From: Mobula hypostoma
Taxonomy: Eukaryota
Assembly (NCBI RefSeq): GCF_963921235.1
Contig: NC_086097.1
Coordinates: 108,688,001-108,752,000 of the forward strand
Direction of reading: 5' to 3'
Length of the DNA stretch: 64,000 nt
The notes beneath the pieces are model-generated. The model was given only the letters and a program-made list of their open reading frames with translations. It had not been told where the DNA came from and searched no databases. Below are positions 1-64,000 of this stretch, piece by piece (positions within the stretch are counted from its first letter, which is position 1; every line of letters starts with the position of its first letter). The position numbers and the translations under genes are program-made.

Positions 1-1345
1 AGCATGACCCATCTATGTATGGAACCACTGTAGACCGAGTGACATTTTTAAAGAACATTTTTATCAGTTTTTTTTTACTGTGGAGAAGACCATGGAAGTT
101 AAGACATTGAAGCAAATTAGTTGCAATGTCTTGAACCATTTCTAAATTAACAAAAAGCAGGTAGTGGCGATCCTAAAGCACATGAAGGTTGATAAATTCC
201 CTCTGCCTGACCAAGTGCATCCTTGGATTGTGTGGGAAGCTGAGGACAAAATTGTTGAGGTCCTTACAGAGATAGTTGTATCTTCTTTAACCATGGGTGA
301 AGTTCCTGAAGACTAGAGACTGGCTAATATTATGCTGTTATTTAAAGATGGCAACAAAGACAAGCCAGAGAACTACAGGCCAGTGAGCCTGATATCAATG
401 GTGGGCAAGTTACTGGAGGAGATACTGAGGGACAGCGGCTATCAGTACTTAGATGGACAAGGAGTGATTAGGATAGTCAGCACTGCTTAGTGCGTGGGAA
501 ATCATGTCCCACAAATCTAATAGAGTTCTTTGAAGACATAATAACAATAACAAGGGAGTGGTTGGACAAGCTATGTCTTTAGTAAGGCTTTTGGTAAGAT
601 CCCACATGGAGGGCTAGCCTGGAAGGTTAGGTCACATGGCATCCAGGAAGAGCAGCAATAGTGAAGTGGATACAATATTGGTTTGATGGTACAAAGCAGA
701 GGGTGTTGGGAATAGGGTGTTTCTTGGAGTGGGCATCTGTGACTATTGGGTACAACAGGGTTCAGATCTAGACCCTGAAATGTTGTTCGTCATTTATATA
801 AATGATTTTGTTGAGCCTGTAAGAAAATGAATCTCAAGGTTGTATAATGTATGTATACTTAAATAATAAATGTCCTTTGAATTTTGAGCAAGGCACAGTT
901 GGTAAGTTTGTAGATAACACAAACAGGTGCTGTTGTAGGAGTGGTTATCAAAATAGAAAGGGATCTTAACCCGCTGGGTAAGTGGGCTGAGGAATGGCAA
1001 CCAGATAAGTATGAGGTGCTTCATTTTGTGAAGTTCTTCGTAGTGAACAGTAGGATCCTGAAAAGTGCTGTACAACAGAGGGATGAAGGAATACAAGAAC
1101 ATTCTTCCATGGAAGGGGCATCACAGGGAAACAGGGTGGTGAAAGCGTTTCACATTGAGTATAAGAGTTGGGATATTAAGTCGTGGAAGCGCAAGATATT
1201 GATGAAGCCGCACCTGAAATATTATGTGTAGATTTTCCTTCTGTGTTACAGAAAAGACATTATCAAGCTGGAAAAGATGCAATGAAGATTTACAACATTG
1301 TTGCTTGGACCCAAGAGCAAGGGAGTGGCAGGGTAAGCTGTGACT
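1..1345 (+). mobile_element. Degenerate CR1 LINE ORF2 (RT) fragment
   Basis: Frameshifted CR1 motifs (NYRPVSL, PHLKY, LGKWAEEWQ). Boundaries approximate. Confidence 0.75.
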
Positions 1346-1351
1346 TCATTC

Positions 1352-1940
1352 CATAAGACATAGGAGCAGAATTAGGCTATCTGGCCCATTGAGTCTGCTC
1401 CACCTTTTTATCACGGCTGATCCATTTCCTTCTCAACCCCGTTCTTCTACCTTCTCCCTGTTACCCTTCATGCCCGGACTAATCAAGAACCTATTAACCT
1501 CCACCTTAAGTATATTCAATGACTTGGCCTCCACAGCTGCCTGTGGCAATGAATTCCACAGAGTCACCACCCTCTGGCTAAAGAAATTCCTCCTCACCTC
1601 TGTTCTAAATGGACATCCCTCTTTTCTGAGGCTGTGCCCTCTGGTCCTACACTCCCCCACCAGATGAAACATTCTCTCCATATCTACTCTAACTAGGCCT
1701 TTCAAGATTTGATAGGTTTCCATAAGATCCTCCATCATTCTTCTAAATTCTAGTGAGTAATGGCCCAGAACCATCAATTGGTCCTCTTACGATAAGTGAT
1801 TCATTCCCAGAATCATTCTTTTAAAATTCCTCTGGACCCATTCCAAAGTCAGCACAACCTTTCTTAAATAAGAGGTCCAAAACTGCTCATAATACTCCAA
1901 GTGTGGCCTTACCAGGGCCTTATAAAACCTCATTATTACA
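1352..1940 (-). mobile_element. CR1 LINE 3' fragment
   Basis: YKALVRPHLEY and RNFFSQRVVTLWNSLPQ motifs plus the CR1 3' UTR. Confidence 0.8.
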
Positions 1941-2893
1941 TAGAGTCCTAGGGAAGTACAACACAGAAACAGGTCCTTGGCCCATCTAGTCCACATTGAA
2001 ACCATTTCAACTGCCTACTCCCATCGACCTGCACCAAGACAATAGCCCTCCATATCTCTACTAGCCATGAACCTATCAAAACTTCTCTTAAAATTGAAAT
2101 CGAGCTTGCATGGACCACTCTCTCACGACCCTCAGAGTGAAGACGTTTCCCCTCATGTCCCCCTTAAACTTCTCACCTTTCACCCTTAAGCTATGACCTC
2201 AGATTGTAGTCCCACCCAACTTCAGTGGAAAAAGCCAGCTTGCATTTACCCTAGCTATAGCCCTCATAATTTTGTATACCTCTATTAAATCTCCTCTCTG
2301 TCGTCTTACGTTCCAAAGAATACAGCTCTAACCTACTCAATCTTCCCTTCTAACTCAGGTCCTCCAGTCCCAGCAACATCCTTGTAAATTTTCTCTGCAC
2401 TCTTTCAATCTTGTTTACGTCTTTCCTGTTTGTAAGCGTCCAAAACTGCACACAATACTCCAACCCAGGTCGCACCAACGTCTTATACAACCTCAGCATA
2501 ACACGCCATCTCCTGTACTCAATACATAGATAGTACATATGTACCTGAACTCCCAGATCCCTTTGTTCTACCACATCCCTCAGTGCCCTACAGTCCACTG
2601 TGTAAGACCTATCCTGGCTGGTCCTACCTCATCCTGAATACCGAGTGACCTCCTTGACCAGCCTCACATGTGGGATCTTGTCAAATGCCTTACGAAAGTC
2701 CATGTAGACAACATCTACTGCCTTGCCTTCATCCACTTTCCTGGTAACTTCCTCAAAAAACTGTACAAGATTGGTTAGATATGACCTAGAAGCTATGCTG
2801 CCTATCCTTAAACAGTCCACATCTATCCAAATACTTGTACATCTGGTCCCTTAGAACATCTTCCAATAACTTTCCCAGAACTAATGTCAGACT

Positions 2894-3082
2894 TCCCCTT
2901 TCCCCTTACTGGTTTTTCACCTGGAACCTACCAACCTTCTCCTTCCCACCCTCCCCCCACCTTCTTTATAGGGCCTCTGCCCCTTCCCCCTACAGTCCTG
3001 ACGAAGGGTTCCAGCCCGAAACGTCGACCGATCTTTTCCACGGATGCTGCCTGACCTGCTGAGTTCCTCCAGCTTGTTGTGG
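2894..3082 (+). mobile_element. 189-bp Penelope-LTR-derived mini-element carrying a hammerhead motif
   Basis: 10-bp TSD ATGTCAGACT (2884-2893 / 3083-3092). Sequence is related to the 3' pLTR of the Penelope copy at 8200-8594. Confidence 0.75.
2993..3030 (+). ncRNA. Minimal type I hammerhead ribozyme motif (PLE type)
   Basis: CAGUC-CUGACGA-A-GGGU(UCCA)GCCC-GAAA-CG-UC-GACCG. Conserved core, helix II, palindromic ACGU mini helix III, helix I 4/5 paired. Confidence 0.7.
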
Positions 3083-3683
3083 ATGTCAGACTCGTCAGCC
3101 TATAATTTCCTAGTTTATGTTTAGAGCCTATTTTAAACAGCAAAACAACATTGGCTATCTTCCAATCCTCTGGTACCTCTCCTTTCACTAAGGGTATTTT
3201 AAATATCTCTGCTAGGGCCCCTGCAATTTCTGCACTTCCTGAGGAAACACCTTATCAGGCCCTGGGGATTTACCCATACTTTTTTGACTCAGGGTAGGAT
3301 ACACCTCCTCCACTATAAACCTGTACAGGGTCCATGAAGTTGACGCTGCTCTGCCTCACTTCTAAAGACTCCATGTCTGTCTCCCAAGTAAATACGGATG
3401 CAACGAATGCATTTAAGATCTATCCCATCTGTTTAGGCTCCACACATGGATTACCATTCTGGTCTTCCAGAGGACCAAATTTATCACTAGCAATCATCTT
3501 GCTCTTAATGTATGTAACCAGGTGACTGTTGAATATCATTTTTTATTGTTAAAGTGCACTAATGCTACAATAGCTTCCTGTGCCTTTAAGAGAAAAAGGT
3601 GGTGTCATTTTGCATGGGTGGAGTAGAACGAAGAGTTGCCATGTTCTAGAAGGGACGATGTTTGAATGCTTTTCCCAGGTTTA

Positions 3684-4756
3684 CATAGAAACATAGAAAA
3701 TAGGTGCAGGAGTAGGCCATTCGGCCCTTCGAGCCTGCACCGCCATTTATTATGATCATGGCTGATCATCCAACTCAGAACCCAGCCTTCCCTCTATACC
3801 CCCTGACCCCTGTAGCCACAAGGGCCATATCTAACTTCCTCTTAAACACAGCCAATGAACCGGCCTCAACAGTTTGCTGTGGCAGAGAATTCCACAGATT
3901 CACCACTCTCTGTGTGAAGAAGTTTTTCCTAATCTCGGTCCTAAAAGGCTTCCCCTCTATCCTCAAACTGTGACCCCTCGTTCTGGACCTCCCCAACATC
4001 GGGAACAATCTTCCCGCATCTAGCCTGTCCAATCCCTTTAGGATCTTATACGTTTCAATCAGATCCCCCCTCAATCTTCTAAATTCCAACGAGTACAAGC
4101 CCAGTTCATCCAGTCTTTCTTCATATGAAAGACCTGCCATCCCAGGAATCAATCTGGTGAACCCTCTTTGTACTCCCTCTATGGCAAAGATGTCTTTCCT
4201 CAGATTAGGGGACCAAAACTGCACACAATACTCCAGGTGTGGTCTCACCAAGGCCTTGTACAACTGCAGTAGTACCTCCCTGCTCCTGTACTCGAATCCT
4301 CTCGCTATAAATGCCAGCATACCGTTCGCCTTTTTCACCGCCTGCTGTACCTGCATGCCCACTTTCAATGACTGGTGTATAATGACACCCAGGTCTCGTT
4401 GCACCTCCCCTTTTCCTAATCGGCCACCATTCAGATAATAATCTGTTTTCCTATTTTTGCCACCAAAGTGGATAACTTCACATTTATCCACATTAAATTG
4501 CATCTGCCATGAGTTTGCCCACTCACCCAACCTATCCAAGTCACCCTGCATCCTCTTAGCATCCTCCTCACTGCTAACACTGCCACCCAGCTTCGTGTCA
4601 TCCGCAAACTTGGAGATGCTGCATTTAATTCCCTCATCCAAGTCATTAATATATATTGTAAACAACTGGGGTCCCAGCACTGAGCCTTGCGGTACCCCAC
4701 TAGTCACCGCCTGCCATTCTGAAAAGGTCCCGTTTATTCCCACTCTTTGCTTCCTG
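3684..4756 (-). mobile_element. Young 5'-truncated CR1 LINE (RT C-terminal half)
   Basis: Uninterrupted ORF 3775-4756 with [10 protein letters not shown] and FADD. (ATAGAAAC)n tail. Nearly identical to the 3' part of 46486-49951. Confidence 0.95.
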
Positions 4757-5316
4757 TTGTTTGGTGAGGAAAGATTTTTGTGAGTAAATTGATCAGTGCT
4801 AGACAGCACGATTGCTAAGTTCCTTAATTGGCCTACCAGCGTGAGCGAGGAGAACTCATTTCAAGGTCTAGCCTATATGTGTTTGGAAGTTAAGCATATG
4901 TGTGTCAAATGTGAGTGACCTATTTATCATGTGCAGGTGGTTCTAGCAGACTCACCACTCTGGCTACAGTGGAACTATTTAGTGATGCTACAGTATAGTT
5001 TGGTATTGTTCGTGGTGATTTTTTGCAGTGTGAAATGGGCTTCAGCCTGTGCAATCCACATGGTAGCATGCTACTCCCAAAATGGCGCAGCTTCAAGTTA
5101 CAGTGTGTTGTTTAGTAACTCCGGGATCGCCTAAGTCGTTTTACGTGCTTAACAAAAGCCAGAGCCCTTTACTTCCATTACAAACCAACCAAAAGCAGTC
5201 GCCTTTCACTGATGTCATTATGCCAGACACTGTCTCAATGAAGGCAATTATGAATTATGTAGAACAGTTTAAATTATGAACAATTTGTGTCATCTGTCAC
5301 CTATTACATTACTCTA

Positions 5317-5513
5317 GGGGTGTATGGGGTGTCAGGGAGGGGTAGCACCTCTGGTGGGGGAACATGTCGCATCCATTTCAGGGCGGTTAGTCCATCTTTG
5401 GTCCCCACCTGGCACTCCACCTGTGGCTCCCACCTGTGGCTCCCCGTAGCTGTTTGCATGTGACAGTGGCCACACCCCGGGCAACGGCTTCAACAAGCCG
5501 GCTAAACCAGGTG
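5317..5513 (+). ncRNA. HDV-like self-cleaving ribozyme fold
   Basis: P1 GGGGUGU 5317-5323 / ACACCCC 5472-5478. P2 CACCUG 5431-5436 / CAGGUG 5508-5513. P3 GGC 5438-5440 / GCC 5469-5471. L3 UCCCCGUA. P1.1 GG 5479-5480. P4 CGGCUU/AAGCCG. J4/2 GCUAA with candidate catalytic C5502. Confidence 0.7.
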
Positions 5514-5886
5514 AGGGTAGCCGACAGGTCTCAAACCCTCGGTGAGATAGGGAGTTGTCTATCCCAGCATGTGAAGACAGACTCTGGCGGATTGAGCGGA
5601 CGAGACCAGTGGAAGGTCCAACAGTCAAGAAGGCGGTCTCTGCAAGCGTTGTGGAACGTTTAGAGCAGGACAAGGCGCAGAAGACGTCCTGGTCATCCAC
5701 TGCGCCTAGTCCCATCTCCAGCTGTCTCGATTCTGTCTTGCCACTGGATCCAGATGGGAATTGGGAAGAGAGGGTGAGGCTGACGCTGCGCAATGCTCCC
5801 TCACTTAAATCCAAATCACGTACTAGTCTTGACACCATCACAATGGTGTTAAGGTCCTCATCGATGTCGACGATGGATGAACACAC
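5317..5886 (+). mobile_element. Non-autonomous RTE-like retroposon with a 5' HDV-like ribozyme and (CA)n tail
   Basis: 11-bp TSD ACATTAC(T/C)CTA (5306-5316 / 5887-5897). GC-rich structured 5' half, no intact ORF, short-repeat tail. The RTE affinity is inferred. Confidence 0.65.
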
Positions 5887-7809
5887 ACATTACCCTACAA
5901 TAGAAAAATGAAGGGCTATATAGGAGGGAAGGGTTAGATTGATCTTAGAGTAGGTTTTAAGGTCAGCACAACATCATGCGCTGAAGGGCCTGTACTGTGC
6001 TGTATTGTTCTATGTTTTATGTGAGTATATCTCTTAGTGAGATGAGATGTATTTATTCATATTTTCAATGTGTATAATGTACACGGTTGGTGGGATTCTA
6101 ATGTTGTTTGTATTGTTTTTTAGAATTGCCACTACCGTATTGGTTTTGTATATTTTGTTTTAGTTATTTTCGTAATGCATACGTAACAAGGGTGTAGTCT
6201 GAAGTTAAGATGAGAATGTAATAGCGGGAACTGTTTTTCTTATTTATTTTGTCGATTTTATTTTGATACCCTCTTTCTGCAATAAAACATCTAAAACAGA
6301 TAAAGGAATTTAATACACGAAAAAGTATTTGTTGTCTTGCATGTGTATTTTTCCCCAGGCTGCATGTACCAGTAAAATCCCTTAGGATTCTCCTTCATCT
6401 TGTCATGCCGCCTTTTTGCCTTCCTGATTTCTTTCATAAGCGTTCTCTTGCATCTTTGTACTCCATAAGCACCTCATTTGTTCCTACTTGCATTATCTGC
6501 TATGAAGCTCCTTTTTTTCTCATAACCAGGGCCTCAATATCTCTAGAAAACCAAAGTTCCCTACACTTGTTATACTTACCTTTTATTCTGACAGGCACAT
6601 ACAAGCTCTGTACTCTCAAAATTTCATATTTGAAGCCCTCACACTTTCCAAGTACACCTTTGACAGAAAACAGCTTGTCCCAATCCACACTTGCCAGATC
6701 ATTTCCATTACCTTCAAAATTGAATATTAACCCACAGACCAGACATATTTTCTATGAAACTAATGGCTTTGTGGTCATTGGATGCAAAGGGTTCCCCTAC
6801 ACAAACTTCTGTTACCTGCCCTGTCTCATTCCCTAATAGCAGTTCCAGTATCGCACTCTCTCTTGTTGGGACTTCTGCATACTGATGAAGGAAACTTTCT
6901 CGACCAGATTTGACAATCTCTATCCCATCTAGTCCTTTTACAGTACGGGATTCCCAGTCAATATGTGGAAAGCTAAAATCACCTACTATAACAGCCTTAC
7001 ATTTCTTGCAGCGGTCTGTGATCTCTTTACAAATTTGTTCCTCCAAGTCCCTCGGACTGTTGGATTGTCTGTAATATAGCCCTATTAATGTGGTCATACC
7101 TTTCTCATTTTTTATTGCCACCCATAACACCTCACTAGTTGAGTTCTCCAGTCTGTCCTGACGAAGCAGTATTTTCCCTGACTAGTAATGCCTCCCACTC
7201 TGTCAGGTCTAAAACAACAGAACTACAGAATACTGAGTTGCCAGTCCTGCCCCTCGTGCAACCAAGTCTCACTAATGACATTTAACTTGTTTTATTATTG
7301 TCACATGTACTGAGGTACAGTGAAAACTTGTCTTGCAAACTGTTCATACTAATCGATTCATTATAAGTGTGTTGAGTAGAACAGAGAATAGAACAATAGC
7401 AAAATGTCAAAAAAGTGCTATAGTTACAGAGAAAGTGTAGTGCGGGCAGATAGTATGGTGCAAGGTCACAACAACATAAACTGTGAGGCCAAGAGTCCAT
7501 CTTATTTTACTAGGGAAGTATTCAATAGTCCTATAATAGTGGAATAAATCTGTTCTTGACCCTGGTGGTTTTATCCTTCGGGATTTTTTTTTATCTCTGC
7601 CTAATGGAGGAGAGAGAAGAGAACATTTCTGGGGTGGGTGGGGTCTTTAATTATGTTGGCTGTTTAGCCATGGAAGTGAGAAGTCTAGGCAGAGTCAATG
7701 AAAGGGAGATTGGTTTCTGTGATCTCTTAAAGATGAGTAATAGTGTTCATAATTTTATGGACTATTCAGAAATGTAATGGTGGAGAGGAAGAAACTGTTT
7801 TTAAATATT

Positions 7810-8594
7810 AACATGAGCCCTTACACTTCCTCCCTTACCACCATTCAGGGCCCCAGAAAGTCCTTCCAGGTGAGGCGACACTTCACCTGTGAGTCGGCTG
7901 GGGTGATATACTGCGTCCGGTTCTCCCAATGTGGCCTTCTATATATTGGTGAGACCCGACGCAGACTGGGAGACCGCTTTGCTGAACACCTACGCTCTGT
8001 CCGCCAGAGAAAGCAGGATCTCCCAGCGGCCACACATTTTAATTCCACATCCCATTCCCATTCTGATATGTCTATCCACGGCCTCCTCTACTGTAAAGAT
8101 GAAGCCACACTCAGGTTGGAGGAACAACACCTTATATTCTGTCTGGGTAGCCTCCAACCTGATGGCATGAACATCGACTTCTCTAACTTCTGCTAATGCC
8201 CCACCTCCCCCTCATACCCTATCCGTTATTTATTTATATACACACATTCTTTCTCTCTCTCTCTTTTTTCTCCCTCTGCCCTCTGACTATACCCCTTGCC
8301 CATCCTCCGGGTTTTCCACCCCCCGCTTTCCTTCTCCCTGGGCCTCCTGTCCCATGATCCTCTCATATCCCTTTTGCCAATCACCTGTCCAGCTCTTGGC
8401 TCCATCCCTCCCCCTCCTGTCTTCTCCTATCATTTTGGATCTCCCCCTCCCCCTCCCCCTCCCACTTTCAAATCTCTTACTAGCTCTTCCTTCAGTTAGT
8501 CCTGACGAAGGGTCTCGGCACACAACGTCAACTGTACCTCTTCCTAGAGATGCTGCTGGCCTGCTGTGTTCACCAGCAACTTTGATGTGTGTCG
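7810..8594 (+). mobile_element. Penelope-like element 3' fragment: GIY-YIG endonuclease plus pLTR
   Basis: VIYCVRFSQCGLLYIGETRRRLGDRFAEH...EQHLIF..GSLQPDGMN. Pyrimidine-rich pLTR with a damaged hammerhead at ~8496-8534. Inserted at a TTTTAAA site within a Rex element. Confidence 0.9.
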
Positions 8595-9101
8595 TTTTAA
8601 AACGTTCAGTGTTTTAAGTCTCTTGTACCTTCTTCCCTGTTGTAGTAATGAGGAGAAGGATGCTTCTGGATTGTGCGAGTCTTTAATAATGAATACCACC
8701 TTCTTGAGCTACTGCCTCTTAAAGGTGTCCTCAAAAGTGGGGAGGGTTTTGCCCGTGATGGAGCTGGCTGAGTCTACAACCTTTTGCAGTCTCTCGTGAC
8801 GCTATGCATTGGAACCTCCATGTCAGCCAGTGATGCAACCAGTCAGAATGCTCTCGACTGTACATCTGTAGAACCTTGTTAGTCTTCAATGACATGATGA
8901 ATCTCTTTAAGCTTTTAACAAAGTAGAGATGCTGGTGTACCTTCTTCATGGCTGTATCTGTATTTTGAGCCCTGTATGTTGACACCAAGGAACTTGTAGT
9001 TGCTCCCACTTTCCACCACTGAACCCTCATTGAGGACAGGTGCATGGTCACCTGTCTTCCCCTTCCTAAAGTTCACAATCAACTCATTGGTCTTGCTAAC
9101 A

Positions 9102-11268
9102 GAGAGGACAGGAACATTTTTAATTGGGGAAGGGCAAATTATGAGGCTGTAAGGCTGGAACTTGTGGGTATGAACTGGGATGCTGTTTTTGCAGGGAAAT
9201 GTACTATGGACGTGTGGTCGATGTTTAGGGATCTCTTGCATGATGTTAGGGGTAAATTTGTCACAGTGAGGAAGATAAAGAATGGTAGGGTGAAGGCACC
9301 ATAGGTGACCAGTGAGGTGGAAAATCTAGTCAGGTGGAAGGCGGCAGCATACATGAGGTTCAGGAAGCGAGGATCAGATGGATCAATTGAGGAATATAGG
9401 GTAGCAAGAAAGGAGCTTAAGAAGGGGCTGAGAAGACCAAGACGGGGGTATAAAAAGGCCTTGGCGAGTAGGTTAAAGGAAAACCCCAAGGCATTCTTCA
9501 ATTATGTGAAGAACAAAAGGATGACAGGAGTGAAGGTAGGACCGATTAGAGATAAAGGTTTGAAGATGTGTCTAGAGGCTGTGGAAGTGAGCGAGGTCCT
9601 CAATGAATACTTCTCTTCTGTATTCACCAATGAGAGAGAACTTGATGATGGTGAGGACAATATTAGTGAGGTTGATGTTCTGGAGTATTCTGATATTAAG
9701 GGAGAGGAGGTGTTGGAGTTGTTAAAATACATTAGGACAGATAAGTCCCTGGGGCCTGACGGAATATTCCCCAGGCTGCTCCACGAGGCGAGGGAAGAGA
9801 TTGCTGAGCCTCTGGCTAGGATCTTTATGTCCTTGTTGTCCACTGGAATGGTACCGGAGGATTGGAGGGAGGCGAATATTGTCCCCTTGTTCAAAAAAGG
9901 TAGTAGGGATAATCTGGGTAATTATAGACCAGTGGGCCTTACGACTGTGGTGAGAAAGCTGTTGGAAAAGATTCTTAGAGATAGGATCTATGGGCATTTA
10001 GAGAATCATGGTCTGATCAGGGACAGTCAGCATGGCTTTGTGAAGGGCAGATTGTGTCTAACAAGCCTGATAAAGTTCTTTGAGGAGGTGACCAGGCATA
10101 TAGATGAGGGTAGTGCAGTGGATGTGATCTACATGGATTTTAGTAAGGCATTTGACAAGGTTCCACACAGTAGGCTTATTCAGAAAGTCAGAAGGCATGG
10201 GATTCAGGGAAGTTTGGGCAGGTGGATTCAGAATTGGCTTGCCTGCGGAAGGCAGAGGGTCGTGGTGGAGGGAGTACATTCGGATTGGAGGGTTGTGACT
10301 CCTGGTGTCCCACAAGGATCAGTTCTGGGACCTCTAATTTTTATTAATGACCTTGATGTGGGGGTAGAAGGGTGGGTTGGCAAGTTTGCAGATGACACAA
10401 AGGTTGGTAATGTTGTAGATAGTGTAGAGGATTGTCGAAGATTGCAGAGAGATTTTGATAGGATGCAGAAGTGGGCTGAGAAGTGGCAGATGGAGTTCAA
10501 CCCAGAGAAGTGTGAGGTGGTACACCTTGGAAGGACAAACTCTAAGGCAGAGTACAAAGTAAATGGCAGGATACTTGGTAGTGTGGAGGAGCAGAGAGAT
10601 CTGGGGGTACATGTCCACAGATCCCTGAAAGTTGCCTCACAGGTAGATAGGGTAGTTAAGAAAGCTTATGGGGTGTTAGCTTTCATAAGTCGAGGGGTAG
10701 AGTTTCAGAGTCGCAAGGTAATGATGCAGCTCTATAAAACTCTGGTTAGGCCACACTTGGAGTACTGTGTCCAGTTCTGTTCAGCTTACGATAGGATGTG
10801 GAAGCATTGGAAAGGGTACAGAGAAGATTTACCAGGATGCTGCCTGGTTTAGAGAGCATGGATTATGATCAGAGATTCAGGGAGCTAGGGTTTACTCTTT
10901 GGAGAGAAGGAGGATGAGAGCAGACATGATAGAGGTATACAAGATATTAAGAGGAATAGATCAAGTGGATAGCCAGCGCCTCTTCCCCAGGGCACAACTG
11001 CTCAATACAAGAGGACATGGCTTTAAGGTAAGGGGTGGGCTGTTCAAGGGGGATATTAGAGGAAGGTTTTTTTACTCAGAGAGTGATTGGTGTATAGAAT
11101 GCACTGCCTGAGTCAGTGGTGGAGGCAGATACACTAGTGAAATTTAAGAGACTACTAGACAGGTGTATGGAGGAATTTAAGGTGGGGGCTTATATGGGAG
11201 GCAGGGTTTGAGGGTTGGCACAACATTGTGTGCCGGAGGGCCTGTACTGTGCTGTACTATTCTATGTT
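9102..11268 (+). mobile_element. 5'-truncated CR1 LINE (515-aa RT-containing ORF, 3' frameshifts)
   Basis: ORF 9305-10852 with [23 protein letters not shown] and FADD. TSD CTAACA (9096-9101 / 11269-11274). Confidence 0.93.
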
Positions 11269-11761
11269 CTAACACTGAGTGAGAGGTTGTTGTGTGGCAC
11301 CAGTCAATCAGCCTCCTCGTTGCACATCTGAGTTTCTCCCCACAACATTGGTGTATATGAAGTTGGTATTGGAATTATGCTTAGCCATGCATTCATATGC
11401 ATAGAGAGAGTAGGGAAGAGGTCTAAGTACAGAGTCTGAGATGTGCCTGTGTTGATGTCCATGAGGAGGAGACTAGGTTTCTGATCTGTACTAATTGTTA
11501 TCTTCCTGTGAGGAAGTCGCAGATCCAATTACAGAGGTAGGTACAGATGCCCAGCTCTTGGAGCTTAACAATAAACTTTGAGGGAAGGTTGGTATTGAAT
11601 GATGACTGCAGTCAATGAACAACAGTGTGATATACATGTTCCGGTTGTCTGGGTATAAGAGGTGAATGTTATGCAGGAAATTTCAATGTAAGGTTTACAG
11701 GAAGCAATATATTACCAATAAGGCTTGATAAATAATTTGGTGAATTGCAGAATTACTGTAC

Positions 11762-11920
11762 CTGCATGCTGTGTCTCTCAGCAAACTCTGGTGTGGCCAG
11801 GAACATTGGCAACCATGTATTTTCTATATGTCTTCTTATATATCTTTGTACTTCAACTAGAACCTCTGAAGACAATTGTTCATGGAGCAATTTGCCCCAT
11901 CCTCCAGCTAACATCATTAT
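11762..11920 (-). CDS. rgs22: RGS22 internal coding exon F (159 nt, phase 0/0): IMMLAGGWGKLLHEQLSSEVLVEVQRYIRRHIENTWLPMFLATPEFAERHSMQ
   Basis: Acceptor tctttttctag and donor CAG|gtacag. Matches recalled VMHLSGGWGKILHEQLDAPVLVEIQKHVQNRLENVWLPLFLASEQFAAR. Confidence 0.94.
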
Positions 11921-12279
11921 CTAGAAAAAGATAATTTTTTAATGGTTTCAACATTTTGAAATTACTCAGCTAGATTGCACCAGTTTGAGCATGCTCCTTG
12001 TGATCAATATCACCTGGGCAACACCCCCCCCCCACTCTAGCCTTTAATAGTGGCGCAGTTACTAATAATCTTGAAGCCTCCCAGTCCTATGGTAAGTTGA
12101 GCCTAGCGAAGCTTCGCTATCATGAAGAACCACAGAATTTTTTGAAGGCAAATAGTGATAAATAGTGACTAGTTTTCGGGTAATGCAAACTAAGATAACC
12201 TGTGCATTATTTCCTGTGTTTGATCATCAGAGACATCCAGAATCACCTGAGCAAAATACAAAAATAAATATATTAATAA

Positions 12280-13000
12280 GACCATACAACATAGGGGTAA
12301 AATTAAGCCATTCGAACCATTGAATCATCATAGCTGATTTATTATCCCCCTCAAGCCCATTCTTCTGACCTCTCTCCATCACCTTTGATGCCCTTAACAA
12401 TCAAGAACATATCAACCTCCACTTTAAATAATGGTTTGGGTTTCACAGCCATCTGTGGCAATGGATTTCACAGATTCACCACGCTCTGGCTAAAGCAATT
12501 CCTCTACATCTCTGTTCTAAAGGTACATCCTTGTATTCTGACATTGTGTCTTCTGGTCTTAGACTCCCACGCTATACAAAACATCCTCTCTACATCCACT
12601 CTATATAGGCATTTCAATGAAATCCCCCCCTAAATCTTCTAAACTCCAGTGAGTACAGACTCAGAGCCATCAAACACTCCTCATAAAGTAAATCTTCCAT
12701 TCCTAGAATCGTTTTCATGAACCTCCTCTGGACCCTCACCAATGCCAGCACACCCTTTCTTACTAAAGGACCTCAAACTGTTCACAATACTCCATGCAGT
12801 CTGCCGAATGCCTTATAAAGCCTTATCATTATAACCTCCTTTTATACTTAGGTCCTCTTGAAATAAATGCTAACATTACAGTTGCCTTCTTTGCCCAGTC
12901 TCCTAATCTACGCCCTTCTGCCAACTCCCTGCTTCCTCAACACTACCTACCCCTCCAGCTGTCTTTGTATCATTTGCAAACTTGGCCATAAAGCCAACAA
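12280..13000 (-). mobile_element. Degenerate CR1 3' fragment
   Basis: Antisense reading ICGNGFHRFTTLWLK is shared with other CR1 3' ends. CR1 3' UTR present. Confidence 0.7.
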
Positions 13001-14432
13001 TTCAGCCAACACTGAGATCTTCACAAATCTACTGGCAAACTGTCAATGCAATTTGGCCCACTGATTTCTTAAAAATAGCATTATAATTATGCAATGCTGG
13101 TGCAAGAAATGTGTCTTCTAAATGTATATATTAAGGTTAATTGGAGGGATCAAATTTCCTATTTGTGCACATGGCAGTCTTTCTGTTAGGTTCGTAGAAT
13201 TGCACTTTATGTCTAAATATCTAACATTTCAAGTTTTTTATTAAATGTTTAAATTCCCAATGCAATCATACATTGGGGAAACTGATGCAAAGAGAAACCA
13301 AAAGATTTAAGAGCTGATTTTAACCTTTGGTAGTGGTGGAAATAAGCCGGGAAAGAGTTGGCCAGCTATTGCTCAGGTAACAGATTCAGTATCCATGGAA
13401 ATTAAAGAAAGAAACTGACTAAGTTATTTCTGTATTTTATTTGATGGATACAACAGGAGTCTCTAATCCTTTAAATGCACATATCTTACATCATCTACAT
13501 GTGACCTATATTAGGAACTCATGAAGGAATTTGTAATGGAAGCCCTTGGTCCATGAATTTGTTCTTAAAATGGACAAAAATAATGGGAGCTGATACACAA
13601 AGTGCTGGAGGAACTTGATGGTTCAGGCAGCATCTGTGGAGAGAAATGGCCAGTCAACGTTGATTATCCATTTCCCTCCACAGATGCTGTTTGACCTGCT
13701 GAGTTCATTCAGCATTTCACGTATTGCTCCAGATTTCCAGCATCTGCAGTCTTTCTTGTGTTTCCAAAATAATGGAGATGTATTTTTAAAATTTTCTAAT
13801 AATTTTCTTCCAGAGGTTTCATGGATGCATATTCTGTAAGTTTATTACCTGCACTGTGAATAACCTCATTAGTTACAGAAATACCTTGTTAGCTCAATGA
13901 ACAACATTAGCACATCAAGCCCAAAATTCCCAACTTACATTATTTTTAGAGCTAGTAGTGAGCCATTTATAGAAACTCATTTTCAGATCCTGGACACCTT
14001 TGGCAAGGCATGCAATGTCTGACAATCAGAAGGTAGTGTCGAGCCATCTTTTCCAACCAGTGAACTTCTTCTGGTACTCCTGTTGTGCTGTTGGGCAGGT
14101 AGCAGCCAGAGTAATGTCAAGTATCTCATTGGGTTCTGGGAGGACATTTCTGGCTAGAAAGAGATGCTGGCAATCAAGAACAAAGATACAAACTGAAGGA
14201 AGGCCACATGATTGACAGCTGGACTGAATCAACCTGAGAACTTGGCCAAGAGAGTGTTACATGTACTCATATGGTAACGATTGAAATGGCAATCTTTGGA
14301 AAGTATGCCAAGAAATGTACAAAAAGTTGCCTTATGACCCTAGAGACAAACCACTGAAGGAGATGACTCTGAGTCAGGGATTCAGGGAACTCGTCAAGAC
14401 TGAACCCCAGCCAGGTTGAACAACCTCCAAGA

Positions 14433-14760
14433 GGACCACAACCATGTCAAGGTTTGGAGGCCTGCGTGCCTCAATGACCTGAAAGCTATGCTGGCTGGAG
14501 TCAGGGCTTTATGCTTTGGCTTTTGTTGGGTCACCTGTGCTAAACAGGTCAAAGGATAGAGGCCAGACTAAGAGTATTCTACTGTTCCTCCAGGTTCAGG
14601 GGTTCAACTCAAGGCTAACAACTCTGACTGGTCAAAAAAAAATTGTTACGGAAATAACAATGAAGAATACTTCTATATCTGTGTGCGGCCGGTGTTCCTG
14701 AGTTTCTACCCGGGACTTGTATGACAGACATTAAACCGAGAGGAAGCTACCTACATGAAA
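14433..14760 (+). mobile_element. RTE-clade 5' UTR remnant
   Basis: RTE-type motif CCTCCAGGTT..GGGGTT...GGCTAACAAC..TGACTGGTCAAAA and nested helices GGCCU/AGGCC and UGACCUG/CAGGUCA. Confidence 0.5.
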
Positions 14761-17700
14761 GAATATGCTTAAGAAGGAAATCAGGAGGGCAATGAAAGAG
14801 TATGCTGGTAAGATTAAGGTAAATACCAAGAGATTCAATGGTTATATTAAGTGTAAAAGTGTAGCTACAGAGAGAATAGGTCTCCTTGGACATCATCTGG
14901 GCTGCCGATGTCTTGATCAACAGGGAATCTGCAGGATTTTTAATAGATATCTCTCCTCAATATTTACTAGGGATGGGAGAAAAAAAAGGGGAGATGTTTT
15001 GAAAAGAATTCATTTTACACCAAGGAGGGGATATTTGCAGTCTTACAACACATTAGGATGGATAAATCTATAGGGTGTGACAAAGTGTATCCTTGGACTT
15101 TGAGTGAGGCTAAAGAGGAATAGGAATAAGAAATAGGAGCAGGAGTCGGCCCTCTGGCCTGTCAAGCCTGCTCTACCATTCAATTAGATCATGACTAATC
15201 TGGCCAGTGACTCAGCTCTGATTCCCCCACCCCCGTAACCCTTAGTTTCCCCAGATATACAAAAATCTATCTAACCATGTCTTAAATGTGCTTAATGAGG
15301 CATCCTCTACTATTTCCTTGGCAGGGAATTCAATGGATTCACTACTCTCTGGGAAAAGCAGTACCCCCTTATCTCTGTCCTAAATCTACTTCCCCAAATC
15401 TTGAGGCTATTGTCTCCTAGTTCTAGTCTCACTTACCAGTGGAAACAATTTTCCTTCTTCTATTTTATCTAGCCCTTTCATAATGTTATACATTTCTATA
15501 AGATCCCCTCTCGCTCTTCTGAATTCCAGCAGTATAGGCACAAGTGAATCAATTTCTCCTTATGAGCTAACCTCCTCAACTCTGGAATTAACCTGGTGGA
15601 CCTCCTCTGCACCGCCTCCAAAACCAGTATATATTTCCTCAAGTAAGGAGACCACAACTGCATACTGTACTCCAGGTGCAAACTCACTGTTACCCTGTAG
15701 GGTTGCAGCATAACCTCCCTGCTCTTAAATTAAATCCCCCTTATAGTGAAGGCCAACATTCCATTTGCCTCCTTGATAACCTGTTGCAACCACACCAATC
15801 TTTTGTAATTCATGCACAAGCACTCCTAAGTCATTCTGCACAACAGCATAAATCTTTCACCATTTTAAATAATAATCTTACTTTCTATTTTTCCTTCCAA
15901 AGTGGATGACCTTGTATTTACCAATGTTGTACTCCATCTGCCAGACCCCTCCCTTAACCACTTAACCTATCTATCTCTCCGCCAACTCTCTCCATCCTCT
16001 ACAAAATTTGCTTTTCTACTTAATTTAGGGTCATCAGCAAACTTAGATACATTATACATGGTCCCATCTTCCAAATTATCAAAACCAGACATTTATTCCA
16101 ACTTTCTGCATTCTATTGATTTACCAATCCTCTATCTATACCAATTCATTATCCCCAACTCCATGCATCTTTATCTTGTGGATAAGTCTTTTCTGTGGCA
16201 CCTTCTGGAAATCCAAGTATACAACATCCAACTGTTCCCCTCCATCCACTGTGCTCATTATATCCTCAAAGCACTCCAGTAAGTTTGTCAAACAGGACTT
16301 GCTGTGTCTGCTTAATGGAACCACTTCTATGTAGAAGTCTCACTAGTTCTTCCTTAATAATAGCTTCAAGCATTTTCCTGACTGCAGGCATTAAGCTATC
16401 TGGGCTATAGATTTCCGCCTTTTGCCTCCATCCTTTTTTAAACAGTGGTGTGACATTCACTGTCTTTCAATCTGCCGAGACCTGACCAGTGTCTAGAAAA
16501 TTTTGGTAAATTATCACAAACATGTCAGCTATGACTTCTGCTATTCCTTTCATCTCAGCAGGACCAGGGAACTTGTTTACTAGTCTTCTAGTCTTACCCA
16601 GTAGTTTTCTCATCACTACCTCTTTAGTGACAGCAATTGTATCAAGCTCCTCAACTCCCACTGCATCCCTTTGGCATGTTAGATCTGTTCTCCATGGTGA
16701 AAACCAACACAAAATAAATGCTCAAGGCCTTGCCCATTTTCACATTACCCAATATTAATTCCCCCGTGTCATCTTCTGAAGGTTCAACATTCAATTTAAC
16801 CATTATACAAACTTTTACTATCTGTTCTTACATTTTGTAATCTACTTTACTTTCATTATTACTTGCTTAGTGATTCTTTGCTGCTTTTTTAAAGTGCTCC
16901 CAATCTTTCAGTTTCCCACAGCTCTTGCCGACTTCGTACACAGGAGTTTTTAGTTTGATAGCTCTGAAGAGGGGTCTTGGCCCAAAATGTCAACTGTTTA
17001 TTCAATTTCCATAGATGCCGCCTGGTCTGCGGATTTTTTCCAGCATTTTGTGTGTGTTGCTTTTAGTTTGATGCCTTCTTTTATTTCCTTAGTTTTCCAA
17101 GGCTGTTTCTCCCCACCCTTACTGTCCTCGCTTTTTACTGGAACATACTTTAGTTGAAGATGATAGTGTTAGACCGAACTATTGCATCTTCCATTTGAGT
17201 GAGAATTTCAATTATACTGCAATTTATATTAATTGTTTATATAAATGATTTGCATGCAAATGCACATGGCTTGATCAATAAATTTTCAGATAACCCAAAA
17301 TTAGGAGGTATTGTTGAAGGTTATCATAGACTACAAGGGGACCTTGATTAGTTAGGGAAGTGAGCTGAGGAGGGGCAAACAGATTTGAATACAGATAAAT
17401 GTGATGTGATGCACTTTGTAAAGTCAAGTTTACATCAGACACGTATTATGAATGGTAGGGTACTGGGGAGTGTAATGGAACAGAGGGACTTGGAAGTACA
17501 AGTTCCCAGTTAATTGTAAACAGCCTCACAAGTAGACAGAGTGGTAGAAAAGGTATTTAGCATACAGACCTTCATCACTCAGGGCATTGAGTAGAGGAGC
17601 TGGGACATCATGTTACAGTTGTGTACATCGTTGGTGAGGCTGCACTTGGAGTGCATGTACAGTTTTAGACTCTTTGAGTCTATAATAAGGGCTACAACCC

Positions 17701-18060
17701 CACTATAGGAAAGCTGTGGTTAATTGATTGATGAGGATATTGCTGGGACCGGACGGCCTGAGTTACAGAGAGAGGTTGGCTAGGCTAGGTCTTTGTTCCT
17801 TGGAACGTAGGGCAATGAGGGTGATCTTATAGAAATGTTTAAAATTATAGATGAGGTGGCCATAACAGGCTATTCCCCACGATCGGGGAGGGTGATCTTA
17901 TGGAAATGTTTAAAATCATAGATGAGGTGGCCATAACAGGCTATTCCCCACGATCAGGGAGGGTGATCTTATGGAAATGTTTAAAATCATAGACGAGGTC
18001 GCCATAACAGGCTATTCCTCACGATCGGGGAGACTGTATCTGTGCTGTATTGTTCCACGA
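14761..18060. mobile_element. Cluster of degenerate CR1 fragments (+ 14761-15120, - 15120-17160, + 17220-18060)
   Basis: SCLTNLLECFED, VVYLDFQK, HLEY and NVTPLFKKG motifs. Boundaries approximate. Confidence 0.7.
17817..18032 (+). repeat. Tandem repeat, 3 x 71 bp, derived from a CR1 3' region
   Basis: Unit GAGGGTGATCTTATRGAAATGTTTAAAATYATAGA...CACGATCRGG starts at 17817, 17888 and 17959. Confidence 0.9.
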
Positions 18061-19144
18061 CACTTTAAGTCTATAATAGGACTACAGATCTTTGCTTAGA
18101 TCTATCCATTGCATGGTATTTTTACTGTTTAGCATGTAAATAGTCATGTATTATAGCTTCATTAGGCTGGTATCTTATAAATTTCAGATATGCTTAGTGC
18201 TGCTCCCAATGTGCTATTTGCAGTTCTCACCAATGCAGGAATGATGGTCTAGCAAGAGAGTGAGGGTTAGATGTGTCAGTCCTATGTTAACAGATTATGG
18301 TGTTGTAATTTCTGCTGGTGCTGATGGTCCACAGCGCCTCATAGACACCCAGCTGTAAACTGCCAAATGTTGAGAATCTAACTAACTTTACAAAATTAAT
18401 GGTGCCGCACAGCAAGATGTAGGGTTGATAAGGTCAATGGTGCTGTGCAAAGATATCAAGCACTTGAAATATATACAGACAGAAAAGAAGCACAGGAATA
18501 TTACAGCTGAAATAGCCACAAAAGGAAAACTAGCCCATCTGAAATTGTGATGTTCAAATATTGGGTCCTGAGGAATTATTATTGACTGGTTTTCCAATGG
18601 TGTAAATCTTCTTGCAAATTCTCAGGCATGCCTGATTTTGCCCAGACTTTGCTTTGTTCAGGCACGGACTACTTCACTTACTGAAATGTGGTAAATAGAA
18701 CTAAATAATGCCCAATGTCTGAACAGCCCACTTCAGTACTTCCCATTAAAGGAAGCTCCTTGATGAAGATGGTTGGGCCTAGAGAACTCCTACAGTGAAT
18801 TACTGTAGTGTAGTTAGTTAAACTCCAACAAATACTCCAGTGTTCCTTTGTGCAAGGTATGACTGAATGCTTTTAGCTTGATTTACTCTCAGAAATTGCG
18901 AAAGTGACAGAACTTGTAACAGTGTAATTAGGTGGCACTTGCTAACCAATAATAAACACCAGAAATTCTGCAGATGCTGGATATCCAGAGCAACACACAC
19001 AAAATCCTGGAAGAACTCAGCAGGTTAGGCAGCATCTGTGGAAACAAATAAAAAAAGTCGATATTTTGGGCCGAGGTCCTTCGTCAGGACTCGCCAGTAA
19101 TCTGCTTGTTGAATCAAAATCAGAATCAGGTTTATTATCACTGG

Positions 19145-19338
19145 AAACACGAGAAAATCTGCATATGCTGGAAATTCAAGCAATACACACAAAATGCTGG
19201 TGGAACGCAGCAGGCCAGGCAGCGTCTATAGGAAGAAGTACAGTCGACCCTTGGGTCTCGGCCCGAAATGTCGGCTGTACTTCTTCCTATAGATGTTGCC
19301 TGGCCTGCTGCATTCACCAGCATTTTGTGTGTGTTGCT
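19145..19338. mobile_element. 194-bp palindromic (fold-back) Penelope-LTR-derived insertion
   Basis: Arms 19179-19248 and 19270-19338 are reverse complements. 14-bp TSD TTTATTATCAC(T/C)GG at 19131-19144 / 19339-19352. Confidence 0.8.
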
Positions 19339-19352
19339 TTTATTATCACCGG

Positions 19353-20095
19353 CATGTGCACTGGAATTTAACTTACTAACAGCAGTACAATGTACTGCTA
19401 CAGAAGGATGATACAGAAGGAAAAAATTAAGTAAACCAATTACAGTAAGTATGTATATGTATATGTATGTATATGTATATTAAATAGATTAAAAAGAGTG
19501 CACTACAGAAATAATATATAAAAAAAGTGAGGTAGTGTTCATGGGTTCAGTGTCCATTTAGCAATTGGATGGCAGAGGGGAAGAAGCTGTTCCTGAATCA
19601 TTGAGTGTGTGTCTTCAGGCTTCTGTATCTCCTTCCTGATGGTAACAGTGAGAAAAGGGCATGTCCTGGGTGATGGGGGTCTTTAATAATGAACGCCACC
19701 TTTCTGAGGAACTGTGCCTTGAAGTTGTCTTGGGTACTACGGAGGCTAGTACCCAAGATGGAGCTGACTAGTTTACAATTTTTTGTAGCTTCTTTTGGTT
19801 CTGTACAGTATCCCCTGCACTCCCCTTATACCAGACAGTGATGTAGCCTGTCAAACTGCTCTTCATGGGACATCTATAGAAGTTTTAGAGTGTTTTAGGT
19901 GACAACCCAAATCTCTTCAAACTCCTAATAAAGTATAGTCACTATCTTGCCTTCTTTATAGCTGCATTGACATGTTGGGACCAGGTTAGATCCTCAGAGA
20001 TCTTGACACCCAGGAACTTGAAATTGCTCAGTCTCTCCACTTCTGATCCCTTTATGAGTATTAGTTCGTGTTTCCTCATCTTACCCTTCCTGAAT
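19353..20095 (-). mobile_element. Rex1/Babar-type LINE 3' fragment
   Basis: Same 3' UTR and RT-thumb sequence type as 22420-23640 and 60820-62170. Confidence 0.65.
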
Positions 20096-20474
20096 TTATA
20101 CATGGCCACCAAATGTGAGGTTTTCCATGACTAATCAACTCCAGATCTCAACACAAATTTTGTCCGATCAAGGACCAGAGTTGAATTCCAAAGACAAAGT
20201 GAGAGTGATGGATTTGACATCAAGGCATTATTCAACCAAGAGTGACATCAAGGAGCATTGGTGAATCTAACTTCAAAGTGAAACACTGTTATGGCTGCAG
20301 TTGTATCTTGCACAATGGAAGGTGCTCGTAATTGTTGGAAATGAATCATCCCAGTTCCAGAAAGTCACTGTAGAAGTTCTTCAGGATAATTACCTTGACT
20401 CAACTATCTTCAGTTACTCCATCAATCGCATGGCTCAACCATAAACCAGATGCAGATATATTTGTTGATGATTG

Positions 20475-20774
20475 TTCGTTTGTTATGTGTCATATGATTT
20501 AGGTGATTATGGTCTTTCCATGACCATGATTATTCCTGGCAAAGTTTTCTACAGAATCGGTTTGCCATTGCTTTCATCTGGACAGTGTCTTTACAAGACA
20601 GGTGACCCCAGCCATTATCAGTACTCCAGAGATTGTCAGTGGTCACATAACCAGGATTTGTGATATGCACCAGCTGCTCAGATGACCATCCACCTGCTCC
20701 CATGGCTTCAAGGGGGCTAAGCAGGTGCTACACCTTGCTCAAGGGTGGTCTACAGGCTAGTGGAGGCGAGGAGC
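20475..20774 (-). mobile_element. Short RTE-related non-autonomous element (SINE-like)
   Basis: Minus strand contains GAAAGCAATGGCAAACC...TTTGCCAGGAA (Bov-A/RTE-like core). Flanked by an approximate duplication TTTGTT(CT)GATGATTGT. Confidence 0.5.
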
Positions 20775-21731
20775 TTTGTTCTGATGATTGTACAAAGTTC
20801 AATTCCATTCACAGTTCTTCAGACTATGGTACATTCAGTGCTTGCACCAGTGAGTGCTAGGCAGGCATGGTGCAGGTGGGGGAGAGGAATGATGAGTGGT
20901 AAGTAATATGCATGTCACAAAATACCAGGCAAATCTAACAATCTACCCTTGACGCTCACTGGTATTATCATGGACAATTCTTCCACTGTCCAAGTCAGAG
21001 GCTGGTAAACTTGAAGATAGACTCACTTCTTGACAGTACAAAGACTTCCAAATTCTAAAATGGATGTTTACATAGAACAGGCCTTTTGGCCCACAATGCT
21101 ATGCCAACCTTATAACCTACTCTAAGACCAATCTAGCTCCTATAAGCCCTCCATTTTTCTATCATCCATATGCCTATCTAAGAGTTTATTAAATGTCTGT
21201 AATGTATCTGCCTCAACCAGTAGCCCTGGCAGGGTGTTCCATGTGTGAAAAAACTTACCTCTGACATCCACCCTTAGTGGGATTTTATAATGGACATGTC
21301 AGGACTGTGAAAAAATACTCTCCATTTGCTTAGATGAGTACAGCTTGAACACAATTCAAAAAGCAAAAGTAACTACTTGACAATTTATTTGTCATCCTAA
21401 ACATTAATTCCCTCCATCACAGGTGCACCATGACTGCAGTGGCTACTGTCTATAAAATGCGCAGCCAAAGCCATCCCAACAATTTTTGATGTTTATGAGA
21501 CTCTACTGCCATGAAGGACAATGGCTATCAGCATAGGGATTAATCCTAGAGCTCCCTACACAAGGATCACAATAATGACAGGAGTTTAGGGGAACAGCCC
21601 ACCACTGGCTTCTCTGGGACAATTAATTGTAACCCTTACATGCTGGCATTGCCTATGATGTTCACGTCTTGTACATTAATAAAACTATTACTGTATGAAG
21701 AATTAATTTAAAATAAATATTCAGGCATTAC

Positions 21732-21894
21732 TTCATTCTGTTGTGCTTTTGTAGCCGGGCTGCTGGGTCCGAAGAAATACTTTCGATTCAAATATTTGTT
21801 CTTTATCTCTCTGGATTTGTTATTCCTCTCTTCTTCTGCATTGTGTGGTATTTTTCTAAAATGCTGAATATCCAACCAGCAATTAAGATCCACA
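21732..21894 (-). CDS. rgs22: RGS22 internal coding exon E (163 nt, phase 2/0): (G)VDLNCWLDIQHFRKIPHNAEEERNNKSREIKNKYLNRKYFFGPSSPATKAQQNE
   Basis: Acceptor tatctcttgtag and donor GAA|gtaatg. Strong match to recalled RGS22 DLMCWTDIEQFRRI...IKNKYLNKKYFFGPNSPASLYQQNQ. Confidence 0.95.
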
Positions 21895-22419
21895 CTACAA
21901 GAGATAAATGCCCACAAATCAGCAATATCGTACTATTATAAACTGCTATTAAAACAGTGGTGTATTGCTACATTTGGTTAAAGCTCAAGACTAATTAATC
22001 AAACTGGGATCTGTACATTAACCTTGTAGTTACTGTTGCTATTAATATAGGGAAGTATACTGATCAACAACAGGCACTGGTGAAACAACAGAAGTGATCC
22101 CAGCTGGAGAGAGTGAGAATGCAGCTGATTTCATCCTTAACTCAAGATCAGATACTTCACTAAAACTTAGTAAGTTGATGGCAATGAAAGCTTCTAGATT
22201 CATTTTGTGAAAAATCATATTTTGTCCCTTTCCTTTCTGTAGATGCAAGTTGAAGAGCTCCTCGCATATTTTAAGGACAAAATTTTTTAAATATTTCTGA
22301 AGAATCCATGAGTTCAACCACTTTTAATCTTTCTTTAGTTACATAATTTTTAAATTGCCTGAAGAAACTTCCAAGAAGCTCTGACGAGAGAACAGCAAAA
22401 CGATGTGACTTTCTGGGTT

Positions 22420-25200
22420 TGTCAAAGTAAATTTATTATCAAAGCACTTATATATCACCATATACAACCCTGAGATTCATTTCCTTGCTGGCATTCAGAG
22501 GAAAACACAGAAATACAATAGAATTTATGAAAAACTATACATAAGCACTGTCAAACAACCAAAAGAAGACAGACTGTGCAAATTAAAAAAATAATACTGA
22601 GAACTTGAGTTGCAGAGTCCTCGAAAGCCAGTCTGTTGGTTGTGGAATGTTTAAAGTTGAGGTGAGTGAAGTTATCCACACTAGTTCAGAAGCCTGATGT
22701 TTGTAGGGTAATACACAAACTGTTCTTGAACCTGCTGGTGTGGGTCTCAAGGCTCCTGTAACTCCTGCTGATGGTAGTGGCGAGAAGAGAGCATTCCCTG
22801 GATGGTAGGGGCCCTTGATGTTGAATGCTGTTTTCTTGTTCCAGCATTCTTTACAGATGTGCTCAATGGTGGGAAGGGCCTTTTCTGTGATGGACTGGGC
22901 TATATCCGCCAGTTTTGCAGGACTTTCCATTCTTGGGCTTTGGTGTTTCCATACCAGGCTGTGATGCAGCCAGTCAGGATACTCTCCACTGTGCACTTAT
23001 AAAAGTGTGTCAAAGTTTTCGATGACATACTGAATCTGCACGAACTAAGAAAGAAGAGGCACTGCTATACCTGTTTTTTGATATACTTACATGCTGGTCC
23101 TGGGACACATTCTCCAATATTACACCACCAAGGAATTTAAAGTTACTGTATCTCTCCACTTCCAATCCCATAATGATGACTGGCCCATGGACCTCCGGCT
23201 TCTTCCTTCTGTAGTCAATAATCAGCTCTTTGGTTTTGCTGAGATCGATTGAAAGATTGTTGTTGTGGCACCATTCAACCAGATTTTCAGTCTCCCTCCT
23301 ATATGCCGATTTGTCACCATCTTTCATTCAGCCAACATTCTCAGTAAACTTAAATATGGCGTTAGAGCTGTACTGAGCCATGCAATCATAAGCAAAAAGC
23401 AAGTAGAGCAGGGGGTTTAACACACCATCTTCACGTGCACCTATGCTGATGGTGATTGTGGAGATGAGACTGTTACCAATCTGAACCGACTGGAGTCAGC
23501 AAGTGAGGAAATCAAGGATCCAGTTGCGCAGAGGGGTATCGAGACCCAGGAGCTGAAACTTAGTGACGAGTTTCAAGGGCAGGATAGTGCTGAATGCAGA
23601 ACTGTGCTCAGTGAAGCATATTGTGATGTATGCATCTTCATTGATTCAGAGCATAGAAACATAGAAAACCTACAGCACAATACAGGCCCTTCGGTCCACA
23701 AAGCTGCGCCAAACATGTCCCTACCTTAGAACTACCTCGGCTTTACCCAAAGCCCTCTATTTTTCTAAGCTCCATGTAACCATCCAGGAGTCTCTTAAAA
23801 GACCCTATCGTTTCCGCCTCCGCCACTGCCTCCGGCAGCCCATTCCACACACTCAGCATTCTCTGCATAAAAAACATACCCCTGACAGCACCTGCTTTCA
23901 AGTACCTTAAAACTATGCCCTCTCGTGCTAGCCATTTCAGCCCTGGGGAAAAGCCTCTGACTATCCACACGATCAATGCCTCTCATTATCTTTTACACCT
24001 CTATCAGGTCACCTCTCATCCTCCGTCACTCCAAGGAGAAAAGGCTGAGTTCACTCAACCTATTCTCATAAGGCTTGCTCCCCAAACCAGGCAACATCCT
24101 TGGAAATCTCCTCTGCACCCTTTCTATGGTTTCCACATCCTTCCTGTAGTGAGGCAACCAGAATTGAGAATAGTACTCCAAGTGGGGTCTGACCAGGGTC
24201 CTATATAGCTGCAACATTACCTCTTGGCTCTTAAACTCAATCCCACCATTGATGAAGGCCATTGCATCATATGCCTTCTTAACCACAGAGTCAACCTGCG
24301 TAGCAGCTTTGAGTGTCCTATGGACCCGGACCCCAAGATCCCTCTGATCCTCTACACTGCCAACAGTCTTACCATTAATCTGCCATCATATTTGACCTAC
24401 CAAAATGAACCACCTCACACCTATCTGAGTTGAACTCCATCTGCCACTACTCAGCCCAGTTTTGCATCCTATCAATGTCCCACTGTAACCTCTGACAGCC
24501 CTCCACACTATCCACAGCACATCCAACCTTTGTGTCATCAGCAAATTTACTAACCCATCCCTCCACTTTCTCATCCAGGTCATTTATAAAAATCACAAAG
24601 AGTAGGGGTCCCAGAACAGATCCCTGAGGCACACCACTGGTCACCGGTCTCCATGTAGAATATGACACGTCTACAACCACTCATTGCCTTCTGTGGACAA
24701 GCCAGTTCTGGATCCACAAAGCAATGTCCCCTTGGATCTCATGCCTCCTTACTTTCTCAATAAGCCTGGCATGGGGTACCTTATCAAATGCCTTACTGAA
24801 ATCCATATTCACTACATCTGCTGCTCTACCATTATCAACATGTTTAGTCACATCCTCAAAAAATTAAATCAGGCTTGTAAGGCATGACCTGCCTTTGATA
24901 AAACCATGCTGACTATTCATAATCATATTATGCCTCTCCAAATGTTCATAAATCCTGCCTTTCAGGATCTTCTCCATCAACTTACCAACCACTGAAGCAT
25001 AATGAAGAGCCAAAGAAATGGGCTTCTGCTGTTGAACAGTTGTGAAGGTTGGAGTGAATCTAGGTCACTCCTTAGGCAGGAGCTAATATGCTTCATCATC
25101 AACCTCTCAAAGCACTTCGTCACAGTGGATATATACGTTACTGAATTATAGTCATAGAAGAAGTTTACCACTTGATTGAAGCTTCCTTGAAGCAGATGGG
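22420..25200 (-). mobile_element. Rex1/Babar LINE (22420-23650, 24995-25200) interrupted by a CR1 fragment (23653-24995)
   Basis: Rex motifs SKTKELIIDYRRK, NFKFLG and KCFERLMMKHI. CR1 motifs [21 protein letters not shown] and FADDTK. Confidence 0.8.
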
Positions 25201-25898
25201 TATCTCAGACTTGTGAATAATGAAGAATATAAATTGCCAAATGTAAATTATGAATTGACATTTTGGGATTGCCTTCCTCAATGATCCCTTCTTTCTTTAG
25301 ATTCATAATATTAGGTTCTGATTTTCTATTTGGTGTTGTATTCTTAAGGTAAACTTAGTCTGAGGCAAAACGTCAAAAAAGAACATATTTATTGTTGTAA
25401 CACCCAGGCTTTGTAAGTTGAAATACTGCCAGATTGATAAAGCTCAGTCAATGATCCTTTTATGTGAAAGCTCTTTGGTTAATGTTGTTTGATTTCAAAT
25501 GGGTATTCTTCTGAAAGTGACAAATTAATGCTTTGAGCTCTTAAGTAGTGCTACAATAGAGAATTATCCTTTTTATAACTTTAAAATAGGTGATGATGGT
25601 GTTTGAACTGCTAAGAAGAGATCTAAGAGCTTTTACTAACATCAGATGCAGCAAAATGACAAGTCAGGCTTAAGGATTTGTATGTGTAAGATCTGAACGA
25701 ACCTGGTATGAACATGTCCTGGAGTTGGAGTACTTTCCATGTGTGTGGGTGGGTGGAAAGGTGAGAGGGAGGAAAGGGTCTTGTTTTGCTGATATTGTTT
25801 GGTTACTTGTTGTGTTCTATTTTATTGTGTTCTGTATTGTAGGAAAGCAGCATCCATCTTCAGAAATTCCCACTACCCAGGCCATGCTCTCTTCTCAT

Positions 25899-26479
25899 AG
25901 AAACATAGAAACCCTACAGCACAATTCAGGCCCTTCAGCCCACAAAGTTGTGCTGAACATGCCCCTACCTTAGAAATTACTAGGCTTACCTATAGCCCTC
26001 TATTTTTCTAAGCTCCATGCACCTATCCAAAAGAGTCTTAAAAGACCCTATCGTATCCTCCTCCACCACCATTGCTGGCAGCCCATTCCACGTACTCATC
26101 ACTCTCTGCATAAAAAACTTACCCCTGACATCTCCTCTGTACCTACTCCCCAGCACCTTAAACCTGTGTCCTCTTGTGGCAACCATTTCAGCCCTGGGAA
26201 AAAGCCTCTGACTATCCACGCGATCAATGCCTCTCATCACCTTGTACATCACCTTGTCACCTCTCATCCTCCGTCGCACCAAGGAGAAAAGGCCGAGTTC
26301 AATCAACCTGTTTTCATAAGACATGCTCCCCAATCCAGACAACATCCTTGTAAATCTCCTCTGCACCCTTTCTATGGTTTTCACATCCTTCCTGTAGTGA
26401 GGTGACCAGAACTGAGCAAAATACTCCAAGTGGGGTCTAACCAGGGTCCTATATAGCTGCAACATTACCTCTCCGGTTA
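25899..26479 (-). mobile_element. CR1 3' fragment inserted into a + strand Rex 3' end
   Basis: 159-aa ORF LYRTLVRPHLEY...; TSD CTTCTCAT. Confidence 0.85.
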
Positions 26480-27165
26480 CTTCTCATTGCTGTCATCAGG
26501 TGGAAGGTACAAGAGCCTCAGGACTCACACAACCAGGTTCAAGAGTAGTTACCACCCCTCAACAATCAGGCTGTTTAACAAAAGGGGGTAACTATACTCA
26601 ACTTCACTTGCCCCATATCTAAAATATTCCCCCACCAATGAATTCACTTTCAAGGTCTCTTCATCTCATGTTCTTGACATTTATTGCTATTTATTGAAAT
26701 CTGCATTTGCAGTTTGTTGTCTTCTGCACTCTAGTTGATCTTTCATCAATCCTGTTATAGTTACTATTCTATAGGTTTGCTGAGTATGCCCACAGGAAAA
26801 TGAATTTCAGGGTTGTATATGGTGATGTATATGTACTTCGATAATAAATTTACTATGAAATTTTCCGTACTTTGACTTTGTTCTGTCAAGCATTGTGGGC
26901 ATGCTATGTTGGTGCCAGAATACATGGCAATACTCGTAGGCTGCTTAGGTATATTGGTTGTTAACGCAAATGATCTATTTCATTGTATGTTTCCACATAC
27001 ATTCATCTGAATCAGAATCAGAACTACATTAAGGATTTTTTTTCTTATTTGCCAGAACAAAATATACAAGGATAAATTTACACAAATACATGGGAATGAC
27101 CAAATCTTATCAGTAACTAAAAAAAAAATTGAGAAAAGCATTCTGGCATTTTGTTGTATATTAAA

Positions 27166-27497
27166 AACATAGAAACATAGAAACATAGAAAATAGGTGCA
27201 GGAGTAGGCCATTCGGCCCTTCGAGCCTGCACCGCCATTCAGTATGATCATGGCTGATCATCCAACTCAAAACCCTGTACCTACCTTCTCTCCATACCCA
27301 CTGATCCCTTCAGCCACAAGGGCCATATCTAATTCCCTCTTAAATATAGCCAATGAACTGGCCTCAACTGTTTCCTGTGGCAGAGAATTCCACAGATTCA
27401 CCACTCTCTGTTTGAAGAAGTTTTTCCTAATCTCTGTCCTAAAAGGCTTCCCCTTTATCCTCAAACTGTGACCCCTCATTCTGGACTTCCCCAACAC
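27166..27497 (-). mobile_element. Young CR1 3' end with (ATAGAAAC)3 tail
   Basis: Closely related to 3684-4000 and 46486-46810. Confidence 0.9.
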
Positions 27498-27569
27498 CAG
27501 TCCAGGGAAGCAATTCTCAACTTCAATAAAACCTATTGGTTTGACAGTAAGATTTAGAATTTTTTAAAA

Positions 27570-29245
27570 ATTGTAAGAACTCAGTGGGTCAAACAACACT
27601 TGTGGAGGCAAAAGGTGCAAGTTGATGCTTTGAGTCAAGAACTTGCATCAGGGCTGAGTGAGAACAAGGAAGATTGCCAGTTAAACAGCAGTACAAATGG
27701 GGATGGCATAGAGGCTGGAGGGCAGAACCAGATGGGAATATGTAAACAGACAGCTAGAGAGGTTGGGAGGGATGAACGAAGGGAGAAGAAAACTAGGTGT
27801 ATTAGTGAATGTGTGTGAGAAGGGAACCCTGCTTGTGGAAAATTCAATATTCATACCACTGCTCTGTAACCTACCTGTGGAATAAAAATGTTGCCCTTCC
27901 AATTTGCGTAAGGTCCTCCGACACTGGAGAAGATTGAGTGTGGGAATGTGAAAGAGAGTTAAGGTGACATGCAATCATAAATTCCAGATGGCTGTGATAG
28001 ATCTCACCTAGTCTAGACTTGACTTCACCAGTGTACAGGAAGCCACATTGTATGCATTGAATTCAATAGACTAGGTCGAAAAAGGTGCAGGTGAACCTCT
28101 TCCTCACTCAGAAGGGCTGTTTAGGTTTCTGGCTGGTGGTGAGAGCTGAAATGAAGAGACCGGTGTTATACCTCCCTCTGTTTCAGGGGAAAGTGCCAGG
28201 GGATGGTGGAAGTGGTGAGCAGACCAGTGTTTTCCAAAAAGAGCAATCCATTTGGAAAGGGAGTTTGGGGTGGGGGTGAGATAACTGGTGGTAGGATCAC
28301 ATTGGAGCTGGCAGAAATAGTGGAGGATGTCATGTTAGATGAAAAGACTGGTAGGATGAAAGGTGAGGACCTTAGCAACTCTGATGTCCTGCTTACAGAA
28401 GGGTGGGTGAGGACAGACATTGCAGTGAACAGTGGGAAGTGCATGAGGACTACAGCATCTGCAGCAGAGGAGATGCCAGAATTCTAAAAAGAGGAGGACA
28501 GTTCAGATTACCTTGCCTCCATTCAGGAACCTAAAAAGACCTTCCAGTCCATGTGCATTCCTACAACCTGATCTACTACATTCAGTGTGAGTGATGTATC
28601 TTCCTCTCCACTGGTGAAATAGTGTAGACTGAGTGACAGCCTCTACCTGCAGCTGCATTCTGAGTGAGAGCACCTGCCCTCTGTCTGCAGTGGCTATCTC
28701 AAGCTTTATGTTGTCAGTCATTTTACCTCTATCATCAGCCTATCAGTCCTCAGCCACCTTCATTGCTATGGAGAGGCAACGTGCAAGCTGGAAGAACAAC
28801 ATCTCACTTTCCACTTGGGTAACCTACAGCCCAAATGGTAAGAACAATGAATTTTTCATGCCAGGTAATCCTTGCCCCCAATGCTTTCCTTACACACACA
28901 CACACACATACACACACTCACCCATTAACTCTCAGCTTTCCAACTAGTTTTCTTCTCCCTCTGTTTATCAATTCCATTCCCTTACCCCAACAGGTTCCAC
29001 CTTACCATCAGCTCCTTCCCACATAGCTCAGTCTTCACCACTTGGTTCAATCTTCTCATCATCCCCTCCCCATTTAATTCCAACTATCGACCATCAACCT
29101 CTCTCTCATCTCCCTTGGTACTGCTATATACCTGTTATCTTTCTTGTTGCCACGCATACCTGATGCACAGTCTTGACCTGAAATGTCGACTCATGCCTTT
29201 TGCCCCCACAGATACTGTTTGACCTGTTGAGTTCTTCCTTGCTTG
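27570..29245. mobile_element. Old Penelope-like fragments in divergent (- then +) arrangement
   Basis: Degenerate GIY-YIG tail motifs (RKLEGQH..GRLQSSGMNIEFS on -, a similar tail on +) and pLTR remnants. Confidence 0.55.
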
Positions 29246-29966
29246 TGTAAGGGGTTTCTTCTTTTATGTTACTGCTAGGCTAATAAAATGGCTTCTTTGT
29301 TATGTTATAATAAAATGGCTTTTCTGTAATGTTAACTGCTGAGTCAACAGTAGCAGCTTGTTTGGGTTATAATTACTAATAACGATAATTGTATTCATTT
29401 GCTAACCAATTGGGATAGATGTTATTCTTTCTTGTGTGTCTGTAAGCTATTGTTTTCACAGGCTTTGGGGAGAAGGCGCAATGGGGACAGAGAGAGGAGA
29501 CGTGATGAGAGAGATGCTGTAAGATGGGCGAGGATCGGACCCACGAGGGAGTCCGAGGCCCAGGGCTTTTCTGGAGGAGAACCGAAGAGGAATGACCTGC
29601 TGGACATGCTCTGGTCAACCACCATGGTTGGTCCCAGGCGGCAGGTCGAGGAGGTCGGAGGGGATCGAATGGTGGGAAGACTCTGTTCATTGAGCTCCAA
29701 CGGTTGTGCACAAAGTGGTTGAACTTTGGTAAGATTAGCACCTTATACATTGCTTTTATATTGTATCTCTATTTATTACATAGTTCCAGCAAAATCTATA
29801 AAGTGTAATCATTTAATCACATATGGTGTACTGTCTGTTATTTGGCGTGGTGGGGTACATCACACAGCATCCACACAAACTTGATTACCCAGTTTGGAGG
29901 GGCCGAAGGCTGCTCCCCTTAGACGAAAGCGAGCTGAGCGAGCCTGAGGCTTACCAGGAGGCTACA
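29246..29966. mobile_element. Solo LTR (721 bp) inserted in a Penelope-LTR tail
   Basis: TGTAAG...GCTACA termini. Imperfect 4-bp TSD CTTG/TTTG. The host repeat resumes afterwards. Confidence 0.6.
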
Positions 29967-30059
29967 TTTGTTATTCCAGATTCCAGCATCTGCAGTTTGT
30001 TTTATCTTCAATTAATAGTCTGAGAACAGGCCCGGTCATTATTTGAGAAAATTTTAACA

Positions 30060-30530
30060 TTTAGATTTAGATCAAATTATGAGGACACTCAGTCCTCGTT
30101 TATTGTCATTTAGAAACGCATGCATTAAAAAATATGTTCCTCCAGAATGACATCACAAGAAAACACAGGACAAACCAAGATTGAAACTGACAAAACCACA
30201 TAATTATAACATATAGTTACAACAGTGCAAAAAAATTTGATAAAGAGCAGACCATGGGCACGGTAAAAAAAGTCTCAAAGTCCCAATAGACTCATCATCC
30301 CACGCAGACGATAGAAGGGAGGAACTCTCCCTGCCACGAACCTCCAAGCGCCGCCAACTTGTCGATGCAGCACCATTGGAAGCACCCGACAGCAGCGGAC
30401 TCTGAGTCCGTCCGAAAACTTTGAGCCTCCGACCAGCCCCTCCGAGCACCATCCTCTGCCGAGCACTTCGACCCCACCCCCGCCGCCCAGCAACAAGCAA
30501 AGCCGAGGACTCTGGGCCTACTCCTCCGGA
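30060..30530 (-). mobile_element. GC-rich non-autonomous LINE-tailed element
   Basis: Minus strand ends in AAATGACAATAAA, a short hairpin GAGGAC..GTCCTC and an AATCT-like tail. Confidence 0.45.
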
Positions 30531-30857
30531 ATATGAATATTTATGAATATTTCATATTTGCAGCTCATTCTCAACTCTCAAGTGCCTCTTACAAAACCTT
30601 TTAAAAATGAGAATTTTAATTTTTATTTAGTGCACTATTTGTTGGAGAGAGAGCTGGTGATTGCAGAAGTGGTACAGGTGCTTGAAAATTAGCAGAAGGG
30701 TAAATTGTGGAGTCACTCTCTGTGCAAATAATGGCCCCATTTCCTACACAAGTTTAGAAAGTGTGGATCTGAATCTTTACTATTGCACACCTTTTCCTGT
30801 AGAACTTCTATTTCACTGTACTGTACTTATTTAAAAGAAATACTTATTGGGACCTAC

Positions 30858-31033
30858 CCTGCAAAATGTTTTCCGAGGAAATCCTGGAAATTCCGAATTT
30901 CTAACCGATTGTCAATGATTGAATCCAATGTGTAATTGCGGAATTTTTCAGGAACTTTCTGCCAGTAGTTTTTACTTCTAGATTCATCGTGGATTTGTAC
31001 ATAACTGGGTGAATGATCAGGAAGAATAATTTC
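30858..31033 (-). CDS. rgs22: RGS22 internal coding exon D (176 nt, phase 0/2): EIILPDHSPSYVQIHDESRSKNYWQKVPEKFRNYTLDSIIDNRLEIRNFQDFLGKHFA(G)
   Basis: Acceptor tcttcttag and donor GG|gtaggt. Matches recalled YWDNVPAEYKHFKFSDLLNNKLEFEHFRQFL. The phase-2 end fits the next exon. Confidence 0.9.
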
Positions 31034-31254
31034 CTAAGAAGATTTTAAAATCACAATTAAATCCACATCAATTTAATCAATTCAATCAGCTTTTCCTTAA
31101 ATGCATCAGAAGCTGCACCCCCACTGTGGTAGCACAATCTACATTTCCAGCATATTTCGAGATTCCTTCCAAATCCCCTTTGTGACTGTATAATATTCAT
31201 GGCCCCAAAATGAAAATATGCTGGGCACAAAATATGGCTGCTTGATGTTTCAGT

Positions 31255-31700
31255 TTCATACAGTTCTGATTGCCCCATTATAGGAAGGATGTTGAGGCTT
31301 TGGAGGGGGTGCAGAAGAGATTTACCAGGATGATATCTGGTTTAGAGGGCATAAGCTGGATAAACTTGGGTTGTTTCCTCCGGACCAGCAGAGGCTGAGG
31401 GGAGATTTGGTAGAGGTTTATAAGATTATGAGAGGCATTGGCAGAGTGAACAGTGAGTATCTGTTTCCCAGGGTTGAAATGTTTGATAGCAGAGGACTTG
31501 CATTGAAGGTGAGAGGGGGTAGATTCAAGGGGAAAGTGAGGGGTAAGATTTTTACTAAGAGAGTCATGGATGCCTTTAATGTGCCTGGTATGGTGGTAGA
31601 GTTAGAGGTATTGAAGAGATGATTAGATTGGCACATGGATGTAAGGAAGATGAAGGGATATAGACATGGTGTAGATAGGAGGGATTAGTGTTTGGGTGTT
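31255..31700 (+). mobile_element. CR1 3' fragment
   Basis: RLRGDLVEVYKIMRGI motif. Confidence 0.8.
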
Positions 31701-32961
31701 CAGGAACTGTGATGTTCTTGTTTCCTGTAAGTATGTAGAGCTGTCAGATCGTTCAAGTTCCAGGCAGGATCAAATATTCATCCATAGGAAAAACCTAATC
31801 CATAATGATTAAAGCAATCAAAAGCCTAAAACCCCTGCAGATCATGGAAATCTGAAATAAAAACAGAAAATGTTAGGAACACTCAGCAGGTCAGGCAACA
31901 TCCATGGAGAGAGAAAGAGGGTCTCTTGTTTAGGGTCACAACTAGGCACAATTAGAAAACAAGGATATTCTAAATTGTAGATAAGGGGTAGAGTGTAGAA
32001 GAAAACAGCAGTATTTGTGATAAGGGTAGGCCATGAGCGGCTGTGGTGACACCGGTGGAGTCAATGAACAGAAGATGGCGAAGGATTATTGCAGCTGATC
32101 AGTCTGTGATGGACATAAAAGATGAATGAAAACATGACAGAAAGAAAGAATGCTGAACTTTGCTTCCCCTTCCAACATACTTTATACTGTATACAGTGCT
32201 CAAGATTATGTCTTAGCACTCAAATTTGAATTATGCAATTTCAGAAACACAGCCCCATGAAAGGTTGTCAACATTAATTAAGTTCTCCACTCTTCACAGA
32301 TGGTACCTGAGCTGTTGGGTATTTTTAGCAGTCTCTCTTAATTCAGCCATAGTGTTTTGTAATGTAGCTCACAGTTTTTTTTCTTTTAACAAGATATCTG
32401 CACTATCCAACAGTTTCGGTGACCAGCTAATAGATGGATCCGGGGAGATAAAGTCTATCCTCTCCTATTGCAGCTTCCAACACCTGATGGCAGCCCAACC
32501 ATGAGCCAACTGGAGATCTATAACAGCCTGGCAAATACATGCTCATGGTCCAGAATACCACCAGTTTTCTGAAGACCATGTTCTGTTGCCTCATTGACTC
32601 AAGGGGGATATTGCAAGATATGACCAAACAACATGGAAACATCACAGCAATCATACTTTATGACTGGCAAAAAGAATTCCATAGCCAATACCGAAGGAAA
32701 ACAACAGTGAGGAGAACCAGAACCTAAGGACCTATCATATGTAAAGATCAGAAGATGGAGGAGACTGAAAGTTCTGGGAGGATGCGTCTGTCCAACATCA
32801 GCAGCTTCATCTTCCAGTGATGGGAAAGGGGCACAGTCAGGGTGGACAATAAGAGATTTCTTTACAGAGATATTCCTCAGGTCAATCAAAGTCTCCATAC
32901 AAAACAAGTGACCACCTTCAAATTTGTTACCACAGTATATTAATTTAAAAGAATTACATTT

Positions 32962-33270
32962 ACAGTGAATTCCGGTTAATCGGGCCATTGATTTATTGGA
33001 GTGGCTGCATATTTAGGCCAACTCTTAAAGAACAAAACTAATTGAGAAAACAGCTGGGATTCCCTTCATTCATTTGGGACACTATGTCACTTAATTGGGA
33101 CAGGAGACCGTTGTCGAACAATTTCAAACTAGCTTCAGTCACATGCACTTGTGTGGCTGTTAGACACTACACCATGCTTAGAGTGAACAGTTTTTAAATA
33201 GCGTCAGTTATGTGTGCTTGTGTTATGTTATCCATTTGGGTCAAAGGACGCCAATTCAAAAAGAAGTGAT
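32962..33270 (+). mobile_element. Tigger/pogo-type non-autonomous DNA transposon fragment
   Basis: TA-CAGTG start. Homologous to 37895-38600. Confidence 0.55.
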
Positions 33271-33399
33271 TTTTGATAATTTTCCTTTTTTTTTAATTTT
33301 TGAATTTAATGAATTTCATACCATTCCAAGATGCCACAAAAAGATTTGTTATTTAGTATCTGCAACAAGGTGGTGCTGAGACATCAATAGTCATAAAAT

Positions 33400-36360
33400 C
33401 GGTATGAATCAGTCACCAATACAGAAATGTGGCTGCAAGGTGGCTGAGACTGTGAACTTCATATTCCAGGGTATTTAACATTTAGGAAGGTTAGATAAAA
33501 AGGAGAAAGATGTGGTATGGTGATGTTAGTACAGCAGCATGGAACTATTTTGGTTCAATAGTATTGAATCATAATTGGTTGAGTTATAGCCAAGTAAAAG
33601 TAAAGCCACCAGGGGGAGCTATCTACGGAACTTCAAGTAGTAATTGTGGGTTCAAGTAAATGTGGGTTCTGTGTGAATAAGTAATATGAGTAATATGGTA
33701 ATCATGAAAGACTTTAATCTATGGTAGACAGCTCGATTCAAATCAGTGCTAACAGTGTGTTTCTGGAATCCATTCTCCATTCTAGCCCTCAGGTTTCAGG
33801 TATAGATAATGTTTTGAATTGACCCAGGGAAGAAATTATTTTCAACCTAGTACTGTGCAGCAAGAGGGGATATAAAACATAGTTCTTGACCTCTCAATCT
33901 ACAATCTGCCTCGTTATGATTTAGTACCTTATTGCCTACCTGCACTGCACTTACTCTGTATTTTTATCGTCTTACATTGAATGATCTCTGTGCACTGTGT
34001 AATGATCTGATCAGTATGAACAGTATGCACAACAAGCTTTTCACTGTACCTTACTACATATGACAATAATTAACCAATTCCAATTTCAACGTTACTAATC
34101 TTGTAGTGAAGGGACCCTCAGGAAAGAATACCCATAATATGATAGAGTTCTATAGTCAGTTTGAAACTAATGTAGTTGAATGTGAAATTTGGATTTTCAG
34201 TCTGTACAAAGGCAACTGTGAAAGTATGGGAGACAATTTGGCTGTGGTAGGAAGGCACGCTCTGTTAAAATGGGCAGATAATTAACAGCATTTGATGAAA
34301 TATTGAATAATTAGTGACAAGTATAAGCACGGGAAAGTCTGCAGATGCTTGAAATCCAGAGCAACACACACAAAATGCTGGAGGAACTCAGCAGGTCAGG
34401 CAGCATCTATGGAAACGAACAGATGGTTGACATTACAGGCCAAGACCCTTTTTCAGGACTGATGAGGAAGGGGGAAGATGCCAGAAAGTGACAAATATAT
34501 TTATTCCTTGAGGTCAACAGGAGAATTTACCCAATGGGAGAAATTAAAAATAGTTTCCATTGCTTATGGATGACCTGACTTATAAAAATACAATTTCATG
34601 CTAATTCCCTCATACATTTTTAAAAACATTTTCAAGCTAACAATAATAAAAATGGTTTATGGTACTCATTGATGACTGGATAAAGTATATATTTCATTAG
34701 GTCTTGGGTAGTGGTTGGCTGATTATTCAATAAAATGGAAAAAATGTAGCAAGTGCATACAGAATGCAGTTACTATCAAAAATGGACATTTCTAACCAAT
34801 TCTTAGGAACAAAACCCTTGTGTAAATGTGGCTGTCTGAACTACATTTAGGAAAATTATTAGTTGCCATAAAAAGCAGTAAGCCTAAAGTCTTGGAGCAT
34901 TTTAGAATTTATTGAAGGATAACCAAGGGAAATAGTTAAAATGAAAATCTAAAATTAGAGGAACATAAAAAGACACTGATGGATTTGTAAAATGAAAGCT
35001 CCAGTGAAGGTAATATATTGAGATGGGAGAATATCTAACTGCTAATACAGAAATGGCAGAGCAATTAAACAAATATTTTGTAGAAAAATAATCAAAAATA
35101 ATTTCCCGAAATACTAGTGAAACAAAAGTCAAGTCCATGGAAAATAAGGACAAGAAAACAAAATAGTAAAACAATATACCTCAATAATTTAATGTATTTA
35201 TAAATGGATAAATCCCAAGGACCTGATGATCTAATCCCTGAGTTTTGAAAGGGGTGACTTTAGAGAGAGTTTAAGCTCAGTTAATTATCTTACAAATTTT
35301 GTGGGTTCTGGAATTCAATAGTTCCTGCAGTTTGGAGCATAGCAAATGTGAGCTTACTATTTAAGAAAGGAGGGAGAGAGAAAACAGGGAACTAATCAAA
35401 TTACTAGTTCAACAGTAGTAGTTGGGAAAATGCTGGGGTCTATAACAAAAGGTGTGATATCAATATGTTTAGAAAATAACGTGGCTAGACAGTGTCAACA
35501 TGTATTTTTTGCAGGGTAACCACTTTTGATTAATCTATTCTAGTGCCGTGAGTTTGTATGCAACAGAATAGACAAAGGAACCAGAGGACTTTCAGAAGGC
35601 TTTCTGAAAGGTTCAAGGAGATTGGCAAACAAGATTACAGTATTGAAATTGGGGAGGAAGGGGGTATGCATTGAGAGTTGGCAAATAGAAAACAAAGTGG
35701 GAATAAACAAATTCTTCCCAAGTTGACAGACGATGACTAGTTATGTATTGGAGGGACCAGCTATTTACAATCTATATTGATGCTGAGATACATCCTAGGA
35801 TGTGCTGGGACACAACATCAGTGACGTAATCTGGGATCATCGGGTGTTTTGGGTCTTTCAACATCAGACACTCTTGCCCAGGTGATCCAGCCTTAGGCCC
35901 CAGCTTATGTCCCAGCAGCAATGGTCCACAGGTCACACGTCTTGATCCATAGCTGTCTGGAAGCTTGCTCTGCAGCATCTGTGTCAGTCCTAATGGCTGT
36001 TTTCTTTGCAGCCCCCATAATGCCAAGGAGAGAGCAGGTTCAGTAGAACGGGCAAAACCTCTACACCCCACCTCTACAGGTTCACATCATGCCCTCCACC
36101 CATGTCTCGGACACTACCTGCTCCTAGTATTGGCTTTCTTAAGTTCAAATGCCTCTTCAAACTGGTCTTGATGATTTAGCTGAGGGTATCAAATGTAACA
36201 CTTCTAAATTTACTGATAACACAAAACAATAAAGAGGTATGAGTAACCTTGAGGATGTCCAGAGATTCAAGAGGATCTAGTCAAACACAATAAGTAGACA
36301 ACGTCATGTCAGATGGAGTACAATGGCGAAAAATGTGAGGTTTTCCACTTTGGTAGGGAA
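33400..36360 (+). mobile_element. Highly degenerate CR1 LINE with several nested insertions
   Basis: Scattered endonuclease and RT motifs (DKSQGPD, LFKKGGREK, QMEYNGEKCEVFHFG). Confidence 0.6.
35783..36167 (-). mobile_element. HERO/R2-NeSL-type (restriction-like endonuclease) non-LTR 3' fragment
   Basis: Decayed EEAFELKKA...EPVEVGCRGFA...AAEQASRQLWIKTCDLW C-terminus. 6-bp TSD TTGATG (35777-35782 / 36168-36173). Confidence 0.7.
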
Positions 36361-36369
36361 AACCCTGTG

Positions 36370-37015
36370 GATGAGGTGCAGGTCTGTCAGAGTATCTGGT
36401 GCTCCCATGCAAAATCCTCTTCATTAGTGAGATCCAACAGAGACTGGGGCACTGCTTCATTGAACACCCTCATTCTGTCCACAACAGCCAGGATCTCTCA
36501 GTGGCCATCCACTTCAATTCCACTTCCCACTCCCATACAACATGTCTGCCCCTGACCGCTCTACTGCCATAATGATGCTAAATGCATTTTGGAGGCCAAA
36601 TACACTTCATATTCCTTCTGGATAGTCTATAACCTGATGGCAATTTCTGGTAACCACTTCCCTCGGTTCCCCTTATTCTGGTGGCCCTCTAGTGCTTTCT
36701 GTTCCTCTCCCCCACCCTCATGACCCGCCCATACCCTTCCTCTGGTTCCACAACTTCTTCCCTTTATCCTATAATCCAGCATTATCTGCTATCAGATTAT
36801 TTTTTCTTCAGTGTATCACATAACTTTCTCCCCCAACCAGCCACCTTCCCCCTCACCTATCAACTGCCAGCTTGCACTCTTCCCCCTCCCCCCACCTTCC
36901 TATTCTGGCTTCTGTTTGCTTTTTTTCCAATCCGGGTGAGGGGTCTTGGCCTGTAACATCAACTGTTTATTTCCCTCCATAGACGTTGCCTAACCTGCAG
37001 AGTTCCTCCAGCATC
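36370..37015 (+). mobile_element. Old Penelope-like 3' fragment
   Basis: Degenerate GIY-YIG region and pLTR homologous to 7860-8590. Confidence 0.7.
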
Positions 37016-37318
37016 ATCACTAATGGAATGCTTACTTACGTTCATTAGGTGCTTAAACAACAGAGTTACACCTCTATATAAAACTTAAGGCAAAAGTGAT
37101 AAATGCTGGTTAAGATTAGGTACATATTCAAGACTGCCACAGCCTGAGTGTCTATAGGCATTGTGATAACCACTACACTACCGTGCCACCCCCAAAAAAT
37201 TATATTAACAAAAATAATCAGTGTGGCAACTGAGACCGGAGACTCTTACTTCTTATGCTTGGTGTTTCTGTAAATATACCTAATATTCCTTTTTTTCAAA
37301 ATACACAGAGCTATTTAC

Positions 37319-37405
37319 TTTATTTGGCCAAATCTTATTTTGCAGTTTTTGAAGTTGCTTGTAGTATGTTGTATCCAAATGTCGAGTCTCTCTTACAACG
37401 TTCAC
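37319..37405 (-). CDS. rgs22: RGS22 internal coding exon C (87 nt, phase 0/0): VNVVRETRHLDTTYYKQLQKLQNKIWPNK
   Basis: Acceptor ctttcatttccag and donor AAA|gtaaat (read-through hits a stop soon after). Matches recalled VELVEETRQLDSTYFRKLQAL. Confidence 0.87.
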
Positions 37406-37894
37406 CTGGAAATGAAAGATGACCAGAGTGTCACTGAACAATACTAACACAAGGATTAAAGAGATTGTAGATTAGCTTTATTTGACCCAGGTACTGTACA
37501 TCAAAACATTGAAACATACGAAGAAATGTGTCACTTGCATCAACAGCCAAAACAGATGTGCTGGGGCAACCTGCAGTATTGCCATACCCACAACTCACCA
37601 ATCCTAACCATTGGAATGTGGGTGGAATGTGGAGTGCCTGGAGGACACCCATGCAGTCATGGGAAGAAAGTACAAACTCCTTACTTTTTTTAAGTACAAA
37701 CATCTTACAGCTGAAACAGTAAAACACATCATTCCAATAGTATGTACTGGATGATGATGAGAATTTCAGTCAACCTTCAGTATAATTTCCATTTACTTCA
37801 GGAGGTATTTTTGCAGAAGGAGACATAATAAAAACTGTCTAACGGGTTCACTCTAGAATGGTATATATTTTCAGATCAGCTACTTTAAACATAC

Positions 37895-38600
37895 ACAGTG
37901 GAGTCCAATTAATCCAGGCAGCCACTTATTTGAGCAACTCTTAAAGAACAAAAACTAATTGAGAAAATAGCCTGGATTTGCCTTCCTTTATTTGGTGCTT
38001 AACGGGGACAGGAGATTGATGCCAAACAGTTCATAACTAGAGTTCATCTTGTGCGCTTGTGTGTCCGTTAGACACGACACTGTGCTTAGAGCAAACAGTT
38101 TTTAAATAGCGACAGTTGTGTATGTGTTCAAAAAGCAGTGACTTTTAGTCACTGACTGTTGGTAAGAAATAAGCAGCAAGACAATTTAGAACTGTTTTTA
38201 TCACTGTGATTTCAAACATTCAGGCTCAGAGATGCCAGAAATGGCTGGGATTGAAAAGGAAATTATTTCACTACTTCAGCAAGTGAGGAACTATAAAGAA
38301 TTTGAAAGTAATAACAACCATCTTGAATGTTGCAATGAAAATGAACATTTGGAGGATGCTATCGTCAAAAGCATTGTACGATGGAGTCCATTATCTGCAA
38401 AAGGGGTCTGCACTGATTTTGTTTGCTTACAATCAATCAAAAGAACATGGCAGTGTATGCTGAATGAATTCTTCCATCAATAACTATTAGGAACTAATGC
38501 ACAATTTCATAGCTCTGTGGTAGTATTGGTAGTCTTCTAATTTGTTCTGTATCTATTTAAATATATAATTTGTTTCTCAGTAATTTGTCTTTTTTATACC
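37895..38600 (+). mobile_element. Tigger/pogo-type internally deleted DNA transposon
   Basis: CAGTGG start. Acidic transposase-tail-like NHLECCNENEHLEDAIVKSIV. Shares sequence with 32962-33270. Confidence 0.55.
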
Positions 38601-39358
38601 TATGAATAAATAATATAATGGGACAGTAAACATACAGTAGATAAGTTTACATAAGCACAATAAGTTTTCTAAAGATTGGCTTATTTTTTATCTTATGTAT
38701 AGCAAAACATTGCAAGATATGTTACTTGCATCAAATCTAATCAGCGAGTATTGCACTGGGCAGCCCGTAAGTGGTGCCACGCTTCTAGTGCCAACATGGC
38801 ATGCCCACAACTTAATAACCCTAACTTTACATTTTTGGAATGTGGCAGGAAACCCGAGTACCCAGAGAGCATAAAAATTCCTTACAGACAGCAGTGGGAA
38901 ACAGACACCAACAGCATTTTTGTAAAGTGTTGCTTAATCATTGCAATACTGAGTCACTTACCTTGTATTTCTCCAATTTAAAACCCCTTGACACAAAGAT
39001 AAAAACATTTATCAAAATAATAGCAAAATAGTCATTTTATTGAGGGAGTTGGGAGGGTGCGAGGATAGTCATGCTCAGTGATATTTTTCTCTTTTCCAGC
39101 AATAAATGATCTGTCAGCAATCACTGAGATCCTCATATTCAGTTATTAAAGCTCAGTCGTCATATCAAGAATATCTGGAAGACCAGTACTCCCTTAGAGA
39201 TAACTATTTCACACATGGTCCTTATTAACGGAATGGAGATTAAATTATCTGCTAGTTTTATTAATGAGGAAAGAATAAACGATATAGAAAAACACAGAAA
39301 TAAAGGAATACAAAATGACCAATTTCTAGTCTAGTTGGATAAATACCGTAGATTATAC

Positions 39359-39553
39359 CTTTCTGAATCTTGACATGTCTATTTCAATCATGTGAATCCA
39401 CGGTACCAGAAGCGAGATAAGAGTGTGTTCCTCTATTTGATCAAACAAGTCTTCAAAAGGTGGCTCCAATTGTTTATAGATGCTTTTCCTATTCTCTGCA
39501 TTTAATCCAACATCTGATAAAGACCCATCAACAATATATGTTGCAAAAATGTA
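39359..39553 (-). CDS. rgs22: RGS22 internal coding exon B (195 nt, phase 0/0): YIFATYIVDGSLSDVGLNAENRKSIYKQLEPPFEDLFDQIEEHTLISLLVPWIHMIEIDMSRFRK
   Basis: Acceptor atgttttag and donor AAG|gtataa. Matches recalled RGS22 YLFATYVAP...IQPPFEDLFDTAEEYILLLLLEPW. Confidence 0.93.
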
Positions 39554-40983
39554 CTAAAACATATGGAAATAATATGAAAAGCTCAGTCAGAAATCAGCAA
39601 AGTTTAAAACATAGAGCATAAAGTTCCCTAAGAATATAAAATATTATTTTGGCCTAAAATAAACTGGATTACAAAATCAGGCAAACATGAGCGATTCAAT
39701 TACCTAAAATTTCCAAGGAAGTCCAGTCAGTAGGGCTGTTCATCTCATTCTTAAAATATTAGAGGAATCAACGTGACAAGAAACTAATAACAATAATTTC
39801 CCCGACTATCTTACCACCCTCCCATAAATCTTCCACTGAGTTGTGGAATTATTTAAATATGAAAATATCCCAGTTTGTAACTCATAACTCTTACAAAACT
39901 GTAGTGAGAATAATCACGTTACAGACATTTATACTGCAGCTTATTTTCAAAAGCTAGCTAATTAATGAGAATATCGTTAAAGAAATCCCAGCTAAATAAA
40001 ATCACTAAAAATGTTGGAATTCTTCTGCTCTTCCACTCCAGCTCAGATATATTTTTATAGCCCTGATGTCAGCAATCAGATATGAAGAAGAATCAATGTG
40101 TTTTTTTTTATAATAGTTTGCTAACTACAGCTTAGCTATTCATTGGGGCTGATTAGGTTGGAGGCTGGGATGTGGTGTTGAGGGTGATAGGGCAGCATTT
40201 GGACATAGAAGTCATGGATCAGAGTTTCTGCATGTGATGTGGAATTTTAACTCCATGCATCTTTTGGGCCTGACACTGAGAAGTCGGCTTGATTGGCTTA
40301 AAGTTAGATGGGAAAGACTCAATGAAGACACAAGACCAGAATGTTTAGATTCCCAACTTCAAGGCTAGGGGAAGGAGAGGGCGGGTGCAGGGGCTGTGAT
40401 GGGCGTAATCTCTAACCATGGAAAAGAGCTTTCAAATTAATGCAATCTTTACTTGTAGAAGTTTGAGAGACTTCCAAGTTTTTTTTTACAATGGAGGTGC
40501 AGGGGGAGGAGCCAAATGTTTGGATGGAAGTACTCTGCTCCTATTGGTTCCCAAAGGAATGTGTGATAGTGACAATTTCGAGGACAAAGTATGCACTGCT
40601 TCACTGCAGTTTCCTGGCCACACTAGAACCTATAAAGCAGGTTGAATTGGAACTTCAGAAAAAATACCTTGATGAATAACCTGGTCTCAATGGAATGTCT
40701 TGTCCTAAAACTTCAGCTGTTTATTCTTTTCCATAAAATCTGCCTGACTTATTAAGTTCTTCCATACTTTGTGTGTGTTTCTCTGGATTTCCAGCATCAG
40801 TAGAATCTCGTGCTTAGGGAAAAAAAATCCCCCTGGAGGCTAGTTATCTGCTCACTCCTTTTATAGCTCCAATAGAGCATTCTGTCTGTTGGTTGGGCAA
40901 GCTGCTTGACTTTCTGCAAAATATTTCCAAACCTCATACACTTTGACAATAAAACTTGCCCCATTATTAGTTTTATAACTTGC

Positions 40984-41085
40984 CTGAGCTTGTCTCTTGA
41001 GTTTGAAAGGTTGGAAAATTTCTGCATAGAAAAGTTGCTGATATTCCCTCAGGTCTTTCCACAGGTTTATAGCATTTCTCCATAA
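40984..41085 (-). CDS. rgs22: RGS22 internal coding exon A (102 nt, phase 0/0): LWRNAINLWKDLREYQQLFYAEIFQPFKLKRQAQ
   Basis: Acceptor ctcactattttccag and donor CAG|GCAAGT (GC donor). Resembles recalled human RGS22 LWKNSVYFWFDLQAYHQLFYQETLQPFKVCKQAQ. In frame with the next exon. Confidence 0.9.
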
Positions 41086-41444
41086 CTGGAAAATAGTGAG
41101 GAAAAGAGTTAATACTTTACAATCAAGAAACTTCAAATACTGAGCCTCTGTACCTCCTTCCGCAAATGAATCCTTGACTTCATGATCGGGAGACCACAAT
41201 GAGTGAGGATCAGAAATCTCCTCCTCACTGTCAATCAACACAGGCACACATCAAGGATGTGCCCTTAGCTCATTGCTCTAAGTTCCTTACACTCATGACA
41301 ATGTGATTAGACTCAGTAAAATGCCATCTATAAATTTGCCGATGACACCACTATAGTTGGCAGAATCTCAGATGGTAATGACGAGGCATGCAGGAGTGAG
41401 TTAGATCAGCAGGTGGTGTGGTGTCACAGCAACAACCTTGCACA

Positions 41445-43260
41445 CGATGTTCTGGAGCATGTTGATATTAAGGAAGAGGAGGTGTTGGAGTTGTTAAAAT
41501 ACATTAGGATGGGTAAGTCCCCAGGGCCCGACGGAATATTCCCCAGGCTGCTCCACAAGGCGAGGGAAGAGATTGCTGAGCCTCTGGCTAGGATCTTTAT
41601 GTCCTCATTGTCCATGGGAATGGTACCGGAGGATTGGAGGGAGGCGAATGTTATCCCCTTGTTCAGAAAAGGTAGTAGGGATAGTCCGGGTAATTATAGA
41701 CCAGTGAACCTTACGTCTGTGCTGGGAAAGCTGTTGGAAAAGATTCTTAGAGATAGGATCTATAGGCATTTAGAGAATCATGGTCTGATCAGGAACAGTC
41801 AGCATGGCTTTGTGAAGGGCAGATCGTGTCTAACAAGCCTGAGTTCTTTGAGGAAGTGACCAGACATATAGATGAGGGTAGTGCAGTGGATGTGATCTAT
41901 ATGGATTTTAGTAAGGCATTTGACAAGGTTCCACACAGTAGGCTTATTCAGAAAGTCAGAAGGTATGGGATCCAGGGAAGTTTGGTCAGGTGGATTCAGA
42001 ATTAGCTTGCCTGCGGAAGGTAGAGGGTTGTGGTGGAGTACATTCGAATTGGAGCGTTGTGACTAGTGGTGTCCCACAAGGATTGGTTATGGAACCTCTA
42101 CTTTCGTGATTTTTTATTAACGACCTGGATGTGGGGGTAGAAGGGTGGGTTGGCAAATTTGTAGACAACACAAAGGTTGGTTGTGTTGGGGGTAGTGTAG
42201 AGGATTGTCGAAGATTGCAGAGAGACATTGATAGGATGCAGAAGTGAGCTGAGAAGTGGCAGATGGAGTTCAACCTGGAGAAGTGTGAGGTGGTACACTT
42301 GGGAAGGACAAACTCCAAGGCAGAGTACTAAATAAATGGCAGGATACATGGTAGTGTGGATGAGCAGAGGGATCTGGGGGTACATGTCCACAGATCCCTG
42401 AAAGTTGCCTCACAGGTAGATAGGGTAGTTAAGAAAGCTTATGGGGTGTTAGCTTTCATAAGTCGAGGGATAGATTTTAAGAGTCATGAGGTAATGATGC
42501 AGATCTATAAAACTCTGGTTAGGCCACACTTGGAGTACCGTGTCCAGTTCTGGTCGCCTCACAATAGGAAGGATGTAGAAGCATTGGAAAGGGTACAGAG
42601 GAGATTTACCAGGATGCTGCCTGGTTTAGAGAGTATGCATTATGCTCAGAGATTAAGGGAGCTATGGCTTTACTCTTTGGAGAGAAGGAGGGTGAGAGGA
42701 GATATGATAGAGGGGTATACAAGATATAAAGAGGAATAGACAGAGTGGACAGCCAGTTCCCCAGGGCACCACTGCTCAATACTAGAGGACGTGGCTTTAA
42801 GGTAAGGGGTGGGAAGTTCAAGGGGGACATTAGAGGAAGGTTTTTTACTCAGAGAGTGGTTGGTGCATGGAATGTACTGCCTGAGTCAGTGGTGGAGGCA
42901 GATACACTAGTGAAATTTAAGAGACTACTAGACAGGTATATGGAGGAATTTAAGGTGCGGGGTTATATGGGAGCCGAGTCATCATATGGGAGCCCAAGCA
43001 TGGGAGGATGAACCCTGGGCACCCTCCCAAGACTATGGTCAACATGCTCCTAGAAGACAGCAGCACAGCTAATGTAGATGAACTGAACACATCGATGAGG
43101 GAGAGGGAGAAGTGGAGAGTCCTTCATCATGCCCGACACCGGCCCCCTAGGCCTGAGTCGACGTAGTAGTAGTTATATGGGAGGCAGGGTTTAAGGGTCG
43201 GCACAACATTGTGGGCTGAAGGGACTGTACTGTGCTGTACTATTCCATGTTCTATGTTCT
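41445..43260 (+). mobile_element. 5'-truncated CR1 LINE (same family as 9102-11268 and 43800-50290)
   Basis: Near-identical RT sequence with frameshifts. TCTATGT tail. Confidence 0.92.
42974..43171 (+). mobile_element. RTE-clade LINE extreme 3' end with (TAG)n tail
   Basis: Encodes IIWEPKHGRMNPGHPPKTMVNMLLED...DELNTSMREREKWR. 12-bp TSD GTTATATGGGAG (42962-42973 / 43172-43183). Confidence 0.75.
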
Positions 43261-46200
43261 TTCCACCTCTGATCCCCCAATGAGAACTGGCTCATAGACC
43301 TCCAGTTTCCCTCTATTGAAGTCAATAAGCAGCTCCTTGGTCTTGATGACATTGAAAGAGAGAAATTGTTGTTGTGGCACCATTCATCCAGAATTTCAAT
43401 CTCCCTCCTATATACTGATTCATCACCATCCTTGATTCAGCCAACAGCAGTGGTTTTGTCAGCAAACTTAAAAAATGGCATTGGAGCTGTGCTTTGTTAC
43501 ACAGTCATAAGTGTAAAGTGAGTAGAGCAGGGGGCTAACCACTCAGCCTTGTGGTGCACCTGTGCTGATGCAGATTCGGGAGGAGATGTTGTTGTCAATC
43601 CGAATTGACTCTGGTCTGCAAGTGAGGAAATTGAGAATCCAATGATGGTTGAATAGCAAGTGAGATTAAATGACAAGAAAATGGATGGAAATGGGGCATA
43701 TAACAATTACAAGATGGTGTAATATAAACAATAATTTATGAGATTGTTGAACTTTGTGAACAATTAAAATTTTAGTTTATATCTCATTCCCTTTGGCCAT
43801 AGAACATAGAATAGTACAGCACAGTACAGGCCCTTTGGCCCACAATGTTGTGCCGACCCTCAAACCTTCCCTCCCATATAAGCCTCCACCTTAAATCCTC
43901 CATGTACCTGTCTAGTAGTCTCTTAAACTTCACTAGTGTATCTGCCTCCACCACTGACTCAGGCAGTGCATTCCATGCACCAACCACTCTCTGAGTGAAA
44001 AACCTTCCCCTAATATCCGCATTGAACTTCCCACCCCTTACCTTAAAGCCATGTCCTCTTGTATTGAGCAGTGGTGCCCTGGAGAAGAGGTGCTGGCTAT
44101 CCACTCGATCTATTCCTCTTATTATCTTGTACACCTCTATCATGTCTCCTCTCATCCTCCTTCTCTCCAAAGAGTAAAGCCCTAACTCCCTTAATCTCTG
44201 ATCATAGTGCATACTTTCTAAACCAGGCAGTGTCCTGGTAAATCTCCTCTGTACCCTTTCCAATGCTTCCACATCCTTCCTATAGTGAGGTGACCAGAAC
44301 TGGACACAGTACTCCATGTGTGGCCTAACCAGAGTTTTATAGAGCTGCATCATTACATCGCGACTCTTAAACTCTATACCTCGACTTATGAAAGCTAACA
44401 CCCCATAAGCTTTCTTAACTACCCTATCCACCTGTGAGGCAACTTTCAGGGACTGTGGACATGTACACCGAGATCCCTCTGCTCCTCCACACTACCAAGT
44501 ATCCTGCCATTTACTTTGTACTCTGCCCTAGAGTTTGTCCTTCCAAAGTGTACCACCTCACACTTCTCCGGGTTGAACTCCATCTGCCACTTCTCAGCCC
44601 ACTTCTGCATCCTATCAATGTCTCTCTGCAATCTTTGACAATCCTTTACACTATCTACAACACCACCAACCTTTGTGTTGTCTGCAAACTTGCCAACCCA
44701 CCCTTCTACCCCCACATCAAGGTCGTTAATAAAAATCACGAAAAGAAGAGGTCCCAGAACAGATCCTTGGGGGACACCACTAGTCACAATGCTCCAGTCC
44801 GAATGTACTCCCTCCACCACCAAACTCTACCTTCTGCAGGCAAGCCAATTCTGAATCCACCTGGCCAAACTTCCCTGGATCCCATGCCTTCTAACTTTCT
44901 GAATAAGCCTACCATGTGGAACCTTGTCAAATGCCTTACTAAAATCCATATAGATCACATCCACTGCACTACCCTCATCTATATGCCTGGTCACCTCCTC
45001 AAAGAACTCTATCAGGCTTGTTAGACATGATCTGCCCTTCACAAAGCCATGCTGACTGTCCCTGATCAGACCATGATGCTCTAATTGCCTATAGAACCTA
45101 TCTCTAAGAATCTTTTCCAACAGCTTTCCCACCACAGATGTAAGGCTCACTGGTCTATAATTACCCGGACTATCCCTACTACCCTTTTTGAACAAGGGGA
45201 CAACATTCACCTCCCTCCAATCCTCCGGTACTATTCCCATGGACAACGAGGACATAAAGATCCTAGCCAGAGGCTCAGCAATCTCTTCTCTCGCCTCGTG
45301 GAGCAGCCTGGGGAATATTCTGTCAGGCCCCGGGGACTTATCTGTCCTAATGTATTTTAACAACTCCAACACCTCCTCTCCCTTAATATCAACATGCACC
45401 AGAACATCAACCTCACTCATATTGTCCTCACCATCATCAAGTTCTCTCTCATTGGTGAATACTGAGGAGAAGTATTCATTGAGGACCTCGCTCACTTCCA
45501 CAGCCTCCAGGCACATCTTCTCACCTTTATCTCTAATCGGTCCTACCTTCACTCCTGTCGTCCTTTTTTTCTTCACATAATTGAAGAATGCCTTGGGGTT
45601 TTCCTTTACCCTACTCGCCAAGGCCTTCTCATGCCCTCTTCTTGCTCTTCTCAGCCCCTTCTTAAGCTCCTTTCTTGCTTCCCTATATTCCTCAATAGAC
45701 CCATCTGATCCTTGCTTTCTAAACCTCATGTATGCTGCCTTCTTCCACCTGACTAGATTTTCCACCTCACTTGTCACCCATGGTTCCTTCATCCTACCAT
45801 TCTTTATCTTCCTCACCGCGACAAATTTATCCCTAACATCCCGCAAGAGATCTCTAAACATCAACCACATGTCCATAGTACATTTCCCTGCAAAAACATC
45901 ATCCCAATTCACACCCGCAAGTTCTAGCCTTATAGCCTCATAATTTGCCTTTCCCCAATTAAAAATTTTCCTGTCCTCTTTGATTCTATCCTTTTCCATG
46001 ATAATGCTAAAGGCCAGGGAGCGGTGGTCACTGTCCCCCAGATGCTCACCCACTGAGAGATCTGTGACCTGACCCGGTTAATTATCTAGTACTAGATCTA
46101 GTATGGCATTCCCCCTGGTAGGCCTGTCCACATACTGTGACAGGAATCCGTCCTGGACACACTTAACAAAGTCTGCCCCATCTAAACCCTTGGAACTAAT

Positions 46201-46585
46201 CAGGTGCCAATCAATATTAGGGAAGTTTAAGTCATCCATGATAACAACCCTGTTATTTTTGCACCTTTCCAAAATCTGCCTCCCAATCTGCTCCTCTGTA
46301 TTTCTGCTGCTACCAGGGGGCCTATAGAATATGCCTAATAGAGTAACTGCTCCCTTCCTGTTCCTGACTTCCACCCATATTGACTCAAAAGAGGATCCTG
46401 CTACATTACCCACCCTTTCTGTAGCTGTAATAGTATCCCTGACCAGTAATGCCACTCCTCCTCCCCTTTTTTTGCCCTCTCTATCATATAGAAACATAGA
46501 AACATAGAAAATAGGTGCAGGAGTAGGCCATTCGGCCCTTCGAGCCTGCACTGCCATTTATTATGATCATGGCTGATCATCCAAC

Positions 46586-49585
46586 TCAGAACCCAGCCTT
46601 CCCTCCATACCCCCTGACCCCTGTAGCCACAAGGGCCATATCTAACTTCCTTTTAAACATAGCTAATGAACTGGCCTCAACAGTTTGCTGTGGCAGAGAA
46701 TTCCACAGATTCACCACTCTCTGTGTGAAGAAGTTTTTCCTAACCTCGGTCCTAAAAGGCTTCCCCTCTATCCTCAAACTGTGACCCCTCGTTCTAGACC
46801 TCCCCAACATCGGGAACAATCTTCCCGCATCTAGCCTGTCCAATCCCTTTAGGATCTTATACGTTTCAATCAGATCCCCCCTCAATCTTCTAAATTCCAA
46901 CGAGTACAAGCCCAGTTCATCCAGTCTTTCTTCATATGAAAGACCTGCCATCCCAGGAATCAATCTGGTGAACCTTCTTTGTACTCCCTCTATGGCAAGG
47001 ATGTCTTTCCTCAGATTAGGGGACCAAAACTGCACACAATACTCCAGGTGTGGTCTCACCAAGGCCTTGTACAACTGCAGTAGTACCTCCCTGCTCCTGT
47101 ACTCGAATCCTCTCGCTATAAATGCCAGCATACCGTTCGCCTTTTTCACCGCCTGCTGTACCTGCATGCCCACTTTCAATGACTGGTGTATAATGACACC
47201 CAGGTCTCGTTGCACCTCCCCTTTTCCTAATCGGCCACCATTCAGATAATAATCTGTTTTCCTATTTTTGCCACCAAAGTGGATAACTTCACATTTATCC
47301 ACATTAAATTGCATCTGCCATGAGTTTGCCCACTCACCCAACCTATCCAAGTCACCCTGCATCCTCTTAGCATCCTCCTCACTGCTAACACTGCCACCCA
47401 GCTTTGTGTCATCCGCAAACTTGGAGATGCTGCATTTAATTCCCTCATCCAAGTCATTAATATATATTGTAAACAACTGGGGTCCCAGCACTGAGCCTTG
47501 CGGTACCCCACTAGTCACCGCCTGCCATTCTGAAAAGGTCCCGTTTATTCCCACTCTTTGCTTCCTGTCTGCTAACCAATTCTCCACCCACACCAATACC
47601 TTACCCCCAATACCGTGTGCTTTAAGTTTGCACACTAATCTCCTATGTGGGACCTTGTCAAAAGCCTTTTGAAAATCCAAATATACCACATCCACTGGTT
47701 CTCCCCTATCCACTCTACTAGTTACATCCTCAAAAAATTCTATGAGATTCGTCAGACATGATTTTCCTTTCACAAATCCATGCTGACTTTGTCCGATCAT
47801 TTCACCGCTTTCCAAATGTGCTGTTATCACATCCTTGATAACTGACTCCAGCAGTTTCCCCACCACCGACGTTAGGCTAACCGGCCTATAATTCCCCGGT
47901 TTCTCTCTCCCTCCTTTTTTAAAAAGTGGGGTTACATTAGCCACCCTCCAATCCTCAGGAACTAGTCCAGAATCTAACGAGTTTTGAAAAATTATCACTA
48001 ATGCATCCACTATTTCTTGGGCCACTTCCTTAAGCACTCTGGGATGCAGACCATCTGGCCCTGGGGATTTATCTGCCTTCAATCCCTTCAATTTACCTAA
48101 CACCACTTCCCTACTAACATGTATTTCGCTCAGTTCCTCCATCTCACTGGACCCTCTGTCCCTTACTATTTCTGGAAGATTATTTATGTCCTCCTTAGTG
48201 AAGACAGAACCAAAGTAATTATTCAATTGGTCTGCCATGTCCTTGCTCCCCATAATCAATTCACCTGTTTCTGTTTGCAGGGGACCTACATTTGTCTTTA
48301 TCAGTCTTTTCCTTTTTACATATCTATAAAAGCTTTTACAGTCCGTTTTTATGTTCTCTGCCAGTTTTCTCTCATAATCTTTTTTCCCCTTCCTAATTAA
48401 GCCCTTTGTCCTCCTCTGCTGAACTCTGAATTTCTCCCAGTCCTCAGGTGAGCCACTTTCTCTGGCTAATTTGTATGCTACTTCTTTGGAATTGATACTA
48501 TCCCTAATTTCTCTTGTCAGCCACGGGTGCACTACCTTCCTTGATTTATTCTTTTGCCAAACTGGGATGAACAATTGTTGTAGTTCATCCATGCAACCTT
48601 TAAATGCCTGCCATTGCATATCCACCGTCAATCCTTGAAGTGTCATTTGCCAGTCTATCTTAGCTAATTCATGTCTCATACCTTCAAAGTTACCCCTCTT
48701 TAAGTTCAGAACCTTTGTTTCTGAATTAACTACGTCACTCTCCATGTTAATGAAGAATTCCACCATATTATGGTCACTCTTACCCAAGGGGCCTCTCACG
48801 ACAAGATTGCTAATTAACCCTTCCTCATTGCTCAAAACCCAGTCCAGAATAGCCTGCTCTCTAGTCGGTTCCTCGACATGTTGGTTCAAAAAACCATCCC
48901 GCATACATTCCAAGAAATCCTCTTCCTCAGCACCTTTACCAATTTGGTTCACCCAGTCTACATGTAGATTGAAGTCACCCATTATAACTGCTGTTCCTTT
49001 ACTGCACACATTTCTAATTTCCTGTTTAATACCATCTCCGACCTCACTACTACTGTTAGGTGGCCTGTACACAACTCCCACCAGCGTCTTCTGCCCCTTA
49101 GTGTTACGCAGCTCTACCCATATCGATTCCACATCTTCCCGGCTTATGTCCTTCCTTTCTATTGCGTTAATCTCTTTTTTAACCAGCAACGCCACCCCAC
49201 CTCCCCTTCCTTCGTGTCTATCCCTCCTGAATATTGAATATCCCTGAACGTTGAGCTCCCATCCCTGGTCACCCTGGAGCCATGTCTCTGTGATCCCAAC
49301 TATATCATAATCATTAATAACAATCTGCACTTTCAATTCATCCACCTTATTACGAATGCTCCTTGCATTGACACATAAAGCCTTCAGGCGCTCTTTTACA
49401 ACTCTCTTAGCCCTTTTTAATGCTTGCCCTGGATTTGTCGGCCTGCCACTTTTACTTTTCCCCTTTGTACTTTTTGCTTCTACGCTCACTTTACACCCCT
49501 CTGTCTCTCTGCACTGGTTCCCATCCCTCTGTTGTGAACTAACCTCCTCACACCTAGCCGCTTTAATTTGATTCCCACCCCCCAA
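46586..49585 (-). CDS. CR1 ORF2 protein: APE endonuclease plus reverse transcriptase (~999 aa, uninterrupted)
   Basis: NARS, GITETW, VYRPP, GDFN and SDH (APE). [21 protein letters not shown] and FADD (RT). True start codon uncertain. Confidence 0.93.
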   Translation of the reverse strand: MGGGNQIKAARCEEVSSQQRDGNQCRETEGCKVSVEAKSTKGKSKSGRPTNPGQALKRAKRVVKERLKALCVNARSIRNKVDELKVQIVINDYDIVGITETWLQGDQGWELNVQGYSIFRRDRHEGRGGGVALLVKKEINAIERKDISREDVESIWVELRNTKGQKTLVGVVYRPPNSSSEVGDGIKQEIRNVCSKGTAVIMGDFNLHVDWVNQIGKGAEEEDFLECMRDGFLNQHVEEPTREQAILDWVLSNEEGLISNLVVRGPLGKSDHNMVEFFINMESDVVNSETKVLNLKRGNFEGMRHELAKIDWQMTLQGLTVDMQWQAFKGCMDELQQLFIPVWQKNKSRKVVHPWLTREIRDSINSKEVAYKLARESGSPEDWEKFRVQQRRTKGLIRKGKKDYERKLAENIKTDCKSFYRYVKRKRLIKTNVGPLQTETGELIMGSKDMADQLNNYFGSVFTKEDINNLPEIVRDRGSSEMEELSEIHVSREVVLGKLKGLKADKSPGPDGLHPRVLKEVAQEIVDALVIIFQNSLDSGLVPEDWRVANVTPLFKKGGREKPGNYRPVSLTSVVGKLLESVIKDVITAHLESGEMIGQSQHGFVKGKSCLTNLIEFFEDVTSRVDRGEPVDVVYLDFQKAFDKVPHRRLVCKLKAHGIGGKVLVWVENWLADRKQRVGINGTFSEWQAVTSGVPQGSVLGPQLFTIYINDLDEGIKCSISKFADDTKLGGSVSSEEDAKRMQGDLDRLGEWANSWQMQFNVDKCEVIHFGGKNRKTDYYLNGGRLGKGEVQRDLGVIIHQSLKVGMQVQQAVKKANGMLAFIARGFEYRSREVLLQLYKALVRPHLEYCVQFWSPNLRKDILAIEGVQRRFTRLIPGMAGLSYEERLDELGLYSLEFRRLRGDLIETYKILKGLDRLDAGRLFPMLGRSRTRGHSLRIEGKPFRTEVRKNFFTQRVVNLWNSLPQQTVEASSLAMFKRKLDMALVATGVRGYGGKAGF

Positions 49586-49590
49586 CCATT

Positions 49591-49951
49591 CTAGTTTAAA
49601 GTCACCTCAGTAGTCCCCGCTAATCTCCCTGCCAGGATATTGGTCCCCCTAGGATTTAAGTGTAACACGTCCTTTTTGTACAGGTCACACCTGCGCCAAA
49701 AGAGGTCCCAATGATCCAAAAACTTGAATCCCTGCCCCCTGCTCCAATCCCTCAGCCACGCATTTATCCTCCACCTCATTGCACTTCTACTCTCACTGTC
49801 GCGTGGCACAGGCAGTAATCCCGAGATTACTACCTTTGCGGTCCTTTTTCTCAACTCCCTTCCTAGCTCCCTATATTCTTCTTTCAGGACCTCATCCCTT
49901 TTCCTACCTATGTCATTGGTACCTATATGTACCAGGACCTCTGGCTCTTCA
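49591..49951 (-). pseudogene. CR1 ORF1 C-terminal fragment, SGNH/GDSL esterase-like
   Basis: VVISGLLPVPR...FLDHWDLF...DxLHLNPRG block typical of CR1 ORF1 esterases. 5' truncated. Confidence 0.8.
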
Positions 49952-52134
49952 CTCTATCCTTTTTAAAGCACTGAAATCCAGGAATATTGAGAATCCATTC
50001 CTGCCCTGGTGCCAGCCAAATCTCTGTAATGGCCACTACATCATAATTCCATGTATGTATCCAAGCTCTCAGTTCATCACCTTTGTTCCTGATGCTTCTT
50101 GCATTGAGGTACACACATTTCTACCTTACTGTCTTTACCCTGTTTATTCTGCTTCTCTTTCCTCAAAGCCTCTCAGTATGTTAGATCTGGCTTTACTCCA
50201 TGCACTTCTTTCACTGCTCTATCGCTCTGGGTCCCATCCCCCTCGCAAATTAGTTTAAACCCTCCCGAACCATGCTAGCAAAACCATGCAGGCCCTGATT
50301 CATTAAGCCATTGGTCAGTTAATCAACCTTAAATCCAATTAATCCAAATGGGCATGGTCTAGATAAACGATCTTGACCTGAAACTTCCTCAGGTGCTTGT
50401 TGAACTATTGAGTTCCTCAGCATCTTGTTTTTTTGTACAAGAATCCAGGATATTAATTCTGCTGGTGTCCCATGACTAACCAAATGGTCTGAATTTTGTG
50501 TCACGTGTAGAGGACACACAATCATGAGAAAATCTGCAATCCTGGAAATCTCCCCTCCCCGCACCTTCTTACTCTCTCATCTCATCTCTTTTTTCCCCAA
50601 TCCTGAGGGCAGGTCTCTGCCCAAAATGTTGACTGCTTAATCTTTTCATAGATGCTGCCTGACCTGCTGAGTTCTGCCAGCATCTTGTATGTGTAGAGGA
50701 CTGTCGGTTTGTCACTGATCTCTGAAATAAATTGAAATCTAGTTTGGAAATGTTTTCTCCAGGAAGTGCCAGAAGGAATCCTTCCTGCCAAGGTAGCTTA
50801 AGTTTCATCTACAAAAACAAACTGACAAACCCACACTCCTAAAGTAGCCAACAGGCAAAGCTGTGAATCACAACATGATCTAACAGCACTGAAGTAGCAA
50901 AAGAAACAAAAACATTGACCATCACCTATCATTTGTTTTCAAATACAATGTGGGTGACATGCATGTTAGCAGAGGCACGTACTCACTAGTTACAAGGGTC
51001 CAGAGCTCTGTGTCCATCTCTATTAGAAAGACAACTTCTTAACAACTGCTGAGAAAAGGAGCTGCAAGCGGGTGGCTATTGCAGTTACTCTGACCATACC
51101 GAGGCAATTGAATTCATACTTTCAAGCAAAACTCTCTTCCGATCAACTTATCTGCTGGATACAAATGGACCCTTCCTGACTGTTGTATTTTAACTGTTAT
51201 GCTCAGTCTGGTATAGGAAGGGTTTCATTAAGTTGGAAAGGGTGATGAAAATATTCATGTAAATGTTACCAGGATTAGAGGGTATAAATTTTAAAGAGAC
51301 TGGGTAGGCTGGCAGCACAAAAGACTGAGGTATGACCTTATGGAGGTATACAAAAACATAGGGAACACAGATAAAGTAAATGGCCATATCTTCTCCCCAC
51401 ACCCCCCCACCCCCAGGGTAGGGGATTTTTAAACTCAAGTACATAAATTTAAGGTGAGAAGGGTAAGATTTGAAAGGGATCTGAGGGATAATTTTTTTTG
51501 TACAAAGGGTAGTGGGTATTTAAAATGAGCTGCCCTTTTCCATCCCACCCACTGCCCATCATCTGTTCTGCTTGAGGCACTGAGAAACTGCACATGCCTC
51601 CCATTATGCGGTGCGCTCTTCACCATGATCAGACTATCGATGTAGTTAACACTATTCTGGGAATCTAAATGCAAACTTTTGTCACCTTGGTTCAGTCCAC
51701 ATTTGAGATTCTGTCACATTAACTCACCAAATTCCCCCTACCCCTACCATCCTCTTCCTACTCTGACTTTTCTGTCTTGGCCACCTCCACCTTCCACCAA
51801 AGCTCAACAGAACAGAGATCATGGAACAGGCCCTTTGGTCACAATGTATGTGCTGTGTTGTTAAATTAAATTAATTCCCACCCCCCCCCCACCACCACCA
51901 CCACCATCTGCACATGATCTATATCCTGCCATTTTCTGCCTACCTATCTGAAAGTTGCATGAATGCCATCTACTTCCACTACTACCCTAGAAGCCCATTT
52001 CAGGATGACCACTTCTGAACCTTGTATGCTTTCAGTAACACTTTTTACACTAAAATCTTCTCTGTATAAAAAAAAACTTGCTCAGCACATCCTCTTTACC
52101 TTCTAGTATTCAACATTTCTACTCTGGGGGAACT

Positions 52135-52750
52135 AAATAGCTGGCTGTCTACCCTGTCTGTGCCGGTCCAGTGTGTTGGGACTGCTGGTGCTACAGGTTA
52201 TATACTGATGGTAATTGAGCAGAGTTTTCTTCAAACGAGCCTGGTTGAATTCCCCAACTACGATTTCAAATGTATTGGGATGGACTATTTCTTGTTTGGA
52301 GACAGCATTATGCAGTAACTCATGCGCTTGATTATAGTCTGCAATCATGATCACAGATGAGAACTCCCAAGTGAATAGAATGGATGGCAGTAGACAGTTA
52401 GCTGTTTAAGGTCAGGGGAACACAAGTTTGACAAAACTGCCACATCTGAGCACAGGCAAGAATTTACCATGAAATTTGTCTTTTCCAAATCAGCATTTTG
52501 GTCCATCCTGTAAATCGCGAAGCCTTCAAGTCTGATCACTGTATCAGGCATGCTGCGGCTAAGCCATATCTCAGGCAGACATAGAACATAACAATCTCTC
52601 ATTTCCCTCCGATACATCAATCTTGCCCCTGATTTTGTTTTCCAGTGACTGCACACTTGCTAACAAAATGTTGGATAGAAGGGGTTTCATTCCTTTGTGT
52701 GCACCTGTGTTTAACAGGCCATACAACCCACCACATCCAAACTGACCAGT
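52135..52750 (-). mobile_element. Rex1/Babar endonuclease fragment
   Basis: ILLASVQSLENK, DCYVLCL.E.WL and GEFNQARLK motifs. Confidence 0.7.
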
Positions 52751-53315
52751 GAGCACCCATCCATATTATCCCCATCTTCTAGTACATGACCCATAGTCTT
52801 CAATGCCTAGCCTACTCCAATGCTTGTCTCAACAGTTTTTAATTCATGTCAGTGACTTGACTTCTGCAACTCTCTCAGGCAGTGTATTCATGGTACATTT
52901 CACTCTCTGGTAACAAGGCTCCCCTCAGATCCCATCTAAATTGCTGATGCCTAAGTAAATGTCTCTGTTACCTTGTGTCCGAAATGAGGAAAAATTTCCG
53001 GCAGTCAATCTTTTCTATGTCCTTCATAATTTTATATATCAATCATGACCCTCTTTACTTCCTTTGCTCCAAAAGAAACAGACCCAGCTTCTTCAGTCTC
53101 TCCTTATGAATGAAACTCTTCCTTCCAGGCTTCATCTTGGTGAATATCCTCTGCACCCTCATATATTTTCTAATGTGTGGTGACCAGAACTGCTTGCAGT
53201 ATTCCAGTTGAGTCTGATCCATGGTTTATTTATTAAAGGCCAGCATCCTATTTGCTCCTTAACCACATTACTAATCTTTGCTGTCACCTTCAAGGATCTT
53301 CAGACCTTTAGAATA

Positions 53316-55002
53316 CAGGTGTCCCCCGCTTTTCAAACGTTCACTTTATGAAACCTCACTGTTACGAAAGATCTACATTAGTTCCCTGTTTTCGCTAACA
53401 GAAGGTGTTTTCACTGTTACGAAAAAAGGCAGCGCGCAGGAAAAGCAACGCGTGAAAAAAAGCAGCCGCTCTCCCCCGGATTCGGAACTGCATTCTAGCC
53501 GGCATTGCTTAAACACTTGCCTGCAAGCATCCGTTAACAAGATGAGTTCTAAGGTCTCGGAAAAACCTAAAAGAGCTCGTAAGGGTGTTACACTTAACAT
53601 AAAACTAGACAACTAGACATAACTAAGCATTTCGATCGTGGTGAACAAAGTAAGGACAAAATGAGTTTGGCTTGTGCAAGTTGATGATGATGATATTGAA
53701 GAGGTTTTGGCATCCCATGACCAAAAACTGATAGATGAAGAGCTGATGCAATTGGAAGAGGAAAGGATAACAATCGAAACCGAATGCAGCAGCGAACGGA
53801 CCGAAAATGAAGTTGTCCAGGAACTGAACGTGAAGCAACTGCGTGAGATTTTCGCTGCAATGATAAAGTACAACTTTAATTTTGAAAGGATACGTCGGTT
53901 TAGGGCATATTTGCAGGATGGTTTGAGTGCTTACAAAGAACTGTATGATAGAAAAATGCGCGAGGCTAAGTAGTCAAGCATACTGTCGTTTTTCAAGCCT
54001 TCCACATCAGCCACAGCAGACGACGAACCTCGACCTTCGACATCGAGGCGGGCAGTCATAGGAGAAGATGAGCTGCCTGCCCTAATGGAAATAGATGACG
54101 AGATGACACCCCAGTGTCCCACCACTCCACCCCCCGGCACCGGACAGATACCAATTCGCGGAGAATGCAGCGTTAGCCGGGAGGTACGCAGCACATCTTT
54201 AAGAAAAAAGCCGAAATAAACAAGCTAATTAATTAGGTGCCGCTCAGCACGTAAATTTCGGCCCAGATCAGAGGTGATGCAATCAGCAATCGCCTCTGAT
54301 CTGGGCCAACAATTATGTGCCGGGTGGCACCTAATTAATTAGCTTGTTTATTTTGGCTTTTTTCTTAAAGATGTGCTGTGTGCCTCCCGGCTACCACTGT
54401 ACCCCTGCATGCCTTGCAGATCGGTATCGGTTTGCTGCCCAGAGGGTGGGGGCCACTGCACCACCCTGACCTCCGACGACTCAGCCTAACACACAATCAT
54501 CACTGTGCTCGGCGCTGTCCCAATTCCGGTCAGTGATACTACACTGTACATACATTATTTCTAATTTATATCGGCTGTGTATTTTTACATATTATTTGGT
54601 ATGATTTGGCAGCTTCATAGCTTAAAGGTTACTGGAGAAAGTGTTTTTGCCAACAGCACTTGAGTGAGATTTTCTGTCAAGAGCGCTTGTGCCGTGTTTT
54701 TGCCGAGAGCGCTTGCGTGAGATTTTCGCTAAGGAGAACAGTGCAGGCAATGATTGTGGAAAAGTATTTCTACTCTATATAGGCTGTGTATTTATCATAT
54801 CATTCCTGCTTTTACTATACTTTACTGTTATTTTAGGTTTTATGTGTAATTTGGCATGATTTGGTAGGTTATTTTTGGGTCTGCGAACGCTCACAAATTT
54901 TTCCCATATAAATAAATGGTAATTGCTTCTTCGCTTTACGACATTCCGGCTTACGAACTGTTTCATAGGAACAGTCTACCTTCGGATGGCGGGGAAAACC
55001 TG
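53316..55002 (+). mobile_element. Internally deleted Tigger/pogo DNA transposon
   Basis: Imperfect TIRs CAGGTGTCCCCCGC / GCGGGGAAAACCTG and TA TSD. N-terminus MSSKVSEKPKRARKGVTLNIKLD is fused to an acidic C-terminus DDDDIEEVLASH...QSSILSFF-like. DDE core absent. Confidence 0.85.
54174..54393. repeat. ~105-bp-arm inverted repeat inside the Tigger element
   Basis: 54174-54278 is the reverse complement of 54289-54393, with mostly transition mismatches. Confidence 0.9.
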
Positions 55003-55861
55003 TATAGAGCACAACAGCAACGAAACAGGTCTGGTATAGCCCATCTAGTCTCTATCAGCCTGGTTCTCTGCCCAGTCCCAGTAACCTGCACCTGGACCAT
55101 AGTCCTCTATACTACTCCCATCCCTGTACCTATCCAAAATTCTTTTAAAGATAAAAATTGAACTCACGTATACCACTTCAGCTGGCAGCTCATTCCACAT
55201 GAGCACTAGCTTCTGATTGAACTTCCCAGTCCAATTCCCATTAAATGTTTCACTTTTCATCCTAGTCTCACCCAACCTGAGGCGGAAAAAAGCCAACAAG
55301 CATCCACCCAATCTGTACCCTGCAATTTAATATACTGCACCTCTATAAGATCTTCCCTTATTCTCCTGCCCTCTAGTGATTGAAGTCTTAACCTCTTCAA
55401 TCTCTCTGTATAACTCTGGCCCTCAAGTTCTTCTGATAACAAAGTAACCAAAACTGTACATTATTTTGTACAACTGCACCACAGGGCCTATTTCTACCCC
55501 AGACAACTCTATAGCTCTAATTTTGTAGATCCTTGAGATCCATTTTTCAGTCCCCTAAATACAAGCTAAACTGACTCAATCTCTCCTCATGCATCCTTCC
55601 TGCCATCCCAGCAATCTCTCGGCATCATGGTTATACAATTAGTGTTTTTGGAGAGCTTGTGTACAAACTGACAGGCCTGTGTACATCTATATTACAATAC
55701 TTCAAAAAGTATTTCAGTAGCTGAAAGGCACTTCAAAACTTCTCCAGCTTACAGTTATGGCAGGTACAAAATAAATGATGCTCTCTCTAATAAAAGGAAA
55801 ATAGTCTAAGTAAACTATTCTCAAAATGATTAACAGAAACCAAGCAGTGCGGAGTTTGCGT

Positions 55862-60016
<4,155 letters not shown>

Positions 60017-60369
60017 GCGTATCGATATCAGATATAACCAAAAGCTTATGTACCCTCATTTTTATGGTACATCTGTTTTGAGCAGTGGAATGGAGCCATA
60101 GAATTGGCACAAAGAAAAACAGATAGCACATATTGGGGGATATGTTGGGGGATATTGGGGGATCTTATTCACACGGTCCCTTCTGAACCTTGTATGCTTT
60201 CCTTTCAACTTTTGCAGTAGAAATACCAGACTCCTGATCACATTAGATCAAACAAAATCAACGAAAGGTCTAACCAGGTGATATTACGATATAGAACCCA
60301 CAACAGTACAGCATCATACAGGGTCTTTGGTATCTGTACAGGGTCATCTGGTATGGTATGTGGGGGGGG

Positions 60370-62170
60370 GGGTGCTACTGCACAAAACTGAAAGAGGCTA
60401 CAGAAAGTTGTAAAATTAGTCAGCTCCTAGCCTCTGTAGTATTGAACACATCTTCTTCAAGGAGCGGTGCCTCAGAAAGGCGGTGTCCATTATTAAGGAT
60501 CCCCATCACCCAGGACATGCCCTCTTCTCATTGTTACCATCAAGTAGGAGGTACAGAAGCCTGAAGGCACACACTCAGCAATTCAGGAACAGTTTCTTCC
60601 CCTCTGCCATCCGATTCCTAAATGGACATTGAACCCATGAACACTACCTCACTTTAAAAAAAATATTATTTCTGTGCTGCAGTATTTTTAATCTAACTAC
60701 TTAATATACACATATACTTACTGTAATTGATTTACTTATTTACATTCGTAAACACATGCAAGCAGTCTTTGATTAGTTCCTGCCTTTTCAAATAATCATT
60801 AATCTTATCCTTCAGACATTTTGTTCGGTGGCTTCTCTATTACCACTGTGGTGAAGTGCTTTGAGAGATTCGTGATGAAATATATCAACTCCTGCCTGAA
60901 GAATTACTTGGATCTATTTCAATTTACCTACAGGTCAACAGCTGGCTCTTCCCTCAATCCTGGACCATTCTAGACCGTGATCAATCCCATCATCCCCTCA
61001 AAACTAATCAATAAACTCCAAGATCTTGGCTGCAACACCTCCCTAAGTAATTGCATCCTCTATTTCCTCACTTACAGACCCCAGTCAGTTTAGATTGGAA
61101 ACACCATCTCCTCAACAATCTCCTTCAGCACAGGCGCATTAGGGTGCTGTGTGCTTAACCCTCTATTTTAATCACTTTGATACTTATGACTGTGAGGCTA
61201 AGCACAGCTCCAATGCCATATTCATGTTTGCTGACTGTCATAGGCAGAATAAAGATGGTGAAGGATCAGCATATAGGAGGGAGACTGAAAATCTGGCAAA
61301 TGGTGCCACAACGACAACCTCTCACTCAACATCAAAAACAAAGAACTGATTATTGACTACAGAACGAGGAAACTGGAGTCAATCGGGGGATCAGAGGTGG
61401 AGAGAGTCAGCAACTTTAAATTCATTGATGTTATCATTTCTGAGAATCTGTCCTGATTCCAGCACGCAAGTGCCAATACAAAGAAGGCTAACTTTCTTAG
61501 AAGTCAACAAAAATTCGGTATGTCATCGAAAACTTCGACAAACTTCTATAGATGTGCAGTGGAAAGTATACTGACTGGCTGCATCACAGCCTGATATGGG
61601 AACATCGATGCCCTTGAATGGAAAACCTACAAAAAGTAGTGGATACAGCCCAGTCTATTACTGATAAAGCCCTCTCCACCACTGAGATTATCTCCAAGGG
61701 GTACAGTCACAGGAAAGCATCATCCATCATCAAGGACCCCCATCATCCAGGCCGTGCTCTCTTCTCCCTGCTGCCATCCAGTAGGTGATGTAAGAGCCTC
61801 GAAACCCCTACCACCAGGGTTTAGAAACAGTTATTTACCCTCAGCCATTAGGCTCTTGAACCAGAGGCGATAACCTTACTCAACTTGACTCACCCCAACA
61901 CTGAACTGGGCCCACAACCTATGGACTTTTCATCTCATGTTCTCTATATTTATTGCTTATTTATTTATTATTTATGTATATGTACAGTTTGCTGTGATTT
62001 TCACATTAGCCATCTGCTGTGTGCCGTTTTTCATTGATTCAATTCTGTCTCTTTGCTGTCTTTGTATATACTATGAAGACCCACAAGAAAATAAATCTCA
62101 GGGTAGTATATGGTGACATATGCTGTATGTACTTTGATGAATAAATTTACTTTGAATTTTTGAACTTTGA
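60370..62170 (+). mobile_element. Two Rex1/Babar LINE 3' fragments (about 60370-60740 and 60820-62170)
   Basis: KCFERFVMK, SAYRRETENL and NFYRCAVESILTGCITA motifs. TTTGAA-type tail. Confidence 0.75.
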
Positions 62171-62459
62171 TTTATTACCAATATTAGACTCACAGGTCTG
62201 TAATTACCATGTTTGCCCTTACCTTTAAACAAGCCTTTGACCTCAAAGATTGAATTCAACCCTAACTGAAATTTGCCACCTTATAATCCAAGGCCCCAAC
62301 CTATCTCTGATCTGGCATACTATGATTGCACCCTACACATTTCCCTGTCCCACTGGAGGTCCTGATTTAAATCATATTAATTGGAGTCTATTGGCAGTCT
62401 AAACCATGGTAGATCACTGACGTGGATTACTACAATACTTAAATATAGATGACAAACAA

Positions 62460-63316
62460 CAATGGACCCAGCACCTATTCCCGCAGTACACCACTGGTCA
62501 CAGGCCTCCTTTCAGAAAGCCAACTATCTACCACCATTCTCTGGGTTCTCCCATGAATCCAGCTATTTCACCCTGAATGCCAAATGACTGAACCTCACAG
62601 ACCAACCTCCCATGTGGGATTTTGCCAAAGGCCTTGCAAAGTCCATGTAGCCAACATCCACTACCCTTCCTTCATCAACTTTCCTGTAACTTAAATGAAA
62701 AACTCCATAAGATTGATTACTCACAACCTACCATGCACAAAGCAACATTAACAACCACTAATCAGACCCTGTCTATCCAAATACTTATAGATCTATACCC
62801 TTAGAATATCTTCCAATAATTTACCCACAACTAATGTCAGGCTCATTAGCCCATAATTTCCTGGCTTACACTTGAAACCTACCTTGAATGATGGAACCAC
62901 GTTGGCTATCCTCCAATCTTCTGGCATCTCACCTCTGGCCGTGGATGTTTTAAATATCTCTGCCAGAGCCCCTGCAGTTTCTGCACTAGCCTTTCACATT
63001 TTCTGAGGGGACACCTTGTCAGGCCCTGGGGGGCTTATCTACCATAATTTGTCCCAAGACAGCAGATACCTCTTCTTCTGTAATCCATGACCTCGCTACT
63101 GTTTTGCTCTGTCAGATACACTGTGTCGGTCTCCCAAGTAAATACAGATGCAAAAAATCCGTTTAAGATCTCCTCCACCTCTTTCAGCTCTATGCATAGA
63201 TGACCACACTGATCATCAAGTGGAGCAATTTTGTCCCTTACTATCCTTTTGTATCCGTAGATGCTCTTGGGAATCTCCTTCACCTTGTTAGACAGAACAA
63301 TCTCATGCCTTCTTTT
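62460..63316 (-). mobile_element. Degenerate CR1 RT fragment
   Basis: EILNGFFASVFT and NYGLMSL-like motifs. Confidence 0.7.
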
Positions 63317-63319
63317 CAC

Positions 63320-64000
63320 GGAACAAGTGCTACACATGCCCTTACACTTCCTCCCTTACCACCATTCAGGGCCACAGACAGTCCTTCCAGGTGAGGCGAA
63401 ACTTCACCTGTGAGTCGTCTGGGGTGATATACTGCGTCCGGTGCTCCCGATGTGGCCTTCTATATATTGGCGAGACCCGACACAGACCTGGGAGATCGTT
63501 TCGCTGAAAACCTACGCTCTGTCCGCCAGAGAAAGCAGGATCTCCCAGTGGCCACACATTTTAATTCCACGTCCCATTCCCATTCTGATATGTCTATCCA
63601 CGGGCTCCTCTACTGTAAAGATGAAGCCACACTCAGGTTGGAGGAACAACACCTTATATTCCATCTGGGTAGCCTCCAACTTGATGGCATGAACATTGGC
63701 TTCTCTAACTTCTGCTAATGCCCCACCTCCCCCTCGTACCCCATCTGTTATTTATTTATGTACACACATTCTTTCTCTCTCTCTCCTTTTTCTCCCTCTA
63801 TCCCTCTGACTATACCCCTTGCCCATCCTCTGGGTTTCCCCCCCTCCCCCTTTTCCTTCTCCCTGGGCCTCCTGTCCCATGACCCTCTCATGTCCTTTTT
63901 GCCAATCACCTGTCCAGCTCTTGGCTCCATCCCTCCCCCTCCTGTCTTCTCCTATCATTTTGGATCTCCCCCTCCCCCTGCCACCTTCAAATCTCTTACT
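63320..64000 (+). mobile_element. Penelope-like 3' fragment (GIY-YIG plus pLTR), runs off the window end
   Basis: Highly similar to 7815-8480, with one frameshift in the endonuclease. Confidence 0.9.

Follow-up and report, generated by a model that had tools for sequence, protein, structure and literature searches.

A short RTE-derived element of Mobula hypostoma whose head is a probable HDV-like ribozyme with a hairpin in L3

The window, by which we mean the whole stretch of 64,000 nucleotides that was analysed, contains on its plus strand a non-autonomous RTE-derived element flanked by target site duplications (TSDs), the head of which can be laid out as an HDV-like ribozyme. The features of this locus are as follows:

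5306-5316 (+), 5' TSD, ACATTACTCTA, identical to 5887-5897 at 10/11 positions
5317-5886 (+), the whole non-autonomous RTE-derived element, 93.3% to the family consensus, decayed
5317-5323 (+), 5' strand of P1, GGGGTGT; G5317 is G1 and cleavage is predicted directly 5' of it
5324-5430 (+), J1/2 with a long P1.2 stem, closing helix 5326-5336 / 5408-5418
5417-5442 (+), private 13-nt tandem duplication (5417-5429 = 5430-5442) giving a second P2/P3 5' strand, absent from the 29 other aligned copies
5431-5437 (+), 5' strand of P2, which is 11 bp in the consensus
5438-5440 (+), 5' strand of P3, GGC
5441-5468 (+), L3, 28 nt; U20 is 5441, C21 is 5442, C22 is 5443 and G25 is 5446, with the inserted hairpin after G25
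5449-5467 (+), inserted L3 hairpin, 6 bp, strands 5449-5454 / 5462-5467
5469-5478 (+), 3' strands of P3 (GCC, 5469-5471) and P1 (ACACCCC, 5472-5478)
5479-5484 (+), P1.1 GG (5479-5480) and J1.1/4 GCAA, read from the sequence
5485-5500 (+), P4, 6 bp, 5485-5490 / 5495-5500
5501-5505 (+), J4/2 GCTAA, in which C5502 is the equivalent of C75
5506-5518 (+), 3' strand of P2 with its outer extension; 5431-5437 pairs with 5506-5513 around one bulged C
5519-5840 (+), rest of the portion derived from the parent 5' UTR, 89% to parent copy L217
5830-5854 (+), hairpin at the deletion junction, made of a parent 5' UTR strand and a 3' UTR strand as seen by comparison with the parent
5842-5886 (+), parent 3' end, consisting of the 3' UTR stem-loop and an (AC)n tail, 86% to L217 4368-4409
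5887-5897 (+), 3' TSD, ACATTACCCTA, identical to 5306-5316 at 10/11 positions

Elsewhere in the window a stop-free frame of 1006 aa lies at 46586-49606 on the minus strand, and other stretches hold several broken copies; this frame resembles a CR1-type endonuclease-RT ORF, and remnants of this type would fit a cartilaginous fish. The stretch at 56934-58792, also on the minus strand, presumably holds gag/pol-like pieces of an LTR element.

A consensus of 566 nt was built from 29 other copies of the ~565-nt element. An exact core pattern returned 1,088 matches (control, 0) and a head pattern 1,488, both figures being lower bounds on the copy number. TSDs of 9-15 bp accompany 32 of the 49 full-length copies scored, and in 24 of these 32 they abut G1 or overlap it by 1-3 nt; the range given for RTE elements is about 7-15 bp (PMC6007223). 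The tails of the family are (AAC)n, (AACC)n and (AC)n. The 566-nt consensus lacks RT and endonuclease coding, an internal join having taken out the entire ORF as far as the stop codon. The initial annotation had described a SINE-like family that does not use a Pol III promoter. ARAGORN returned nothing, Rfam gave no tRNA, 5S or 7SL match, and a search for the internal boxes found no B box and one stray A-box-like match. The element is not a Pol III SINE, and the lack of a tRNA head and B box stands; instead of an independent SINE, the family proved to be an internal deletion of an RTE which keeps its parent's putative ribozyme. At locus L038 two copies lie head to tail, ~576 nt apart, the upstream one without a tail.

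Every component of the ribozyme named in the initial annotation is present at 5317-5518, in HDV order and where it had been placed: P1 from G1 directly after the TSD, then P2, P3, L3, P1.1, P4 and J4/2 nested as a double pseudoknot, the ~105-nt J1/2 closed by an 11-bp helix (two of its pairs being G-U), and the extra 6-bp hairpin between L3 and the 3' strand of P3. All positions of the HDV core are occupied as expected (G1, U20, C21, C22, G25, G38-G39 and C75), T5441 and G5446 standing for U20 and G25 in L3. P1 has 7 bp where 6-7 are expected, with G1 paired to a pyrimidine; P2 crosses P1 to make the first pseudoknot; and P4 is an optional helix of HDV-like ribozymes. The GCAA of J1.1/4 is a junction of the genomic HDV type (bioRxiv 10.1101/2022.09.22.508989), and in J4/2 the C at the catalytic position, C5502, is preceded by G5501 and followed by U-A-A. 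The exception is L3, which is 28 nt long here and 28-29 nt in relatives, against the usual 7-8 nt (TYYHCG-Y), and the structure is therefore classed as a variant that would work like an HDV ribozyme.

The copy in the window has suffered private damage. The 13-nt duplication takes the place of AGCTCT of the family and disrupts outer P2, and CpG-type decay extends to the closing pair of the L3 hairpin, which is G-U here and G-C in the consensus; the count of 6 bp for this hairpin includes one U-G. Judged from its sequence this copy is probably dead and may cleave poorly. Since it is damaged, its failure to cleave would not refute the claim for the family, in whose source copies the ribozyme is likely to be active.

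The 5' ends were counted by hand on the first 100 copies listed that have positions 10-30 intact. Seventy-eight start at G1, 13 at +2/+3, seven at +4 to +7 and two at +9/+10, with 91 of the 100 lying within 3 nt of G1. Among 21 copies picked by their core, 15 begin at G1, and among 30 loci picked by their 3' end (one a duplicate) 15 start at positions 1-4 and 15 at as many different internal points. No flank 5' of G1 is common to the copies in any of the sets examined. The pattern is that of a single sharp natural 5' end combined with ordinary 5' truncation. The copies, their TSDs and this sharp start bear out the proposal of a multi-copy non-autonomous retroposon beginning at G1, and copies extending 5' of G5317, which had been named as contrary evidence, did not appear, none of those examined sharing sequence further 5'. 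A second perfect GGGGTGT occurs at 5326, inside the J1/2 helix strand; it was considered as a major second cut site and rejected, as only 2/100 listed copies start at or next to it. A subfamily with G6A in P1 comprises L008, L009, L010, L014, L023, L024, L027 and L028, seven of the eight having an ATT linker at the junction. Its P1 mismatch (8/30 copies) is uncompensated, ACACCCC being kept in 8/8, yet it begins at G1.

T precedes G1 in 54 of the 78 copies (hand count), and U-1 is reported to give the fastest HDV cleavage (PMC1874588). An extra constant base before G1 was rejected as its source: the T at -1 belongs mostly to the TSD, the last base of which is T in 17/32, and the extra bases vary. 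One may speculate that through this T the choice of target helps the following cycle of cleavage.

Relatives were found in metagenome contigs with a pattern of 23 fixed core letters which included none of the hairpin, P1, P2 or P4 except the first C of P4. It returned 22 loci, 14 of them homologues and eight not. All 14 homologues keep the L3 hairpin, and they fall into three carrier groups, with protein identities of 22-33% from one group to another; the protein tree, with its long L120 branch, serves solely to illustrate this deep divergence. One of them, L107, has the complete organisation of an RTE, its 1109-aa frame containing endonuclease and RT domains and its 5' UTR being 79% to consensus 3-505. 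L115 and L120 carry nearly the same head as L107 on RTE lineages with 22-33% identical proteins; such like heads may reflect exchange of a module, a likeness that the search pattern inflates. Family B (L155, L163-L191), for which there are 5,160 first-look candidates and of which 29 copies were aligned, is an older non-autonomous family with the same L3-hairpin head; its P4 is compensated and its J1.1/4 reads TACA. The copies are ~77% alike to the query, the body is a different one and the tail is (ACC)n. Family B was reached by BLAST, independently of the pattern, and its consensus retains TCC-NN-G, GG and GGCTAA.

Sixteen sequences were aligned, namely 12 of the 14 homologues (the near-duplicates L118 and L124 being dropped), the window copy, L002 and two family-B copies. 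The named structure pairs 91.5% of cells and shows two-sided changes in 16/28 pairs, a value reached by 0/500 shuffles, a control that overstates support since the 16 sequences represent about three lineages and are not independent. Registers slid against it pair only 29-44% of cells. The best helix is the L3 hairpin, with two-sided changes in 6/6 pairs and 96.8% of cells paired, followed by P2 (6/11 pairs, 90% of cells) and P4 (4/6 pairs, the sixth pair being mostly unpaired); most P1.2 pairs also show two-sided changes. In P1, 93% of cells are paired and the first pair is G-C in eight sequences and G-U in three. Covariation is weak there, with one two-sided change, contributed by L107 (GTGGTGT/ACACCAC), and 51/500 shuffles as high; the alignment used misplaces two rows. 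P3 is constant as GGC/GCC in all 16, its letters being fixed by the search pattern, and does not covary. P1.1 (C21-G39, C22-G38) is present without variation in 16/16, pattern-fixed in 12 of them, and in the metagenome matches the constancy of P3, P1.1 and the likewise fixed C75 is no evidence. G25, which was absent from the pattern, is invariant in 16/16; position 24, a C in the published descriptor, is not conserved beyond the window family. The covariation proposed in the initial annotation as a check is thus found in P2, P4 and the L3 hairpin, with P1 weak and P3 and P1.1 invariant. RNAalifold recovered P1.2, P2, the hairpin and P4, and paired UGGC with GCUA of J4/2 instead of forming P3, as does the minimum free energy (MFE) fold of L002.

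The parent was located by a pattern that joined the 5' part of the element to a motif of its autonomous relatives and returned 18 loci; two earlier patterns, meant to exclude the short element, returned variants of that element only and no parent. Parent loci with long matches are 90-95% to consensus 1-~518 and then continue into remnants of an RTE-type ORF. Seven of the 18 carry the putative ribozyme of the short element and begin at position 1, seven end ~4.1 kb further on in the same tail, and none of the 18 has an intact ORF. The two ends of this ~4.1-kb LINE correspond to consensus 1-~518 and 518-566. As the short element consists of the parent's first ~517 and last ~45 bases, it is an RTE internally deleted from the 5' UTR to the stop codon. 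Two other RTE families, reached through a DUF6451 search, were rejected as the partner LINE, the 20 matches considered of 145 having no similarity to the element.

When the 20 nt that follow the stop codon were compared with the entire 4 kb of the parent, the strongest complementarity was a perfect 11-bp match where the 5' part kept by the short element ends; this held in four of the six copies scored and in 0-1 of 30 shuffles; in L217 the two strands are 819-829 and 4369-4379. A complement in the same position with different letters is found in L107 (11 bp) and in the sister LINE RTE-A (13 bp, e.g. L144), the latter duplex having one mismatch in most copies and being the top match in 7/10, though individually often within the range of shuffles. 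By eye, 9-bp complements between the UTRs also occur in RTE-1_PSi and RTE-3_AMi, in the sequences printed in PMC5786205. A scored search found the UTR-UTR pair in 12/17, a search free of gaps and mismatches in 2/10, missing the parent copies, and loose duplex folding did not single it out. The junction of the short element equals this duplex minus its 3.5-kb loop, which suggests that the deletion arose by a jump of the reverse transcriptase across the closed loop.

RTE-A was located with the L107 protein, and 20 of 127 matches were examined. It is abundant, and L144 and L145 contain frames of 1114-1116 aa. It was rejected as the parent: its similarity is confined to consensus 232-505 (76%) and the tail (84%), and it lacks the ribozyme; none of the 20 loci has one at its head, a single match at L155 being a separate family-B insertion. 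RTE-A heads are G+C-rich and mixed, with pieces of host coding sequence such as methylmalonyl-CoA epimerase (L142 722-1033; PDB E 2.5e-27) and MOSMO (L150 979-1053; 24/25 residues), or a tandem repeat. Of 12 epimerase-matching (MCEE) loci taken from 20 (L202-L213), 11 continue into the LINE, and, the query apart, the 10 MCEE-headed copies each have a different 5' end. In L203 the epimerase piece stands without the LINE, and this may be its source locus. In another RTE-A subgroup (L143, L146 and L151) the head begins with G+C-rich units of ~38 nt repeated in tandem, after which comes a TATA-like stretch; this may be a captured promoter. RTE-A fits elements that must be transcribed from outside and, if nothing trims them, retain host sequence; its ragged heads fit template-switch capture and plain truncation too. 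A further RTE family (L051, L053, L054 and L069) has a 1018-aa frame in L051, a (GAA)n tail and a structured common 5' end, which gave no match to our own ribozyme model and may be another ribozyme.

Taken together, we put at roughly 75% the probability that the short element is an internally deleted RTE whose first ~200 nt form an HDV-type ribozyme cutting before G5317, with an L3 hairpin conserved by paired changes. Transcription would start at an upstream promoter and yield a longer RNA that contains a source copy. P1 and P2 would be pinched together by P1.2 and the long P2, as in drz-Agam-2, and C5502, acting as general acid, would release an RNA that starts at G1 with a 5'-OH. An RTE protein supplied in trans would then bind the 3' stem-loop and tail and use the RNA as template for target-primed reverse transcription. 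The region around U27 faces the solvent. The hairpin would project from the core as a peripheral domain outside the chemistry, either a folding aid or a handle for protein, because its insertion point, behind G25, lies 3' of all the L3 residues of known importance; those reported as required are U20, C21, C22 and G25, and also C24 (PMC6326823), which the relatives lack. Against the ribozyme count the L3 of 28 nt in place of 7-8, the lack of covariation in P3 and P1.1 and its weakness in P1, the spread of the uncompensated G6A, the alternative UGGC/GCUA pairing and a C24 that is not conserved beyond the window family; against the preferred reading as a whole counts the absence of an intact parent ORF among 18 copies.

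A wider proposal is held tentatively, at a little under even odds: that these are members of an undescribed HDV subclass with a helical L3 domain, moved as a module among distant RTEs, in which the hairpin is functional and the UTR-UTR duplex closes the RNA and fixes the site of deletion. As part of this, the hairpin would activate or gate cleavage, or bind the RTE protein.

The sharp 5' end could instead be set by an internal Pol II promoter that starts transcription at G1, the HDV fold being secondary or part of a dual element like Pr77 of L1Tc. Bipartite LINEs are described as very likely transcribed by Pol II, with 5' extremes that drive transcription (PMC5786205), a promoter and a ribozyme can share the same 77 nt (PMC3383444), and the G6A subfamily keeps its start at G1 despite the mismatch in P1. 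However, R2 ribozymes are said to tolerate one or two mismatches at the top of P1 (PMC3774820), and a promoter leaves unexplained both the paired changes in P2, P4 and the hairpin and the coincidence of the first base with G1 of P1 in families with other P1 letters (L107). We regard this explanation as unlikely. Marginally less probable again is a fold which is real but rendered catalytically dead or weak by the hairpin in L3, serving as a protective 5' structure or a site for the RTE protein, with the end produced by exonuclease stalling or run-off of the reverse transcriptase at P1. L3 does belong to the catalytic core (PMC4908430), the HDV fold has been credited with cap-like 5' protection in R2 templates (review PMC13708176), and the alternative pairing would bury C75. 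A dead fold does not, however, account for the invariance of G25, for which no search had selected, or for the retention of the core letters in family B, a family that BLAST had found.

A descriptor of our own, combining sequence and pairing with an L3 of 18-40 nt that contains a hairpin, was composed after the motif had been seen. On both strands of the 64-kb window it has a single match, at G5317/U5441/C5502 with an L3 of 28 nt, and with an L3 of 7-8 nt it has none there. It found nothing in 3.84 Mb of Markov-resampled sequence (1.92 Mb of window composition and 1.92 Mb of element composition), and 33 of 50 family loci pass it in full. Rfam gave no HDV match at E<=10 in window 4300-7000 or at E<=5 in six loci; as a positive control, the canonical-L3 ribozyme in L110 matched RF02682 (E 0.018). 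Folding energies are no better than those of shuffles (z 0.68 for the window copy, -0.55 for L002). Chance pairing in a G+C-rich repeat head, with which these energies and the Rfam result would agree, is nevertheless largely refuted and very improbable in view of the empty random sequence, the covariation and the coincidence with the element boundary.

The published descriptor, in the available text of PMC4870747, has an L3 of TYYHCG-Y and a J1/2 of up to about 50 nt, and would therefore miss the element twice; the prediction that the L3 insertion escapes standard searches is supported for Rfam and for this descriptor. The ribozyme in L110 (1022-1094) is a canonical HDV-like one in a tRNA cluster, immediately upstream of a tRNA at 1099, and looks like a theta ribozyme. 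Sixteen matches in viral contigs were set aside as chance; a P1 complement is present in one (L140), and none fits the family model or the descriptor.

With known HDV-like ribozymes the putative one in the window shares the nested double-pseudoknot order, a cut site, here predicted, at the first base of its element, U20/C21/C22/G25, the GG of P1.1, the C-N-A-A of J4/2, a structured J1/2 (P1.2) and an extended P2. It differs from them in L3, which is 28-29 nt long and carries behind G25 a 6-bp hairpin that covaries, and in position 24, which is not a conserved C. Its architecture of structured J1/2 and long P2 matches that of drz-Agam-2, and in drz-Agam-2-1 the structured J1/2 and a 12-bp P2 have been measured to pinch the core (PMC4908430). 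R2 ribozymes vary in P1, P2, P4 and J1/4, and no L3 helix is mentioned in the accessible part of PMC3774820. In the literature searched, in which the primary surveys are incompletely covered, no report of an L3 hairpin in HDV ribozymes was found.

RTE ribozyme heads and bipartite RTE derivatives are themselves already known (PMC5786205, PMC6765202). The element resembles the bipartite RTE LINEs RTESINE2, WALLSI3, MAR4_MD and RTE-N2_Lch, as PMC5786205 describes them, in having both RTE ends, no ORF, a microsatellite tail and TSDs of 9-15 bp. By eye its body resembles RTE-1_PSi 27-196, RTE-3_AMi 147-292 and their 3' ends, and its join lies at about the same place as in WALLSI (sequences in PMC5786205). 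Unlike those elements, as far as they are presented there, the window family keeps a complete ribozyme head and has its direct parent in the same genome; it may already bear a name in a repeat collection. AviRTE was rejected as a carrier of the same head, its printed 5' ends looking different. With R2 SIDEs and NARTc/SIDER, going by the available text of PMC3414825 and PMC4035085, the family shares an internal deletion and a retained 5' HDV-like ribozyme; unlike them it belongs to another LINE clade, inserts at dispersed sites, has a vertebrate host and carries the L3 hairpin. As in Perere-3 of the RTE clade, which according to PMC8501958 has a twister T-variant, a ribozyme would set the 5' end, one of a different class in our case, HDV-like and not twister. 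The role is thus known, and the structural variant is apparently undescribed.

L3 has been treated as a fixed part of the HDV core, 7-8 nt long, and searches have been written accordingly. A natural, covarying hairpin in L3 means that current models would overlook a set of ribozymes, including thousands of copies in a vertebrate genome; for engineering, it indicates a new site for insertions. The system also offers a direct test of 5'-end formation in dispersed RTEs, whose UTRs are used in gene-writing templates (review PMC13708176). Why few LINE clades make internally deleted derivatives is called unexplained in PMC5786205, in the part available. The UTR-UTR duplex provides a testable answer to this question and, if true, would explain why RTEs have repeatedly given rise to bipartite derivatives.
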